Made by a program: the position numbers and the translations under genes. From Candidatus Saccharimonadota bacterium (lineage in GTDB: Bacteria; Patescibacteriota; Saccharimonadia; Saccharimonadales; UBA10212): a DNA stretch of 64,000 nt. Location: positions 13,002 through 77,001 of the forward strand of contig JALHRM010000001.1 of the NCBI GenBank assembly GCA_022841445.1. Reading direction: 5' to 3'. Below the pieces are notes generated by a model. That model had not been told where the DNA came from and ran no database searches. It saw nothing but the letters and a program-made list of their open reading frames with translations. Below are positions 1-64,000 of the stretch, piece after piece. Positions within the stretch are counted from its first letter, which is position 1. Each line of letters begins with the position of its first letter.

Positions 1-1
1 A

Positions 2-1225
2 AATAAAAACATAGTTAAAGACAATACTGGCTACACTTATAAACTTGGTGATTCATACCTGCAGGGCTTAGACCAGTACGACTTGATTGTGCGTTCACCC
101 GGTATCCACCCCAGTAAAATTAAGTCAGCGAATCCTGATTTTCCAGACATCCTAAATAATGTAACCAGCAACGTTAACGAGTTTTTTGCTACCTGCCCGA
201 CTAAAAACATTATCGGCGTAACCGGAACAAAAGGAAAAGGCACGACGTCAACACTTATAACCCGGATGCTAGAAGCCACGGGTAAAACCGTGCACCTAGC
301 CGGAAATATAGGTACAGCGCCTCTTGAGCTACTGCCTGCCATAAACGCAGATGATTGGGTGGTGCTAGAACTAAGCAGTTTTCAACTGATTGACTTAAAA
401 ACCTCTCCGCGTATTGCAATTTGCCTGATGGTCGTCGATGAACACCTGGATTGGCATGCCGACCGCCCCGAATACATATATGCAAAACAGCAGCTATTCG
501 CTCATCAGAAAGAAGCAGATACGGCTATATATATGGCACAAAATCACCCTTTAACTATCGAAATAGTAAACGCCACTAACGGCAAAAAAATAGGCTTTAT
601 GGAAAGTCCAGGCGCCCATATAGATAAAAATAAAATTATTATCGATGACACCGCCATTTGTGAACTAGATGATGTTAAGCTGCCCGGCAAGCACAATTGG
701 CAAAATATTTGTGCCGCCGTAACAACGGTCTGGCAAGTAAGCAAAGATGCTGACACTATACGAGGTGTGCTCACTAACTTTCATGGATTGCCACACCGTA
801 TCGAACTAGTACGAGAATTCGAGAACGTTCGATTCTATAATGACTCCTTCGCTTCGAATCCCGGCGCGACCATAGCAGCTGCACATTCGGTGAGTGGACC
901 GAAAGTACTCATCATTGGCGGTTTCGATAGGATGCTTGATCTAACACAACTAGCAAGCGAACTGCTCAAAATAAAAGACGAATTTCGTAAGATAATGCTC
1001 ATCGGTGCATCGGCCGGGCGGCTAAAGAAAGTGATGGACGAAGCGGGCTTGAGTAATACGATTATCTGCACAGCTCAAACAATGCCCAAAATCATTGAAC
1101 ACGCCCGCTTTTTTGCCAAAAAGGGAGATTCGGTAGTCTTTTCGCCCGGTTTTCCTAGTTTTGACATGTTTAAAAACTTTGAAGACCGCGGCAATCAATT
1201 TAAAAAAACTGTGCAAGACCTATGA
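2..1225 (+). CDS. murD: UDP-N-acetylmuramoylalanine--glutamate ligase MurD (5' end cut by window edge)
   Basis: The frame is open from nt 2 (..DLIVRSPGIHP..). It has the Mur-ligase P-loop GVTGTKGKGTTS and central and C-terminal Mur ligase regions. The TGA stop overlaps the next ATG (ATGA at 1222-1225). Confidence 0.85.
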   Translation, partial: NKNIVKDNTGYTYKLGDSYLQGLDQYDLIVRSPGIHPSKIKSANPDFPDILNNVTSNVNEFFATCPTKNIIGVTGTKGKGTTSTLITRMLEATGKTVHLAGNIGTAPLELLPAINADDWVVLELSSFQLIDLKTSPRIAICLMVVDEHLDWHADRPEYIYAKQQLFAHQKEADTAIYMAQNHPLTIEIVNATNGKKIGFMESPGAHIDKNKIIIDDTAICELDDVKLPGKHNWQNICAAVTTVWQVSKDADTIRGVLTNFHGLPHRIELVREFENVRFYNDSFASNPGATIAAAHSVSGPKVLIIGGFDRMLDLTQLASELLKIKDEFRKIMLIGASAGRLKKVMDEAGLSNTIICTAQTMPKIIEHARFFAKKGDSVVFSPGFPSFDMFKNFEDRGNQFKKTVQDL

Positions 1226-2508
1226 AATACCAGAAGTTTATTTTTAAGAACTACGAGTTTGATGCGTCTTCAGGGATACTAAATCTTTACTACAGTTACG
1301 ACGATACTATTAATTTTGTAGAAACATATGTCTTTGACTTCCCGCTCAAACAATATGATGAACAAGCAGCCAAGCGGGCAATTGAGATACTATTTTTTGT
1401 AGCCGGTGTTTCCTATTACAAGACCTACTTGGCGAAGGAAATAGTTGTTGAGTCGGGTTTGATAGATGCGCCAACTGCTAGTTTTCTGGAACGAACATAT
1501 CAGCGTGGGCTTGGCGAATTTTTCTATATAAACAGACTTAGTCCAAATACGCCGGTTACTTTTCCCGTGAACAGTGAATCACTGCCTACTGTTAATCACT
1601 CATCGCGCACGGGGCTACTCATTGGCCTGGGCGGAGGCAAAGATTCTTTGGTAAGTGTTGAAATTTTAAGGAATCAGCCAAATGCAGCCACCTGGAGTCT
1701 GGGGCACAAAGAACAACTTGAACCTTTGACTAAAAAAATTGGACTTCCCCATTTTTGGGTACAAAGAACATGGGACAAAACACTACTTGAACATAATAAA
1801 TTAGGCTACAACGGGCACGTACCGATATCGGCAATCTTCGCCTGCGTTGGAACAATTGTGTCCGTTTTGTCAGGCTACCTGGATGTAGTGGTGTCTAACG
1901 AACAGTCTGCCGGCGAACCAAATTTGGTTTACCAGGGAATCGAGATTAATCATCAATATTCCAAGTCTCCTCAGTTCGAGAAAGATTACCAAGGACTGCT
2001 GCATATAAAATTCGGTGAATCAACACGTTACTACTCACTGCTCAGACCACTAAGCGAAGTGTACATCGCTAAAATTTTTTCAAAAATAGCTTTTCAAAAG
2101 TATAAGTCGCTGTTCAGTTCGTGCAACAAAGCCTTTACCCATAGCAGTAATTCAATGAGTTGGTGCGGGGATTGTCCTAAATGCGCATTTACTTTCCTAA
2201 TTTTCACGCCGTTTATCGATAAAGCCGAGCTTGAATCGATATTTGGTGGTAAAAACCTGCTGCTTTCCGAAGCACTAGAACCTACTTACCGACAACTGCT
2301 TGGTATCGAAGGAACAAAGCCTCTTGACTGCGTCGGCGAAATCAAAGAGTCTCGTTTTGCCATGAGACTTGCCCAGGAAATATACCCCGAGCTTAGTAAG
2401 TATGTGTTCGATATTCCGGATTCGTACAATTACACAAAAATGTCAGCCCACTTTATGCCTGAAGAAATATACCCCGAACTTATTGAAACAATAGATAAAA
2501 TTACTTAG
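1222..2508 (+). CDS. PP-loop ATP-pyrophosphatase-like protein, candidate MurL-type epimerase (hypothesis)
   Basis: The 428-aa ORF is translationally coupled to murD. It has a GLGGGKDS motif (SGGxDS-type PP-loop) about 145 aa in and a WCGDCPKC cysteine cluster. I could not recognise the N-terminal 140 aa. Confidence 0.4.
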   Translation: MKYQKFIFKNYEFDASSGILNLYYSYDDTINFVETYVFDFPLKQYDEQAAKRAIEILFFVAGVSYYKTYLAKEIVVESGLIDAPTASFLERTYQRGLGEFFYINRLSPNTPVTFPVNSESLPTVNHSSRTGLLIGLGGGKDSLVSVEILRNQPNAATWSLGHKEQLEPLTKKIGLPHFWVQRTWDKTLLEHNKLGYNGHVPISAIFACVGTIVSVLSGYLDVVVSNEQSAGEPNLVYQGIEINHQYSKSPQFEKDYQGLLHIKFGESTRYYSLLRPLSEVYIAKIFSKIAFQKYKSLFSSCNKAFTHSSNSMSWCGDCPKCAFTFLIFTPFIDKAELESIFGGKNLLLSEALEPTYRQLLGIEGTKPLDCVGEIKESRFAMRLAQEIYPELSKYVFDIPDSYNYTKMSAHFMPEEIYPELIETIDKIT

Positions 2509-3308
2509 CTGGTTGTGCGTTGAGCCGCACGGATGACATTTTCGAACAATGCACAGACAGTCAGCGGCCCTACCCCGCCTTTTTCAGGGGTAATGGTGAT
2601 ATCGGGTAGCTCACGAACAGCAGGGTCAACATCACCAACCAGGCCATTTTTGTCTGTCGCCACACCGGCATCGACAATAACAGCATTCTGCTTTAGCATA
2701 TCGGCTTTAATAAGGTTTGGCACACCAGTTGCCGTAACAATAACATCGGCATCTTTCAGTTCTTCATATAAATCTGTCTGACGATTGGCGACGATTGGCT
2801 TCAAACTAGATTGTCCCCACATACGAGCCAGTGGAGCACCAACAAGCCGGCCACGACCGACAATAACCAGTTTTTTGCCCTCTAAAGCAACGTTGTAGCC
2901 AGCCAGTAGCCAGATAATTGCCATTGGAGTGGCAGGGTCAAATGTAGTCTTTGCCGCTAAACCATCGACGTCTTTTTCGGCTGCCACGGCGTTAAGAACT
3001 TCGTCCGTACCCTCAGGATCAGGGAGCGGGATTTGAACAATCATGCCGTGTACTGATGCATCGTCATTCAGTTCGCGAATCTTTGCTGCGGCGTCCTTTT
3101 GATCAACAACAACTATGTCGACCTCAATACCGATGTCATTGCCATACCCTTGTTTGAGTCGCATATAGCTATCAACGACCGGATCCGGATTTGTCCGAAT
3201 GATTGCCAGTTTGGGCTGCACATTATGCGCTTGGCGGAGTGCCCGGACTGTTTTGGCCTGGCGCTCTTTAATAAAGCCGGCTAATTCCCGACCGTTCAAA
3301 ATTTTCAT
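2505..3308 (-). CDS. folD: Bifunctional methylenetetrahydrofolate dehydrogenase/cyclohydrolase FolD
   Basis: MKILNGRELAGFIKERQ.. N-terminus, a Rossmann segment VIVGRGRLVGAPLA, and GGVGPLTVCALFENV near the C-terminus. Length is 267 aa. Confidence 0.9.
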   Translation of the reverse strand: MKILNGRELAGFIKERQAKTVRALRQAHNVQPKLAIIRTNPDPVVDSYMRLKQGYGNDIGIEVDIVVVDQKDAAAKIRELNDDASVHGMIVQIPLPDPEGTDEVLNAVAAEKDVDGLAAKTTFDPATPMAIIWLLAGYNVALEGKKLVIVGRGRLVGAPLARMWGQSSLKPIVANRQTDLYEELKDADVIVTATGVPNLIKADMLKQNAVIVDAGVATDKNGLVGDVDPAVRELPDITITPEKGGVGPLTVCALFENVIRAAQRTTS

Positions 3309-3339
3309 CAGTTATATAGTAACACCGAGCTACTAAATG

Positions 3340-3663
3340 CTAAACTACGGGGTTTGGCGGAGTAGTCGTACCATCAGTTGAAGTTGAATCACCTTCAGGC
3401 TGAGCTGGTTCACCCATAGGAGTTGCTGGTTGTTCAGAAGTTGGGGCGGGAAACGGTGCGGCTGCAGCAGGTGGCTCAGTCGATACTGGGGGTTGCTCCG
3501 GTGCTAGATTCGGTGAAGGTGGTTCCTGCGGCGGAGCAGTTTGTGTTGGAGGAGTTACATCCTGTACTACCTCTGTTGGTAGTTCCTGCGCAGGACTGGC
3601 CGATGGTATTGTCTGTTGGTCTGCGGGCTTAGATTTTCCGAACAATTTGCTTAAAAAACTCAT
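3340..3663 (-). CDS. Proline-rich low-complexity protein (hypothetical)
   Basis: 107-aa ORF immediately upstream of folD on the same strand. Composition is P/A/E/T-rich and disordered, with no recognisable domain. Confidence 0.45.
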   Translation of the reverse strand: MSFLSKLFGKSKPADQQTIPSASPAQELPTEVVQDVTPPTQTAPPQEPPSPNLAPEQPPVSTEPPAAAAPFPAPTSEQPATPMGEPAQPEGDSTSTDGTTTPPNPVV

Positions 3664-3769
3664 TCATTACCCTCTCAAGTTACTGCTTATGTCCTTAATT
3701 ATACTCTCAACACTTTTCATGACAATACCAAGCGCATACCGCAAGTGCTTAATATTTTCTATCATAATA

Positions 3770-3798
3770 TTGACATTTAATAACGTACCTGCTTTAAT
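3770..3798 (+). promoter_or_regulatory. Sigma70-like promoter candidate (TTGACA-N17-TTTAAT)
   Basis: TTGACA at 3770-3775, a 17-nt spacer, and TTTAAT at 3793-3798. It lies about 30 nt upstream of the 3829 ATG. Confidence 0.5.
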
Positions 3799-3828
3799 AT
3801 ATGATAAGTGAGAGGTTCTAGTTGTTCT

Positions 3829-6384
3829 ATGTCAAAAAATAGCCCGTCCAGTTGGACTAAACTACAATCAAACCTGCAGATAGTAACTGCATCCTTGATT
3901 TTTGTGTCATCACTACTATTACCGATATTTTCTTATACCAAATCATACGCTGCACCAGCGACACTACTAAATGGCGGTCTTGAGCAAGTAACCGGCACTA
4001 CACCTGATTGTTTTAGTCAATCTGGCTGGGGTGATCACGATTTAGCATGGGAACTAACCGATGATACGCACTCTGGCAATGTCGCGCAGTCAGTTACCAT
4101 CGGCAACTATGTCAGTGGTGACCGCAAACTTATGATGACCGAAAACGCTGCCTGTGCGCCCGCGGTTATTCCCGGAGAAGCATACAACATATCCCTGTGG
4201 TACAAGTCATCGTCAATCAGAAACTCACTTACCGTGTTCCGACACTCAGTTGCTGGCTGGACATATTGGACAGACTTAAAAGCCCTGCCTGTAACAGATG
4301 CCTGGACTGAGGTTACAGCAACAACTCCGGCAATACCCGCGGGCACAGACCAAATTTCGTTTGGTGTTTCTATATCGGCAGACGGCACACTCGTCACTGA
4401 TGATTACGGTTTAACGCGAGTTGGCGGTGACCCTGAACCAGAACCTGAGCCAGAACCGCCCACCGAGCTAAGCGTTAATCCAGGCTTGGAAGAAGGTGGT
4501 AACCCGCCGGCTAATTGGTTCTTGGCGGGTTGGGGTGACGCCGCAGTTAACGCTACCGTTACAAATGATGCACATAGCGGCGACCGAGCATACACAATTG
4601 AGCTAAACGGCCGCACGCAAGGTGATTTCAAACTCATACCGACCGAAGCCTCTGCGCCTCAGGTACAGCCAGGAAACATATACAATCTCTCGGCATGGTA
4701 CAAATCTACTACCGATCAAAATAGCGTTACGATTTTTGCCCACACCGCAGCCGGATGGGGATATTGGACTGATCTTCAGACACTACCAATGGCAAATGAT
4801 TGGACAAAGTTCACTATTGCAACACCTCAAATACCTCCGGGCATCGACGCCATCGCCTGGGGCGTGTCAATTTTTGGCGATGGAACGCTTGTTACCGACG
4901 ATTATTCAACAATGCTTCAAGGTCAGGCAGCACCACCACCCGAAGGCCCGGCCACTCAAGGCGAATGGACAGTGCTGGATTACGAGCTACCAATTCGTGC
5001 TATACATTCCACTCTGCTTTATAACGGCAAAGTGCTGCTTATAGCTGGTTCCGGCAATAGTGTTGAAGACTTTGAGGCAGGCACATTTAAGGCAAGCATC
5101 TGGGATCCAATCAGTGGGGTATTTAACACGCTTGATGTGCCTAAGGATATGTTCTGCGCCGGTCATGTAACACTGGCTGACGGGAGAGTTCTTATACAAG
5201 GCGGCACTAAATCTTACCCAACTACTGCCACTGCAGCTGATTACGGTGGCTTGAAAGATTCCTGGATTTTTGACCCAGAAACTGAAACGTTCACCGCCAC
5301 AAACGATGCTAATGAAGGACACTGGTACCCAACGCTTACGCAGCTAGGCAACGGCGATGTATGGATGGCAGGAGGCTTGAAAGAAGATACTACTGGTGCA
5401 GTCAATACTGAGTACTTCGACTTTGAAACAGAACAGTGGCTGCCTACAGGGCAAGTTCCGCAAACATGGTCGTTCTGGGGGCTTTACCCGCATATGTTCC
5501 TGATGCAAGATGGTCGTTTGTTCTACAGTGGCGGGCACACTTTCGGCAATAATATACCCGGTACCGGCGCAGCAATCTACGATTACCAAAATGCCACCAT
5601 TGCTGAGGTTCCTGGTCTCCGCGAAAAAGACATGCGGGATCAGTCAGCATCAGTCCTACTTCCACCAGCTCAAGATCAAAAAGTGCTCATCACGGGTGGC
5701 GGGAACATCAATACTGCAAACCCTGGCATCAAACTAACTGACATTATTGACCTAAAACAACCAAACCCTATTTACCAACCTGGGCCAGACCTACCAGGAC
5801 TTGGCAAAATGTATGTCAATGCAACTATCCTGCCTGATCGAACAGTATTCCTAAGTAATGGCGGCCAGCTTAACCGTGATGATTCCACCAACGTGATGAC
5901 CGCCGCCGTATACGACCCCGAAACCAACACCATGAAGCCTGTAGCGGCCGACCCAATCGGCCGTAACTACCACAGTTCTTCGGTACTATTACCTGACGGA
6001 CGTGTAGTAGTGCTTGGATCTAATCCAGGTGATGGCACATTCGAAATGCGAATTTCTGTCTACCAGCCGCCATATTCCTTCCGTACTGTTCGCCCAGATA
6101 TCACCAATGCCCCCACTCAAGCAACGTATGGCCAAAGCTTTAATTTCAACGTTAATGCTCCAAACAAACTTGTTAAGTGGGCGCAGCTTTTGCGACCAAT
6201 GTCAGTTACACACCAGACCGATTCAAACCTTCGACTTGTAGACCTGCCAATTGCGGTCAATAACGGTATTGCTACAGTGACCGTTCCTGAAAACTCCAAC
6301 TTACTGCCTCCTGGCCCGTACATGCTTACTATCACAGATTCTGACGGGATCCCTTCGATTGCAACGTGGATAATGATCCGTTAA
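3829..6384 (+). CDS. Secreted CBM-CBM copper-radical oxidase (galactose/glyoxal oxidase, AA5/GlxA-like)
   Basis: N-terminal signal/TM segment, two paralogous ~150-aa CBM_4_9-like modules joined by a PEPEPEPEPP linker, then a kelch propeller plus DUF1929-like C-terminus. Motifs include FCAGH (Cys codon 5155-5157), GHWYPT (Tyr 5326-5328), RNYHSS (Tyr-His 5968-5973) and SVTHQTD (His 6211-6213). The start could instead be GTG 3808. Confidence 0.75.
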   Translation: MSKNSPSSWTKLQSNLQIVTASLIFVSSLLLPIFSYTKSYAAPATLLNGGLEQVTGTTPDCFSQSGWGDHDLAWELTDDTHSGNVAQSVTIGNYVSGDRKLMMTENAACAPAVIPGEAYNISLWYKSSSIRNSLTVFRHSVAGWTYWTDLKALPVTDAWTEVTATTPAIPAGTDQISFGVSISADGTLVTDDYGLTRVGGDPEPEPEPEPPTELSVNPGLEEGGNPPANWFLAGWGDAAVNATVTNDAHSGDRAYTIELNGRTQGDFKLIPTEASAPQVQPGNIYNLSAWYKSTTDQNSVTIFAHTAAGWGYWTDLQTLPMANDWTKFTIATPQIPPGIDAIAWGVSIFGDGTLVTDDYSTMLQGQAAPPPEGPATQGEWTVLDYELPIRAIHSTLLYNGKVLLIAGSGNSVEDFEAGTFKASIWDPISGVFNTLDVPKDMFCAGHVTLADGRVLIQGGTKSYPTTATAADYGGLKDSWIFDPETETFTATNDANEGHWYPTLTQLGNGDVWMAGGLKEDTTGAVNTEYFDFETEQWLPTGQVPQTWSFWGLYPHMFLMQDGRLFYSGGHTFGNNIPGTGAAIYDYQNATIAEVPGLREKDMRDQSASVLLPPAQDQKVLITGGGNINTANPGIKLTDIIDLKQPNPIYQPGPDLPGLGKMYVNATILPDRTVFLSNGGQLNRDDSTNVMTAAVYDPETNTMKPVAADPIGRNYHSSSVLLPDGRVVVLGSNPGDGTFEMRISVYQPPYSFRTVRPDITNAPTQATYGQSFNFNVNAPNKLVKWAQLLRPMSVTHQTDSNLRLVDLPIAVNNGIATVTVPENSNLLPPGPYMLTITDSDGIPSIATWIMIR

Positions 6385-6397
6385 GGGGGAAATCGTC

Positions 6398-6979
6398 ATG
6401 GGAAAATCAACTAAGAAGCCGACAAAACAACCTTTGATAAAGCTTTTGCTTTCGCAGCCCCGCAGCAAAGTTATCGCCGTTGCTTCGGCAGTAGTCATAA
6501 CCATCGCTTTTGGCGTGATCGGCATACTGAAACTTATTGATGAACCGAAGGCCACCGCAGTAACAACAACTGAGGAAACGCTACAGAATCAGGTGGATGC
6601 ATCGGACGGTGCACCACGTTCCGGACGCGACCCAGCCAACCAGAAACAAAATAGTTTAGCCTCGGCTGCTTCGCAACCTACAGGCACTGGTAAGCGTGTT
6701 GCAAAGCCTGCAGCTGGAGTTAGCGGCTCAACCGTCCATAACAATCAGGCCGCCAACAACAATGCGGCCGGTTCCGGCATCGGCGCAAATGGCTGCTACG
6801 TTGACTACGGCAAGCAAGGCGAGCAGTGTGTTCCGGTGCATGCAGCCACCAACGGCGTTTTGACGTGCGATGGTGTCCGCACCCACGGCGGGTTCCCGAA
6901 CGGTGTTATTGTGAGTGGTACTGACCGCTTTAACCTTGACACCAACAAAGACGGCACTGCTTGCGGTGCTGGCGACTAA
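6398..6979 (+). CDS. Membrane-anchored protein with Excalibur-like Ca-binding C-terminus
   Basis: N-terminal TM segment (VIAVASAVVITIAFGVIGIL), a low-complexity linker, and a C-terminal CDGVRTHGG..DRFNLDTNKDGTACG pattern resembling the Excalibur domain. Confidence 0.45.
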   Translation: MGKSTKKPTKQPLIKLLLSQPRSKVIAVASAVVITIAFGVIGILKLIDEPKATAVTTTEETLQNQVDASDGAPRSGRDPANQKQNSLASAASQPTGTGKRVAKPAAGVSGSTVHNNQAANNNAAGSGIGANGCYVDYGKQGEQCVPVHAATNGVLTCDGVRTHGGFPNGVIVSGTDRFNLDTNKDGTACGAGD

Positions 6980-6982
6980 ACT

Positions 6983-7627
6983 CTAGGCCAAGTGGCCGAT
7001 GTTTGGAACGCTTTCGGCACCATGTAAGCTAAATTGCGCCCTTGTAACAAGACCTGTTTCTACGCCCATAAAGCTAAAACCTGCACCTAATGCTGCATGC
7101 ATATCATGAAGTCCGTCGCCAACGTACAAAACTTCGGCTGGACTAAACTGTAAACCTTTGATCCAATCTAGCGCAGGATCAAAAACCCTATGATCAGGCT
7201 TATGAAATAACGTGTCTTCGGCTGTTTGAGTGTAATCCAGAAGGTTTCGAGGAATTTTATGCAACTCTAAGTCGTGCTCAAAGCTAAACCGGCTTGTAGC
7301 AGTTATGATGCCAATTAATCTACCGGAATCTTTAATGTGTCCCAAAACAGGTATTGAAAACGTGAAGAGTTCTTTTGGAAAGTCTTCGTGACAGGCGGTA
7401 TTATTCGCCATTGCTTGCTCAACATCATCAGTACCGTAAAGTACACAGACGAGTTCTGAAAGAGGTTTACCCCAGTAAGTTTCAAGTTCTTTATCAGTTA
7501 GATCTTTTCCATAGTATTTTTTAGCAACATGCTTATGGTGTTTCCATTTGTTGTTTATAGTACCAACAAGCGTGTCATCATGATCAAGTAATACTACTTT
7601 TATGTGATCGCCTATGTGCTTAGCCAT
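6983..7627 (-). CDS. HAD-superfamily hydrolase
   Basis: Motif I VLLDHDDTLV and motif IV YVGDGLHDMHAA. Length is 214 aa. Confidence 0.7.
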   Translation of the reverse strand: MAKHIGDHIKVVLLDHDDTLVGTINNKWKHHKHVAKKYYGKDLTDKELETYWGKPLSELVCVLYGTDDVEQAMANNTACHEDFPKELFTFSIPVLGHIKDSGRLIGIITATSRFSFEHDLELHKIPRNLLDYTQTAEDTLFHKPDHRVFDPALDWIKGLQFSPAEVLYVGDGLHDMHAALGAGFSFMGVETGLVTRAQFSLHGAESVPNIGHLA

Positions 7628-7743
7628 GCAAAAATAATAGCAAACTGCTGGGATAGGACTGAAACTATGATTGAGATAGCAGCAATGACACTTTAATAAA
7701 GTAAAATTGCTTTATTTTGTGCCTACGAAGATGGGCACTGCAC

Positions 7744-8238
7744 CTACTCGGCAGTATCATGGGGCGTTTCTTCGTCAGTCTTGCCTTTTGCATGAGCTTC
7801 CCACCCTCCTGGCGTACCTTGGGCTGCCATTATATCGCTAATTTCCCTGATCGGAATGTACGCCAACGCATCCTCCGCAACAAGCAATTCAATTTCTGGC
7901 TCGTCAGAATCCGGATCTTTACACTCACTAAAAAGATAGGTCTTTAGGTTACTAACAACTACTAACTGAACACCATAAATGGTTTCAATTCTTTCTAGAA
8001 AGCCCTCAAAAATATATGGGGACAAAGATTGACGACCATCATGATCAACCAGCCTATCAAAATAGATTTTAGTAACAACACTACTCTCTATCCCACTACT
8101 ATCAAGTTCCAATGGGTCAACAATTAGTAGATCTTCGAGCATTCCAATATGTCTCTGAACTCGTTCAGTTTCTTCAACTGGATCGAATGGAGCCCAAAGA
8201 CTATCATTATTTGGATTGCCGGAGCTAGTTTCACTCAC
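7744..8238 (-). CDS. Highly acidic hypothetical protein
   Basis: 164-aa ORF rich in D/E, with no signal peptide and no recognisable motif. Confidence 0.4.
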   Translation of the reverse strand: MSETSSGNPNNDSLWAPFDPVEETERVQRHIGMLEDLLIVDPLELDSSGIESSVVTKIYFDRLVDHDGRQSLSPYIFEGFLERIETIYGVQLVVVSNLKTYLFSECKDPDSDEPEIELLVAEDALAYIPIREISDIMAAQGTPGGWEAHAKGKTDEETPHDTAE

Positions 8239-8262
8239 CTAAATTATCTTTCAAATACTGCG

Positions 8263-9828
8263 TTATTTTTGGACTTTGTAGATGAGGACTTTTTGGTTGT
8301 CTTGGCCAAATTCTTTCACTAGTTCAGCGTTATCCAAAGCCTTATTGACAGTAGGAAATGTCTTTTCAAAGTCTTTACCGCTGATACTTGGACCGTTTAG
8401 CATTACATAGTCAATACCGCGCCACCCGCCAAGTTTTTCCATAACTTCGGGGTCTGTCTCGGTTTTATACAGCCACACAGGATCAGGCTTATCAAACCCC
8501 TGCTTAACGAGGTCAGTCCAAAATGTAGACTCTACAACCAACTGATTGCTTGGATTAATGTTTTTTGTAACCCAATCTACTGCCTGACGACTTGATGCAT
8601 CGTGATCTTTGGTCGTGATAGCGTGAATGCCCTTGCCCCAATCAGGTGCAACAACCGCCGCTGTAGTTGCAAGCAGCAGCGTGGCAGCAAATCCTGCTGC
8701 AATGCGTGAGACGCTAATTCCTTTTTTACAAAGCGGCTTGATAATGAACTGGTCTAGTACACCAGCAAATACTAATGCAGCAAATGGAAGCAGTATAACT
8801 ACATATGGATATGGCAAGTAGCCCGTTCGTAGTAGGAGCAGCAAGCCAAGCAGCAAGCCAAAAGCTGCAACCCGCAAGTGGCGAACAAAGAAAGCAAACG
8901 GCAGCGACAGTGCTCCGATAAGTAGCAGCCAATAGTCGATTGATAGCCAATACTCTGCCAAGCCGCGGCTGCCGCTGGATGCATCGATGATACTGCCACT
9001 GCCTTCGCGTCCAAATAGTTGCCAAGCCAACGTACCAAACAGCGATACGTGACCTTCCCCTGGGAAAAGCTCGCTTTTTAGGCCAGCATAAAGCGCGTAG
9101 ATAGCGCCGATCATCACAAACACAACCCCAAAACTGGCCAGTTGGTAGCGGCGGTTGCGAGCATCACTCGAGCGCCAAAGAGCGTAGATCAGTACAGGTA
9201 ATAAGAGTACAAACGTTTCTTTACTGAGTACTGCAATAGCCATGCAAGCTGCACTCGCCAGGGCTGTGACAACGTGTTTTCTAGGGCTTAGCGCTAACAG
9301 AAATGCACCTAGTAGCCATGGTAGTGCGACATTATCCAGTAGCACGTAGCGGCTAAATTCAATCGTTAGTGGACTAAGTGCGTAGGCTAGCGTACCTATA
9401 GCTGCTGCAACCACACCAACGCGCAAACGCCGGGCAAGCGCATAAATCAATGCAACCACTAAAACATGCATGAATACCATAAATTCACGGCCAGCAACGA
9501 TGGAAGAATCATAGCGATCCAAAGCGTTTGTCGCACCAAGATGCAAGGCCATTTGCATCCAGCCAGCTGGCGGATGATCATACCAATAGGTGTAGTGAGT
9601 TAATGTACCTCGCTCTTGGAGAGCATAGGCTTGGGATACATATGTGCCTTCGTCCTCAAAGCGCTGTGGGTAGCCAGTCATGTTCATACCGCTGACAACA
9701 GCAGAAACAGCCACCAGTGCCGTTACTACAGCAGTGTCCAACTTGTGACGCTTAAACCAAGCAATCAACTTGGAATTCGTTGGTTTAGCAGTCGCCTTTT
9801 TAGCGGTCTTCGGGGCTTGCTTAGGCAT
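8263..9828 (-). CDS. GT-C fold polyprenyl-phosphate-dependent glycosyltransferase (PMT/GT39-like)
   Basis: Multi-TM protein with an RFEDEGTYVSQAYAL loop motif typical of PMT_2/ArnT-like enzymes and a ~130-aa soluble C-terminus. The start is set at ATG 9828 because AAGGAG sits 6 nt upstream. It overlaps the upstream stop by 8 nt. Confidence 0.6.
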   Translation of the reverse strand: MPKQAPKTAKKATAKPTNSKLIAWFKRHKLDTAVVTALVAVSAVVSGMNMTGYPQRFEDEGTYVSQAYALQERGTLTHYTYWYDHPPAGWMQMALHLGATNALDRYDSSIVAGREFMVFMHVLVVALIYALARRLRVGVVAAAIGTLAYALSPLTIEFSRYVLLDNVALPWLLGAFLLALSPRKHVVTALASAACMAIAVLSKETFVLLLPVLIYALWRSSDARNRRYQLASFGVVFVMIGAIYALYAGLKSELFPGEGHVSLFGTLAWQLFGREGSGSIIDASSGSRGLAEYWLSIDYWLLLIGALSLPFAFFVRHLRVAAFGLLLGLLLLLRTGYLPYPYVVILLPFAALVFAGVLDQFIIKPLCKKGISVSRIAAGFAATLLLATTAAVVAPDWGKGIHAITTKDHDASSRQAVDWVTKNINPSNQLVVESTFWTDLVKQGFDKPDPVWLYKTETDPEVMEKLGGWRGIDYVMLNGPSISGKDFEKTFPTVNKALDNAELVKEFGQDNQKVLIYKVQK

Positions 9829-12043
9829 CTGCAGCTCCTTTAGCAAAACTTGCTTTCGCTGCATCAAGTGCGCCGTAAGAGTTACCGAGCCGATGTTTGC
9901 CGCTGTGTGGAGTCTTGTACCAAGTGTTGTCACCTCGAAGTTCACGTATAACTGCCCACAATGCGGCAGCGTTCAAAACAAGTTGATACGGTATTTGGGT
10001 TAGAAGTAGTAGGGCGTAATGACGCAAACGAATTTTTTGCTTAAAATCGGCACCAAAATCATGAAGGAACACCGCATTAAATATCATCAACAGCGACACC
10101 GGGATGAGTGGAAGATACATCAAAATAACAAGCGCTACCGGCGCATCCAAAAACGCAATGGCCAGAAGCGATACCGGTACAAACAAACTGATGATAGCGA
10201 GCAGAACAGGCCCAAGCAAAACATAGTCAGCCAGCAGTCTTTGGCGGAAGCTTGGCAAACGTCGCCAGACACCTTTGCGCCATTCGTGGAAGAACCCCTG
10301 GTTCCAGCGCACTCGCTGTTTGAATAGTCCGCGCAGGGTATCCGGTGTTTCTTCGCGTGTAGCAAGTAACGGTTCATAGTACACGGCTGTTTTGGTTTGG
10401 AACTTAGCACTCAGCAGTACTCCGAGCGAGCAGTCTTCGGTGAGTGTATCCGGCCAACCACCAGCTCGCTTGAGTAGCGACAACCGCACAAAAACAGTGT
10501 TACCGCCAAGTGGCATAAACTGATTATCAGACTGAAACGCCATGCTGCTGTTAAACCATCGATAGTACTCAAGTACATTGTGCATCGAATACCAGGATGA
10601 ATCATAGTTAATCAACTGTACGCCACCCTGCACCACACCTGTTTTGCGATCGCGAAAGGCTGCATCAACGTGCATAAGCAGTTCAGGGTGAACAGTATCT
10701 TCGGCATCGATCACGCCAACTATACTAAAATCTTCGCGCTTGATAATTTTGAATACGTAGTTCAGCTGCTTGGGCTTACTCGGCTTAACTCCGGCAAGTA
10801 GCGGATACTCGATTACTCGAACGCGGGATTCTTTCTTTTCAACTTTGCGGGCAACTTTAAGTGTGGCTGTGTCATCGCTACAGATAACTGTCACAATGCT
10901 CATACTAGGGTGAGTCTGCTTTGCAAGCTGGCGGAGTGTATCTGCCAATACATCTGCCTCGTGTCGAGCTGGGACGATGATGCAAAATCGTTCCTTAACA
11001 CCGTTTTGTGCTGGGAATCTTAACCGGTCAACACTACCTGGCTCGCGGTACGAATAAATAGTTCGCCACACTTCCATACTTGACTGTGACAGCAAAACGA
11101 GGCTTGCGATGGCGAGTAGAACAGACACCGTCAGCACAGGGTTAAAACCAAGACCGAAACTTATGATGGCAACCATTAGCACTGACGCATAAATACTGAA
11201 TGGGACTCTTGCTTTTTGGTTAAGAGAACTTTTGCTGCTTGTGGCTTCGGCAAATGCCCACCGATCACTTACAACATAATTAAGCAGCATAATAACCGCC
11301 AAAGAAACTACATTGGCGACAAGATAATTAACCGTAAAATTGAATGCTGCGCCAAAAACAGCGAAGCTAAACTGCAAGCTGATAAGAGCAGCGAACAGAC
11401 CATAGTTTAGTAGAGTTGTAGCTCCTCGTGACAGCAAAAATTTGATTGATGCTAGTCGGCTAATCGTACGATCACGCCACGTGATGTTGCGGTTCAAAAC
11501 ATAGTTAAGATAAAACGTCATTGCCAGTTGAACAGCATTTGCTGCGAGTGGTGACCACTGCAGAAATTCTACAAGAACATACAATAGTCCCATGCCAGTG
11601 CCAAAGACACCGCCACCGATCAGGCCGAACTGCACGAATTTTTTGGATAATACCGATTGGACTCCACCAAGAACACGATTTTTTGATACGTTGCCTACAA
11701 AGTCTTTTAAGTAGTCAGGATCAGGTTCTTCTGAGGGCATGATGATCACTTCCGAAGTGTTTTTAGCATACGATCGTCCAGTTTTAATCAAAGATCCTCG
11801 GTTAAATACAGTTTTTTTGTGGAGTACAACGCGGGCGTTAGTAATATTGCTTTCAATAATTGTTTCGGCAGCCTTTGATATTGCGTCGTAGTCATGTTCG
11901 TTGCAGATAACAATAATCTCATAATCACTAAGAGGATACTTAGCAGAGGCGGCAGATCTAATCGTACGATCCAACGAGTCTTTGTCTGCCAAAACCGGTA
12001 TAAGCACGCTGATGGACTGCTTTTTTGAACTAGCCAGTGACAT
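9821..12043 (-). CDS. Multidomain glycosyltransferase: degenerate GT2 half + GtrA-like 4-TM domain + processive GT2 (D,D,D,QxxRW) + C-terminal TMs
   Basis: The N-terminus SVLIPVLADKD..IIVICNEHD is GT2-like but has SEEPD where DxD is expected. A GtrA-like segment follows (FVQFGLIGGGVF..YVLNRNITWRDR). The second GT2 has IIVPARHEADV, DAED and QRVRWNQG. Confidence 0.65.
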   Translation of the reverse strand: MSLASSKKQSISVLIPVLADKDSLDRTIRSAASAKYPLSDYEIIVICNEHDYDAISKAAETIIESNITNARVVLHKKTVFNRGSLIKTGRSYAKNTSEVIIMPSEEPDPDYLKDFVGNVSKNRVLGGVQSVLSKKFVQFGLIGGGVFGTGMGLLYVLVEFLQWSPLAANAVQLAMTFYLNYVLNRNITWRDRTISRLASIKFLLSRGATTLLNYGLFAALISLQFSFAVFGAAFNFTVNYLVANVVSLAVIMLLNYVVSDRWAFAEATSSKSSLNQKARVPFSIYASVLMVAIISFGLGFNPVLTVSVLLAIASLVLLSQSSMEVWRTIYSYREPGSVDRLRFPAQNGVKERFCIIVPARHEADVLADTLRQLAKQTHPSMSIVTVICSDDTATLKVARKVEKKESRVRVIEYPLLAGVKPSKPKQLNYVFKIIKREDFSIVGVIDAEDTVHPELLMHVDAAFRDRKTGVVQGGVQLINYDSSWYSMHNVLEYYRWFNSSMAFQSDNQFMPLGGNTVFVRLSLLKRAGGWPDTLTEDCSLGVLLSAKFQTKTAVYYEPLLATREETPDTLRGLFKQRVRWNQGFFHEWRKGVWRRLPSFRQRLLADYVLLGPVLLAIISLFVPVSLLAIAFLDAPVALVILMYLPLIPVSLLMIFNAVFLHDFGADFKQKIRLRHYALLLLTQIPYQLVLNAAALWAVIRELRGDNTWYKTPHSGKHRLGNSYGALDAAKASFAKGAADA

Positions 12044-13161
12044 TACTTGGTGTCCTCACTATCAGATGATTCAAACTTTATCCCAAACCAGGCGACAATC
12101 ATTAAACCAACTGCACCGATCCACCACTGCCACTCAACCTGTTGTATGGCGAGTAAGGACGCAATGAGCGGTTGGACTAAAAATGCCAGCACGTTGTACC
12201 TGGTGGTCACGAGTCGTCGGACTCGCGCCATAGCCGATTCGCTCTTTTTTGGCTTGTCGAGTATTAGTAGCGATGCAGCTACAGTTAGCAAGCCAAGTTC
12301 AGTCGCAAGCAAAGCAGCAGTTACTGAATCAAAATCGTTGAGCCGAACTGCACCCACATAGGTGGCGATCGTAATAACAGCTCCACTGAACGCTGCGGCA
12401 TACTGGCGCATCAGTCGTTTGAAAGGAGAAACTTTGTTAAGCTCATGTGCAACGCGGATAAACTCGACAATGTCTTTATGTGAGAGTTTAGATGTACCCG
12501 ACATGCGGTCTCGGAATGTTATTGGTACTTCGGCAACCCTGAATTGCTGTGAGATAAACTCGTTACTAAGAAATAATTGGAACCCAAACCCGCTAACCCG
12601 GGCACGGCGATATGGAATTTGGCAAAGCGCAGCCTTGGTCATCGCCTTGAATCCGCCAGTCAGTTCTGCCATATCGGTTTCTATACCGCCCACAAATCGC
12701 GCCACAAAATGTGCGATACGAGTATTAAGAATACGAATAAGTGGCCAACTGCCCGGTATCATACCGCCACTTACGTAGCGTGATCCAACGGCGATATCGT
12801 AGCCTTGGTCAATCTTCTTAAGAAGATGGGGCACTTCTGCCGGGGAATGTGACAAATCAGCATCCATCATGATTACAACATCAAATTTTAGATTCTTTCG
12901 GGCGTAGTCGAAACCGCGTCTGTATGCCGCGCCCAGTCCGTTCTTGCGACCTTGAATCAAATATAGGTTGTTATAACGCTTCTGAATCGAGCGCACAACA
13001 TCTGCCGTACCGTCAGGCGAACGGTCATCAATAACCAATACAGAAATGTGGTAATTTGTCTTTTTCGTAGCGCGAAGATTGAGTAGTTCGTCAAGAATAA
13101 GCTCAACGTTATATCGCTCGTTGTAAGTTGGGAGGGTGATTAATGCTCTTTTTGTCGCCAT
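12043..13161 (-). CDS. Polyprenol-phosphate sugar synthase (Dpm1/Ppm1-like GT2) with C-terminal TM region
   Basis: LITLPTYNERYN, VLVIDDRSPDGT and MMDADLSHSP motifs. The C-terminus has 3-4 TM helices. The stop overlaps the next start (TAATG). The start was chosen at ATG 13161 (MATKRAL..). Confidence 0.7.
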   Translation of the reverse strand: MATKRALITLPTYNERYNVELILDELLNLRATKKTNYHISVLVIDDRSPDGTADVVRSIQKRYNNLYLIQGRKNGLGAAYRRGFDYARKNLKFDVVIMMDADLSHSPAEVPHLLKKIDQGYDIAVGSRYVSGGMIPGSWPLIRILNTRIAHFVARFVGGIETDMAELTGGFKAMTKAALCQIPYRRARVSGFGFQLFLSNEFISQQFRVAEVPITFRDRMSGTSKLSHKDIVEFIRVAHELNKVSPFKRLMRQYAAAFSGAVITIATYVGAVRLNDFDSVTAALLATELGLLTVAASLLILDKPKKSESAMARVRRLVTTRYNVLAFLVQPLIASLLAIQQVEWQWWIGAVGLMIVAWFGIKFESSDSEDTK

Positions 13162-13339
13162 AATAACTTCTTTAATGAAAATTAAAAAAGGGTGCCCACC
13201 GTTTGAAGGCATACCCAAATCTAACCCAATCAATATTAACTACTATACAGTATTATTGATTATTTATCAATAGTATTTTAGACATTTATATTAATTCACC
13301 CGAAAGTCCCGTACTATGTGGCAAGGAGATACTGCATTT

Positions 13340-13912
13340 ATGAGTCGGATTGTACCGAAAGATACCGTAACAATACCCACTGATGCCGAAAAAGTGTTCG
13401 AAGGAATGATATACGAAGTCTACCAGTGGCAGCAGAAAATGTTTGACGGTAGCTATCACACGTTTGAGATGTTGAAGCGACCTGACACAATAAAAGTCAT
13501 CGCCATAAAAGACAATAAGGTTGTCATCACTGAACAGGAACAGCCCGGCCTACCGCCGTTCATTGATGTTCCCGGTGGCCGGCACGATGTTGATGGAGAA
13601 TCTGAACTTGCAGCTGCACAGCGTGAAATGCTTGAAGAAACCGGTATGACATTCGGTAATTGGCGGCTCATTGGTATTCATCAACCATTCACAAAAATTG
13701 ACTGGCTTGTGTACACATTTTTGGCTACTGACTTTATCAATCAAGTTCCTCAGCAGTTAGACGCTGGCGAAAAAATAACCACCGTCTTGATGGATTTTGA
13801 AGAAGTGAAGCGGCAAACAGCGCAACCGAAAGCACGTTATCTACCGAAAGAATTTGAATTGGTAGAAAGTCTAGACGAACTCATCCAACTACCCGAATTC
13901 AACGCTAGTTAA
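13340..13912 (+). CDS. NUDIX hydrolase
   Basis: Nudix box GGRHDVDGESELAAAQREMLEETG. AAGGAG lies 11 nt upstream of ATG 13340; the ORF track start at 13316 is also possible. Confidence 0.7.
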   Translation: MSRIVPKDTVTIPTDAEKVFEGMIYEVYQWQQKMFDGSYHTFEMLKRPDTIKVIAIKDNKVVITEQEQPGLPPFIDVPGGRHDVDGESELAAAQREMLEETGMTFGNWRLIGIHQPFTKIDWLVYTFLATDFINQVPQQLDAGEKITTVLMDFEEVKRQTAQPKARYLPKEFELVESLDELIQLPEFNAS

Positions 13913-14768
13913 GTACAATTATTAGCGCCCCGACAACGGCGAGTACTGAACCAATAGCTCGCCGCGTCATATCTTTGCGTTCTTTCAGCAGGATACTTCC
14001 TAAGATAACACTTACGATTATCTGAAGAAGAAACAGTGCACTTACAAGCGGTGCGTTGTCGGCAATTTTCAAACTCGTAAAGATTAGCGTTAGCCCTACC
14101 GAGCAAAGAATTCCAAAACCCAGGTAATGGTGCCGATGACCAGGCCACATTAAGTGCTTGAGACTTCCTATAACAGTAGGCCGCAGCAAAATAAAAATAA
14201 AGCTGTTTATGATAAATGTAATAAGTAGGTAGCTGGCCGGTTCAGCTTCTCGGTATATTACCTGGTCTGTGAGTATGCCAATTCCATATATAAATGCCGT
14301 AGCTGTTGCAAACAAGATGCCCGTTTTTGATTGATCATTAAACAAGTTTTTTCGAAAAAACACCACAAATATGGCAGCCATAATGACAAAAGCGCCAAGA
14401 CTTTCCAGCAGTGTTAAGCCAACACCAAACAGCACAACACTTGCGACCCAAGTAACAATAAGTCGTGATGTCAGCAAAATAGTATATTCGCCGACACCAA
14501 TATGCGCTAAAGCTTTTTGGCTGGTCAGCCATCCGACAAACGCCAGTGCGATATTAAGGATAAAAACTGGCAAAAAATTCTGAACTGGCGGCATATCGAA
14601 ACCAAAAATGACGTTATAAATCAGGAGTCCCAGCCCTGTGGATACCGAAAGCAGGAAGGCTGAACTATAAAAATCAAGCTTATTCTTATGGGATAATGCG
14701 ACTCTCCGTACAACATCAGATAAAGCTAGCACAGCAACACCGCTTAACGCATAAATGTACCAAGGCAT
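13905..14768 (-). CDS. EamA/DMT-family transporter
   Basis: 287 aa with about 10 TM helices in two repeated halves, as is typical of EamA-type transporters. Confidence 0.55.
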   Translation of the reverse strand: MPWYIYALSGVAVLALSDVVRRVALSHKNKLDFYSSAFLLSVSTGLGLLIYNVIFGFDMPPVQNFLPVFILNIALAFVGWLTSQKALAHIGVGEYTILLTSRLIVTWVASVVLFGVGLTLLESLGAFVIMAAIFVVFFRKNLFNDQSKTGILFATATAFIYGIGILTDQVIYREAEPASYLLITFIINSFIFILLRPTVIGSLKHLMWPGHRHHYLGFGILCSVGLTLIFTSLKIADNAPLVSALFLLQIIVSVILGSILLKERKDMTRRAIGSVLAVVGALIIVLN

Positions 14769-14813
14769 AAACAGATTATAATTCAGCAGGATAGATCTTT
14801 ATAATGATTCACT

Positions 14814-15287
14814 ATGAGCATTAAATTCATTGCGGCTATCGACGCGAACCGAGGTATCGGCAAGAACGGGAAGTTACCGTGGGATCTGCCAAACGACCGG
14901 GCTCAGTTTTATGAAAAAGTAAAAAACGGGCATGTACTGATGGGAAGCAGTACATATTCCGAATTACGTGGCAAGATAGAGCACATTGCTCACTGCACTA
15001 TTTTTTCTAGTCATAAGTACGGAGCCGATGATATTCAAACGGTCGACGATCCACTTAAATACATGAAGACCCTAAACTCGGATGTCTGGGTCATAGGAGG
15101 GGCATCCATTTACGAGCTACTTATGCCATTCGCGGATGAACTACACATTACCCAAATTGAAGCAATTTTTGACTGTGACAGATATTTTCCAGAATTTAAG
15201 AAAAATTTTTCTCTAGCAGAAGAAAGTCCACCAATGTTAGAAAATGATATAACGTACAAATTCCAAGTTTGGAAGCGAAGTAATTAA
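14814..15287 (+). CDS. folA: Dihydrofolate reductase
   Basis: The IAAIDANRGIGKNGKLPWDLPNDRAQF N-terminus matches the DHFR signature, followed by VWVIGGASIYE. Length is 157 aa. Confidence 0.85.
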   Translation: MSIKFIAAIDANRGIGKNGKLPWDLPNDRAQFYEKVKNGHVLMGSSTYSELRGKIEHIAHCTIFSSHKYGADDIQTVDDPLKYMKTLNSDVWVIGGASIYELLMPFADELHITQIEAIFDCDRYFPEFKKNFSLAEESPPMLENDITYKFQVWKRSN

Positions 15288-15402
15288 CAACTTTGCTCCA
15301 CTTTAATCGTTTGATTTAATCAATAATTGCGGGTTACTGTTGCAATAATTGACTGAATGGTATTAGCTTAAAAGTAATTGAATTAATGGGGGCATAAGCC
15401 AG

Positions 15403-15876
15403 ATGAAACACCGAAGTCCAATCGCAGTATTCTTTTTACCATTTGTAACGTTCGGAATTTACGGACTAGTTTGGGAAGTTAAAACTAAGGTTGAGATGAA
15501 GCGACTTGGAGCAGATATTCCAACAGCCTGGTTGATAATTGTGCCGATTATCAACATATACTGGCTCTGGAAATACAGTATGGGGGTAGAGAAGGTAACG
15601 AACGAGAAAATATCAGGAATTATGGCTTTTGTGTTGCTGATTTTACTTGGACCAATCGGCATGGCAATTATCCAGAATGATTTTAATAATGTTGCCGCCA
15701 GCGGTTCTGGCGGGCAGCCCGCACCGGCTACCGGTACTCAAATGGCCGCAGCACAACCCGACAATAGCTTTGGCGGGCCAGCTGCACCTGCGCCCCAATC
15801 TGGAACTACTCCTCCACGGCAAACGACTCCACCCCAGAATAACTCCAATACTCCGCCTCCTCCACTCGTACAGTAA
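15403..15876 (+). CDS. Small membrane protein, DUF4234-like, with Pro-rich tail
   Basis: FVTFGIYGLVWEVK motif, 3-4 TM helices, and a P/A/Q-rich C-terminus. Confidence 0.4.
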   Translation: MKHRSPIAVFFLPFVTFGIYGLVWEVKTKVEMKRLGADIPTAWLIIVPIINIYWLWKYSMGVEKVTNEKISGIMAFVLLILLGPIGMAIIQNDFNNVAASGSGGQPAPATGTQMAAAQPDNSFGGPAAPAPQSGTTPPRQTTPPQNNSNTPPPPLVQ

Positions 15877-15888
15877 TAAGCTCGAGTC

Positions 15889-16323
15889 ATGCTCAATAAA
15901 ATATCTCCAGCCAAAATATACTTTTACCATATTATTACTTTGGGGCTGTACTTTTTTTACTGGGCTGCAAAAAGTCGTGCGGCAGTCAATTCTTCGGCCA
16001 AACAACCTTTGATTCCTAGCACTTGGCTGCTTGCGATTCCGTTCGCCAACTATTGGTGGATGTGGCAATACGCTCGAGCACTAGAATATGTTTCGTACAA
16101 ACGAATCCGATCAACTGACACGTTTTTGTTTTTTATTCTGGCAACTAATTTTATTTGGCTAGTATGGCAAGTGTTTTCCATATTTGACCCAAAATGGCTC
16201 GCAGGACATTTTGGTGTGATGAATTTAGTATTGTCGGCTATTGCCATAACGATTATCACAGTAATTCTAGGCCTTGGATTTTTCTGTGCTGTTATGCAGG
16301 GAAAAATAAATAAAATTCGCTAG
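15889..16323 (+). CDS. Small membrane protein, DUF4234-like paralog
   Basis: IITLGLYFFYWAAK motif. It sits in tandem with the preceding gene. Confidence 0.4.
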   Translation: MLNKISPAKIYFYHIITLGLYFFYWAAKSRAAVNSSAKQPLIPSTWLLAIPFANYWWMWQYARALEYVSYKRIRSTDTFLFFILATNFIWLVWQVFSIFDPKWLAGHFGVMNLVLSAIAITIITVILGLGFFCAVMQGKINKIR

Positions 16324-16394
16324 GTGTGAAAAATATGTGGTCGAAATTGCCAAAACAGAGGTGGTTTGCTAAAATTGCTTAGCTGTTACAGATC

Positions 16395-16471
16395 GGGCCA
16401 GTAGCTCAGCTGGTTAGAGCAGCGGCCTCTTAAGCCGCGTGTCGAGGGTTCGAGTCCCTCCTGGCCCTCCA
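16395..16471 (+). tRNA. tRNA-Lys (anticodon CTT), CCA encoded
   Basis: A 77-nt cloverleaf folded by hand. Acceptor GGGCCAG/CTGGCCC, anticodon arm GCGGC-CTCTTAA-GCCGC, and T arm GAGGG-TTCGAGT-CCCTC. Confidence 0.9.
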
Positions 16472-16481
16472 ATTTAGCCGT

Positions 16482-18056
16482 TTACTTTTTTAGTTTTCTT
16501 TTTATTGTTGATTTTTTACTTGATTTTGGCTTGCTTGTCTTCTCGGCAACAGTTGGTGGTGCCATGATACTTACGGGTACCAGATCATCAGATTGAACTG
16601 GAATTATAATTTTGGATAGAGGGTCGCCGAGTGGTCGCACTGTTTCGATTGGAACTGCCGAAGTTGGAGGAGATTGAGTTAGTACCGTTCTTTCAGGAAC
16701 AGTAATTTTAGGATCGACTTCTACGGGCGTGTGAGCTGCTTCTGTAGTTGCCGGCGTATCTGTTATTTTTTGTACCGCGACAGGAGGGATTGCAGCCTCA
16801 GATTTATGATTTTGCAACCTTAAGAAATTAACAGCGTTTGTAATGATTTTTGGGCGACTTCGGCGCTTGAGTACTTCATCGGCCAAGACTACTACCTTTT
16901 TACGAAAAATGTAAGCGTCCAAAGCCGCAAGCACTACGAAGCCTAACCCCAGCGAAATGGCAAGGATTTGCCAAAAACGACCACCCGAAGAAGATTTGTC
17001 CGCGGCAAGAGTAACTGCGATTTTAGTACCGATACCTTCCTTACCCGAAGTTACTTCGAGTTGCTGCTTAGAGGTAGCGCCCGAAAACTCGGCTAAGACC
17101 TGTTGCTTACCCGAAGCTGAGGATAATACTGCAATTCCTTTAGGATCTGTAACACTGCTTGAATCACCAATGCTAACTTTGACTCCGGCGAGTGGCTGCC
17201 CTTGCTCGTCATTTACTTTCACAGTTACAGGTATGCCCTTTGATGTAAATTTGCGTACCTCGCTGAGTTTGACGTTCCCGGCGGCATCAGCGCTTTTTAC
17301 CCTATAGAAATACGTTGTCTTGGGCTGTATGGCCGCTGCAGGTAATGTCACTTCATGCACTTTGGACAGAGCAGCTACACTGGCACTCAGCGCGTAGCTT
17401 TGATCAAGACTATATTCTACAACCGCATTAGCATCTTCATCTGTTTTCCAAACAATTGTTGCGCTATTTAGACCAATAGATTTTTCGTATATACCGCTTA
17501 TTGCAGGAGGGGTCGTATCTTTCGGCGGCGGGGGTGCGCCCGGAGTAGAATTTGAACTCGAACCGCCACCTGACTGAGGAGGAGTAAATGTCATATTGGC
17601 ACTGCCCTTACCTGAACCAATTTCAGTACCATTCGCGGCAACCGTTGAACCACCTGCAAAACTTAACGTTGCAGATCCACTACTCGCCAGCACTCGAAAT
17701 GAAATAGTCCCCACTAAGGCATCGCCGTTGATTGGACTAAGTGTGCCCCTTGCCATGCGCACAACTCCCCCTCCCCAGCTTGATTCGGCCTGAACTTCGA
17801 AGCTTGTACCAGAATAGTACGAGTTTAGGTACTCGAGTTTATCAGTTGGGTAGGCCACATTAGCTTGAACGGCGTTTACCCCTGCACCGCCGCCATTGAC
17901 CCGAACATTAATGAGAATAATGGCTGATTTACTCACCGACCGGCTGGCTGGTGACATGTACATGCTTGCACCAGCAGCAGATACAAACGGCGCAAACGGT
18001 GCCACCAAAAGCGCCGTTACAAATGTTGAAAATAGTGCCCACCGGATATTTTTCAT
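16482..18056 (-). CDS. Membrane-anchored surface protein: cohesin-like domain + Fn3 + CarboxypepD_reg-like + TM + Lys-rich cytoplasmic tail
   Basis: Signal peptide, a cohesin-like beta-sandwich (aa ~35-160, ..ILINVRVNGGGAGVNAVQANVAYPTDKLEYL..GTISFRVLASSGSATLSF..), an Fn3 segment (ATIVWKTDEDANAVVEYS), a TM segment FWQILAISLGLGFVVLAAL, and a KKSTIKRKLKK end. A GGGAGA SD lies 7 nt upstream of ATG 18056. Confidence 0.55.
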   Translation of the reverse strand: MKNIRWALFSTFVTALLVAPFAPFVSAAGASMYMSPASRSVSKSAIILINVRVNGGGAGVNAVQANVAYPTDKLEYLNSYYSGTSFEVQAESSWGGGVVRMARGTLSPINGDALVGTISFRVLASSGSATLSFAGGSTVAANGTEIGSGKGSANMTFTPPQSGGGSSSNSTPGAPPPPKDTTPPAISGIYEKSIGLNSATIVWKTDEDANAVVEYSLDQSYALSASVAALSKVHEVTLPAAAIQPKTTYFYRVKSADAAGNVKLSEVRKFTSKGIPVTVKVNDEQGQPLAGVKVSIGDSSSVTDPKGIAVLSSASGKQQVLAEFSGATSKQQLEVTSGKEGIGTKIAVTLAADKSSSGGRFWQILAISLGLGFVVLAALDAYIFRKKVVVLADEVLKRRSRPKIITNAVNFLRLQNHKSEAAIPPVAVQKITDTPATTEAAHTPVEVDPKITVPERTVLTQSPPTSAVPIETVRPLGDPLSKIIIPVQSDDLVPVSIMAPPTVAEKTSKPKSSKKSTIKRKLKK

Positions 18057-18057
18057 A

Positions 18058-19731
18058 TTAAAGTCTCCCATAATCATGCAGGAAGAAGCTTAAATCGTAA
18101 ATATCAACTTTGCCATTACCATTAAAATCTCCGGTTCCTGGCTTGCCCCAACGGCTAAGAATAGTGCTCAAATCAAATATATTCACCTTATTATCATTAT
18201 TGAAGTCGCTGAGCCGTTTGTTGTACACCGTTACATTTATGGTCTGGTTGGTAGTATTGCCATTTATATCCGTTGATTGCGCCATAATTGTATGACCAGT
18301 GTTCGACGCTGCATTGGTGTCCCATGCATATGTGACTGAATCACTATTAGCGCTCGCTACCAAAAGATTATCGATAAATAGTCGTGTAACACTAATGCCG
18401 AACTGGTCAGTTGCACTAGCCGAAATCGTTAATGAGCCGGTAAGGGTGACGCCGTTTGCAGGGTTATTAAATACGACATTCGGAGGCGTTGTGTCCGGCA
18501 AAGTCGAAGTCGCGAGCGTACCAACAGCCGAAACATTGGGGATAGCATCAAGTGCTTCTACGGTGTAAGTGTAGCTGGTGTTGTACGCCAGTCCACTATC
18601 GCTATACATAGTTCCACTGGGTGAAGCGATCAGGACGCCGTCACGGTAAACACGATAACCGGTGGTGGCAACGTCGTCAGTGGAGGCATCCCAGGATAGA
18701 TCAATACTGAATAGTTGGCGGTCGGTGGCCTGGATGTTAGCAGGAACGCTTGGGGCGGTAGTGTCGGGGAGGGTTGAAACGGTAAAAGTGCCCATAATAG
18801 AAACATTGCCAGTTGGATCAACGGCGGCTACGGAGTAGTCATACTCCGTATCGTAGTTAAGTCCTGTGTCGCCGAATGTAGTCCCCGAAGGTGAAGCAAC
18901 GAGAACCCCGTCACGGTAAACGTTGTAGCCACTCACCATGTGATTATCAGTGGAGGCATCCCAGGATAGATCAATACTGAATAGTTGGCGGTCGGTGGCC
19001 TGGATGTTAGCAGGAACGCTTGGGGCGGTAGTGTCGGGGAGGGTTGAAAAAGGAAGGGTAGAAGATGCGGCGGAGGTGTTATTGGCAGCATCTAGCGCTG
19101 TCAAATAGTAGTTGTACGTGGTGTTGGGATTGAGTCCTGTGTCTGTATAACTCGTAGTGATGGGCGATCCCACTAACGCGCCATTACGATACACCCGGTA
19201 TCCAGTCGTACCAACTTGGTCGTACGATGGATCCCAGGTAAGACGAACTGATGTCACTGTCTGCCAGGGCGACTGGATATTCGCTGGGATGCTAGGCGGT
19301 ATCGTATCAGCGATGGTTACAAAACGAAGTGGTGTTGCAGATATTCCACCGACATTATCGTAGGCTATTGCCTGAACATTGTGGCTACCAGCAGAAGCGA
19401 AAGTGGCGTCCCAATTTATAGTGTATGGACTAGCTACATCCGTACCCCTTAAGCCTCCATCAATATAAAACTCAACCCTAGTGATTGGCTCAGCATTAGT
19501 TACATCAGCGCTAAGCGTGACAATACCACTTACCGTGGCACCATCCAATGGACTTGTTAAATCTATCTGAGGAGGAGTTGCCAATACTGTCGGCGCAAAT
19601 ATGAATATGCCCGCTCCGATAGCAAGTTCTGATAAATGAGCTAGAAACGGAATATGCCTCCGAATGCTCGAAGAGATAACCGATAAATGAACCATGCGAT
19701 GTGATAGCGCAAGCCATCTAAACATGAGCAC
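18058..19731 (-). CDS. Secreted Ig-like/4x Fn3 protein with C-terminal type-I dockerin
   Basis: Signal peptide, an Ig-like domain, four Fn3 repeats (..RLTWDPSYD.., ..DLSWDASTD.. x2), and a second Ig-like domain. The C-terminus DFNNDNKVNIFDLSTIL..GDFNGNGKVDIYDLSFFL matches the duplicated Ca-binding dockerin repeat. Confidence 0.7.
   Translation of the reverse strand: MLMFRWLALSHRMVHLSVISSSIRRHIPFLAHLSELAIGAGIFIFAPTVLATPPQIDLTSPLDGATVSGIVTLSADVTNAEPITRVEFYIDGGLRGTDVASPYTINWDATFASAGSHNVQAIAYDNVGGISATPLRFVTIADTIPPSIPANIQSPWQTVTSVRLTWDPSYDQVGTTGYRVYRNGALVGSPITTSYTDTGLNPNTTYNYYLTALDAANNTSAASSTLPFSTLPDTTAPSVPANIQATDRQLFSIDLSWDASTDNHMVSGYNVYRDGVLVASPSGTTFGDTGLNYDTEYDYSVAAVDPTGNVSIMGTFTVSTLPDTTAPSVPANIQATDRQLFSIDLSWDASTDDVATTGYRVYRDGVLIASPSGTMYSDSGLAYNTSYTYTVEALDAIPNVSAVGTLATSTLPDTTPPNVVFNNPANGVTLTGSLTISASATDQFGISVTRLFIDNLLVASANSDSVTYAWDTNAASNTGHTIMAQSTDINGNTTNQTINVTVYNKRLSDFNNDNKVNIFDLSTILSRWGKPGTGDFNGNGKVDIYDLSFFLHDYGRL
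18678..18779. repeat. Intragenic perfect direct repeat, copy 1 (102 bp)
   Basis: Identical to 18948-19049 by direct comparison. The flanking sequence of the two Fn3 units is clearly diverged. Confidence 0.9.
18948..19049. repeat. Intragenic perfect direct repeat, copy 2 (102 bp)
   Basis: Identical to 18678-18779. The offset is 270 bp, which equals 90 codons or one Fn3 unit. Confidence 0.9.
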
Positions 19732-19825
19732 CCGCCTTTGCGACTAAGAATAACATAAGCTTATCCGTTATAACAGGGGTATTTGTACTATTTTTCTGAA
19801 CAAGATTATGCGCTATCATATATGT

Positions 19826-19942
19826 ATGGAAGCAATGTTTAGCGTGGAGGCTTGGACATCACCGATAGGTGTAGGATTTTTCCTTGTCAGTCTTGGACTG
19901 TTCATTTACCTCTTATCAAGAGCCGATAACAAAAAGAAGTAG
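19826..19942 (+). CDS. Possible 38-aa single-TM peptide (MEAMFSVEAWTSPIGVGFFLVSLGLFIYLLSRADNKKK)
   Basis: ATG-initiated small ORF in an otherwise empty intergenic region. It has a hydrophobic core and a basic tail. I found no SD. Confidence 0.25.
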   Translation: MEAMFSVEAWTSPIGVGFFLVSLGLFIYLLSRADNKKK

Positions 19943-19943
19943 T

Positions 19944-19972
19944 TTGACTACTCGTAGTTATTAGTATATATT
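19944..19972 (+). promoter_or_regulatory. Sigma70-like promoter candidate (TTGACT-N17-TATATT)
   Basis: TTGACT at 19944-19949 and TATATT at 19967-19972. Confidence 0.45.
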
Positions 19973-19981
19973 CATAATCAA

Positions 19982-20041
19982 ATGTTTTACTTGGTTATAA
20001 ACACTGAATTTAAGAAGAAGGCGCTTAAAGTTCGGCCGTAG
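19982..20041 (+). promoter_or_regulatory. Candidate leader uORF (19 codons, MFYLVINTEFKKKALKVRP-stop)
   Basis: The ATG lies about 10 nt after the -10 element. The TAG stop (20039-20041) lies inside the 9-nt segment that is complementary to the terminator loop and left arm. Confidence 0.3.
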
Positions 20042-20058
20042 CGCACTTTGTTGATTAC

Positions 20059-20091
20059 AAAAAGTCCCGCGCTACGGTGCGGGACTTTTTT
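20059..20091 (+). terminator. Intrinsic terminator-like hairpin (AAAAA-GTCCCGC-loop-GCGGGAC-TTTTTT)
   Basis: A 7-bp GC-rich stem (20064-20070 pairs with 20079-20085), an 8-nt loop and a 6-T run. It ends 8 nt before ATG 20099. Confidence 0.6.
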
Positions 20092-20098
20092 ATTTAAC

Positions 20099-20875
20099 AT
20101 GGCGAGAAGCAGCATTATGGCATCACACTTACATACACCTCACTCTTTGGAGGCATTACGGGATCATTATCGGCTTTTTTCTTCACCGGGAAATGTTGAG
20201 ACTGTGATACCCGAAATTAGCGCTGCCATAACTGCAGCGATAGAAGCAGGAGCTGCAATATTACCAAAAAGTCCTGATCAACTACGAACACAAATAAGTG
20301 GGGGGCTTGGGGCGGTTATTTTCGCGCGCACTCGAAGTCAAGGTTTAAGTTTTCGTTATTATGTGGGATTAACGCCGTTAATGGAAGGAGGGGATAATAT
20401 TGCGCCTATTTATGAACGAGGTACATTAATTGCTAACCCTGATACGGCTAGGCTTTATGATCCAAGTAGACACAGTGCCTCAGATGCTATTCGACTTGTT
20501 AATAGTTTTGTTACGCCTGAATCACTAATACTGTCGACCGTGCGGTCAAGAGCCAGTTTGAGAGCAGCGCTAGGAGCAGGGATGGTGATAGCTGACCGTC
20601 TTAAAACACCTGCGCTCGATGCATTAACTTGTACAGAGGAGTGCGCGCCAGGTAACAACGACGGCACACCAGTACCTATCAACTTAGCTCCTTTAGACCA
20701 TCCTGAAATTGGACAGTGCTACGCCTGCCCTGTGAGTCAGGCGCATTGCACTGTTAACCTTTCAGATCCTTGCCGCTTGACTGTCAATAGTCTAGAGTCC
20801 GCTCTGGATGTAAACAATAAACTTATGCGGATCTATGGCTCGCCTGTTGAAGTCCGCAAACGATTTGTAGATTAA
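20099..20875 (+). CDS. Hypothetical protein with Cys-rich C-terminal region
   Basis: 258-aa ORF from ATG 20099. The track's TTG 20048 start would read through the terminator hairpin. Six Cys occur within ~50 aa (CTEEC..CYAC..C..C), and no family was recognised. Confidence 0.45.
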   Translation: MARSSIMASHLHTPHSLEALRDHYRLFSSPGNVETVIPEISAAITAAIEAGAAILPKSPDQLRTQISGGLGAVIFARTRSQGLSFRYYVGLTPLMEGGDNIAPIYERGTLIANPDTARLYDPSRHSASDAIRLVNSFVTPESLILSTVRSRASLRAALGAGMVIADRLKTPALDALTCTEECAPGNNDGTPVPINLAPLDHPEIGQCYACPVSQAHCTVNLSDPCRLTVNSLESALDVNNKLMRIYGSPVEVRKRFVD

Positions 20876-21067
20876 TATTAGCTCTACGCCTATTAATTTT
20901 ACTATCGAAGTAAATTCAAACATAAGTTAATTCTCAGCTAGAATTTGCTATAATTAAAGCATCTATAAAATAATATAAAGGAAGTTGCAATAGAATCCAA
21001 CGGACGCTATGATCGTCATGCTTACTATTCCTATAAGCCTGAGGTAACAACGGCACCAGCACAGCCG

Positions 21068-22156
21068 ATGGCTCACCCCGTACCTCGCCCGAGTAGGCGC
21101 CGGAAGGTTATTAAGCGTAGTCTGATAACGCTTTTGATTGTAGCTCTCGTAATCGGCGGATATACCGCTGTCAATGTATTTAACGCTTTTGGAAACATTT
21201 TTAAAGAAAATCCGTTGGGAGCGTTGTTTGCCGAGCCTTTAAAGACTGATCAATACGGACGAAGTAATATTTTGGTATTCGGGACTTCAGAAGATGACCC
21301 CGGTCACCCGGCGAGTGATCTAACGGATTCTGTTATTGCACTTAGCGTAGATCAGAAAAAAAAGAATGCATTTATGTTTAGCGTTCCTCGTGATTTATGG
21401 GTGGACTATGAACGTCGCTGCCCATCCGGCAGTGCCGGGAAAATTAATGTCGTATATTCGTGCGTAAAATCCGAGGGTGAAGATACCGCTCAAGCCGCTC
21501 TTCGCAAATCTGTCGGGGAAGTTTTCGGAATGGATTTTCAGTATAGTGTGCACCTTAATTATACGGCCGTTCGCAGTTCGGTTGATGCCCTCGGCGGTAT
21601 AACCGTTACCATTGAAAGTGTTGACCCACGCGGAGTGCTTGACCGTAATTTTGACTGGCGATGTCGTTATCGCTGTAACCTCGTAAAATACCCGAACGGC
21701 CCTGTCCAGCTTGATGGGCAGCAGGCTCTTTACCTTGCCCAAGCAAGAGGTGAAGGTATCGGCTACGGATTTCCACTCGGCAACTTTGACCGTGAAGCCA
21801 ATCAACGCAAAATAATACTAGCTATGAAGCAAAAGGCCACTAGTATCGGCTTCTTGGCGAACCCATTATCGGTCAATAAACTTCTAAGTTCTCTAGGGAA
21901 CAATGTCCGCACCAACATTACAGGCTCAGAGTTCAAAACATTTACTGGACTCATTAAGGACATTCCGGCTACCAGTATCGAATCAATCAGTATTGTAGAC
22001 CAAAAACCAATGCTACTTAGCACAGGGCGAGGACCAGACGGCTCTAGTATCGTTCGGCCAGTTGCCGGATTGTATGATTATAGTGATTTACAGGCATTTA
22101 TGTTATCGAAACTTAATCCACCACCTCCGCCAAAACCTGCAAGCTCTACGCAGTAA
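21068..22156 (+). CDS. LytR-CpsA-Psr (LCP) family cell-wall glycopolymer transferase
   Basis: N-terminal TM anchor, then NILVFGTSEDD..SDLTDSVIALSVD..FSVPRDLWV, which is characteristic of the LCP domain. Confidence 0.75.
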   Translation: MAHPVPRPSRRRKVIKRSLITLLIVALVIGGYTAVNVFNAFGNIFKENPLGALFAEPLKTDQYGRSNILVFGTSEDDPGHPASDLTDSVIALSVDQKKKNAFMFSVPRDLWVDYERRCPSGSAGKINVVYSCVKSEGEDTAQAALRKSVGEVFGMDFQYSVHLNYTAVRSSVDALGGITVTIESVDPRGVLDRNFDWRCRYRCNLVKYPNGPVQLDGQQALYLAQARGEGIGYGFPLGNFDREANQRKIILAMKQKATSIGFLANPLSVNKLLSSLGNNVRTNITGSEFKTFTGLIKDIPATSIESISIVDQKPMLLSTGRGPDGSSIVRPVAGLYDYSDLQAFMLSKLNPPPPPKPASSTQ

Positions 22157-22173
22157 GTTCGTCTGCTACTATT

Positions 22174-22944
22174 ATGCCAATGAACAAGCAAATCCTAGGT
22201 AACGGGAAAAATGAAATATATCGTGTAAATGACACTGTTTTACGTAAAGGTGGTGTTTGGAGCGAATCGGTTCAGAAAGTCTTAGCCTATTTACATGAAA
22301 ACGGTTTTGCCTACTCCCCTAAACCGCTCGGCGTAGATTCAAATGGATATGAAAAACAAGCTTACTTGCCTGGCGAGTCGATGTTTCATCCCTGGAAAGA
22401 AGTATTGCTCGGCGAAGACGGACTCACCCAAGTGGCGAGAATGCTACGAAATTTACATGATATTACTACTAATCTCGAAATGCCCGAGAATACGATTTGG
22501 CGGACCATGGCTGCACCAAAATCTCGTGGGCAAATCATACGTCACGGTGATCTTGGACCATGGAATACACTTTGGCAAGGCGATAAACTCACCGGGATTA
22601 TTGATTGGGAATTTACCGCACCAGGCAACGCGATCACCGATCTGGCTCAATTAGCTTGGTACTATATACCCCTTCGTGATGAGGCTGGCTGGCGTAAATC
22701 GGGATTCAGGCAAACACCTGATTTCAAACATCGATTGGAAGTTATTTGCGATGTTTACGGCACATTTAACCCCAGCGAGGTCGTTGCTGAACTTGACCGC
22801 CTACAACAGTTTGAGATACTCGAGACAATGACACGTGGAGGCAGTGGCGAAGCACCTTGGAGCAATTGGCTTAGTAGTGGGCAAATTAACGAATTCCGGG
22901 CAGAGAATAAACTGTTAGTAGAAAAAATAGTCCCTTTGTTCTAG
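22174..22944 (+). CDS. Aminoglycoside/choline-kinase-like phosphotransferase (APH family)
   Basis: Catalytic loop IRHGDLGPWNTLW followed by IIDWEF (the Brenner/DxD-type motifs of the APH fold). Confidence 0.65.
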   Translation: MPMNKQILGNGKNEIYRVNDTVLRKGGVWSESVQKVLAYLHENGFAYSPKPLGVDSNGYEKQAYLPGESMFHPWKEVLLGEDGLTQVARMLRNLHDITTNLEMPENTIWRTMAAPKSRGQIIRHGDLGPWNTLWQGDKLTGIIDWEFTAPGNAITDLAQLAWYYIPLRDEAGWRKSGFRQTPDFKHRLEVICDVYGTFNPSEVVAELDRLQQFEILETMTRGGSGEAPWSNWLSSGQINEFRAENKLLVEKIVPLF

Positions 22945-22972
22945 TTATCGATGCTAGATCTTTATGAGCACT

Positions 22973-25297
22973 TCAGCTTTTCGGAATGGTTACTGAAAAG
23001 GTGGCACCATCGCCTGATTTTGATTTTACGGTAATCACTCCTCCGTGCAAATCAACGATACGTTTTGCCCAGTACAAGCCTAGACCGGTACCCCCAACGC
23101 TTACCGATAAGGGGTTATTGAGTCTGGAGAATTTTTGAAACAAATCTTTTTGTTGGCGTGGGCTGATTCCAACGCCCTGGTCTATTACCGACACACGGAT
23201 GCGCTCTCCAGCATCCTCTAAGTTCACTGTTACAAAACTGTTCTCGTATGAATATTTCCCGCTGTTGTCTATGATATTTTCAAGTACCATACGTAAAAGA
23301 TACGCGTCAACACTAGCTTTAATCGGTGCACTAGGCATGGTAAGTACAATTTTCTGCTTTCGTGCTTTAAAAGTTTCTTGCTGCTCGTCGACAACGCTTT
23401 TTAGCAGGCTGCTTAGGTTGGTGCTTGATTTACTTAGGTTCACTTTTCCGGCGTCAACTTGTGCCACTTTAAGCAAATCATCAATAATGGTCAGTTGCCT
23501 ATCATTACTCTCGTACGCAACCTGGAGTAGTTTTTTTTGACGTTTTGTTGATCGACCAGCATAACCTTCGAGTAACATGCCGATGTACTGTTTAACCCCC
23601 GTCGCAGGCGTTCTGAGTTGATGAGATGATAGTGAAACAAATTCATCTTTGGCTTTGTTTAACGCAACCAGTTCCCGGCGTTCTTTTTGAAGAAGTGCCG
23701 CACGCTTTTCGATTTCGCGTTTTCGCTTAAGCTCGTGTATATCAACACTTGAACCGACATATCCGAGAAATTTTTTGCCTGGAGAAAATCGCGGCACTCC
23801 ATTTACTAGTACCCACCGATATTCACCATCAAATCGTCGCATGCGGTATTCCATACTAAATGACACGCGCTCCTCAAACGCTTCGCTAAAAAGATTCAGT
23901 GAATTATATTTATCATCATCATGAATGCCTTCTAACCACCCAAATCCCTGGTCTTGTCGCAATGTCCGACCCCGAAATTCGCGCCAGGTTTTGTTCACAT
24001 ATGTGCAGTGTTTCTTATCATCAGTCTGCCAAATAAGCACCGGCGTATTGTCAGCAAGATAATGGAAGCGTTGTTCGCTCTCCTTGAGTTCATCTTCACG
24101 ACGTTTACGAAATGTGATGTCCCTAAAGTGCCATGCCCAACCATAATAAGTACCATCAGAGCCATTGACCGGCATCCCAAAACGCTCAAACACACGACCA
24201 TCCTTGAAGGCGACTTCTTCATGACTAACTTCGTTGGGGTGTGCATACAAATAATTTACCCGATCAATAAATTCCTTGGGGTGTTTCAACTGCTCCATGG
24301 CATGTTCCAGCGCAGCAGTGTCATCGCTGGCTTTCATTATGGAACGGGGTATTTTCCACATCTTAGCAAACCGTCTATTATACGAAAGCATTTTGCCCCT
24401 AGCATCGACAATCAAAATACCATCTGGGGTTGCTTCGTTCTGCGCCTCTAGTAATGCGGTGCGGTACATCAAATTTTCTTCGGCCTGTTTGCGCACGGTT
24501 ATATCTGCATTAATACCCACCATTCGTATCGGCCTATTGGTTGTTTGGTCGTAGTATAAATCTCCCATCCCTGCCATCCAGCGCATTCTTCCATCAGGTA
24601 AAATTATTCGAAATTCTTCGTTGTAAGATGATCCACCACCAAGGGCTTCCTTGATTCCGCGCTTTACGCGCGATAAATCATCGGGGTGCAGAAACTTCAA
24701 CCAGTCTTCGTGAGTACCACTAAAACCTCCTTGCTCCAATCCATACAACTCCTCGAGTTCTTTTGTCCAAACTGTTCTATCTTCGTCTATGAACCACTCA
24801 AAGGTACCTATCTTGCCGGCCTGCAGTGCCAAGTTTAGCTTTTGCCCGAAATTTTCAGCTTGTTTTCGAACATTTTCGCGGTCGATTTCAACCTGTTTTT
24901 GTTTGGTTAGGTCACGGATTATTTTGCTGTAACCAATATGCTTCTTTGCATTATATAAAGGGTAGATGATGCCACCCGCCCAAAATGTAGTGCCGTCTTT
25001 TCGCATTTGTGTACGTTCACACATTGATCGTCCGGTGTTTTTTGCCTCGGTAAGTTCACGTTTAATCTGAGCGGTGGCGCCCACCTTATCAGCCATCAGT
25101 AGAGCCAAGTTTTTTCCCAACACATCCTTTTCGTAGTACCCAAGCATGCGCTTGATCCCACGGTTCCAGCTCGTAATATTGCCGTTCAGGTCTACTGTAA
25201 ATACTGCATAGTCAACTAAATTTTCAAGCACTGTTTTATAAAAGTCATTGTCTACGGCAATAGAATTTTTTGTAGTCGGCATACTCGTACTCAGCAA
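22973..25297 (-). CDS. Multi-PAS sensor histidine kinase
   Basis: About four PAS/PAC units, H-box SLSSHQLRTPATGV, and HATPase G-boxes DQGVGI and GGTGLGLYWAKRIVDLHGG. ATG 25282 is an alternative start. Confidence 0.85.
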   Translation of the reverse strand: MLSTSMPTTKNSIAVDNDFYKTVLENLVDYAVFTVDLNGNITSWNRGIKRMLGYYEKDVLGKNLALLMADKVGATAQIKRELTEAKNTGRSMCERTQMRKDGTTFWAGGIIYPLYNAKKHIGYSKIIRDLTKQKQVEIDRENVRKQAENFGQKLNLALQAGKIGTFEWFIDEDRTVWTKELEELYGLEQGGFSGTHEDWLKFLHPDDLSRVKRGIKEALGGGSSYNEEFRIILPDGRMRWMAGMGDLYYDQTTNRPIRMVGINADITVRKQAEENLMYRTALLEAQNEATPDGILIVDARGKMLSYNRRFAKMWKIPRSIMKASDDTAALEHAMEQLKHPKEFIDRVNYLYAHPNEVSHEEVAFKDGRVFERFGMPVNGSDGTYYGWAWHFRDITFRKRREDELKESEQRFHYLADNTPVLIWQTDDKKHCTYVNKTWREFRGRTLRQDQGFGWLEGIHDDDKYNSLNLFSEAFEERVSFSMEYRMRRFDGEYRWVLVNGVPRFSPGKKFLGYVGSSVDIHELKRKREIEKRAALLQKERRELVALNKAKDEFVSLSSHQLRTPATGVKQYIGMLLEGYAGRSTKRQKKLLQVAYESNDRQLTIIDDLLKVAQVDAGKVNLSKSSTNLSSLLKSVVDEQQETFKARKQKIVLTMPSAPIKASVDAYLLRMVLENIIDNSGKYSYENSFVTVNLEDAGERIRVSVIDQGVGISPRQQKDLFQKFSRLNNPLSVSVGGTGLGLYWAKRIVDLHGGVITVKSKSGDGATFSVTIPKS

Positions 25298-25373
25298 CTC
25301 CTTACCTTTATTATAAACTCCTCTGTTGCTATAACTGCAGTACTGCTAAAAATCCATTGCATAGTAAGATAGT

Positions 25374-25895
25374 TTGGTGTTGAGTAAATCAAACCTAAGA
25401 CAGATTCTAAAGACCGAGCGACTCAGGCTCAGCAATGACCAATTAGCTTCAATAAGTAGAATAATTTGCGATAAAGCCTACCAATCTATTGACTGGCAGA
25501 ATGTCACTACTGTGCATCACTACATGGCGATTTCAAGGAGCAATGAAGTTGATTGTGAAAGCCTACTAGACAAAATTCGCCGTAATCACCCGCATATTTT
25601 GACGATGACATGGTTGGATAATAAAAATTTTTCCATACGCGCATCGGGTCTAGATAACAGCTCCGAATTGCGGGATAGTATGCTTTTTGATGTCATCATT
25701 GTTCCGATGCTCGGATTTAACAATGACCGACACCGACTTGGTTACGGTGGTGGATTTTACGATCAATTTCTAGCAACACAGCCACAAGCAAAAAAAATTG
25801 GACTATGCTTTAGTGCTGGAAATACTGAGAAACTGCCGGTAGAAGAGCACGATATAGCACTTGATATGATCATTACGGAAGATCAAATCTTGTAA
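25374..25895 (+). CDS. 5-formyltetrahydrofolate cyclo-ligase
   Basis: The IVPMLGFNNDRHRLGYGGGFYDQFL motif is typical of MTHFS. TTG start; 173 aa. Confidence 0.75.
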   Translation: MVLSKSNLRQILKTERLRLSNDQLASISRIICDKAYQSIDWQNVTTVHHYMAISRSNEVDCESLLDKIRRNHPHILTMTWLDNKNFSIRASGLDNSSELRDSMLFDVIIVPMLGFNNDRHRLGYGGGFYDQFLATQPQAKKIGLCFSAGNTEKLPVEEHDIALDMIITEDQIL

Positions 25896-25932
25896 ACCTA
25901 CGCGGAAATAAAGTCTTGGGTGAGTTCTGGTC

Positions 25933-27453
25933 TTAAAGCACAAGGCGTTCAATTGGCGCGTAATCATCAGTTAATTTGTTGCTCGTTGCCGTGATTTGGA
26001 TGTGCTCATCAAGAACGCCAGCAAATTGTGGCTGATTAGATGCGATGTTCTTAAGCTCTGATGATAGATCTGTATTACTCGCCACTAACAATAAATTCTG
26101 CGTAGCGTTTGATGGCAGCCACGGAGAAACCTTGTAGACATTTACATACCTAAACTCGGTCTTAAAGGTTGAATATGCTGCTTCAATAAGGCTGGAGCTT
26201 CCGGACATCGGCGGTCTAGCAATAAAATTAGCGACAACAACTCCGTTATTTAAGAGGTTTCCACGCATACGCTGAACCGCCTGCTCGGTTAGCAGCTGAA
26301 ACGGCGGGACAATCGAGTTGAATGCGTCGAGGAATATCATGTCGTACGGCTTATTTGTTTGGTTCAAATATTGTCGTCCGTCTTTGTTAATAACTGACAG
26401 ATTAGCCGGCTGGTCAAAATCAAAACTTTGGCGGCTAATTGCTGTTAACTTGCTGTCGATTTCGACCGTATCAATCTGGGCTGTAGGTTGTTTCTTGGCA
26501 ATATATTCAGGAAACGTAAACGCTCCGCCACCTATTATTAGGACGTTTTTAGCGTTTGGTTTTAGTTCCGAAGTACTAGCAAATGCCTGCGTATAGTCGA
26601 AAACGAGTTCCTTGCTTCCGCTGCTGTAGACGCCTGATTGCAGACTTTGACCATCGGTCTGCAGTACTTTTACTTGGTGCCCCAAGTAGTCAATGTCTCT
26701 TACTATTACCCTGCTGTAGCGAGTGTCGGATTCGCTAATGTAGCCACTGAGTAGTGGCCGCGACGACACAAAAAATGACATCATAACCACCAGCGCCACG
26801 ACCACGCCGCCAACATAATATTTTTTGGCACCAAGCAAAAAACTAACGGCAACTAATGCCAAAGCCAAAATAGTCAGTAATTGCCGGCTGCCTACCAGCC
26901 CGAATAAGAAGTAGCCAGTCATAAATGTTCCAGCCAGTGAACCAACTGTCCCGGCAGCGTCTATCCTTGATAACTTGCGGCCGCTAGTGTTTAGATCAGT
27001 GATATTAAGCCGCGCTAAATAGGGCATCACCATACCCAAAAGCACCGTTGGCAAAGCAAACAATAGTAGACTTGCAAAAAACGCCTGAAGTTGCAAGGGG
27101 AAAGGCAATTCAGAAATAACCCGTACCGCCCAATCTTTAATAAGTGCAAGAGAAGCGATTACTAGCGCTGCTGCCAAAAGAAAAACTACCAGGTCACTAA
27201 GCTTTTTGCGTTTGTCGGCAAGCACTCCGCCAATAATGTACCCTACCGCCAAAGCCGCCAGTATGACGCCAATAATGCTTGTCCAAACATATATTGTTGA
27301 ACCCAAGTAAGGTGCGACTACACGAGCAGCGGTTAGCTCAAACGCCAGGATTACGAATCCTGTTACAAACGCGACTATCTCAAGCCGCCACTCTACCAAT
27401 ACGTTGTGTATCTTGTCACTCAAAGCAACCTTATCATAGCAAATATTGACCAC
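25933..27453 (-). CDS. Membrane-fused spermidine-synthase-like aminopropyl/methyltransferase
   Basis: About 7 N-terminal TM helices, then a class-I MTase/SpeE-like domain (VLIIGGGAFTFPEY, DMIFLDAFNS). Confidence 0.6.
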   Translation of the reverse strand: MVNICYDKVALSDKIHNVLVEWRLEIVAFVTGFVILAFELTAARVVAPYLGSTIYVWTSIIGVILAALAVGYIIGGVLADKRKKLSDLVVFLLAAALVIASLALIKDWAVRVISELPFPLQLQAFFASLLLFALPTVLLGMVMPYLARLNITDLNTSGRKLSRIDAAGTVGSLAGTFMTGYFLFGLVGSRQLLTILALALVAVSFLLGAKKYYVGGVVVALVVMMSFFVSSRPLLSGYISESDTRYSRVIVRDIDYLGHQVKVLQTDGQSLQSGVYSSGSKELVFDYTQAFASTSELKPNAKNVLIIGGGAFTFPEYIAKKQPTAQIDTVEIDSKLTAISRQSFDFDQPANLSVINKDGRQYLNQTNKPYDMIFLDAFNSIVPPFQLLTEQAVQRMRGNLLNNGVVVANFIARPPMSGSSSLIEAAYSTFKTEFRYVNVYKVSPWLPSNATQNLLLVASNTDLSSELKNIASNQPQFAGVLDEHIQITATSNKLTDDYAPIERLVL

Positions 27454-27481
27454 AGGCTTTTGTTTAGATTAGTAACGCCTT

Positions 27482-28012
27482 ATGATAAATACCATGAACG
27501 AAAACAAATTTTTGGTAGATATTCTTGATGAAAAAGGAACTATTGTCTCCAATAAACCGAGAAATAGGATTGTAAAAGGCACCGACATTTACCACGCCAC
27601 TTTTGGCGTGGTAGTCACGCCAGATTCTGACATTGCGGTAAGCGTTATTGCTGATCGTCAGGATTTACCAAATATTCATCATGGCAAACTGGGCTGCACT
27701 GCGGCTACAATCCGCCGAACCAATGAAACAGCACTGCAAGCCATGCAGCGAGCAGCGAAAGATGAGTTGGGAATTGAAGTCACCCCTAAGCTACTGCATG
27801 AAGATTTTATAGCTGTTGATGGTACATATCGGAAAATCAGTATTTACATTATCAGATCAGGCACCCCAACATCATTTAGTACGGCCGACATAGATGAGAT
27901 CAAAACGTACAGCCTTTCTGATTTTCGAGACCTAATCGCAAATCAACCCGAAAGAATCACACCTTTGCTGAAGCTTTTCTGGGAAAAGTACAGCAATCAC
28001 AGATACGCATAA
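27482..28012 (+). CDS. Nudix-fold-like protein (degenerate Nudix box)
   Basis: HATFGVVV..GKLGCTAATIRRTNETALQAMQRAAKDELGI resembles a Nudix/IDI-like core, but the signature is imperfect. Confidence 0.3.
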   Translation: MINTMNENKFLVDILDEKGTIVSNKPRNRIVKGTDIYHATFGVVVTPDSDIAVSVIADRQDLPNIHHGKLGCTAATIRRTNETALQAMQRAAKDELGIEVTPKLLHEDFIAVDGTYRKISIYIIRSGTPTSFSTADIDEIKTYSLSDFRDLIANQPERITPLLKLFWEKYSNHRYA

Positions 28013-28045
28013 TGAAACACGTCATGACACTCTGCTGGAGCTAAA

Positions 28046-28795
28046 TTATGTTGCGTATTTTCTAATTAACTTTACTAATCCATCTTCTTCCACGCTGCCG
28101 CATATTTCATCGGCTTGTGATTTTAGCAATTCAGTCCCGTTCCCCATTGCAACTTTGTGTCCAACTGCTTTGAAAAGATGTACATCATTATTTGCATCCC
28201 CCACACCAATTGTGTTTTTCTTCTCGATGCCTAGAATCTCTAAGAGTTTCGCAATAGCATGTTCCTTTGTCGCATTTACATCAGTAACATGTATATCTAT
28301 GCCCTCGTGGCTCCAGGAAGTAACACCTGCAGCAGTAATATTCTCTACCTCTCCAAGTTTTTCAAGAATTAATTCAGCATCGGCTTCTGCGCAGCCCATT
28401 ATATATAGGACATTAGTGTGTTCATCTGCAACACGCTCATTAGCTCGTGTACCTTCACCCATCAGTTCATTGCGCATTAAAATTTCATAATGATACGGCT
28501 TGCAAATAGCTAAAATCTCTTCGACGCTTTGTTGGTCTAGTGCGGCTTCCCAGAGTATCTCTTCAGTTTTCGGGTCAACAATTTGTGTACCCGCCGATAC
28601 AACACAAGGCGATTCTAAATCTAACACATCAAGAATCGGCTTCGCATTTGTTATGGGTCTGCCAGTTGCTACACAGAGCTTAATTCTAGACTTGGAAGCC
28701 TGAATCGTGCTAACAAGCTCGTCAGAAGGTAAACCGTTTCGTGCATTAGGTATCGCCGTGCCATCTAGGTCAAAGATTATTGCTTTGTGATGCAT
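28046..28795 (-). CDS. HAD-IIB (Cof-type) phosphatase
   Basis: IIFDLDGTAI motif I, a cap insertion, and GVGDANNDVHLF motif IV. Confidence 0.75.
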   Translation of the reverse strand: MHHKAIIFDLDGTAIPNARNGLPSDELVSTIQASKSRIKLCVATGRPITNAKPILDVLDLESPCVVSAGTQIVDPKTEEILWEAALDQQSVEEILAICKPYHYEILMRNELMGEGTRANERVADEHTNVLYIMGCAEADAELILEKLGEVENITAAGVTSWSHEGIDIHVTDVNATKEHAIAKLLEILGIEKKNTIGVGDANNDVHLFKAVGHKVAMGNGTELLKSQADEICGSVEEDGLVKLIRKYAT

Positions 28796-28853
28796 GAAAG
28801 CATCATATCAAACAAAAAACTCCACTGTTAAAAAAGTCAAGGCATAAACGATT

Positions 28854-28930
28854 TGGTACGCCCGGACGGATTCGAACCGCCGACCCTCTGTTCCGAAGAC
28901 AGATGCTCTAATCCGCTGAGCTACGGGCGC
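28854..28930 (-). tRNA. tRNA-Arg (anticodon TCG), CCA encoded
   Basis: The reverse complement folds as a 77-nt cloverleaf. Anticodon arm TCTGT-CTTCGGA-ACAGA, T arm GGCGG-TTCGAAT-CCGTC, and a G1:U72 pair. Confidence 0.85.
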
Positions 28931-28968
28931 ATAAATTTACCACTGTTGATTATACCAGGTTTTATCTG

Positions 28969-29523
28969 TTAATCAGATTTTGGTACATCTGGTGATGACA
29001 ATTGTTTCGGAGGTTGATGATTGTGCTCAGACTGCTCAAGCGTCTTTTTGAGTACTTCCAACACACTTTTGGCATGTTCACGGCTCATGCCAATACGCGC
29101 AATAGCCAGTGGCTGCATCTGAGGACCGGCACCCTGCAAAAAATTCATTACCACACCAAAGTTATTAACCATAACATGCACCATATCGGTATACACAATC
29201 CGGGCATCGCCGGGCATCACCATTACACCATGCTGAGCTTGTCCATCATCGTTGTTAATCATTTGCGTACCTGGAATTTTATCCATCTGGTAGCCAGCTA
29301 GTTCCCATAGTTTACTGGCCTCATCGTCTTTAGCGCCAAAATGACTAATAAGAAGTAGTAGTATATCTTCTGTAGGCCGTTCATGACCCAATTCGTATTT
29401 GGCAAGAATTTGCGCATCAATCTCAACAGCACCCGATACTTCGGCTAGGCTTTCCTGAAGTCTTTCGCGTAAACCCCTTAATTGCTTGCCAAGAGGGTGG
29501 AAAGGTTTTGATTCATTACTCAT
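28969..29523 (-). CDS. XRE-family HTH protein with uncharacterised C-terminal domain
   Basis: GKQLRGLRERLQESLAEVSGAVEIDAQILAKYELGHERP matches the HTH_3 pattern. Confidence 0.6.
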   Translation of the reverse strand: MSNESKPFHPLGKQLRGLRERLQESLAEVSGAVEIDAQILAKYELGHERPTEDILLLLISHFGAKDDEASKLWELAGYQMDKIPGTQMINNDDGQAQHGVMVMPGDARIVYTDMVHVMVNNFGVVMNFLQGAGPQMQPLAIARIGMSREHAKSVLEVLKKTLEQSEHNHQPPKQLSSPDVPKSD

Positions 29524-29601
29524 CTACCTAATATTGTACTACATATACTAGATGACCTTGCAACAACGACAACAACCAAACTGTGTGATAATAGCAAGGT
29601 A

Positions 29602-30633
29602 ATGCATTTACAAGAAAATCAGACCCTAAAGAACCTGAGCACTATGCGGCTTGGTGGTATCACGCGTTACTATACTGAACTACATTCACATGAAGACGTG
29701 GTGGCTGCCAATGCTTGGGCAAAAGAAAACAATGTTGAGCTCCGGGTTATAGGTGGCGGTTCGAATATTTTTTTTGACGACAGTGGTTTTTCGGGACTCA
29801 TAGCAGTGTGTAAACTTAAGGGTATTGAAATTGTTGACGACACCGATAGATCCACTACCATAACAGCAGCAGCTGGCGAAAATTGGGATGACTTGGTTGG
29901 TTTTTGTGTTGCCAGAAATCTTTCCGGTATAGAAACACTGAGCTTGATACCGGGGAGTGTTGGCGCAGCTCCTGTCCAAAATATTGGTGCTTACGGACAA
30001 CAACTTGCGGATAGTTTTGTTGAGCTAGAGGCTTACGATGTTACGAACAGCCAAATGGTAAAACTTGCAAAAGATGACTGTAACTTTGGTTACCGGAGTA
30101 GCCAGTTCAAAGGCATCAATGTGCAACGGTATATCATAACCTCTGTGACGCTTATACTTTCTAAAACACCAACTCTAAAACCACCGTTTTACAAAGATAT
30201 CGAACAGTTTTTTACTGGAAAGCACATGCCAGTTGATACGTCTCCAAAGCATATACGCGAAGCAGTCCTCTATATCCGACGCAACAAATTGCCCGACCCG
30301 GCCGTTGTCGCCAATAACGGCTCTTTTTTCAAATTACCTATTGTCACCGCCGAGCACTTGGCTGAAATTCGTAAAAAATGGCCGGATCTTCCAGCCGACA
30401 CGGTTGACGACGGCAAACTCAAAGTCCGCACTGGCTGGATACTGGAAAAATTAGGTTACAAGGGCTACCGACACCCCAATGGCATGGGAACGTTTGATAA
30501 TCAGGCTATGGTAGTAGTGAATTACTCCGCCGAATCATCGAAAGACTTGCTAGACTTTGTCGATCAAATCAAAAGCGATGTCCATAAAGAAACCGGGATC
30601 ACACTCGAAAACGAACCAGAACTCATCAAATAA
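29602..30633 (+). CDS. murB: UDP-N-acetylenolpyruvoylglucosamine reductase MurB
   Basis: LSTMRLGGITRYY..VIGGGSNIFFDD FAD-binding N-terminus and a MurB C-terminal domain. Length is 343 aa. Confidence 0.85.
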   Translation: MHLQENQTLKNLSTMRLGGITRYYTELHSHEDVVAANAWAKENNVELRVIGGGSNIFFDDSGFSGLIAVCKLKGIEIVDDTDRSTTITAAAGENWDDLVGFCVARNLSGIETLSLIPGSVGAAPVQNIGAYGQQLADSFVELEAYDVTNSQMVKLAKDDCNFGYRSSQFKGINVQRYIITSVTLILSKTPTLKPPFYKDIEQFFTGKHMPVDTSPKHIREAVLYIRRNKLPDPAVVANNGSFFKLPIVTAEHLAEIRKKWPDLPADTVDDGKLKVRTGWILEKLGYKGYRHPNGMGTFDNQAMVVVNYSAESSKDLLDFVDQIKSDVHKETGITLENEPELIK

Positions 30634-30651
30634 CTACTGAACTGTCACCAT

Positions 30652-31926
30652 TCACTTGTCGCTTGGGAGTGGGTACTTAGAAGCAAACTCACTTACTATT
30701 GCTTTTAATTTCTTGAGCTGATCAGGCTTGTTTCGACCGACGATAGCTGCATTCATCCACTCCGCGACTAGCGCCATATCGTCCTCATTAAGTCCACGAC
30801 TGGTAATTGCCGGCGTGCCAAGCCGTAAGCCGCTTGGGCGGAACGGTGGTAATGGATCATTTGGTATCGAATTGCAATTTGCTGTTAAGCCTATTTCATC
30901 CAAGATGTCCTGAGCTTCACGACCAGTAACCTCAAAACTTTTCATCATATCGATCTGTATGAGGTGGTTGTCAGTGCCGTTGGTTACAAGTTTGAATCCA
31001 CGGTTCATAAGCTCATCAGCCAGACGTTTGGCATTTTTTAGTACCTGTTTGGCATATGTTTGAAATTCCGGTTGCTGGGCTTCGCCAAATGCCACTGCTT
31101 TTGCTAGTACATTATTCATGTGTGGGCCACCCTGGAAGCCAGGAAATACTTCGCGGTCAATCAGTGTTGGCAGGTTTTCCACTGTTTTGTCTGGTGCTTT
31201 CAGCGGATTACCTACAGTACCGCGAGTCAAAATCATGCCACCGCGCGGACCACGGAGCGTCTTGTGTGTGGTCGTTGTAATGATGTGGAATCCAAAATCG
31301 AAAGGATTTGGCAAGGCTTTACCGGCAATAAGACCAGCTATATGCGCCATATCTGCCATCAAGACAGCGCCGACTTCGTTGCCAATGGAAGCAAACTTTT
31401 CATAGTCTAGTGCCCGTGGATACCCTGAGAATCCTGCAAGCAAAATCTTCGGCTTTTCCTTCTTGGCAACTTCACGCATGGCGTCATAGTCAATTTCGCC
31501 TGTTTCAATGTCTTTTATACCGTAGCGAACAAATTTATACAGTTTGGCGCTGCTGGTAACCGGGTGGCCGTGAGTAAGGTGCCCACCCTGATCTAGCTGC
31601 ATAGCCATGACGCAGTCACCAGGCTCGAGCCAGGCTTGATAAACGGCAATGTTGGCCGGTGCGCCGCTGTGTGGCTGTACATTAGCGTGGTCAGCGCCAA
31701 AAAGCTGCTTCGCCCGATCGATAGCCAATTGTTCTACCTTGTCGGTATTTTCCTGGCCACCATAGTAACGCTTTCCAGGGTAGCCTTCAGAGTATTTGTT
31801 GGTATAAATACTGCCAAGTGCGTCAAGTACGTCGCGGCTGACGTAGTTTTCAGAAGGAATGAGTTCCAGTCCCTGCCGTTGTCGTTTTTCCTCAGCTTCA
31901 AGAAGTTCTTTCAGGGTTTTATTCAT
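30652..31926 (-). CDS. glyA: Serine hydroxymethyltransferase
   Basis: ELIPSENYVS, the PLP-lysine region TTTTHKTLRGPRGG, and a length of 424 aa. Confidence 0.95.
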   Translation of the reverse strand: MNKTLKELLEAEEKRQRQGLELIPSENYVSRDVLDALGSIYTNKYSEGYPGKRYYGGQENTDKVEQLAIDRAKQLFGADHANVQPHSGAPANIAVYQAWLEPGDCVMAMQLDQGGHLTHGHPVTSSAKLYKFVRYGIKDIETGEIDYDAMREVAKKEKPKILLAGFSGYPRALDYEKFASIGNEVGAVLMADMAHIAGLIAGKALPNPFDFGFHIITTTTHKTLRGPRGGMILTRGTVGNPLKAPDKTVENLPTLIDREVFPGFQGGPHMNNVLAKAVAFGEAQQPEFQTYAKQVLKNAKRLADELMNRGFKLVTNGTDNHLIQIDMMKSFEVTGREAQDILDEIGLTANCNSIPNDPLPPFRPSGLRLGTPAITSRGLNEDDMALVAEWMNAAIVGRNKPDQLKKLKAIVSEFASKYPLPSDK

Positions 31927-32060
31927 TCGGCGCTACTCCGTTAATTTGGCTCGTTACCTAACACATTGTAAAGGAGCACTGGATTTGAGTCTAAGGTTTT
32001 TGCTACAATACTTCTCGAGCTTATTAAAAACAAAAACATTTTCAACTTTTACATCATTTT

Positions 32061-32069
32061 TGGTATAGT
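32061..32069 (+). promoter_or_regulatory. Extended -10 promoter candidate (TGgTATAGT) giving a near-leaderless mRNA
   Basis: TGGTATAGT ends 9 nt before ATG 32079. No SD is visible. Confidence 0.35.
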
Positions 32070-32078
32070 TAGTGGCGA

Positions 32079-33602
32079 ATGAATGCAACAAATGCAAAGA
32101 TTGGCCGCCTTATACACCAAATAAGGCAAGAACGTGGTCTTACACAAGCAGAATTTGCTCGAAAACTTGGCACTAGTCAGTCTGCCGTCAATCGTATTGA
32201 GCACGGTAATCAGAACCTAAGTCTTGAGACGCTTGGCCGCATTAGCGATACTCTCAACAAACAACTTATCAGCCTTAATTCTGGTGCAGTAAATCTGCGT
32301 GTCGAAGGCGGCCGCGAACTAAAAGGTACTATTGAAGTTAAAACTTCCAAAAATGCTGCCGTTGCCTTGCTCTGTGCCAGCCTACTCAACAAAGGCACAA
32401 CCAGGCTTAAGAAAGTCGCCCGCATTGAAGAGGTCAACCGAATCATCGAAGTTCTGCAAAGTATCGGTGTACATATTCGCTGGGTGAACGAAACAGACCT
32501 GGAAATAAAACCTCCAGCTCAACTAAATCCTGAGAGCATTAATAAAGAATCTGCTAAGAAAACTCGAATAGTCATCTTGCTTGCCGGTGCACTGATGCAT
32601 GAACACGATACGTTCAAAATTCCTTATGCTGGTGGTTGCGAACTTGGCAAGCGGACAGTTCTACCCCATTTGTATGCACTTGAAGAATTTGGCACATCTG
32701 TTACGGCGAAGAGCGGACATTACCACATCGCCGTCAATCGTCACTTGCCTAAACGCCCGATTGTTTTATACGAATCAGGTGATACAACCACAGAAAACGC
32801 CATCATTGCCGCTGCACGTACGCCTGGCGAGACAATCATTAAGATGGCTAGCGCCAACTACCAAGTACAAGATCTTTGCTTTTTCCTCAAACGACTTGGG
32901 ATCAAAATCGAAGGTATAGGCACAACTACGCTTCGCATTCAAGGTGTACGGACTATCAAAAAGAACATTAGTTACTCACCAAGCGAAGACCCGGTCGAAG
33001 CCATGACGTTTATATCAGCTGCCATTACCACTAATTCAGAAATTACCATCAAACGAATACCAATTGAATTTTTGGAACTTGAACTACTGAAGCTCGAAAA
33101 AATGGGCGTCAATTACACAATGTCAAAGCCATACAAAGCCGACAATGGCAACACTGATCTGGTCAATATTACAGTGCATAAACACAATGGTTCACTAAAA
33201 GCACCCGAGGAAAAGATTTATGGTCGTCCGTACCCTGGCTTTAACATCGACCACGTTCCGTATTTTGTGCCGATTGTCGCCGTCGCTCATGGTCGCAGCC
33301 TGATACATGACTGGGTATTCGAAGACCGCGCCCTTATGTTCACTGAGATGAAAAAAATCGGCGTCAAGCTAGAATTAGCCGATCCACACCGCGTATTCAT
33401 CGAAGGTCCGACTACTTGGCGATCCGCCGATGTCGTTTGCCCGAACGGCCTCCGACCGGCAGTCATGCTGCTTATCGGCATGTTGGCAGCACCCGGCACA
33501 TCAGTGTTGCGCAATGTTTACACCATAAATAGGGGTTATGAAGACCTCGCTGCCCGTTTTAATAGTCTAGGTGCCAGTATTACTGTCCTAAACGACGTTT
33601 AG
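32079..33602 (+). CDS. murA: XRE HTH domain fused to UDP-N-acetylglucosamine 1-carboxyvinyltransferase MurA
   Basis: Aa 1-65 are IGRLIHQIRQERGLTQAEFARKLGTSQSAVNRIEHGNQN (HTH_3). MurA follows from LRVEGGRELKGTIEVKTSKNAAVALL, with the active-site loop PYAGGCELGKR (Cys retained). It is one uninterrupted ORF with no internal Met at the junction. Confidence 0.8.
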   Translation: MNATNAKIGRLIHQIRQERGLTQAEFARKLGTSQSAVNRIEHGNQNLSLETLGRISDTLNKQLISLNSGAVNLRVEGGRELKGTIEVKTSKNAAVALLCASLLNKGTTRLKKVARIEEVNRIIEVLQSIGVHIRWVNETDLEIKPPAQLNPESINKESAKKTRIVILLAGALMHEHDTFKIPYAGGCELGKRTVLPHLYALEEFGTSVTAKSGHYHIAVNRHLPKRPIVLYESGDTTTENAIIAAARTPGETIIKMASANYQVQDLCFFLKRLGIKIEGIGTTTLRIQGVRTIKKNISYSPSEDPVEAMTFISAAITTNSEITIKRIPIEFLELELLKLEKMGVNYTMSKPYKADNGNTDLVNITVHKHNGSLKAPEEKIYGRPYPGFNIDHVPYFVPIVAVAHGRSLIHDWVFEDRALMFTEMKKIGVKLELADPHRVFIEGPTTWRSADVVCPNGLRPAVMLLIGMLAAPGTSVLRNVYTINRGYEDLAARFNSLGASITVLNDV

Positions 33603-33651
33603 TCACATAGTAGCCAAATAATCCAAGTGTGGTTTTAATTACATACTGCTC

Positions 33652-33680
33652 TTGCTTATGATGTAAAAATAGTGTATAAT
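33652..33680 (+). promoter_or_regulatory. Promoter candidate (TTGCTT-N17-TATAAT)
   Basis: A perfect TATAAT at 33675-33680 and TTGCTT at 33652-33657, about 30 nt upstream of the GT2 start. Confidence 0.45.
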
Positions 33681-33711
33681 TACACCGAATTAACTGTTCG
33701 GAGTGGTGATT

Positions 33712-34905
33712 ATGATGTCAGTAACCAGGTACGGTCAGCTGAGTGCAGTGACGTATCGCAAAGATTGGACTAAAAAACAGCGTATTGATGTAGCACGCCG
33801 TCTTCGCTCACCCCGAAAAAAGAAGTTAGCACTTCTACTCCCTGCACACAATGAAGAACTTATTATCGAGACGACGCTCCGTTCGGCCATCAACGCTGGT
33901 CAGGCGAAGGAAGACATCTTTGTTGTTGATGATGGCAGTAGCGACCTTACCCGTTCTGAAGCCATAAAGATGCTTGGTAAACGTCAAGTACTAAGTGTCG
34001 AGCACAGCGGCAAAGCTGGTGCAGTTCATAAGGCCATTAAGCACTTTAATATAGAGGATCGCTATAGCTGGATACACATCGCTGATTCTGATAGTGTATT
34101 CGGCCCTGACTATTTCAAAATCTATCGCAAGGGACTTGTTGGCAACCAATACGTCGCAGCAGTCGGCTTTGTGCAAAGCCTGCGAGGCAATTGGATTTGC
34201 CGATACCGGGCGTTTAGCTATACCTTTGGTCAGCATGTTATACGCCGAGTGCAATCATGGTTGGGGATGATCTCAGTTATGCCCGGTCCAATTACCAGCT
34301 ACCGCACTGACATCATCAAACACCTGGACTTCTTTACTGGCAGTCTAACCGAAGACTTTGACATAACACTACAAATACACCGCCAGAAGCTTGGCAAAAT
34401 CAAGTACATCCCGGATGCCGTAAACTTCACCCAAGACCCTCAAACGATCGGTGACTTCTGGAAACAGACGCTTCGTTGGTACCGAGGCTTCTTCCAAGGT
34501 GTTGCTAAGTATAAAATTGGCAGCAAAACCCAAAGAATTGATGTCAGTATCATGTACCAGCTGATGGAGACCCTGCTTTACATCCTCCAAGTCTGGATTT
34601 TGTTGCCTATTCTTCTTGTTGCCACCAACAACTGGAAGTTTGTCTGGGCTGTCTTTGTTGGTGACATGATCGTGCTTGGTATAATCGGTGTCTACTCAGC
34701 AGCGATGGCACTGCGACCATCGATACTTATTTCTTTACCGCTGTTTTATATCCTTCGCAATATTGAACTCATCGCCTATGTAAAAACGTTCTTTGAAGTT
34801 ATTGTCTTTAAGCGGTTTCCGGACAAAGGCCAAGTTGGTTGGGCGACTACCGGTCGTCGCTACGCATTGAGCGAAAAGGCGCTTCAAGATACCACTGCCG
34901 CTTAA
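33712..34905 (+). CDS. Processive family-2 glycosyltransferase (PgaC/IcaA/NodC-like beta-glycan synthase)
   Basis: LLLPAHNEE, VVDDGSSD, IADSDS, LTEDFDIT and QTLRWYRG motifs, plus C-terminal TM helices. GGAG lies 10 nt upstream of ATG 33712. Confidence 0.75.
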   Translation: MMSVTRYGQLSAVTYRKDWTKKQRIDVARRLRSPRKKKLALLLPAHNEELIIETTLRSAINAGQAKEDIFVVDDGSSDLTRSEAIKMLGKRQVLSVEHSGKAGAVHKAIKHFNIEDRYSWIHIADSDSVFGPDYFKIYRKGLVGNQYVAAVGFVQSLRGNWICRYRAFSYTFGQHVIRRVQSWLGMISVMPGPITSYRTDIIKHLDFFTGSLTEDFDITLQIHRQKLGKIKYIPDAVNFTQDPQTIGDFWKQTLRWYRGFFQGVAKYKIGSKTQRIDVSIMYQLMETLLYILQVWILLPILLVATNNWKFVWAVFVGDMIVLGIIGVYSAAMALRPSILISLPLFYILRNIELIAYVKTFFEVIVFKRFPDKGQVGWATTGRRYALSEKALQDTTAA

Positions 34906-34928
34906 ACAAGCAAAAGGGTAAGTTAGTC

Positions 34929-36344
34929 ATGGCAACAAAACTGAACAAGAAGCAGCAGGTAGCTCTGCAAAAACGCCAGCTTTATCGCAAAATTATTGGG
35001 ATAATGGCCATCATCGGAGTAGTGTCATTTTTACTGTATCGCTTTACACTTCTAGATACATTCATCACTCATAATCCGCTCAAAACCATCGGTCAAATCC
35101 AGAAAGAAAGCAAGGATTTTCGCGACTACGTATGTTCCGCCCAAGCCGACGACATGCTCGGTAAGGGTGCCGAACTTAGTTACGTGCCACCTGCCCCACA
35201 TGTGCTTGAACGTTATAAAACCAATCTTGAAGCAACAAACCTAGTTACTAATGCATCACTGTCATCTACCCGTGAGGGTGGTGATCCGGTTGGCTTTAGC
35301 CGCTCAACAGTAGTTGACGAAGTACATTCGTACAGTCTTAATAAAGATGAGGCAAACGAGCCATTCCTGCGCAGCGAACGTAAAGTAGCCAATGCATCTA
35401 CTGCTACATGGGTTATGGATCCGGTAGCCCTCAAACAAACGGATTATTACTTCAGCGTCGAACTTCGATCCCAGAAACCTATTAGTATCAGCCTGTTGCT
35501 TACCAGACATGATGGCTCACAACAATACCGCAGCTACACCCAGATCAACGGCAAATCATCATGGCAGAAGGTTGATGGATACTTTCAGAACATCGAACAC
35601 CAATACAAATCCGTCCAAATACTCGCCCACAGCACCAAAACCGGTACGACCGATTTGCGAAAACCGATTGTTCAGGCCCTCAAGCAAAATCCTTTGAATA
35701 ACGGTATAGTCAGCATCACTTTTGATGACGGCTGGGAAAGCATATACAAGTTCGCCCGGCCATTATTTGAAAAATATGACGTTGTGACCACACAGTTCGT
35801 CATCGGCAGTTATACCGCCAAGGAAACCGGCGGCTATATGACTGTTGCCCAACTTAAGAATTTGCAGGCAGCAGGACACGAAATAGCCAGTCATAGCCTG
35901 AAGCACTGTGATCAGACCAAATTAGCGGCGACAGATCTTGCGTATGACGCATCCGAAACTAAAGACGTTCTCACCAGTAACGGGCTCGGCTCGGCAGGAT
36001 ACGCCTACCCTTACGGCGCATATGACGTAGAAACATTTAATGAACTCCAGAAACTACATCGCTACACTCGTACCAGTGACGAAGGGTTCAACGACTACTA
36101 CGTAAACCCATATCAAATACGCACTCAAAACGTCACTAATCAAACTACTCAAGCCGAAATTGATGGCTGGCTTGCAACAGCCAAGCAGTACAATTACTGG
36201 CTTGTCCTTGTTTATCACCGGGTGGATGAATCAGGCGAATATAGCATTACCGTGGATCAACTCAACAAACACCTCGCAAGCATCCAAGGCTCAGGTCTTA
36301 CAGTAATGACCGTCGATCAAGCACTTAAAGCTGTAAATCGATAA
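34929..36344 (+). CDS. Membrane-anchored polysaccharide deacetylase (CE4, NodB homology)
   Basis: N-terminal TM segment, a middle beta-rich module, and CE4 motifs ITFDDGWES and HEIASHSLKH. The C-terminal ~70 aa are paralogous to the end of the 37468 ORF. Confidence 0.75.
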   Translation: MATKLNKKQQVALQKRQLYRKIIGIMAIIGVVSFLLYRFTLLDTFITHNPLKTIGQIQKESKDFRDYVCSAQADDMLGKGAELSYVPPAPHVLERYKTNLEATNLVTNASLSSTREGGDPVGFSRSTVVDEVHSYSLNKDEANEPFLRSERKVANASTATWVMDPVALKQTDYYFSVELRSQKPISISLLLTRHDGSQQYRSYTQINGKSSWQKVDGYFQNIEHQYKSVQILAHSTKTGTTDLRKPIVQALKQNPLNNGIVSITFDDGWESIYKFARPLFEKYDVVTTQFVIGSYTAKETGGYMTVAQLKNLQAAGHEIASHSLKHCDQTKLAATDLAYDASETKDVLTSNGLGSAGYAYPYGAYDVETFNELQKLHRYTRTSDEGFNDYYVNPYQIRTQNVTNQTTQAEIDGWLATAKQYNYWLVLVYHRVDESGEYSITVDQLNKHLASIQGSGLTVMTVDQALKAVNR

Positions 36345-36941
36345 CTACTGTTTTATTACGTCTTTGAGTTTGAAGGTAAACAACTGGCGATTCTGATAAA
36401 ACGATCCTGAACAGGTCTGGATAGTCAGTATAGGCTCACCTTGATAATTAAATATCGATGTGTCATTTGGTGATACTTCGACGGCACCAACAAACATATA
36501 GATGAAGATAAGTCCGTTATCAGTGTATGCTCTGGCTTCCTGGTTCATCTGGATAGACGACAGACTGTTCAGCACACCCTTGCGGTTGTGGCCATAAATA
36601 AAGCTGTTGCCGCTTTTATTATTGGGTTTAGCCGTAACATCAGCAAAATGCGCCTTATCAAGACTTAATGACCAATTCTTAGTCTTTTGATCATAAACGC
36701 CAGGCACCACCTGCAGATCTATGCCTAATCCTTCAATAAATAGACGCGTAGGGTTGCCCGTGATGTAAGGGACGTTGTGATCTGTTTTGGCAGCCACCAG
36801 CGGCTGCGTCAACTGTGGTGCATCTTTGCCAAAGACGCCTTTAAACGCCTGGATGGACGCATCCTGGTTGGTTAGTAAAATTGCACTGCCACTAAGCAGT
36901 GCAATTAACCAAGCAATAGTAAAGAGAGGTAGCCTCCACAT
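36345..36941 (-). CDS. Sortase (cysteine transpeptidase)
   Basis: N-terminal TM anchor, the His motif FIYGHN, the catalytic LTIQTCSG (TLxTC) and a downstream Arg (YQNRQ). Confidence 0.8.
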   Translation of the reverse strand: MWRLPLFTIAWLIALLSGSAILLTNQDASIQAFKGVFGKDAPQLTQPLVAAKTDHNVPYITGNPTRLFIEGLGIDLQVVPGVYDQKTKNWSLSLDKAHFADVTAKPNNKSGNSFIYGHNRKGVLNSLSSIQMNQEARAYTDNGLIFIYMFVGAVEVSPNDTSIFNYQGEPILTIQTCSGSFYQNRQLFTFKLKDVIKQ

Positions 36942-37008
36942 AATCGGGTTCCTAAAGCTTCCTAATACTTTTTAGAGTAGATCTGTAATACGTTTATAAG
37001 AATTAAAA

Positions 37009-37191
37009 CTACTTAGTTCGGCGAGCAAGTACCTTGCCGAGTTGGATAGCAATCATTGCGACACCAAAAGCGACCAGCACCATACCGGCTATCACGACGA
37101 ATCGTGCAGCACCAGTATTTGGCAAAACTGCAACAACAGCTGCGCCAGTAGTAGCAGTACCTGTACCTAGTACAACGGGTTGACCAGACAT
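37009..37191 (-). CDS. 60-aa LPNTG cell-wall-sorting-signal mini-protein (no N-terminal signal peptide)
   Basis: MSGQPVVLGTGTATTGAAVVAV-LPNTG-AARFVVIAGMVLVAFGVAMIAIQLG-KVLARRTK. A GAGGAG SD lies 8 nt upstream of ATG 37191. The gene is directly upstream of the sortase on the same strand. Confidence 0.6.
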   Translation of the reverse strand: MSGQPVVLGTGTATTGAAVVAVLPNTGAARFVVIAGMVLVAFGVAMIAIQLGKVLARRTK

Positions 37192-37376
37192 ATTAATTCT
37201 CCTCACCCAAACCTTGGGTATTACAGAATCCGGGGTAGTTGACCTTTTCCACACATATATGCAGGCACCACCGCTGGTCTCCCAAATCCATTAACGACAT
37301 ATTACACTATTTGTGACTTTTTGTAAAGTCTATATATTGATGTTTTTATTAAAACACTAGCACTTTACCAATTATA

Positions 37377-37405
37377 TTGACCTGATTAATACTGTAGTAT
37401 ATAGT
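37377..37405 (+). promoter_or_regulatory. Sigma70-like promoter candidate (TTGACC-N17-TATAGT)
   Basis: TTGACC at 37377-37382 and TATAGT at 37400-37405. AAGGAG lies 9 nt before GTG 37468. Confidence 0.55.
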
Positions 37406-37467
37406 ATGCATTGATAATGCTTAAGGATCGGTGGGCGGTCTTCATTAGATGAAGGAGATGGCTCACC

Positions 37468-39990
37468 GTGAATTTTAGTAGGACTCTTAAGAAGGGTTTG
37501 CTTACAACGGCAGCAGTATTGCTCATCGCTGCCCAGGCATCTTGGATTGCCGATAATCACGCCTCAGCAGCTCTGGGTCCAAATCTTATTTCTAATCCGT
37601 CTTTTGAGGTAGCTGCTCCTGCTAGTAGTACACTGCCACTGGATTGGACATCCAACAAATGGGGCACTAACAGCACGACATTTACTTATAAATCGAATTC
37701 CGCCCGAACTGGCACAAAAAGTGCGCTTGTTAAGATGACTAGTCGATCTAGTGGTGATGCCAAATGGATGCACAAAGCGGTTGCTGTGCAGCCAAACACT
37801 TCGTATACGTTCAGCGATTACTACAAGGCAAACGTTGCCAGCTCTTTGATTGCGGAAATCGGTACTGGCACCAGTGCATACAGCTATGTGACAATAGCCA
37901 ACCCAACCGCTAGTGCTTCAGTATGGAAGCAGGCTACCGCCACCCTGACGACACCCGCTAACGCTAAAACAGTTACCATCTTCCATATCATTAATAAAGT
38001 CGGAACATTAGAGATTGATGACGCCTCTTTCGGTCTTACCAATTACGCACCACCAGCTCCGACCCCTACTCCACCAACAGCCACCATTACCGCACCAAGC
38101 AATAATACTACCGTGAACGGCATCGTAAATGTCACAGCTACAGCTGGCGGTGACTCGAGCATCTCAGGGGTGCAGTTCAAGGTTAATAATGTGAACATTG
38201 GCGCAGAGGACACTATTGCCCCTTACGCAGTTGACTGGAATACGACCACTTATCCAAACACTACACACACTATTACGGTAGTAGCTCGTAACACTCAAGC
38301 ACTTGCCACGACATCCGTTCCTGTCACTGTAACAGTTAACAACATCGTAACTCCCGCACCACCAACACCGCCAGTTGATTCTGCGAATCTTATTCCTAAC
38401 CCTTCCGCTGAAACAGCCGAGACAGGGAACACTCAAAAACCTGTTGACTGGAGCAATGGTAGCTGGGGTACCAATACGCCGACATATTCGTATGTGAACG
38501 AAGGCCACAGTGGCACTAAGAGTGTGCGTACAACTGTTAGTAACTATTCCAGTGGTGACGCTAAATGGTACTTTAACCCCGTAACTGTCAATCCCGACAA
38601 GTCATATGACTACAACCACTACTACAAATCAAATACGACTACAGATATTCTGGCTCAGTTTACCGATGCTGGGGGCACAAATTCGTACAAATGGCTAGGT
38701 ACTGTAGCGCCTAGCACTATTTGGCAATTATTTTCCAGCAGCTTTATAACTCCTGCCGCTGCAACTAAAGTGACTGTTCTGCATATCGTATACAGTAATG
38801 GGTGGTTGCAACTCGATGATATAAGTCTAAAAGCTACTGCACCGCCTATTGTTGATAACGGTACCCCGTCAAACGGTTCTCTGGAACGAGCCATCAGCAA
38901 TAACCCTTCATTGCCCGATCTATGGACAAAGAGCAGTTGGGGCACAAATACACCAACATTTGAATATGTGAACGAAGGCCACACCGGCAACAGAAGTGTA
39001 AAAACAACTATTAGTAACTACGTAGACGGTGACGCTAAATGGTACTTTAACCCGATAACCACACTAGAACGCGGCAAACAGTATCGCTTTAACACTTGGT
39101 ACAAGACCAATACTTTGCCGAAAGTAGTTGCTATGTTTGAAAAAGACAACGGTACTACTACCTATTTTGGCCTGCCGAACCCGCAACCGAATGGCAGTGC
39201 AAACTGGCAAAATTATAGCGACACTTTTAGCGTGCCAGGGGATGCTAAGTCAGTGTCCGTGTTCATGTTCATAGATAAAAATGGCTGGGTACAAGTTGAT
39301 GATCAGACCATAACCCCCTACCTGCCAACAGGATTTAATCGCCCTCTTTTGACCCTCACGTTTGATGATGGTCACGAAGATAATGTTGCTAATGCTCTTC
39401 CGCTGCTTAACTCATACGGCATTAAGACGACACAATGTTACGCTACAGACCATGTCGAAGGGATCCAACAAGGTATTGATGGCGTGATGGCCTTTCACAA
39501 CAGCGGGCACGAAATCTGCTCCCATACAGTCAGTCATCCCTTCCTAACTACGCTGACACCAACCCAACTTGTATTCGAATTACAGCATTCCAAGCAAGTA
39601 CTTGAAACAGTTACCGGCCAACCCGTCCACAATTTTGCCTCGCCATATGGTGATTATAACCAAAGCGTGAATAACGAGATTAAAAATTACTATCGATCTC
39701 ACCGCACTGTTGACGAAGGCTACAACAGCAAAGATAACTTTGATGCCTACCGGCTACGCGTCCAAAATGTCTTCAACACTACCACTACCGGAGAGCTACA
39801 AGCCTGGATTAACCAAGCCAAAGCCACCAATACCTGGCTAATATTGGTATATCACCGTGTTGCCAATGACGCTGGACGGTACGACAGCTACCCGGCAGAC
39901 TTCGCCGCCCAGCTTGGTGTCATCAACCAAAGTGGTATAACAGTAAAGACGTACAACGATGCTCTGGGTGAAGTCGTTCCCCAACTTTAG
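37468..39990 (+). CDS. Secreted CBM-Ig-CBM-CBM polysaccharide deacetylase (CE4)
   Basis: Signal peptide, three ~150-aa CBM_4_9-like modules (..SGDAKWYFNP.. repeated), one Ig-like domain, and a C-terminal CE4 with LTFDDGHED and HEICSHTVSHP. Confidence 0.75.
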   Translation: MNFSRTLKKGLLTTAAVLLIAAQASWIADNHASAALGPNLISNPSFEVAAPASSTLPLDWTSNKWGTNSTTFTYKSNSARTGTKSALVKMTSRSSGDAKWMHKAVAVQPNTSYTFSDYYKANVASSLIAEIGTGTSAYSYVTIANPTASASVWKQATATLTTPANAKTVTIFHIINKVGTLEIDDASFGLTNYAPPAPTPTPPTATITAPSNNTTVNGIVNVTATAGGDSSISGVQFKVNNVNIGAEDTIAPYAVDWNTTTYPNTTHTITVVARNTQALATTSVPVTVTVNNIVTPAPPTPPVDSANLIPNPSAETAETGNTQKPVDWSNGSWGTNTPTYSYVNEGHSGTKSVRTTVSNYSSGDAKWYFNPVTVNPDKSYDYNHYYKSNTTTDILAQFTDAGGTNSYKWLGTVAPSTIWQLFSSSFITPAAATKVTVLHIVYSNGWLQLDDISLKATAPPIVDNGTPSNGSLERAISNNPSLPDLWTKSSWGTNTPTFEYVNEGHTGNRSVKTTISNYVDGDAKWYFNPITTLERGKQYRFNTWYKTNTLPKVVAMFEKDNGTTTYFGLPNPQPNGSANWQNYSDTFSVPGDAKSVSVFMFIDKNGWVQVDDQTITPYLPTGFNRPLLTLTFDDGHEDNVANALPLLNSYGIKTTQCYATDHVEGIQQGIDGVMAFHNSGHEICSHTVSHPFLTTLTPTQLVFELQHSKQVLETVTGQPVHNFASPYGDYNQSVNNEIKNYYRSHRTVDEGYNSKDNFDAYRLRVQNVFNTTTTGELQAWINQAKATNTWLILVYHRVANDAGRYDSYPADFAAQLGVINQSGITVKTYNDALGEVVPQL

Positions 39991-40003
39991 AAGAAACTAA
40001 TAA

Positions 40004-41290
40004 CTACTTGGTTGAATCGTATATGCCAACACTGATTGAACTATTGTTCATATCGGCAATAAAGCGTTTGAAAATTTCTACATGAGAGCTTGCTGATGGA
40101 TTGCCAGCTGGCCAGTATGACCAGTCACGTGCCTCAGATACAGCTGATTTATCTTCGGCAAATATATTGACAGAAACGTTGAAGCCTTTGTTTTTCAATG
40201 CTGTAATCTGCGAAGTCACGCCGCGCATTGTTGCTTGGCGTCTTTCAGTAGTTACTACTACCCGCTGATCGGGCGAATTTGCATAATAAACATTGTAGGA
40301 ACCGGTGTTAAACCAAACGTTGCTAGTTCCGAGTACGCGCGCTGCTTCTTCAGCCATCGAATGATTCAAAAACACAGCGGCATCATCTAACGAATCCCAA
40401 TTTGTGTTAGCTGGTGCAGCCCAGGGAAAACCCTGTAATCCAAAACTATCCACCAACCCTTTTGGTATGTTTTGCACATAAGGAACGAGACTTGCGTACT
40501 TGCCTTGAAGATAAGCCGCGTCATCACTAGGATACGTTTTGCTATCAAGCATTAACAACACCTTTGCAGCTGGGAAATTGCCCTTCAACATCTGAGCTGT
40601 TCTAGTCACATTGGCCGCATAATCGTTTGGATTTGTGTTCCCCCACTCTGGGATGTTCGCCTCCGGGAAAAGCACCCACTGACCAATTGTGGTATCTGTA
40701 ATTCCAGCATTCTTCAGTACTGCGAAATAGGCTTGCATCGGCTCATCAAACGCACCACCGGCATAGGCGTGCAGATCCATCCCCTTTTGCGGTTCCAGTA
40801 CAACCATCGGTTTGATTCCATAGTTTGCATACTGTCTAAGGACACCAGCGACGTACGAAGCCTGATCGGCAACCTGAGACATATCAGCTGGCATACCGGC
40901 AAAAAACATGGAATGATCTGCAAACGCACCACCACAGACTGATTCGTATTCTGCTAACTTAGTGAGGACTGGATTACCGCTATTACTGAGGCCAGGCCGA
41001 GACGGCGCAACTTGAGCACAGTTAGTTGGAGCAATGTCTTGGGCTGCTTCCACTACCGGCTTTGCTGCTGGAACTGATACTACACTGTTATTATCAGCCC
41101 TGGATGATGTGCGGGGTGTGCGCTTGGTTGATTTTTCAGAGGCTTCTCGGGCCGGCTCGTTAGGTCGACCCATAGTAGTACTCACTATAGTAGATGTTAA
41201 AAAAACAAGTACTCCAAAGCATGCAACAATACTCAACGGACGAGACAGTCCGTCTACCCTCTTGCGCTGTATTTTTCGCAGTTTGTACAC
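40004..41290 (-). CDS. Membrane-anchored secreted protein, possible TIM-barrel glycoside hydrolase
   Basis: N-terminal TM anchor and a low-complexity linker. The ..IKPMVVLEPQ.. and ..VLFPEANIPEWGN.. strands are loosely reminiscent of clan GH-A/GH26 motifs. No confident family assignment. Confidence 0.3.
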   Translation of the reverse strand: MYKLRKIQRKRVDGLSRPLSIVACFGVLVFLTSTIVSTTMGRPNEPAREASEKSTKRTPRTSSRADNNSVVSVPAAKPVVEAAQDIAPTNCAQVAPSRPGLSNSGNPVLTKLAEYESVCGGAFADHSMFFAGMPADMSQVADQASYVAGVLRQYANYGIKPMVVLEPQKGMDLHAYAGGAFDEPMQAYFAVLKNAGITDTTIGQWVLFPEANIPEWGNTNPNDYAANVTRTAQMLKGNFPAAKVLLMLDSKTYPSDDAAYLQGKYASLVPYVQNIPKGLVDSFGLQGFPWAAPANTNWDSLDDAAVFLNHSMAEEAARVLGTSNVWFNTGSYNVYYANSPDQRVVVTTERRQATMRGVTSQITALKNKGFNVSVNIFAEDKSAVSEARDWSYWPAGNPSASSHVEIFKRFIADMNNSSISVGIYDSTK

Positions 41291-41340
41291 GTTATTCTAT
41301 AATATCATTACCGGCATGACGAATACCCTTGAAAAGACCT

Positions 41341-41370
41341 TTAGTCGTCCGCCGTCATCTGTTATATAAT
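41341..41370 (+). promoter_or_regulatory. Promoter candidate for the tRNA-Gly/tRNA-Arg pair (perfect TATAAT)
   Basis: TATAAT at 41365-41370, 12 nt before the tRNA-Gly 5' end. A weak -35 TTAGTC lies 18 nt upstream. Confidence 0.35.
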
Positions 41371-41382
41371 GTTGTAGTATTT

Positions 41383-41457
41383 GCGGGATTCGTATATCGG
41401 CTAATATGGAAGTTTTCCAAACTTCAGAGACCAGTTCGACTCTGGTATCCCGCACCA
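41383..41457 (+). tRNA. tRNA-Gly (anticodon TCC), CCA encoded
   Basis: 75-nt cloverleaf. Acceptor GCGGGAT/ATCCCGC, anticodon arm GAAGT-TTTCCAA-ACTTC, and T arm ACCAG-TTCGACT-CTGGT. Confidence 0.85.
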
Positions 41458-41462
41458 CGAAA

Positions 41463-41488
41463 ATGAGAAAAACCTAGGTTTTTCTCAT
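41463..41488 (+). other. 26-nt perfect palindrome/hairpin in the tRNA spacer
   Basis: ATGAGAAAAACC-TA-GGTTTTTCTCAT. Two shorter hairpins follow: TCGGC-taa-GCCGA at 41495-41507 and CCCTGC-aa-GCAGGG at 41508-41521. Confidence 0.6.
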
Positions 41489-41552
41489 CGCTCATCGGCT
41501 AAGCCGACCCTGCAAGCAGGGCAAGTTCGCTGCTCTTTTCCTAAAACAATAC

Positions 41553-41629
41553 GCCCCGATAGCTCAGCTGGATAGAGCAGAGGACTTCTAAGCCTAAGGT
41601 CGCAGGTTCGAATCCTGCTCGGGGTACCA
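41553..41629 (+). tRNA. tRNA-Arg (anticodon TCT), CCA encoded, imperfect anticodon stem
   Basis: 77-nt cloverleaf with good acceptor (G1:U72), D and T arms (GCAGG-TTCGAAT-CCTGC). The anticodon loop is CTTCTAA. The anticodon stem GAGGA/GCCTA has only 3 central Watson-Crick pairs. Confidence 0.7.
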
Positions 41630-41665
41630 AAAGTTAATATTTTTGACCATTAAGGTTTAAATACC

Positions 41666-42637
41666 ATGCCGAATATTAAAGATGTTATATGTTATCCAGG
41701 ACAAGGTTCTGGTTTCACTCCAGGCTTTACAGACGGAGCCGCCCGTCATGTATTCGAAGAGGCTTCTGAGAGACTTGGCTATGATGTATATGCGACCTGC
41801 GTAGACCAGGAGAGAACACTCATGGATCCTGCATTAAGCCAACCCGCTATGGTCGTCAATGCCATGGCCACTACTGCCGCAGTAGAAGAGGCGGGTCTGA
41901 CTACTAATGCTGCTGTCGGTCATTCTCTTGGCGAGTATGGAAGTTTATTCTATGGCAGAGTACTTGGTGTGGCAGACTTAGCCGAACTCTCTGCTGATAG
42001 AGGTTCGTTTACAGCTGCTGCAATGGAAGATAACCCAACAGGTAAAATGGTCGCTCTTATGGGCAAAAATATAGATGTCAGCAGAGTAGCGAAACTATGC
42101 GAGGGTCTCAGAGATGTATGGCCAGGAAATTATAATGCGCCGGGTCAGATAGTTGTCACCGGATTAGCAAAGTCTATCGAAAGTCTAATGCTTCTTATAG
42201 CAAAAGAATTAGGTGATTTTAAAGAAAGAGATATAGTTGATGGACCGTTCCATAGCCCCCTTCTTGCACAAGCCGCAGAAAGGTTGCGACTAGCTATTGG
42301 CGATAGGGTAGACTTCCACTTTCCCGAGAGACGGATATTTTCCTCAACAACGGCAGGAGAAATACTCACAGACAAGGATGCAGAAGATGTAGTTATCAGA
42401 CAGCTATACAGTCCGGTCAGGTTCATAGATACAATTTTAGAACTTAGAAGATTAGGCGCTCGTAGGTTTTATGAATTGGCTCCACCCAGTGATCCGCTAG
42501 CACCGCCTAACCCAGCACAAGGTGTAGCCATTGGCCTCATACGTAGAATTTTAAGAAACGAAGAGGGAATACAACTCTATCGCATAGGTACTCCTGAAGA
42601 GCTTGATATCGTTTTATGTGAAAACGCTAAAGTCTAA
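41666..42637 (+). CDS. fabD: Malonyl-CoA:ACP transacylase-like acyltransferase (FabD family), orphan
   Basis: YPGQGSG, the GHSLGEYGSL active-site Ser, ADRGSF (Arg), NYNAPGQIVVTG, GPFHSPLL and SPVRF. Arg codons are atypical, with 17 of 23 being AGA or AGG. Confidence 0.7.
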   Translation: MPNIKDVICYPGQGSGFTPGFTDGAARHVFEEASERLGYDVYATCVDQERTLMDPALSQPAMVVNAMATTAAVEEAGLTTNAAVGHSLGEYGSLFYGRVLGVADLAELSADRGSFTAAAMEDNPTGKMVALMGKNIDVSRVAKLCEGLRDVWPGNYNAPGQIVVTGLAKSIESLMLLIAKELGDFKERDIVDGPFHSPLLAQAAERLRLAIGDRVDFHFPERRIFSSTTAGEILTDKDAEDVVIRQLYSPVRFIDTILELRRLGARRFYELAPPSDPLAPPNPAQGVAIGLIRRILRNEEGIQLYRIGTPEELDIVLCENAKV

Positions 42638-42645
42638 GTATAAAT

Positions 42646-42753
42646 ATGGCAGAGATAGCACCAAAACCAGAGAAAAAGAAGCGCGATGTAGTGTTCTGGC
42701 TATTTGTAGGTGCACTTGCTTTGTTTGGACTCGCTGAAATCGACAGGATGTAA
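42646..42753 (+). CDS. Possible 35-aa single-TM peptide
   Basis: MAEIAPKPEKKKRDVVFWLFVGALALFGLAEIDRM. The ATG lies 9 nt after the fabD-like stop. I found no clear SD. Confidence 0.25.
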   Translation: MAEIAPKPEKKKRDVVFWLFVGALALFGLAEIDRM

Positions 42754-42756
42754 ACT

Positions 42757-43137
42757 TTAGGCTGCTAGTAGCTTCCCTGTTACAACCTGATTTTGCTCTA
42801 TTCGTGCGAGGTAACTTTCACGAAAATCTGCCAAGCTCTCTTTTGCGGTAACAATCCCTACCACGACCGAAATTGGATACTTCTTCCTAGAAACTAATCC
42901 GCTTTCGCTAATTGGGGCAATCCGATGATCTGGCAAGAAGCCGGCATGATACTGATCGCTATAAGCAAGCCCTTGGTTAAGCCGTCTCGTTACTTCTACC
43001 ACCACGGCTACTTGAGCCAAGGTAAGTACACCGACAGCTTGTGTAGTTTGTTCTAGGTGTAGCGCGTCATCAAAGCTAGGCGCTCGAAAAAGTACTCCCT
43101 CTGCAGGATCAATAATAGCGAACTGCTTCATGCCCAA
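42757..43137 (-). CDS. Hypothetical protein (126 aa)
   Basis: Intact ORF with ordinary codon usage and no recognisable motif. Confidence 0.4.
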   Translation of the reverse strand: MGMKQFAIIDPAEGVLFRAPSFDDALHLEQTTQAVGVLTLAQVAVVVEVTRRLNQGLAYSDQYHAGFLPDHRIAPISESGLVSRKKYPISVVVGIVTAKESLADFRESYLARIEQNQVVTGKLLAA

Positions 43138-43260
43138 AACATCTTTCTGTACGTTGAATTCAACTTAGTATAACGTAAATTGATTTTCGACCATTGATCA
43201 CAGTTTTTGTTAAGTATTTACCTTTTAGGGTATAGAGACTATAATTTTCATCTGTTACAT

Positions 43261-43338
43261 GGCGAATGTAGCTCAGTTGGTTAGAGCGTCGGGTTGTGGT
43301 TCCGAAGGTCGTGGGTTCGATCCCCATCATTCGCCCCA
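43261..43338 (+). tRNA. tRNA-His (anticodon GTG), G-1 and CCA encoded
   Basis: 78 nt, with an extra 5' G pairing with C73. Anticodon arm TCGGG-TTGTGGT-TCCGA and T arm GTGGG-TTCGATC-CCCAT. Confidence 0.9.
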
Positions 43339-43393
43339 AATTATTTTGCTACAAAAATAAGAGGCTTAGCAGCCTTTTTGCTATATTAAAGCC

Positions 43394-43837
43394 ATGAAGA
43401 CTCATACGGAAAACTTTACCGAGCGCCAGCTTTTGTTTAAAGAACTCTTTGTCGGAACGCTCATTTACGCAGTTGTACTTGGATTTTTCAATGACTACAC
43501 ATCAATGGTTGATGCAGTAAGTTTTTCAACGATTCTGTTTGCGGCATTCGTACTGGAGCTACTGACATATATGGCATTTCGTATTAAAAACAGTATCGTC
43601 GCACGCTTGAAGCAACCTAAAGGAATTGGCTATAAACTATCAATGATCTTCTGCATATGGCTGGTGATGTTTTTGTCAAAATTTGTTTTCGTGTGGGTAA
43701 TAGACTTCGTATTTAGAGGGAATATTACTATATCCGGATTTTTTGCAACATTACTTCTCGTAGTGTCTGTAACGGTCACTCATAAACTCGCCGACATACT
43801 GTTTGTTAAGCTTGGGCAAAGCAACCCTGCAGCTTAA
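43394..43837 (+). CDS. Hypothetical 4-TM membrane protein
   Basis: 147-aa ORF with four hydrophobic segments and no known motif. Confidence 0.45.
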   Translation: MKTHTENFTERQLLFKELFVGTLIYAVVLGFFNDYTSMVDAVSFSTILFAAFVLELLTYMAFRIKNSIVARLKQPKGIGYKLSMIFCIWLVMFLSKFVFVWVIDFVFRGNITISGFFATLLLVVSVTVTHKLADILFVKLGQSNPAA

Positions 43838-43863
43838 CTCACATATTTTGTTACTATTTGACT

Positions 43864-44286
43864 ATGGATCAAAAAACGATACGCGTTGGGGTGGGTTTAT
43901 TGATTATAAAAAATGGGATGATACTACTCGGCAAACGTAAAGGTAGCCACGGCGCTGGAGAATACGGTGGTCCTGGTGGACATGCCGAATATGGTGAGAC
44001 ACTTGAAGAAACAGCACTGCGGGAAATAGCCGAAGAGTGCGGCATTCAAATTAAAAATTTACGATTTTTGTGCATTACCGACCTACTGCGATATATGCCA
44101 AGACACTACTTGGATATAGGCTTTACAGCAGAATGGACATCCGGGGAACCAAAAACACTAGAACCAAGCAAGCTTGAGGGATGGGGCTGGTATGATATTG
44201 ATGCTCCGCCCGATCCGCTGTTTGGCTGCACCCAGGAATACATAAAATCATATAAGACTGGTCAAAAGCACTTTATTCTTCGTTAG
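43864..44286 (+). CDS. NUDIX hydrolase (MutT-like)
   Basis: Nudix box GGPGGHAEYGETLEETALREIAEECGI. Confidence 0.75.
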   Translation: MDQKTIRVGVGLLIIKNGMILLGKRKGSHGAGEYGGPGGHAEYGETLEETALREIAEECGIQIKNLRFLCITDLLRYMPRHYLDIGFTAEWTSGEPKTLEPSKLEGWGWYDIDAPPDPLFGCTQEYIKSYKTGQKHFILR

Positions 44287-44380
44287 TAATTGCCTATAAT
44301 TCACTTTTCTGCGGTTTTAACAACAGTTTCGTTCTAATAATTTTGCTATAGTAATCCTAACGTTATTGGAGCACTGCTTG

Positions 44381-45844
44381 ATGTTTACGTTTGTCCGAAG
44401 CAACAGATTACTATTCATGACAATTGTCGCAGCATTAGTGGCAGGAGTCGGCTATGGACTTTCAGGTAAATACTCCTGGTTAAAAACTGCTGCGAACGTA
44501 CTCATCATATTGCAGGTGGTGGTCGTTGCATCACTAATTGTATGGCGAATAATCGATGTTGTAAGATTCGGTGCACGAGGAGTGGATATTACTAGCGTTG
44601 GTGCAATTTTGGTTGCTTTATGGGCACAGAGTTATTGGGTGGCTATAGCTGTATGCCTGGTGCATCTTTTCATATTCGCTGTCCGTTCTTTTGTGGATGC
44701 ACGAGTAAATAGAATAGCCAATCTACCAGGTTCCAAACTCAGTGGCAGCGCGATTGTGCTTCGCGGACGAAAACAAGTAGTCACGACTATAGAAAAACTT
44801 AGTAAGGGTGACAAAATTCTAGTAGAAATAAATTCGATACTACCAGTTGATGGAATCCTGCTGGAAGACAACGCAAAAGTGGATGAATCATGGCTCAATG
44901 GAAAAACTTCTGTTGCTAAATCAAAACATGACACGGTCTATGCTGGGTCAATCAATCGGGCTAGTGCTCTTACGATAAAAGCCCTGTCGTCCAGTTCTGG
45001 TAGTCTGGCCAGTAGCCTCGTTCAAACTCTCAAATCTAGCAGATTCACTGCATCATCATTCTTCAATACAGCAGAATTATTTTCACTTGCCTACACGCTT
45101 ATTGTGATAGTTTTTGCCACAGGTGCGTTTGTTCGCGGCGACAAAGCAGAGCTGCTAGCAACGCTCATCGCGGCAACCCCACTCGTTTTTATCGTTACTC
45201 CAAAATGGTTTTTTGCTATAGCAATGAATAAGGCAAGTAGGCAAGGAATATTTTTTAAGTCGAATCGAAGCGTCGAGCTTGCTAGCGTAATGAAAAATAT
45301 ACTAGTAAGCGACACATTTATCACTTATCTTGGCAAAAAAGTTGATGAAACAATACGTAGCTTAAAAATGTATGTCGACAGTATATCCATACTTGGTGGC
45401 AGTTCCAAAGTGAAAAAAAGTGAACATTTAGAAATCATAAACACTAAAAATCTTTCAGAAAAAATTATTGCAATAGAAAATGCACCAACCAATAGCAGTG
45501 TGCTGTCGCTAAGCCCTGAGAGCGAGCATTCACTTCTCCAAGCCTCGGATCTGGGAATCCAACTAGGTAGTTCACAATATGGTTTAGCCGAGGCTGCGGA
45601 TGTCTACATACTTAGCAATGATTCTACAAAAGTCATTATGATGAAAGCTATTGCCAAAAACTCATTACGTAGTTGCCAGACGGCTCTATTTGCCGTCAGT
45701 ATTATGTCTATTGGCGTCATGATTGGCGCCGCATTTGGTTACATCAATCCGTGGTACGCGCTCATCGCTAGTTCCGTGATATACCTACTAATGTTCAGCT
45801 TTGTGCTGTTTACTAGCAGTCGGAGTCTAAATAAGAATTTCTAG
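44381..45844 (+). CDS. Truncated, catalytically degenerate P-type (P1B-like) ATPase homolog
   Basis: An A-domain-like segment (..GDKILVEINSILPVDGILLEDNAKVDESWLNGKTSVAKSKHDTVYAGSIN..) has NGKT in place of TGES. ATP replaces the CPC motif, and DTFIT replaces DKTGT. There is no N-domain, and SPESEH replaces GDGxND. GGAG lies 9 nt upstream of ATG 44381. Confidence 0.55.
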   Translation: MFTFVRSNRLLFMTIVAALVAGVGYGLSGKYSWLKTAANVLIILQVVVVASLIVWRIIDVVRFGARGVDITSVGAILVALWAQSYWVAIAVCLVHLFIFAVRSFVDARVNRIANLPGSKLSGSAIVLRGRKQVVTTIEKLSKGDKILVEINSILPVDGILLEDNAKVDESWLNGKTSVAKSKHDTVYAGSINRASALTIKALSSSSGSLASSLVQTLKSSRFTASSFFNTAELFSLAYTLIVIVFATGAFVRGDKAELLATLIAATPLVFIVTPKWFFAIAMNKASRQGIFFKSNRSVELASVMKNILVSDTFITYLGKKVDETIRSLKMYVDSISILGGSSKVKKSEHLEIINTKNLSEKIIAIENAPTNSSVLSLSPESEHSLLQASDLGIQLGSSQYGLAEAADVYILSNDSTKVIMMKAIAKNSLRSCQTALFAVSIMSIGVMIGAAFGYINPWYALIASSVIYLLMFSFVLFTSSRSLNKNF

Positions 45845-46471
45845 TGATCCAAGCACAAAAAGCGGTATGACTATATTATCTAGTCCGTATGGAGATAATA
45901 ATTCAAGTGCTGTAGCGGCGGGTGGAATAACTACTAGTGCGTAGATATATGGGCTAAGATTTAATGGTGCTACTGAAAAAATCAGACCCAGCCCAATCAC
46001 CCACACTGAAACAAAACAAAACACAAATGAACCAATTAGGGTTTTTTGTTGACCGAACACTTCAAAACGCCACTTCTTGTGTACTCGTTGCCCGACCACG
46101 GCAGCAAGTCCATCAGCTAGCGCCATGTGCAGTATGGCGATAGTAAAAATTGCTTTGTTTGTTGTAAGAAGCGCACACAGCCCAACCGCGATAGCAAAAA
46201 GCTCTTCGCCATATGTTCGCCGCTTTACAAAATATATTGATCTAAGAATTTGGTATCTTCTAGTGAAGATAACGGCAATCAGAAAAGCCAAGCTGATCAA
46301 CTGAATTGTGCGCCAGCTCATCATCCACGGCCAAAATGCCACAAAAGTACCAACAGATATATGTATGGCCTTCCTGGCGCGTTCGGCACGTAGAATTTTA
46401 CGACGCCAAGCATATTCAGCCACGACAAGTATGAGCAGTATCACAAAAAGGTTAGCTGCAACCTGAATCAT
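45827..46471 (-). CDS. CTP-dependent polyprenol/dolichol kinase or CDS-family membrane protein
   Basis: RKAIHISVG.., LADGLAAVVGQR and QKTLIGSFVF motifs, as in the dolichol/phytol kinase (CTP_transf_1) family. Confidence 0.5.
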   Translation of the reverse strand: MIQVAANLFVILLILVVAEYAWRRKILRAERARKAIHISVGTFVAFWPWMMSWRTIQLISLAFLIAVIFTRRYQILRSIYFVKRRTYGEELFAIAVGLCALLTTNKAIFTIAILHMALADGLAAVVGQRVHKKWRFEVFGQQKTLIGSFVFCFVSVWVIGLGLIFSVAPLNLSPYIYALVVIPPAATALELLSPYGLDNIVIPLFVLGSLEILI

Positions 46472-46516
46472 TTAACTTTATTGTACGTTAAACATTAGTA
46501 ATTTATTAGCCTTCGC

Positions 46517-47119
46517 CTATGACACTTTGGAGCGCAGCAAGAAAGTTCCCGTAATCATAACCACTAGATGCGCCGCCGCAATGCTAAGTCCAGCAGCGTC
46601 CCATATAGCGATAAGCGGCACAGTTGCAAGCATTAGACCAAAAAACAACGTCTGGTCTTGACGGATTTTCTTTCTTCCTTTTGCATCACTCCACGATGGA
46701 AGTATCTTATTTTTATCAATATGAAACCGCTTGCCAAGATATTTCTTCCATCCAATATGCAGCAAAACCAAATCAATTATTAATGCTACCATCAGCATTG
46801 TCATAAGGGAGTAGTCTGATAATTGCGTAAAATGGTTCAGGCCGTAAACAAGAAAAACTCCAATCATGCCAAATACCACATCACTCAACGAATTTTCCAC
46901 ATCTTCAACAACTTCAACATATGCTTCCCATAGCTCATAGACAAAAAATATGATTATTGACAGTGTCGCCCCTACGACAAATCCAAATCCAAGCAATAAG
47001 CATAGTATCCCTCCGGTAATTCCAGAAAAGACATGAAGTATTGACCACGCATCGGCATACCGACCGTGGCCATACCCCCATAGAACGGCTTTTTCAGCCG
47101 GCCACTCAAAACGGAACAT
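46517..47119 (-). CDS. Hypothetical multi-TM membrane protein
   Basis: 200-aa ORF with about 5 hydrophobic helices. Confidence 0.45.
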   Translation of the reverse strand: MFRFEWPAEKAVLWGYGHGRYADAWSILHVFSGITGGILCLLLGFGFVVGATLSIIIFFVYELWEAYVEVVEDVENSLSDVVFGMIGVFLVYGLNHFTQLSDYSLMTMLMVALIIDLVLLHIGWKKYLGKRFHIDKNKILPSWSDAKGRKKIRQDQTLFFGLMLATVPLIAIWDAAGLSIAAAHLVVMITGTFLLRSKVS

Positions 47120-47171
47120 ATTACCCTAATTATACTGCAACTACAGCAAATCTAACAGACGTTACGAAGCT

Positions 47172-47651
47172 CTAGCGTTTTGGTGCTTCGCCGGCAGCGT
47201 TAGTATTAAAGTTGGCAAATTGGGCGTAATATTGCCAGGCTTGTTCTTGTGCTGCGCTCAATGTTTTTGCTTTATCCACCCACTGCTTTACTGATGTCTG
47301 ACTTATCTGCACAATTTGCCCAATTTCTAGTAATGGGCTTCCGGCCTGCTGGGTTAGCCCTGTTTCGGCGAATATGATTCTAGCATTACTAATGCTAGTC
47401 TTAGTTTCTTTACCGTATGACTGAATAGCTTTTCGGGCGAGTACACTGTAAGAATCTCCCGGCTGAGCCACATATCGATAGGTGACTTCTGCACGCGGAG
47501 CGGTACGCTGTGTAGGTTGCTGGACTTGAGGTTGAGCGGTCTGGGCGCTTGCACTGCCACTTACCAATACCATTGTCATTACTGCGAGGAGTAAAGACGT
47601 TACCATTAATAAAATGTGTGATGTGCGAATGAAACGTTTATGCTCGATCAT
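47172..47651 (-). CDS. Secreted protein with LysM-like segment
   Basis: Signal peptide (..VSGSASAQ), then YRYVAQPGDSYSVLARKAI..IGQIVQIS, which is LysM-like. An AGGAG SD is present. Confidence 0.4.
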   Translation of the reverse strand: MIEHKRFIRTSHILLMVTSLLLAVMTMVLVSGSASAQTAQPQVQQPTQRTAPRAEVTYRYVAQPGDSYSVLARKAIQSYGKETKTSISNARIIFAETGLTQQAGSPLLEIGQIVQISQTSVKQWVDKAKTLSAAQEQAWQYYAQFANFNTNAAGEAPKR

Positions 47652-47695
47652 AAAAACTCCTATTGCCCACCATTTTTTATTTAATTAACAAAAGC

Positions 47696-47724
47696 ATTAT
47701 ACCAATTGCTTGCTGCATACTCAA
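47696..47724 (-). promoter_or_regulatory. Promoter candidate on the minus strand (TTGAGT-N17-TGgTATAAT)
   Basis: The reverse complement gives TTGAGT (47724-47719), a 17-nt spacer and TATAAT (47701-47696), with an extended TG at 47704-47703. Confidence 0.55.
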
Positions 47725-47751
47725 AATTGTGATTAGCTTTCGCGCGGCAAA

Positions 47752-47853
47752 CATGGAATTTATTCCATGGATTAGCCGGCATCAGAGATTGTCAATAGCA
47801 ATCTTTGATGAATTCCAGCCAAAGGCTGGAGGAGGCAAGAAACTGCGAGTTTC
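47752..47853. promoter_or_regulatory. Cluster of four inverted repeats/hairpins in a 306-bp divergent intergenic region
   Basis: CATGGAAT-tt-ATTCCATG at 47752-47769, an 11-bp stem ATCAGAGATTG/CAATCTTTGAT at 47781-47809, CCAGCC-aaa-GGCTGG at 47815-47829, and GAAACT-gcg-AGTTTC at 47839-47853. Confidence 0.5.
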
Positions 47854-47957
47854 CAATCTACCGGTTTCATTATGACGTCAAAATAATAATCGCCTGACTT
47901 GCTATAATCGCTATTGATTGCAGTTTTATAAATTATTAACCTTACGCAAGCTACACT

Positions 47958-48764
47958 TTGATCAAAAATATTATCGACAGCACAAAAGAAACCCTCACTT
48001 CAACAAGAGATTTACTCGGCGAGAGCACGTCGTTTATTTTTAGACATAAGATCATATTGATTTACCCGATACTGGCAACAATCATTACAATCATCACACT
48101 ACCAATAATTAGCGGTTTCATTGCCGCTACGATAGCTGCTTTTATTACTTTATTTAATTTAGAAGCGAGCCGAACGGTTATTACACTTATTGCGGCGGCG
48201 TTTCTCATACTTTATGTATCCGTTGTAAGCGGAATTTTCACCTGCTTGATAGTATCTGCCGTTTCCGTACGCTTAGAACATAGGAAAACAATGTTGTTTG
48301 CCGGATTGTTTAGAGCAATCCCGAAATGGCGCAGAATAGTCCAATTTTCTGTTGCCAGCCCACTGTTCGGGATACTATACCTGCTTTCATCAAGGCCTAA
48401 AACATTCAGCGGAGCATGGACTGCGATTACTACATCATTATCAATTAATACGGCAGTTGTAGCCCCCGGAATTATAAATACTGACAGGTCGCTGATTAAC
48501 ACGCTACATGGTTCAACGACAGTACTAAGAAGAGGCTGGAAGCAGCAGCTATTATTCAAAGCGTTGATGTACATTGTTGTCATCACATTGGCGTTCGCCA
48601 GTTTTTTACCTTCTTATGTCGCTGAAAAAGCCAGCAGCATTGACCCTGCCGTCGAATCAGCCGCTAGATGGATCGTTTCGGTCACAATATGGATACTGTT
48701 ATTTGTTGCTACAAAAGTTATAAGTTCAGTTTTTACAACTGTTTTGTATCACCGGATGAAGTAA
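47958..48764 (+). CDS. Hypothetical multi-TM membrane protein
   Basis: 268-aa ORF with a TTG start and about 6 hydrophobic helices. A perfect TATAAT at 47903-47908 lies upstream. Confidence 0.45.
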   Translation: MIKNIIDSTKETLTSTRDLLGESTSFIFRHKIILIYPILATIITIITLPIISGFIAATIAAFITLFNLEASRTVITLIAAAFLILYVSVVSGIFTCLIVSAVSVRLEHRKTMLFAGLFRAIPKWRRIVQFSVASPLFGILYLLSSRPKTFSGAWTAITTSLSINTAVVAPGIINTDRSLINTLHGSTTVLRRGWKQQLLFKALMYIVVITLAFASFLPSYVAEKASSIDPAVESAARWIVSVTIWILLFVATKVISSVFTTVLYHRMK

Positions 48765-48768
48765 CAGT

Positions 48769-49548
48769 TTATAGAGTTTTTGCATAATTCACGGCGTTTT
48801 CAAAAATCGGCAAACCATGCGGCTTATCTATCATTTGTCGACGCCAATTGGGGTGTTGGTACGGAGTAACGAATCGCTCGGGGTGAGGCATCATCCCGAA
48901 AATCAATCCGCTCGGGTCACATAATCCTGCGATAGCATATAGCGAGCCATTTGGGTTTTGCGGGTATGCTTGAGTGAGTTTGCTGTTTGCAGTATATTGC
49001 AGCGTTGTCAGGTTCTGTTCTTTAATTTTCTTGAATGTATCATTATCGGCATGGAACTTACCTTCACCATGTGCAATTGGCAGACTCAGTTTTGTTCCTT
49101 CCATGCCTTTGGTGAATATACAGTGATTGCTAGTGGGAGTTAGTTCGATCCATCTACATTCAAAGTGACCGGAATCATTATTGGTAAGCGTGGCGTGCAT
49201 ATCGCCGAGACGAGAAAGAGGCAACAGTCCGGTTCGTACAAGCACCTGAAACCCATTACATATGCCGATTACCGGCTTTTTCGCTGCCACGAAACTGCTT
49301 ATCTGCTGCTTTAAAAAACTCAGTAATTCAACTGCCAATATTTTACCCGAGGCAACATCATCACCATACGAAAACCCGCCCGGTATGCCTAATATTTGAT
49401 AGTCAGATAGCTTTTTTTCGCCGCTTCTTAGCTGGTTCACATGTACATAGTCCGGCTTTGCACCTGCAAGCGAAAAAGCGAAGGCTAATTCTTCATCACA
49501 ATTAGTTCCATCGGTACGAAGTATGCAGACGCTTGCAAGATTCGGCAT
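48769..49548 (-). CDS. purQ: Phosphoribosylformylglycinamidine synthase, glutaminase subunit PurQ
   Basis: Starts MPNLASVCILRTDGTNCDEE. GGFSYGDD, the GICNGFQVL nucleophile Cys and MPHPER are present. The ATG overlaps the purL stop (TAATG), so the longer track ORF was rejected. Confidence 0.85.
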   Translation of the reverse strand: MPNLASVCILRTDGTNCDEELAFAFSLAGAKPDYVHVNQLRSGEKKLSDYQILGIPGGFSYGDDVASGKILAVELLSFLKQQISSFVAAKKPVIGICNGFQVLVRTGLLPLSRLGDMHATLTNNDSGHFECRWIELTPTSNHCIFTKGMEGTKLSLPIAHGEGKFHADNDTFKKIKEQNLTTLQYTANSKLTQAYPQNPNGSLYAIAGLCDPSGLIFGMMPHPERFVTPYQHPNWRRQMIDKPHGLPIFENAVNYAKTL

Positions 49549-52409
49549 TAGTGAAAAATCTCCTTCATTGGTTGCTGCCAGGCACTCTTCAAATGCTGCG
49601 AGGCTACTGAAAAAATATTTTTGCCACCCTGTGAAACAGAAATTGACTGATCTTTTGTGGTTGTGCCAATAATCGCACAAGGCACGCCAGCAAAATGCTT
49701 CGCAGCGACAGACTCACTCGCCAGTTCGACGATAAAACAGCCGGCAGTCTCACTAAACAACACTTCTTCAGGATGCACATCACCAAAACTATCGAGACTT
49801 ATATCGACCCCGACTCCGCCGCCAAAACTCATCTCGGCTAACGTAGCTGCCATTCCACCTTCGCTGATATCGTGGCAGGCAAGTATATCACCGCTAGTTA
49901 TTCCAGCATGAAGCGCCTGAAAAAGCGCCGGCAAGCCTTCAAGGTCAACCTTGGGCAATCTGCCACCATAAGCCTTTGTTTCAACAAATATTGATCCTCC
50001 GAGTGCGCCGACATCCAGCTTGCCAATGAGCGCAAGTACCGAGTCATGGGACTTAAAGTCAGATGATACCGTCTTTCGGGCATCTTCAATAGGGCCAAAC
50101 GCCGATACGCATAGCACCGGTGGAATTTTTAGTACAGTCTCGTCTGGGTAGCGATACGTGCTGGATAGACTGTCCTTGCCTGACACAAAAGGAATCTTAA
50201 AGGTGTCCGATACTGCAATACACGCGTCAAGAGACATATCTAAAGCCCCTAGTGAATCTTCATCAGGAAATGGCCAAATAAAATTATCGATAAGCCCCAG
50301 TTTGCGGTAATCGGCACCCACTGCAACCACGTTCGACAATGCTTCAGTGGCAGCCCAGACGCTCCCCCAGTAAGGGTCAATCTTATTCAAAACCGGGTTA
50401 AGCCCGTGCCCTACTACTGCTCCAATATGTTTATCTAGAAACGGCGTAACTACAGAAGAATTATTCGGAGCATCGCTATCAACACCAGTAAATGGAGGAA
50501 GATTACTCGTACCCTGCACACCGTGATCATAGAGACGGACGATGGGTTCTTTTGAGCAGACATTGTAGTCGCCCATGACGCGCTGATATGTTTCTTCCCA
50601 GTCTGATATAACCGGCATTTTTGCCTTAGCAAATGACGGCTGCTTCCATGAAGCTTGCATAACCCTCTGTGGCAAACCGTCGTGTAAGAAGCTCATCGGT
50701 AGATCACAAACTACATCATTTTCGTACATCACTGTAAGATTCTTTTTGCCTGTAAAGCTCCCTATAACTGACGCCTCGACATTCAGCTTGCCGCATATTG
50801 CAAAGAATTCTCGCTCGTCTTTTGGATCAATTGCAACGACCATGCGTTCCTGTGATTCGGAAATCCATATTTCCCATGGTGCTAGTCCCGGGTATTTAAG
50901 CGGTGCTTTTTCAAGATTGATTAATACTCCGGCTTCCTCACCCATTTCACCAACAGCCGATGAAAACCCACCTGCACCACAATCTGTAATAGCCCGAATG
51001 AGTCCGGCATCCCTCGCAGCCAATATGGCATCAGTTGTTCTTTTTTCTTCAATAGCATTGCCTATTTGCACAGCGGATGAATTGACCGAAATCGTATCGG
51101 CAGTCATTTCACCGCTGCTGAATGTCGCTCCATGAATGCCGTCTCTTCCCGTTCGACCACCCATAGCAATAATCAGATCGCCTTTTTTTGGAACACCTTT
51201 TTGAGCTCGCTCTTCGGGTATCAAACCATATGCGCCGACAATCACAGAGGGCTTGGCTTTAAAATCTTCATGAAAATGTATCGAACCGTTATTGGTCGGG
51301 ATACCCATGCGGTTACCGTAATCACGAACACCTGCAACAACACGCCTGAGCAAGTAACGCGGGTGCAAGCAACCTGGAGGCAACTCGCCATCAGATAAGT
51401 CTGGGGGCGCAAAACAAAACATGTCAGTTGACACAATAACCTTCGCACCCTGACCTGTGCCAATAATGTCGCGAAATACGCCCCCGCTGCCCGTAGCAGC
51501 ACCACCGTATGGTTCAATAGCCGAAGGGCTGTTATGTGTTTCAACTTTGCCGCTGAAGCCCCAGCCATCGCTTAAGCGCATTACTCCTGCGTTATCTACG
51601 AATGCCGAAATGACGTTTTCATCGTATTTTTTTGTAGCCTGCATGAGACGTTTAATGAGTGGTGTTTTTTCTTTGCCATCAACTATCAACTTGGCCTTAA
51701 ATGTTTTATGACCGCAGTGTTCACTCCAGGTCTGAGCCAATGTTTCGAGTTCCACGTCAGTTGGTTCTCGCTTGATAGACCGGTAATATTCCTGAATTAC
51801 TTTCATCTCTTCAAGATTCAGAAAGAATTGGCCGTCTTTAGATAGCTGCTCTAGCTCACTGTCCGACAATTCTAAAATTGGTACAGATTTTGATGCTGGA
51901 CTCTTGCCTTTGATGGTCAACGTTTTAGGCGACTCTTTCAGTACAATTTCGACCGTTTTATTACGAAGCAGTCGGTCAAGTATGGCGTCTATGTCTTTAT
52001 CACTCGGCGTACCATAAAAATGATACTCCCACGAACTATCGACCGCTTCGAGGCTACCAATGCCCAGGTCTTTTGCAGCCTTTAGTATTGAGGCTGCTTC
52101 GGGATTCATGACACCGGGGCGGTAGGAAACCTCAGTTTTTTTGTCTGCATCATTCAAAATTTGTCGGTTGATGACATAATGATTGCTCAGCGCTTCTGAT
52201 AACAAGTTGTCGGCCAAATTTTTGACTTCAGTTTCGGTAATGCCTTGAAGTCGATAGACGCGCACCATTTTTAATGAAATTACACCACCAATGCCTAGTG
52301 TGCTTTTTATTTCGGACAATACATCTTCGGCGCGCGGGTCTAAGCCATTCGAGAGTACCCTCAATTCCTGAATAACACGCTCGCTGGTTGTGCGCGGTTT
52401 TACGGTCAC
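49548..52409 (-). CDS. purL: Phosphoribosylformylglycinamidine synthase PurL with two N-terminal PurS-like repeats
   Basis: At 953 aa it is about 210 aa longer than a small PurL. The N-terminus has two PurS-like units (..LDPRAEDVLSEIK..VRVYRL.. and ..MNPEAASILKAAK..). Two AIR-synthase-like repeats follow, with ETHNSPSAIEPYGGAATG. GTG start with a GGGAG SD. Confidence 0.85.
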   Translation of the reverse strand: MTVKPRTTSERVIQELRVLSNGLDPRAEDVLSEIKSTLGIGGVISLKMVRVYRLQGITETEVKNLADNLLSEALSNHYVINRQILNDADKKTEVSYRPGVMNPEAASILKAAKDLGIGSLEAVDSSWEYHFYGTPSDKDIDAILDRLLRNKTVEIVLKESPKTLTIKGKSPASKSVPILELSDSELEQLSKDGQFFLNLEEMKVIQEYYRSIKREPTDVELETLAQTWSEHCGHKTFKAKLIVDGKEKTPLIKRLMQATKKYDENVISAFVDNAGVMRLSDGWGFSGKVETHNSPSAIEPYGGAATGSGGVFRDIIGTGQGAKVIVSTDMFCFAPPDLSDGELPPGCLHPRYLLRRVVAGVRDYGNRMGIPTNNGSIHFHEDFKAKPSVIVGAYGLIPEERAQKGVPKKGDLIIAMGGRTGRDGIHGATFSSGEMTADTISVNSSAVQIGNAIEEKRTTDAILAARDAGLIRAITDCGAGGFSSAVGEMGEEAGVLINLEKAPLKYPGLAPWEIWISESQERMVVAIDPKDEREFFAICGKLNVEASVIGSFTGKKNLTVMYENDVVCDLPMSFLHDGLPQRVMQASWKQPSFAKAKMPVISDWEETYQRVMGDYNVCSKEPIVRLYDHGVQGTSNLPPFTGVDSDAPNNSSVVTPFLDKHIGAVVGHGLNPVLNKIDPYWGSVWAATEALSNVVAVGADYRKLGLIDNFIWPFPDEDSLGALDMSLDACIAVSDTFKIPFVSGKDSLSSTYRYPDETVLKIPPVLCVSAFGPIEDARKTVSSDFKSHDSVLALIGKLDVGALGGSIFVETKAYGGRLPKVDLEGLPALFQALHAGITSGDILACHDISEGGMAATLAEMSFGGGVGVDISLDSFGDVHPEEVLFSETAGCFIVELASESVAAKHFAGVPCAIIGTTTKDQSISVSQGGKNIFSVASQHLKSAWQQPMKEIFH

Positions 52410-52476
52410 AATTACTCCCTTGATTTACTGCAATTGTACCATGAAGTATGCCCCCTACTCACCCAGTTATGACGTG

Positions 52477-53163
52477 CTACTTAGCACTACTTTTCATGAG
52501 ATCATGCGCGATACTTGGCGCATGTATTGGGTGTCGTAGAATTTCCGGGTGCAAGGTTAGGAGTTGTCCTACTTCTCGTTTCTGATTTTTATAGTATGGG
52601 TGTGTGTACATTCGATAGTTTGGGTTATTAAGTTTACGCGTCACGATATCATCTATCGCTACTTTTTGCTCTTCAAATATTTTCCCCTCGCTCTGGACAA
52701 CATCAGAATCGAAATCGGGTGATTGTACGGGAATATACCGAATATTGTACTCAGGAACAATCTTGTCACATAGATAACGCAGCCGTTCTTCATGATTAGC
52801 TGCACAAATTATGCTATAACGCACGTTCTGGTCATGAGCGAACTTCCGCCGTAATCCGAATAAATTTCCGATAGTATCCTTTGAAAACGGTTCAACAACA
52901 ATGCTGTCCGCTGGCACATTTCTGTTAATTAAGTAAGATTTCATCGCCCTGGATTCAGTAATTGGAGGATGAATGCCGAGCCAATCAAACCATATCGACC
53001 ATCGACCACTTACGACTATTTTCCGTACACCGCTCTGTCCGAACATCTCTGCTGCATAATCAAGCCGCGTTTTTAAGTCTTTGGTAAGTTGCCAGCCTTC
53101 GCCGAGTTTAAATCCTAAAACAATAACGTAGTTTGCCACAAGCGTAATTATACATACCTGCAC
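52477..53163 (-). CDS. DUF218/YdcF-like (SanA/ElyC family) protein
   Basis: YVIVLG..RLDYAAEMF..KIVVSGRW..ESRAMKSYL..EPFSKDTIGN pattern. Confidence 0.5.
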   Translation of the reverse strand: MQVCIITLVANYVIVLGFKLGEGWQLTKDLKTRLDYAAEMFGQSGVRKIVVSGRWSIWFDWLGIHPPITESRAMKSYLINRNVPADSIVVEPFSKDTIGNLFGLRRKFAHDQNVRYSIICAANHEERLRYLCDKIVPEYNIRYIPVQSPDFDSDVVQSEGKIFEEQKVAIDDIVTRKLNNPNYRMYTHPYYKNQKREVGQLLTLHPEILRHPIHAPSIAHDLMKSSAK

Positions 53164-53795
53164 TACCCTTTTTTGAACAGAAAATGATGACCATGATGGT
53201 GTAGACGCTTACCAAGTTTTGTTTCTTTGTATTGTCCAAAATACAGTTTTTTGTAGAGCTTTCTAATCTCACTGACCGTTCGGTAGTACATAGTATTTCC
53301 GTACTTTCCCTGTGCGCTGGTGGATCCACCTGCAAACTCGTCCTTATCCGAATAGCATACCAGCAAAAGATTACCTTCGGGTTTCAGTAGCCAGGAAAAT
53401 TGATTGGCGTAACCTTGCACTAATAATGGTTCTATGTGATGCAGGACGCTGTAGTCAAAAATGAAGTCAAATTTTTTGTGATTTAGTACGGATTGGAGTT
53501 TTGTGACATCACCGAGCACAAATTCAATATTTTTCTGATTGGCATTTGTATTCTTTGCAATAGTAATTGCGTTGCTGGAAAAATCTATTCCAATAACTTG
53601 ATCAAATCCGTGCTTGGCGATAAACGCCGTGTAATTACCCGTTCCGCAGCCAATATCCAACGCCGTCTTGCCATTAAAATTTTTACCAGCAAGATACCGC
53701 ACAACTTCGACAGGTGGTTCAGTTATTTCCCATGGTATGACACTCAGCGGCCTAGCGTACATGTCATCCCAGTGCCGCTGCATCGGATTGCTCAT
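53163..53795 (-). CDS. Class I SAM-dependent methyltransferase
   Basis: Motif I ALDIGCGTGNYT followed by the post-I acidic residue. Length is 210 aa. Confidence 0.75.
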   Translation of the reverse strand: MSNPMQRHWDDMYARPLSVIPWEITEPPVEVVRYLAGKNFNGKTALDIGCGTGNYTAFIAKHGFDQVIGIDFSSNAITIAKNTNANQKNIEFVLGDVTKLQSVLNHKKFDFIFDYSVLHHIEPLLVQGYANQFSWLLKPEGNLLLVCYSDKDEFAGGSTSAQGKYGNTMYYRTVSEIRKLYKKLYFGQYKETKLGKRLHHHGHHFLFKKG

Positions 53796-53833
53796 GACTA
53801 TAAGTATATGGAAATCGAAGATTTAGGCATAAA

Positions 53834-53863
53834 AAAATAATCGCCAAAAGTGACGATTATTTT
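53834..53863. terminator. A/T-flanked hairpin (bidirectional-terminator-like) in a divergent intergenic region
   Basis: AAAATAATCG-ccaaaagtga-CGATTATTTT is a 10-bp AT-rich stem. It has an A7 run on the left and a T run on the right. Confidence 0.35.
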
Positions 53864-53929
53864 ATGGTTGCGACCCACATATTACTTAAAATTTACTTCA
53901 TCAGATTCTTAGGTTATTATTCACTAACA

Positions 53930-54604
53930 ATGACCCTACCAAAACATACTAAAGTTGTCTTGTTGATACTATTGATCGGTACTTTTATAGTGGTGGCATT
54001 TATGTTTGGATCCAGATCCACTCAAAAATCTTTATCATCCATGATAGATCAAGGCAAATATTCGAAAGTGACCAATAACATCAATGGCGTTAGCTTTATG
54101 CTCAATAACAACTGGAGAAGTTTAGGTGATTATAGAGTCGCAAACTATGATCGCAGTAAAATAGATGAGGAATTAACTCAAGACGGAAGGATTAGGCAGA
54201 CTAATGGCACTTACGCCGACTTATCTGATAATAAACTGCGATCCTACCCTTATTCAACTTCTACTCTGAACGAGATATTAATACTAGGTGGTGAATTTAA
54301 TGAAAAAAAACTCAGCACCAAGGATTATATTAATAAGCAATTTGCAAGAAATAAAGATAAGGATAAAAAACGATCGATTCAGGAACTTGAAATATACGTT
54401 ATCAATGGCAAAGAAGTAGGTGATTTTATTTACGGCGAAAGTAATGATGGCCTGAAAGCAACCCGATTCATAGTTCTTTCAAGTGGTAATCAGGTCGTTC
54501 ACTACGAAATTTCGCCAGTAGAAACTCGTGAACGTGTTACAAAAAATAACTTTGATGGTCTACTTGAGCTGATTGGCTCAACAGAATTCATATCTGATAA
54601 GTAG
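53930..54604 (+). CDS. Hypothetical membrane-anchored protein, visibly AT-richer than its neighbours
   Basis: ORF from MTLPKHTK with one N-terminal TM segment and a K/N/D-rich soluble part. ATG 53864 is an alternative start. Confidence 0.45.
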   Translation: MTLPKHTKVVLLILLIGTFIVVAFMFGSRSTQKSLSSMIDQGKYSKVTNNINGVSFMLNNNWRSLGDYRVANYDRSKIDEELTQDGRIRQTNGTYADLSDNKLRSYPYSTSTLNEILILGGEFNEKKLSTKDYINKQFARNKDKDKKRSIQELEIYVINGKEVGDFIYGESNDGLKATRFIVLSSGNQVVHYEISPVETRERVTKNNFDGLLELIGSTEFISDK

Positions 54605-54679
54605 GGCATTTATAAGCAAGTTAAGCTTTTTCTTAGGTAAAACAATCAAAAAATCGCCCATGCAGGACGATTCTTAGAT

Positions 54680-54756
54680 TGGTCGGGGATAAAGGACTCG
54701 AACCTTCGACCTCGCGGTCCCAAACCGCGCGCGCTAGCCAACTGCGCCAATCCCCG
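54680..54756 (-). tRNA. tRNA-Pro (anticodon TGG), CCA encoded
   Basis: The reverse complement is a 77-nt cloverleaf. Acceptor CGGGGAT/ATCCCCG, anticodon arm CGCGG-TTTGGGA-CCGCG, and T arm GAAGG-TTCGAGT-CCTTT. Confidence 0.88.
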
Positions 54757-54799
54757 CTGTTTGTAACAGATTGATTATACCGAATTTTTCTCTATTACA

Positions 54800-56356
54800 C
54801 TAGGTGGCCATGACTGATACACCGCCGCGGCGTGGATCGCCTGCGCCACTCATATTACCTGTTACCAGGTTGTGCTCAACGGCTTGAACGCCGCCAAAAA
54901 ATAAATTCCGCTCTTTCCAGACGTTAACGTTATAGCCGAATCGAGCAAGTTTAGTCGTTTCCGCATCTACAAAACCACCCTCTATTTCTACCAGTTCGCC
55001 CTCACAGTGAATGCGTGGAGCACTGACCGCCGACTCAATAGGCAACTGTTGATCGAGAACATTGAGGATGGTCTGAAGTACTGCACTGCGAATACGGTTG
55101 CTGCCAGCACTACCGACGGCCAGACGAGGCTTACCGTTTTCGAGAATAATAGTCGGTGACATCATGCTAGTTGGTCGATGCCCTATGGAGTGCTTATAAA
55201 AACCAGCCGGGTTCAAATCTTCCTCACCCAAAATGTTATTAAGAAAAATCCCCGTACCTGGCACTGCAATACCTGAACCCGAGCCATTACTGCTCGTCAT
55301 GCTGACAGCATTGCCCAGGGAGTCCATTACCGAAAAATGCGTAGTGTTGCCAAGTCGCGAACTCAAACGAATGTGGTCATCATGCATTTTGGCATCGGCT
55401 AGCAGCCAATCCAAAACATCACCGTCGTTGATGTAAGCATCGAGGCGCTTCCGACGCACAGCATTGGTGCGCATCATGGCTTCAATTAGATGCTGCAGAT
55501 ACTCAAAAGAACCGTAGGAAATCGATGCCAGATCGTATTTTTCCAAAAGCTTCAACGTGTGCGCTATCAATGCGCCACCAGAAGACGGCGGTGGATTGGT
55601 GTATATCTGGTAACTGCGATATGAACTTTCAATAGGCTGTCTGGAAATTACTTTATACGCAGCTAAATCTTCTGCAGTAATCAGACCACCGCCCGCCTCG
55701 ACTTCTTTGAGTATTGCTGAAGCAATGTCACCACCTATTAACGTTTGCCCCTTGGTTGAGGCAATGTCCTGCAAACTACCTGCGATGTCAGGATTAAATA
55801 GTTTATCGCCTTGTTTTAGTAAATTCCCATCTTTGTAGAAACACTTACGCATATCCGACGATAACTCAAAGACGCCTTTTAGAATAAGATTTAGGTACTC
55901 CTGTTGTTCGGTTTGCACTACACCGTTTCTGGCTAGATGAACCGCCGGCTGGATAAGCTCACTAAGTGGCATTGTGCCGTATCGTGAATGCGCCTCGCAA
56001 AGTCCCAAGGCGACTCCCGGCACCGCAACAGTCGAATGCCCACCATGGAACATCTGCACAGTGCTGCCAAAATCCACAGGAGTTGGTATCATTTTTGAAA
56101 TAGCACGCGACTTATCTAAGCCCTTACCGGGCATAGCAACAAAGAAGTCCAGGAGTTGGTTTTGTCCGGATTCTGTATCGTGAACGAGCATAAACCCGCC
56201 ACCGCCTAAGCTCGTCAGCAAAGGTTCCGCTACACATGCTGCAAAACCAGCTGCAATGGCTGCATCCATAGCATTGCCGCCAGCTTCCAACACCAACTTC
56301 CCGGCTTCAGCGGTCGCCGGGTGTCCGGCAGCGATGACGCCTTTCGTTTTCGGCAT
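54800..56356 (-). CDS. ggt: Gamma-glutamyltranspeptidase
   Basis: The AAGHPATAEAG..GGNAMDAAIA N-terminus, the autoprocessing/nucleophile region GNTTHFSVMD, and GGVQAV near the C-terminus. Confidence 0.85.
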   Translation of the reverse strand: MPKTKGVIAAGHPATAEAGKLVLEAGGNAMDAAIAAGFAACVAEPLLTSLGGGGFMLVHDTESGQNQLLDFFVAMPGKGLDKSRAISKMIPTPVDFGSTVQMFHGGHSTVAVPGVALGLCEAHSRYGTMPLSELIQPAVHLARNGVVQTEQQEYLNLILKGVFELSSDMRKCFYKDGNLLKQGDKLFNPDIAGSLQDIASTKGQTLIGGDIASAILKEVEAGGGLITAEDLAAYKVISRQPIESSYRSYQIYTNPPPSSGGALIAHTLKLLEKYDLASISYGSFEYLQHLIEAMMRTNAVRRKRLDAYINDGDVLDWLLADAKMHDDHIRLSSRLGNTTHFSVMDSLGNAVSMTSSNGSGSGIAVPGTGIFLNNILGEEDLNPAGFYKHSIGHRPTSMMSPTIILENGKPRLAVGSAGSNRIRSAVLQTILNVLDQQLPIESAVSAPRIHCEGELVEIEGGFVDAETTKLARFGYNVNVWKERNLFFGGVQAVEHNLVTGNMSGAGDPRRGGVSVMAT

Positions 56357-56375
56357 TATCGTCCCGACTACCTTT

Positions 56376-57890
56376 CTACTTGGCGAACTCTACGGCTCGG
56401 GTTTCCCGGATTACATTAACCTTAATAGTTCCGGGATACTGCATTGTCGACTCTATTTTGGTAGCGATGTCGCGTGACAGCTTAATAGCTTGCAAGTCAT
56501 CAACTTTTTGAGGATAGACGAACACACGGACTTCACGTCCGGCGCTGATGGCGTATGCTTTTTCAATGCCATCAAAACTTAACGCAGTGTTTTCTAGATC
56601 TTTCATGCGCTCAACAAAGTTTTCTGCACTAATGTTGCGTGCACCTGGTCTGGCAGCGCTAATTGCATCAACTACTCGCACGACTAATGCTTCAACGGTC
56701 GTTGCCTCAATATCATCATGATGAGCTTCGGCCGCATGAGCGACACCTTCTGGCGCACCATACTTACGAAGCATCTCGGCACTTATATGGTGGTGCTTGC
56801 CTTCCATTTTGTGAGTCAGTGCTTTACCAACATCATGCATCAACGCAGCGTATTTAGACGTTTTAACATCCGCGCCAATCATCTCTGCGATCACACCAGC
56901 CAGATGTGCCATTTCAGTGCTGTGCTTCAGAACATTTTGCCCATAGCTAGTACGATACTTCAGCTCACCTAGTAATTGCAGCAGTTCTTTCGGAACACCA
57001 ATGATACCAACTTCACGAGCAGCGTCTTCACCGGCGCGCATGACATCTTTCATGACTTGTTTTTGTGCTTTGTCGACAACTTCCTCAATACGCCCCGGAT
57101 GGACACGACCATCTTTGAGCAGCATCTCAAGTGCTTGACGAGCAACTTCGCGGCGTACTGGGTCAAAAGAACTTAAGATTATCATGCCTGGCGTATCGTC
57201 AACCATAATGTCTACACCGGTTGCCCGTTGCAGTGCCTGAATGTTGCGGCCTTCTTTGCCAATGATTCGGCCTTTCATTTCTTCATCTTCGAGTTTAACT
57301 GCGGTTACTGTACGCTCGGCCGTTACTTCTCCAGCCATGCGCTCCATAGCCGCAACAATGATATGACCGGCTTTTTCTTCGGCTTCCTCGCGTGCTTCGT
57401 TTTGCATCTTGGCAATTAGATTTACAAGATCGCCCCTAATGTCGCGTTCTGTCATCGCCATTAACTTTTCAGCAGCGTCAGCCTTAGTCAGCTTGGCAAT
57501 TTTTTCCAATTTATCCTGCTGCTTAACGCGTATGTCTCGTATCTCATTTTTAAGACCTTCGACTTCGTCTTCGGATCTACGCATGTTCTCGGCGCGTTTA
57601 TCGAGTTCATCTAATTTTTTATCGAGTGATTCTTCACGGTTTAAAAGACGTTGCTCAATGTCTTTGATTTCGGATCTTCGCTTTTGTTCATCTCTTCTAG
57701 CTTGCTCGGCGATGCGACTAGCTTCTTCTTGAGCCTTTTTGGCGGTCTCAGCTGCTTCTTTTTTAGCTTTAGTAAGTTCTTTCTGCGCGGCAGCCTCAGC
57801 TGAGCCGATTTTGCGACGTGTTACTACATTGCTGGCGCCATAGCCAGCAGCAATACCAATTGCTGCAAGAAGCAAGGTAATTGGTTCCAT
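56376..57890 (-). CDS. rny: Ribonuclease Y
   Basis: N-terminal TM segment, a long E/K/R coiled coil, a KH domain (GRIIGKEGRNIQALQ) and an HD domain (HSTEMAHLAG..LMHDVGK). Confidence 0.92.
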   Translation of the reverse strand: MEPITLLLAAIGIAAGYGASNVVTRRKIGSAEAAAQKELTKAKKEAAETAKKAQEEASRIAEQARRDEQKRRSEIKDIEQRLLNREESLDKKLDELDKRAENMRRSEDEVEGLKNEIRDIRVKQQDKLEKIAKLTKADAAEKLMAMTERDIRGDLVNLIAKMQNEAREEAEEKAGHIIVAAMERMAGEVTAERTVTAVKLEDEEMKGRIIGKEGRNIQALQRATGVDIMVDDTPGMIILSSFDPVRREVARQALEMLLKDGRVHPGRIEEVVDKAQKQVMKDVMRAGEDAAREVGIIGVPKELLQLLGELKYRTSYGQNVLKHSTEMAHLAGVIAEMIGADVKTSKYAALMHDVGKALTHKMEGKHHHISAEMLRKYGAPEGVAHAAEAHHDDIEATTVEALVVRVVDAISAARPGARNISAENFVERMKDLENTALSFDGIEKAYAISAGREVRVFVYPQKVDDLQAIKLSRDIATKIESTMQYPGTIKVNVIRETRAVEFAK

Positions 57891-58072
57891 GTTGTCCCCT
57901 TTCGTTTGCGAGGAGTACCAGGATCAATGAAAATGGAACGTCACTATCACTTCATTAGTTCCAAAATTAACTGATCAAAGGTGTATCAAATATTTATATA
58001 AGTAGAATGGGTATCCCAAAACAAACAAGAATATCCGTAGTTAACTATACCTGTTTTTTGGTGTGCCGGCAA

Positions 58073-58465
58073 TTACTTTCGAGGCTTGGTAATATGTGGC
58101 AAGCTACCATATTTAGGACTTACATAGCTATTTTTTTCAGTGTCAGTAATTTTTACTAAAGCTTGGGCAGCCCAGTCTTCTCCCGTTGCGGCAGCTATCG
58201 GTATTTTGAGTCCATATGCCAGAGCATTTGCTACACTAAGGCCTATTCTAAGACCCGTAAAACTTCCCGGTCCTTCGTAGCATACCACCCCAGAAATATC
58301 AGACCATTCATAATTCTTTTTCCGTAGCATATCGGAAATTTTTATATGAAGAGTTTCGGCCAGCTCTCTATCTGCCTTCCATTTTTCGTGCGTAATTTCT
58401 GAATTATCTTCGAACAGGCCAATTTCTGCTTCGGGATTATCGGTTTTTATGGATAGTACAAACAT
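58073..58465 (-). CDS. tsaB: tRNA t6A biosynthesis protein TsaB, short form (130 aa)
   Basis: LSIKTDNPEAEIGLF..GPGSFTGLRIGLSVANALAYGLKIPI, which is the YeaZ N-terminal domain only. The start overlaps the tsaE stop by 1 nt. Confidence 0.7.
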   Translation of the reverse strand: MFVLSIKTDNPEAEIGLFEDNSEITHEKWKADRELAETLHIKISDMLRKKNYEWSDISGVVCYEGPGSFTGLRIGLSVANALAYGLKIPIAAATGEDWAAQALVKITDTEKNSYVSPKYGSLPHITKPRK

Positions 58466-58938
58466 TACTCGCCCGATCTTGATTTAACTTTATCGACCAG
58501 CGTTCTATGAATAGAGCTGTACTTAATGGTAATACGTCGCTTGTCCAGCGACTCCGTAGCAATATGTATGCTTAAACGACTATCCGGGAGTACTCCGCGT
58601 ACGGAGTAAGCCCACTCAATAACTACTACAGCTTTTTCACTGTTCAGGGATTCGGCAAGTTCCATAGTTATGATTCCTGGATCATCAAGTCGGTATAAAT
58701 CAAAGTGGTGAAGTTCGAGACCGCGTTTAGCCGGATATACCTTACTGATCGTAAACGTCGGGCTTGTAACCACGCTCTTTACGCCTAAGCCACGAGCAAG
58801 ACCTCGCGTAAAGGTAGTTTTGCCGCCGCCCACATCCGAAACTAGCTCAATTACGATACCGTCCGTAATGCACCTACCGAGAAGCTCGGCGAGCAGCTCT
58901 GTTTTCTCGGTACTGGCGGATTCGATTTGCCACGTCAT
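58465..58938 (-). CDS. tsaE: tRNA t6A biosynthesis ATPase TsaE
   Basis: Walker A GGGKTTFTRGL, then SPTFT and HFDLYRL motifs. The start is set at ATG 58938 (MTWQIES..). This still overlaps the upstream gene by 65 nt. Confidence 0.8.
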   Translation of the reverse strand: MTWQIESASTEKTELLAELLGRCITDGIVIELVSDVGGGKTTFTRGLARGLGVKSVVTSPTFTISKVYPAKRGLELHHFDLYRLDDPGIITMELAESLNSEKAVVVIEWAYSVRGVLPDSRLSIHIATESLDKRRITIKYSSIHRTLVDKVKSRSGE

Positions 58939-60235
58939 GTCTGTACTCATAGCATGCATATAGTACGGCCAGTCCGGCCACCGCTGCAAGTACTGATGTC
59001 TGTAAGCTATTACTCGCGGCAGCCTTATGGGCACCATCAGCACCATCTCCCTGGTCGCTTGTAGTGGCACTCGCTCGACTATTTTTTGATACTGATGCCT
59101 TTTTAGAGGTAGATTTTTTAGCTTTCGTCTGGGCGGCCTTAGTGGACTTTTTCGTAGTTTTTGCCGCCTTTTTATCTACGGTTACTGGTTTGATAAGCAC
59201 ATTTGCAAGCCCAGGAGTGGCTTGGGTAGTCCATTGCCAAGAACCGTCTGCAAATATCCAGGCATGACCGTCTGCGGCTTTTTCGTAAGTACCTGTTTGG
59301 TCTATTAATGTATCGTCTGGTGCATAAAGCCGCACAATACCTGAGGTGTTACTAAGTGTTATGCTCCCATCACTACTATAAATTGCGTAGTATGCCCCCG
59401 CGCCGATATATGTATTTTCAAAAATGTGTTTATACGTTTCATTGAGCCCGGCAGTTAACCTGTAACCCGTTAAGTTAACCGCCTGGCTCGTCGGATTGTA
59501 AAGTTCCACGTATTCGCTCGTGGAGTCACTATTTGGTGCCGCTGGATTCGGCAGTATTTCAGAAATTTCTAAGTTTGCAAAATTGTTTGATACTTCCGGC
59601 ACTGCCGCGTCTTCGCTAGTTGCAGTACTTTCATCTTCGGAAACAGCATCGTCAACTTGAGAAGTTTCATCAGACTGCTCTTGAGCTGGAATATTTAGTT
59701 CGTAGTCAGTCGAGTTATTGGTCGATTGAACGTATTGCTGAGAGGCATCCACTTTTCGTATAAGACTAATGCCCTGCGTTGAAGATGGCGCCGCACCCTG
59801 TAGAGGCATCTTAGCTGTGCCCCAGCCAATGATATCGTGCACTTCATCGCCATTAATAATGCGCAAATGCCCTCCAGCTTGGGCGAGAGTAGCGCTAAAA
59901 GTCGCCTGTGGGGTGCCACCAGTAAATTCGGTACTTGCGACCATGTAATGGTCTAACGCAGGAACAATACCTGATAGATGAATGCTGCGCGTCGGTTTAG
60001 TCCAATCGGTACTTGCGGCTGTGGCGTACTGGATCATCCAATCGCTAAGATCAATTTCGGCATCAGTTGTGTTGTAAATTTCTATATACTCTTGACTGGC
60101 CGATTCCTTCGAGCTCATCGAAATTTCAGAAAATATCATACTCTGGCTTAATAATTGTTCAGCGCTCACCGTGCTTGGCAAAAAAAGATTGATTATAAGC
60201 ACTAGTGCTATGCAATATTTCCCCATATAATGCAA
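58874..60235 (-). CDS. Secreted double lamin-tail-domain (LTD) protein with Lys-rich segment and C-terminal TM anchor
   Basis: Signal peptide and two LTD units (ISEISMSSKESASQEYIEIYN..IDLSDW and ISEILPNPAAP..EYVELYNPT..VNLTGY). A KKAAKTTKKSTKAAQTKAKKSTSKK stretch, a TM segment and a basic tail follow. AGGAG lies 10 nt upstream of TTG 60235. Confidence 0.65.
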   Translation of the reverse strand: MHYMGKYCIALVLIINLFLPSTVSAEQLLSQSMIFSEISMSSKESASQEYIEIYNTTDAEIDLSDWMIQYATAASTDWTKPTRSIHLSGIVPALDHYMVASTEFTGGTPQATFSATLAQAGGHLRIINGDEVHDIIGWGTAKMPLQGAAPSSTQGISLIRKVDASQQYVQSTNNSTDYELNIPAQEQSDETSQVDDAVSEDESTATSEDAAVPEVSNNFANLEISEILPNPAAPNSDSTSEYVELYNPTSQAVNLTGYRLTAGLNETYKHIFENTYIGAGAYYAIYSSDGSITLSNTSGIVRLYAPDDTLIDQTGTYEKAADGHAWIFADGSWQWTTQATPGLANVLIKPVTVDKKAAKTTKKSTKAAQTKAKKSTSKKASVSKNSRASATTSDQGDGADGAHKAAASNSLQTSVLAAVAGLAVLYACYEYRHDVANRIRQYRENRAARRASR

Positions 60236-60293
60236 TTATTAGACGCTCCTATAATATTTACAAGCACTCGTTGTAGCAAATAGTACGTTATAC

Positions 60294-60839
60294 TTGTCTT
60301 ATATGCTTTTGCTTAGCAAACAGCTTGCTGACCAGCCGATTATCAGCCTGCAAACAGGTCAAACTATTGCCATAACTAGGCTTCCAATTATTGATCCTAG
60401 AAGCCTAAAAGTAGTTGGCTGGTGGTGTACTGACCGAGCAAATAGACAACATGTTTTATTAACAACTGATGTCCGCGAAACGTCACGAGACGGCATGATC
60501 GTGAACGACCACAGCGTACTTTCTGACCCCAATGATCTTGCTAGACACCGCGAAATACTTGAAATCAATTTTGAGCCTATCAATAAAATAGTAAAAACCA
60601 AGAGTCGCAAACTCGGTAGAGTTACAGATTATTGCTATGACGAGTGGTACGTAATCCAGAAAATTTACGTTGGCCAGTCTATTGCAAAAGCAATTGGAAC
60701 CGAAACGCTGATAATAAATCGTACCCAAATTATCGAGATAAGCGACGAGTACATAATTGTTCGAGACCTTAGTAATAAAGAAAGTGATAGCGTACAGTTG
60801 CCGGGTCTTGTCGGCAAACTATTTGGCAGTACTAACTGA
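60294..60839 (+). CDS. Double PRC-barrel domain protein
   Basis: Two units match the PRC-barrel pattern (..IISLQTGQTIAITRLPIIDPRSLKVVGW.. and ..KSRKLGRVTDYCYDEWYVIQKIYV..). Confidence 0.4.
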   Translation: MSYMLLLSKQLADQPIISLQTGQTIAITRLPIIDPRSLKVVGWWCTDRANRQHVLLTTDVRETSRDGMIVNDHSVLSDPNDLARHREILEINFEPINKIVKTKSRKLGRVTDYCYDEWYVIQKIYVGQSIAKAIGTETLIINRTQIIEISDEYIIVRDLSNKESDSVQLPGLVGKLFGSTN

Positions 60840-61443
60840 TTTTCTGTGCTTCAAGGGCAGATTTAATATCATCATAGCTAAAACCCTTACCAGCTAAGTA
60901 CCTCATGAATTTTTGCGGATCATCTCGGTACCTCGGTAGCTGACCTTTTTTAGCTATAAGTTCGACTAACGCGGCGGCATCGGAAACACTGCCATCTTCC
61001 AGAACTTGCTTTATAATTTCAGCGTTAATCCCTTTTTGTCGGAGTTCAAGTTGTAATTTGCGCTGACTGCTTGAGCGGGATGAACGGCGCCCCTCAACCC
61101 AATGCTTGGCAAACGAGTAATCGTCAATGTAGCTGCGTTTCAAGAAATCAGAAATTATTACCTCACCCAATTCAGAATCAACTTTTTTTCGGCGCAAGTA
61201 GTCTCTTAATTCTTTGGTTGAATGCTGTCTTAGCAGAACCCACGACAGGGCCTTCATTCGTATTTTGCCTTCGTCGGATATTTTTTTTAGATCCGTTAGG
61301 CGTGGTTTATCAATTTCGAGCCCAGACTTAAGCTTCTGTGCGACAAGCTCATCAAGACTGAGCGAAAAACTGTACTTGTTATCAACATGAACACTTACCC
61401 GCTCTGGGTTTTTAACCTGCTGTTTTATTGAAGTAATTTTCAT
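60832..61443 (-). CDS. recX: Recombination regulator RecX
   Basis: Repeated three-helix units (..LLRQHSTKELRDYLRRK.., ..SQRKLQLELRQKGI.., ..FMRYLAGKGFSYDDI..). Confidence 0.75.
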   Translation of the reverse strand: MKITSIKQQVKNPERVSVHVDNKYSFSLSLDELVAQKLKSGLEIDKPRLTDLKKISDEGKIRMKALSWVLLRQHSTKELRDYLRRKKVDSELGEVIISDFLKRSYIDDYSFAKHWVEGRRSSRSSSQRKLQLELRQKGINAEIIKQVLEDGSVSDAAALVELIAKKGQLPRYRDDPQKFMRYLAGKGFSYDDIKSALEAQKIS

Positions 61444-61606
61444 GCTGCCTTAAACCACGACAAACTCACCTTCTTCAGGCTGCGCAAAAAAGGAGAGCAA
61501 TATTTTTGGGTTATCAATGCCGCGTATAAGTTCGCTAAAAAGACGCTTGCCTTGGTCTTTAGATGTCCGTATCCCTCCGCCGTCCAAAATATATATGGCC
61601 ACAGGT

Positions 61607-62056
61607 CTAAGTCCTCAAAAACTTTCGCTCATAACCATTCGTGTAGTCAGTAAATCTAGCCCAATTTGGAGTAAATTTCAGCATGACGCTAATACCATCA
61701 ACTATGTCATCGTGACGGTTACCCCGCTTTTTATAGTAGGCATCGACGATATCCTGATGTTTGCTATGGTCAATAACCTGCACAGTCCCGCGCATTTGCA
61801 GCGTAAACGGTGTGCCTTTATATGTTCCCACCACACAAGCTGCTGTTATCGGCTTGCCCACCTTAAGCATTTGAAGTTTTTCGGAATTTTTTGAAGTTAC
61901 AAAATATAACATCAGTGGCAACTCTGTATGATAGAAAACGAGGGTCGCGATATGTAGTGTCCCTTTTTTATCAATCGGAACAGATATTGTGGATGCAAAC
62001 TCTGAATTCAAAAATTTTGCTAAGCCTGGCTGCGATGATAGGCTGACTAATTCCAT
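61607..62056 (-). CDS. Pyridoxamine-5'-phosphate-oxidase-like FMN-binding split-barrel protein
   Basis: 149 aa with an ..LHIATLVFYH..LYFVTSKNSEK.. pattern. It lies 5 nt downstream of the recA stop. Confidence 0.4.
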   Translation of the reverse strand: MELVSLSSQPGLAKFLNSEFASTISVPIDKKGTLHIATLVFYHTELPLMLYFVTSKNSEKLQMLKVGKPITAACVVGTYKGTPFTLQMRGTVQVIDHSKHQDIVDAYYKKRGNRHDDIVDGISVMLKFTPNWARFTDYTNGYERKFLRT

Positions 62057-62063
62057 TTAACCT

Positions 62064-63089
62064 TTAGTCTTTCTGTGATGTTTTCCGAACTTCGGAAGCA
62101 ATTTTGTCCATTGCTTTTGGATTATCGCGCAGGTACTGCTTGGCTGCTTCGCGCCCTTGGGCAATATTTGATCCATCATATTCAAACCAAGCACCAGACT
62201 TACGAACGATTTCCATATTGGTGGCAAGATCCAAAATATCGCCTTCACGACTAATGCCCTGGTTGTACATAATGTCAAACTCGGCTTCCCTGAACGGTGG
62301 GGCTATTTTGTTTTTAACTACTTTGACTCGTGCACGGTTACCGATGATTTCTTCGGCAGTCTTAATCTGGCTAATACGACGAATATCCATCCGCACTGAA
62401 GCGTAGAATTTCAAGGCGTTGCCTCCAGTGGTAGTTTCTGGATTGCCGAACATAACACCTATTTTCATACGTAATTGGTTTAGGAAGATTACTGTGCAAT
62501 TAGTCTTATTAATGATGCCGGTCAGCTTACGGAGAGCCTGACTCATCAGACGAGCCTGAAGCCCCATGTGTGCATCACCCATATCACCTTCGATTTCTGC
62601 TTGCGGCACCAAAGCCGCAACAGAATCCACGACAATAATGTCGACGGCGTTACTTCGGACTAACGCCTCTACAACTTCAAGTGCTTGCTCGCCATTATCG
62701 GGCTGACTAAGCAGCAGGTCATCGGTGTTGACGCCTATTCTCTTTGCATAAGAAGGGTCCAGTGCGTGTTCGGCATCAACAAATGCCGCCGTGCCGCCCG
62801 ACTTCTGAGCTTCGGCAATGATATGCAGACTTAAGGTCGTCTTACCAGAACTTTCTGGGCCATAAATTTCAATAACACGCCCTTTTGGCACACCACCACC
62901 CAGGGCGATATCCAGACTAATACTGCCGGTTGGGATTGTTTCCACATCGACTTTTTGAGATTCTCCAAGTCGCATAATTGAACCTTTGCCAAATTGTTTT
63001 TCAATCTGACCAATAGCCAGACTCAACGCTGCAGTGCGGCCATCTTTTTCTGTTTTTTTAGAACTTTCTGCTGGTGTTTTGTCAGCCAT
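62064..63089 (-). CDS. recA: Recombinase RecA
   Basis: Walker [11 protein letters not shown], plus FVDAEHALD and the L2 region. A GGGAGG SD lies 9 nt upstream of ATG 63089. Confidence 0.97.
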
Positions 63090-63227
63090 CCCCAAATACC
63101 TCCCTGATACTTATACCTGTTTAAGCAAGTATAGCAGGCAGTTCCGGCTCAAAAAGTGCTGTTGGTTATTTCAGTTAAGTGACCACATATACCGCTTGTG
63201 GTAAATATTGTATACTGAGCCTTGAAC

Positions 63228-64000
63228 ATGGAAGTATCAGACAAAAAGGTGGAACGCTTATTGCAGAAGAGCAATAAGTTGAACAAAGAACAGCTTGATT
63301 CGCTTAAGCAGCAAGCCGAGAACGAGAAAAAATCCCTCATGGCTGTGGCTGTGGCTGGAAACATCGCCAGCGAACAAGAAATCGCCATGCTATATGCAGA
63401 AGATATCGGTGTACCATACATCGAATTTAGTGCCAAAGATATTCCGAAAGAAATTCTAAAACTTATCCCAGAACACATCGCCAAGCAATTTCGAACCATT
63501 CTTTTTGAAGTAGAGGGCGACACAGAATGCAATTTGGTTGCCATGGAAGACCCGGACGATGTTGAAGCTTTGGATGTGCTACAAAAAACACTTGGTGAGA
63601 ATATTAGGATTTATACAGCCACGCGGACCAATATTAGTGCCGGACTCGACCAATATCGTGAGAACATTAGCGGTGAGCTTGCCAAAGTGGTATCAGATGA
63701 AGACGAGGACGAAGTCGACGAAGATGTTTCAGAAGAAGATATTGCCGAAGATTCGCCGATAGCCCAAACCGTAAATTTGATTATTGAATACGCTATTCGC
63801 ACAGGCGCCAGTGATGTCCACATCGAACCAAGAGATCAGTACCTTTCGGTCAGGTACCGAGTTGACGGCATATTAAAGGAAGCTAATAGACTACCGAAAA
63901 AAATTATGGCTGCATTAGTAAGTCGTATAAAAATCCTGTCCAATTTAAAGATTGACGAACGGCGCGCTCCGCAAGATGGACGCTTGAAAATTAGCGTTGG
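63228..64000 (+). CDS. pilB: Type IV pilus assembly ATPase PilB/GspE family (3' end cut by window edge)
   Basis: This ORF is not in the supplied track because it has no stop within the window. My translation from ATG 63228 gives a T2SSE N-terminal domain (..IASEQEIAMLYAEDIGVPYIEF..), then ..VNLIIEYAIRTGASDVHIEP..VRYRVDGIL..RIKILSNLKIDERRAPQDGR. Confidence 0.85.
   Translation, partial: MEVSDKKVERLLQKSNKLNKEQLDSLKQQAENEKKSLMAVAVAGNIASEQEIAMLYAEDIGVPYIEFSAKDIPKEILKLIPEHIAKQFRTILFEVEGDTECNLVAMEDPDDVEALDVLQKTLGENIRIYTATRTNISAGLDQYRENISGELAKVVSDEDEDEVDEDVSEEDIAEDSPIAQTVNLIIEYAIRTGASDVHIEPRDQYLSVRYRVDGILKEANRLPKKIMAALVSRIKILSNLKIDERRAPQDGRLKISV

Follow-up and report, generated by a model that had tools for sequence, protein, structure and literature searches.

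Within the window, the entire 64-kb stretch of DNA that was analyzed, a leader region on the plus strand separates a small upstream ORF from a gene for a 252-aa protein. The upstream ORF (19808-19942, plus strand, 44 codons) encodes a small membrane protein, is conserved relative to L001 with a third-position identity of only 0.68, and is among the genes called in L003; its stop codon precedes a -35 box by 1 nt. The promoter proposed in an earlier note on this DNA, TTGACT (19944-19949) and TATATT (19967-19972) on the plus strand with a 17-nt spacer, was found exactly there by direct reading and scored 10/12 matches in a promoter scan. Its -10 hexamer ends 9 nt before the ATG at 19982, which opens an upstream ORF (uORF) of 19 codons plus TAG (19982-20041, plus strand, MFYLVINTEFKKKALKVRP). 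Direct reading bore out this ORF and its stop codon at 20039-20041, both claimed previously, and comparison with relatives identifies the same frame. Because the -10 box ends 9 nt before the uORF ATG, transcription is predicted to start at ~19979-19982, yielding an mRNA that is leaderless or nearly so. Leaderless starts look common in the 64-kb window, where 10 of 33 ORFs have a TAnnnT box 5-10 nt before their start, versus a background of 9.9% (P ~0.001).

The gene proposed to be regulated (20117-20875, plus strand) encodes a protein with four conserved Cys residues and a predicted GNAT-like fold. The earlier note had started this gene at ATG 20099 and considered it an orphan, and both points were revised. 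ATG 20099 is present but is not conserved in L001 or L007, and because, in addition, the homologues P0001-P0003 are 252 aa in length, the start was placed at ATG 20117. Furthermore, a small protein family exists, comprising P0001-P0003 and the remote members P0004-P0012. The AF2 model of the 252-aa protein has a pLDDT of 83.9, and its top PDB fold matches, although weak, are all GNAT acetyltransferases. Neither reading of the sequence nor the promoter scan found a promoter-like site that fits between the terminator and the gene, a distance of 25 nt from the T-run to ATG 20117.

Terminator and alternative pairings of the leader RNA

The intrinsic terminator (20064-20091, plus strand) follows an A5 tract (20059-20063) and is composed of the stem strands GUCCCGCGC (20064-20072) and GUGCGGGAC (20077-20085), a UACG loop (20073-20076), and a U6 run (20086-20091). 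The hairpin and a T6 run ending at 20091 had been recognized from the sequence earlier and stand as described, but the stem is longer than was stated, consisting of 9 GC-rich bp capped by the UACG tetraloop. The core has a predicted stability of -18.1 kcal/mol, or -23.4 kcal/mol with an A/U extension, and the terminator scan missed this structure only because the extension was counted as stem. Three pairs of the lower stem covary, and 92.9% of cells in the alignment are paired, a percentage reached by 0 of 500 shuffles; the covariation score was matched by 1 of 500. The terminator was found in all lineages except L012. It probably also ends the transcript of the upstream 44-codon ORF.

Two segments of the leader are in a position to form an antiterminator. 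Region 2 (GCCGUAGCGC, 20035-20044, plus strand), its 5' strand, holds the Pro codon and UAG of the uORF, while region 3 (GCGCUACGGU, 20069-20078, plus strand), its 3' strand, runs from the upper part of the terminator's 5' arm through the loop and 2 nt into the 3' arm. A 9-nt complement had been reported here, and indeed CCGTAGCGC (20036-20044) and GCGCTACGG (20069-20077) are exact reverse complements, but the helix is longer than this, reaching a 10-bp consensus when the G20035·U20078 pair is counted. The 77 nt upstream contained a perfect complement of at least 9 nt to the 5' half of the terminator in 0.17% of shuffles, and the figure was 0.44% when real 77-nt windows from this sequence were used. 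A chance origin is unlikely on these figures, which are not decisive alone; conservation, described below, settles at the level of sequence that the pairing is real. The antiterminator helix and the terminator share positions 20069-20078, and a pseudoknot that retained both would be sterically implausible, because a loop of 0-1 nt would have to span 10-11 bp.

Folding of the whole leader gave a z-score of -4.4 relative to shuffles. The 2:3 hairpin (20036-20077) is the MFE fold of the nascent RNA up to 20077, and the full-length MFE fold contains 1:2 and 3:4 instead (-33.8 kcal/mol versus -28.7 kcal/mol with 2:3 forced). The comparison of alternative structures that had been suggested thus yielded antiterminator and terminator as two stable alternatives (-18.5 versus -23.4 kcal/mol). 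Region 1 (GAAGGCGCU, 20017-20025, plus strand) contributes the 5' strand to helix 1:2, in which its partners are 20040-20044 and 20046-20049. This helix has a stability of -7.4 to -9.1 kcal/mol in the window leader, depending on the segment that is folded, and each of the 14 aligned leaders has a 1:2 duplex, with energies between -6.4 and -13.8 kcal/mol. Cognate strands of helix 1:2 pair better than permuted ones (p ~0.03), and a covariation test found no compensatory change in a fixed register. Because helix 2:3 is much more stable than 1:2, the default state of the leader without translation, on or off, is unpredictable. Conservation within the leader is lowest in the linker between regions 2 and 3 (20045-20063, plus strand). 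Its U-rich 5' part supplies the outer 3' strand to helix 1:2 and also extends helix 2:3, and its last bases are the A5 tract.

A leader family in related and unrelated settings

Lack of conservation of the uORF and of the complementarity in related genomes had been named as grounds for abandoning the regulatory model; instead, the unit is kept across 16 lineages and before unrelated genes. Its parts are a sigma-70 promoter, an ORF of ~19 codons with its ATG 6-10 nt beyond the -10 box and the ending KK..K[LVI]RP-UAG, an antiterminator strand bearing the stop codon, and the terminator. Nucleotide identity of the leader with L001 and L007 is 90-91%, compared with 67% (L001) and 47% (L007) at synonymous sites of the adjacent gene. 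The -35 and -10 boxes are retained in L001 (TTGACT identical), where the 17-nt spacer has changed in sequence, not in length, and other lineages carry TTGCAT, TTGCAA or TTGACA as -35 equivalents. The short distance from the -10 box to the uORF was previously regarded as a weakness of the model. Because the TAnnnT box ends 6-10 nt from the ATG in all 16 lineages, the predicted near-leaderless start is better viewed as a conserved hallmark of the leader family, and a start codon at the transcription start would here be a designed feature rather than an annotation problem.

The unit also lies upstream of homologues with as little as ~31% protein identity. In L011 (32% identity), the uORF reads MRTNVYISTNLVVKKSLKLRP before its stop codon and regions 2 and 3 are identical to those of the window; both regions are invariant in the window clade and L011. 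In L013 (31% identity), the uORF reads MYYLVINNTKKKLLP before its stop codon, regions 2 and 3 have other sequences that are complementary at 7 of 8 positions, and the terminator is present. This leader was recovered by covariance model R1, which had not been trained on L013 (29.4 bits, E 1.6e-5). In L012, a C-G pair of helix 2:3 is replaced by U-A, and the 2:3 hairpin is kept without a terminator. Helix 2:3 is the RNAalifold consensus structure. The search for covariation in homologous leaders, another suggestion of the earlier note, showed that the terminator stem covaries and that two divergent lineages keep 2:3 with other bases, covariation of helix 2:3 coming from these two only, L012 and L013.

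In metagenomes, the leader was detected at 14 loci (11 distinct leader sequences) before genes unrelated to the window gene, including those for an M20 deacylase, other GNATs, MurD, GGACT and HAD; hmmsearch and hhalign found no window-protein homologues among the downstream genes. All of these leaders have an 18-22-codon uORF (mostly 19 or 20 codons) located 6-10 nt after the -10 box, and their regions 2 and 3 are identical to those of the window by construction of the search. The leader stands directly before at least seven unrelated gene families. Fifty-three of the 67 metagenome pattern matches were discarded as chance occurrences in GC-rich DNA without a uORF or T-run. A scan of GTDB genomes with the protein alignment confirmed nothing, and a scan with a 25-nt leader pattern gave a single match, within the coding sequence of a sigma-54 regulator in a Dethiobacter MAG, which lacks uORF and terminator and was ascribed to chance. 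No second copy of the leader was found within the 64-kb window, and neither leader nor T-box was found for the distant AT-rich homologues L015, L085, L086 and L087.

Codons of the leader ORF and the proposed lysine signal

Between the window and L001, the uORF differs by four synonymous third-position changes and three non-synonymous changes. It is open in 16 lineages, with a length of 18-22 codons (15 in L013), and the same TAG ends all; this stop codon is embedded in or adjoins region 2 in every leader. A minus-strand ORF (19987-20115) was considered as the conserved feature and rejected, as the frame of the family, the stop codon and the promoter geometry fit the plus-strand uORF. Codon counts and the lineage alignment draw attention to the tandem lysine codons AAG AAG AAG (K11-K13, 20012-20020, plus strand), the proposed site of stalling and sensing. 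KK or KKK is present in 15 of 16 lineages, where these codons form the 5' strand of helix 1:2. Across the 16 lineages AAG makes up 38 of 40 KK(K) codons, versus 286 AAG and 546 AAA (34% AAG) in the window genes. By standard footprint geometry, a ribosome with its A site on K11-K13 would reach ~20024-20030 and leave region 2 free, and one with UAG in the A site would cover the RNA to ~20051 and mask region 2. A fourth conserved Lys, K16, sits where a stalled ribosome would mask region 2, an arrangement that works against a pure Lys sensor. The earlier note emphasized Arg-Pro-stop; Pro-UAG probably holds the terminating ribosome in place over the antiterminator strand, and the tandem AAG codons are the better candidate for the sensor.

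A mechanism may be proposed on the basis of computed features (the elements, their conservation, the alternative pairings with their energies, and the Lys T-box link described below), from which we infer where transcription starts, that the uORF is translated, that the ribosome stalls on it, and that lysine supply is the signal. RNA polymerase would start at or within ~3 nt of the uORF AUG and a ribosome would load on the 5' end of the transcript. Under normal supply, the ribosome would reach Pro-UAG and wait there, because a C-terminal Pro slows translation termination, and would cover region 2 with the stop codon inside it. Region 3 would then pair with region 4, the terminator would form, and transcription would stop at 20091, 25 nt before the gene. 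If the ribosome instead stalled on K11-K13, helix 1:2 would be melted and region 2 exposed. Regions 2 and 3 would then pair (10 bp, -18.5 kcal/mol) while region 4 has yet to be synthesized, so that no terminator would form and the GNAT-like gene would be transcribed. As a stall on AAG codons would give antitermination, the most likely signal is a lack of charged tRNA-Lys that reads AAG. The central claim of the earlier note, that the position of the ribosome on the uORF controls the downstream gene by means of exclusive pairings, is supported by the presence of the unit in 16 lineages, the RNAalifold consensus for 2:3, covariation of the terminator, and the lack of a promoter between terminator and gene. 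The leader is very probably a translation-coupled attenuator. For the more specific reading of a leaderless leader-peptide transcription attenuator responsive to lysine-tRNA, the probability is estimated at roughly 60%.

The links between the downstream genes and lysine are indirect. A T-box (71.5 bits, E 1e-15) with the specifier AAG-A (Lys) precedes the homologue P0009, in an operon (L009/L010) that also contains an M20 peptidase gene and lysS (514 bits, above cutoff); this T-box may serve lysS rather than the P0009 homologue. Other leaders precede genes for ArgE/DapE/LysK-type deacylases, an AblB-like (beta-lysine) GNAT, and GGACT, an enzyme that frees lysine from gamma-glutamyl-epsilon-lysine. 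These gene functions were assigned from weak matches, and none of the genes is a lysine biosynthesis gene. On balance, the observations lean modestly toward lysyl-tRNA as the signal sensed by the attenuator. Because the leader family precedes several different genes, a ribosome-directed lysine-starvation regulon is suggested. All leader-bearing genes would then be predicted to be inducible by lysyl-tRNA shortage, providing a functional handle on uncharacterized families such as the GNAT-like Cys-rich protein, its partner AstE/AspA deacylase, and others.

A different sensor, the nascent peptide itself, would act through a tail (KK..K[LVI]RP-UAG) that stalls the ribosome at termination or at +x+ motifs, its lysines serving as amino acids in the exit tunnel and not as codons. 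The trigger would be a small molecule, an antibiotic or RF1 activity, as in TnaC or the Erm/Cat leaders, and the duration of arrest over region 2 would set termination versus read-through. In accordance with this idea, the last 8-9 residues of the uORF are conserved at the amino-acid level where the N-termini are unalignable across lineages. K[LVI]RP-UAG occurs in 14 lineages and LLP-UAG in L013, which retains Pro-UAG although its stop codon is outside region 2; the motif is absent from L012. UAG is the stop codon of 16 of 16 leaders but of only 11 of 33 window genes, and GNAT- and APH-family genes are found among the neighbors and targets. Furthermore, a C-terminal Pro before the stop retards release, TnaC has the same Arg-Pro-stop ending, and macrolide-dependent arrest occurs at K/R-x-K/R motifs. 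Conservation of K[LVI]RP-UAG exceeds what a classical attenuator needs and hints at a nascent-chain effect. However, peptide arrest leaves unexplained both the near-exclusive choice of AAG and the Lys T-box of a homologue, and the KKQ, KKS or KKE carried by many leaders of the 16-lineage alignment are not +x+ motifs. The nucleotides of the tail also make up region 2 and the loop of helix 1:2, which accounts for part of its conservation, the regulated genes are unlike typical resistance genes, and arrest at the stop codon alone would mean permanent termination unless relieved. Peptide arrest as the sensor is therefore considered unlikely.

A tentative combination of the two ideas is a two-checkpoint attenuator, in which programmed arrest at K[LVI]RP-UAG would keep the ribosome on the antiterminator strand and hold the gene off, and the AAG run, or relief of the arrest by a metabolite or RF1, would release it. 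If this were true, the family would define a regulon not seen before, for ribosome-directed scavenging of lysine (deacylases, GGACT, GNATs, cell-wall enzymes), in hosts that are uncultivated and probably auxotrophic, replacing the L-box or T-box in some lineages.

A general sensor of translation coupling is decidedly improbable. It would require no specific amino acid, as read-through would occur whenever the uORF is not finished in time, the delay being caused by any stall, poor leaderless initiation or a shortage of ribosomes. Helix 2:3 is far stabler than 1:2 and, until region 4 exists, is the MFE fold of the nascent RNA, so antitermination should be favored if the ribosome is absent or late. 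In addition, the uORF is predicted to be leaderless in all lineages, and leaderless initiation is condition-sensitive (PMC9031893). Such a sensor explains neither the conservation of the tandem AAG codons with constant spacing to region 2, nor helix 1:2, nor the parallel with the Lys T-box.

The remaining explanations are very improbable. That the region has no regulatory role, being an independent small gene or sRNA, or a hairpin that merely terminates the upstream 44-codon gene, with the downstream gene expressed by leakage or from an unseen promoter, would suit the absence of a separate terminator behind that ORF (which stops 1 nt before the -35 box) and the symmetric, bidirectional-like hairpin with A-tract and T-tract, for which minus-strand model matches occur, but fits poorly with the 25 nt from T-run to start codon, which hold no promoter-like site, with the presence of the leader directly before at least seven unrelated gene families, with the conserved antiterminator complementarity and its RNAalifold consensus, and with a stop codon that is always in or beside region 2. 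Likewise, binding of a metabolite or regulatory protein to the invariant GGCCGUAGCGC/GCGCUACGGCC helix, with the uORF incidental, would account for the invariance of both strands across very divergent lineages, beyond pairing needs, and for the L012 hairpin without a terminator, but no Rfam family matches at threshold, the helix is simply a perfect duplex that has no conserved internal loop or junction, a ~19-codon frame at the predicted transcription start is kept in every lineage despite unalignable N-terminal sequence, and L013 makes the same pairing with different sequence.

Comparison with known systems

As a lysine-tRNA-responsive attenuator, the leader would belong to a new, previously undescribed family that uses a known mechanism. 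Like trpL, hisL, leuL, thrL, pheL and ilvL, it has a short leader ORF with tandem codons for one amino acid in region 1. It resembles these enterobacterial attenuators also in the predicted 1:2, 2:3 and 3:4 helices, which would exclude one another, in the intrinsic terminator just before the first gene, and, as proposed by analogy, in the masking of region 2 by a ribosome at the leader stop codon. In contrast to them, the window leader has lysine as its candidate amino acid, a predicted leaderless uORF and the conserved K[LVI]RP-UAG, and the family targets GNAT, deacylase, MurD and GGACT genes instead of a biosynthetic operon. Full-length matches to the Rfam families Thr_leader (RF00506, 30.0 bits versus a gathering threshold of 55) and Leu_leader (RF00512, 27.5 versus 50) are below threshold and driven by the terminator, with the minus strand also scoring 18-21 bits, and membership in either family was rejected. 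An Rfam scan of the whole window at gathering thresholds returned only six tRNAs, and covariance models for the lysine riboswitch (L-box) and T-box gave no match in the window leader at E up to 10. To our knowledge, leader-peptide attenuation has been documented for few amino acids, mostly in cultured Proteobacteria and Actinobacteria, and lysine in studied bacteria is handled by the L-box riboswitch or T-boxes. A literature search found no description of a leader-peptide attenuator for lysine, so that a lysine-codon family, if real, would add a new amino-acid specificity.

The Lys T-box of L009/L010 shares with the window leader the proposed input (charging of tRNA-Lys for AAG), the antitermination output and the downstream gene family; its mechanism differs, as the RNA binds tRNA directly without a ribosome, and the window leader has no T-box features. 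TnaC provides a parallel in its Arg-Pro-stop end and in the control of downstream termination by stop-codon occupancy, as proposed here by analogy. TnaC blocks Rho loading and requires free tryptophan and the conserved residues W12 and D16. Downstream of the uORF, the signal is a canonical intrinsic terminator, not a TnaC-type rut region, and ribosome parking would favor termination rather than prevent it. Term-seq in Firmicutes has reportedly uncovered antibiotic-responsive uORF attenuators of resistance genes, which share with the window leader a short uORF, an antiterminator and terminator, and read-through upon stalling (proposed here), but the targets here are not recognized resistance genes. 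Amino-acid sensing is suggested by the conserved run of AAG codons and by the parallel with the Lys T-box.

In Corynebacterium, the ilvBNC, leuA and trp attenuators have hairpins and a terminator behind a leader peptide whose transcript is leaderless (PMC11857589, PMC5784534), the same order of elements as predicted for the window leader. These attenuators differ in amino acids, sequences and phyla, lack a conserved Pro-stop tail, and, unlike the family described here, show no sign of one leader family serving many unrelated genes. Mycobacterial polycysteine leaderless short ORFs, the Cys 'ribulon', precede several operons and act through ribosome pausing; control there is translational, since stalling of the ribosome opens a structure that otherwise sequesters the downstream RBS (bioRxiv 10.1101/834739). 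The window leader is similar in having a putative leaderless ORF with a run of a single codon type, and its family precedes several different genes, but because a canonical intrinsic terminator and an antiterminator are present, control here would be transcriptional. If the lysine-codon reading is correct, this leader family would join the mycobacterial Cys short ORFs as a second 'ribulon'.

Organization and proposed working of the leader

Direct reading of 19500-20700 confirmed each element that the earlier note had placed there: on the forward strand, a -35 hexamer TTGACT (19944-49) and, after a 17-nt spacer, a -10 hexamer TATATT (19967-72), which together give 10/12 matches in a promoter scan; a uORF, MFYLVINTEFKKKALKVRP (ATG 19982, TAG 20039-41); a 9-nt segment, CCGTAGCGC (20036-44), reverse-complementary at every base to GCGCTACGG (20069-77); and a GC-rich hairpin with a T6 run to 20091. 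The hairpin stem had been described as 7 bp, but folding gives 9 bp closed by a UNCG-type tetraloop, in the order A5, GUCCCGCGC, UACG loop, GUGCGGGAC, U6, with the core at -18.1 kcal/mol and the total at -23.4 once the A/U extension is included. This terminator (20059-20091) is absent from the terminator scan because the A/U extension was counted as stem, which left the tail short of T's; the scan may systematically overlook A-tract/T-tract terminators. The whole leader has excess structure relative to shuffles (z = -4.4), and a perfect complement of at least 9 nt between the upstream 77 nt and the terminator 5' half was seen in 0.17% of shuffled sequences and in 0.44% of 77-nt stretches of the actual sequence. 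We propose, with a probability of roughly 85%, that the leader is a translation-coupled attenuator.

Four regions would take part in its alternative pairings: region 1 (20017-20025), region 2 (20035-20044), region 3 (20069-20078), and region 4, the terminator 3' arm. The edge of a ribosome lies ~12 nt 3' of the first A-site nucleotide. If, as we infer, this geometry holds here, a ribosome whose A site holds UAG would cover the RNA to ~20051, masking all of region 2 together with the 3' strand of helix 1:2, whereupon region 3 would pair with region 4 and transcription would terminate. With K11-K13 in the A site, the ribosome edge would reach just ~20024-20030, helix 1:2 would be melted, and region 2 (from 20035) would be free to capture region 3 upon its emergence. 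The 25 nt from the T-run to the gene start codon leave no room for a promoter, so gene expression requires read-through.

Conservation and alternative structures

The search of relatives proposed in the earlier note was rewarded, as the leader is conserved in L001-L007, L011 and L013, and its terminator stem covaries. The same leader is present at the syntenic loci L001-L006, where protein identity is 78%, and at L007, where it is 69%, and the stretch from the Lys codons to the T-run is 90-91% identical across these close relatives, compared with 67% (L001) and 47% (L007) at adjacent-gene third positions of conserved codons. The promoter hexamers are unchanged and spacer length is constant while most spacer positions are altered, the usual signature of a working promoter. 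Relative to L001, the uORF has four third-position synonymous and three amino-acid changes, and in close relatives the terminator 3' arm differs (GUGC to GCGUA) with pairing maintained.

Three divergent loci, identified by homologues of the downstream protein, extend this pattern. In L011 (P0004, 32% identity), 10 nt separate a -10 box from the ATG of the uORF MRTNVYISTNLVVKKSLKLRP, and CGGCCGUAGCGC and GCGCUACGG are as in the window, with a different lower terminator stem, GCCCC/GGGGC. In L013 (P0006, 31% identity), found at 29.4 bits (E 1.6e-5) by R1, a covariance model of the leader trained without it, the spacing from -10 box to ATG is 8 nt, the uORF MYYLVINNTKKKLLP stops at UAG, and the terminator is CCCCGC-UCCG-GCGGGG with a U-run. 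Region 2 of L013 (GCCAGAGC), which immediately follows the stop codon, pairs with GCUCCGGC, located in the upper stem/loop of the terminator, and the footprint distances are those of the window; L013 shares the architecture but not the sequence. The leader of L012 (522-662; P0005, 30% identity) keeps a leaderless 19-codon uORF and a hairpin, CCGUAGU-A-GCA with UGC-ACUACGG, in which U-A replaces the window's C42-G71 pair. No T-run terminator follows this stop-codon hairpin, and the uORF start (UGUACCA) is predicted to pair with the main-gene start (UGGUACA), an arrangement more suggestive of translational than of transcriptional control. At the loci examined, more distant AT-rich homologues had no such leader.

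A metagenome contig scan with CGGCCGTAGCGC-N15-40-GCGCTACGG returned 67 loci, of which 14, representing 11 distinct sequences, are true leaders with R1 scores of 63 bits or more; the other 53 are chance matches in GC-rich DNA. The sole GTDB genome match to the 25-nt leader pattern (L008 1937-1961, minus strand) is also due to chance, lying, in a Dethiobacter MAG, within the part of a sigma-54-dependent regulator gene that encodes the C-terminal HTH. The metagenome uORFs (MATFLPQFDSKKKSTKLRP, MVICHNLFDSKKKSTKLRP, MLIIIPAITSSKKQNVKLRP, MASFITHPETKKKSLKLRP, MLYAVHTNSIKKSETKLRP, MIVTANGFTTKKRSKLRP, MSTNYSF[IL]VNKKESSKLRP, MLYAYRQFDSSKKQGLKLRP, MHMVIVFTDFSKKSTKLRP and MAYPAPQSDPKKKSTKLRP, each followed by a stop) are 18-22 codons long, mostly 19 or 20, with unalignable N-termini and the tail KK..K[LVI]RP-UAG, and all have a TAnnnT box whose end is 6-10 nt 5' of the ATG.

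Folding, as the earlier note had advised, recovered both the 2:3 and the 1:2 + 3:4 structures. RNAalifold on A5, a 14-sequence leader alignment, gave as its consensus the 2:3 antiterminator, with 10 pairs (11 in most non-window lineages), and 2:3 is the minimum-free-energy structure of nascent RNA up to 20077. Three pairs of the lower terminator stem changed on both sides (A-U/U-A, G-C/C-G, C-G/U-A), with 92.9% of cells paired. For the whole 1:2 + 3:4 structure, the paired-cell percentage was matched by 0/500 shuffles and the covariation score by 1/500, and sliding the partners lowered every measure. Helix 1:2, formed by the Lys codons on the 5' side and, on the 3' side, by the last part of region 2 and the U-rich run that follows, is present in every leader (-6.4 to -13.8 kcal/mol). 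Its register shifts among lineages, and thus fixed-column counting found no compensatory changes; cognate strands form stabler helices than do permuted strands (p = 0.03). In many lineages the upper stem of the terminator pairs poorly, yet GCGCUACGG is invariant, for which pairing with region 2 is a better explanation than the terminator, although in the 14 pattern-derived loci region 2/3 invariance follows from the search pattern itself, and helix 2:3 covariation rests on two divergent lineages. Because the connecting loops would be 0-1 nt, helix 2:3 and the lower terminator stem are probably mutually exclusive.

The proposed signal and the downstream genes

The earlier note emphasized the Pro-stop, which is indeed kept as Pro-UAG in 15/16 lineages, including L013 with its UAG outside the pairing strand; the tandem AAG Lys codons point instead to a lysyl-tRNA signal. 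Besides the tail, the only conserved uORF residues are two to three consecutive Lys at a fixed distance from region 2, encoded by AAG in 38/40 cases, against a window preference for AAA (546 vs 286 AAG). The homologue P0009 (hmmsearch E 4.9e-9) is the first gene of an operon that also encodes an M20 peptidase and a lysine-tRNA ligase (NF001756, 514 bits vs cutoff 468). Before this operon come a promoter, a T-box leader (RF00230; E 1e-15 and 71.5 bits, short of the gathering score, listed as 93) and a terminator; at the specifier position of the T-box alignment, AAG followed by the conserved purine is a Lys specifier. This divergent T-box lies at L009 2903-3216 (L010 2342-2655), where the operon runs GNAT-like homologue, M20 peptidase, lysS, NIF3, and its terminator 3' arm (AGGAGG) doubles as the first gene's Shine-Dalgarno.

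Against lysyl-tRNA, the fourth conserved Lys (K16) sits at a position ill suited to a sensor of Lys alone, conservation of the tail is at the peptide level, and the T-box may serve lysS alone. For these reasons lysyl-tRNA is only somewhat favored as the signal, with less confidence than the attenuator itself. C-terminal Pro slows termination, and slow termination at Pro-UAG would hold the ribosome on region 2 while polymerase makes the ~50 nt to the T-run. Anything new in this leader family most likely resides in its conserved termination tail.

The start assigned earlier, ATG 20099, exists but is not conserved, and the homologues are 252 aa, which places the gene start at ATG 20117. The supposed orphan has no Pfam or NCBIfam match but belongs to a small family, P0004-P0012, recovered by exhaustive HMM search. 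Its AlphaFold model (pLDDT 83.9) matches GNAT acetyltransferases exclusively among PDB folds, though weakly (E about 2e-3, TM 0.3-0.55). In other lineages this Cys-rich, GNAT-like family usually has an AstE/AspA-type deacylase gene next to it, downstream; the pair, with a DoeB-like deacylase, occurs at L013 3001-4705 (followed by MurD and Glu racemase), L015 955-2990, L085 78-1753 and L086 1776-3718, and the window copy has no deacylase partner.

Homology comparison rejected the genes behind metagenome leaders as homologues of the window protein. From weak similarities, they are assigned to an ArgE/DapE-family M20 deacylase, a GNAT-like family of ~325 aa (an M23 peptidase next in one locus), a GNAT weakly similar to the beta-lysine acetyltransferase AblB, a 102-aa protein followed by MurD, a HAD hydrolase, a GGACT gamma-glutamylamine cyclotransferase followed by EutB, and a 98-aa protein. 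Several of these, the ArgE/DapE/LysK-type and DoeB-like deacylases and GGACT, could release lysine from conjugates, which likewise points to lysyl-tRNA.

Genomic setting and known systems

Upstream, a secreted Big_7/FN3/dockerin protein gene (18058-19731, minus strand) makes this a divergent promoter region; LPDTTAPSVPANIQATDRQLFSIDLSWDASTD occurs twice in its product as a near-exact internal duplication, also seen in overlapping spurious ORFs. Between it and the leader, a 44-codon ORF for a small membrane protein, MRYHICMEAMFSVEAWTSPIGVGFFLVSLGLFIYLLSRADNKKK (19808-19942, plus strand), looks like a real small gene, as its protein is conserved in L001, where third positions are just 68% identical, and in L003. 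The protein has no family match. The ORF's stop is 1 nt from the leader -35 box and it has no terminator of its own. In read-in transcripts the uORF would be internal and without a Shine-Dalgarno, the 1:2 + 3:4 fold would be probable, and the leader hairpin would thus end this transcript too. LCP-family and APH-family genes lie downstream of the regulated gene. A tRNA-Lys(CUU) gene (16395-16471, plus strand) 3.5 kb upstream, with a promoter-like TTGCCA-N17-TAAAAT with TG at 16347-16375, reads the leader's AAG codons.

The short distance from -10 to ATG had been considered a weakness, but it is common to all 16 lineages. In the window, a TAnnnT box lies 5-10 nt 5' of the start in 10/33 long ORFs (background 9.9%, P about 0.001), for example 2505-3308, 12043-13233 and 13905-14768 (minus strand) and 32079-33602 (plus strand), and a Shine-Dalgarno-like motif is present in just 13/33, so that leaderless translation is apparently common in the source organism. 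Leaderless leader peptides are found in Corynebacterium (PMC11857589, PMC5784534) and leaderless sensory short ORFs in mycobacteria (bioRxiv 10.1101/834739).

The leader falls in no Rfam family, Thr_leader and Leu_leader matches being sub-threshold and terminator-driven, and an Rfam scan of the window found no L-box or T-box. Literature searches found no leader-peptide attenuator for lysine, nor is one among those listed in a survey of Actinobacteria (PMC1262725). The mycobacterial Cys "ribulon" is the closest functional parallel, acting on translation whereas the leader here would act on termination. In the structural features examined, the leader agrees with trp-type attenuators and would work like them; with no Rfam family and no lysine case in these searches, it is classed as a new family within a known attenuator mechanism.
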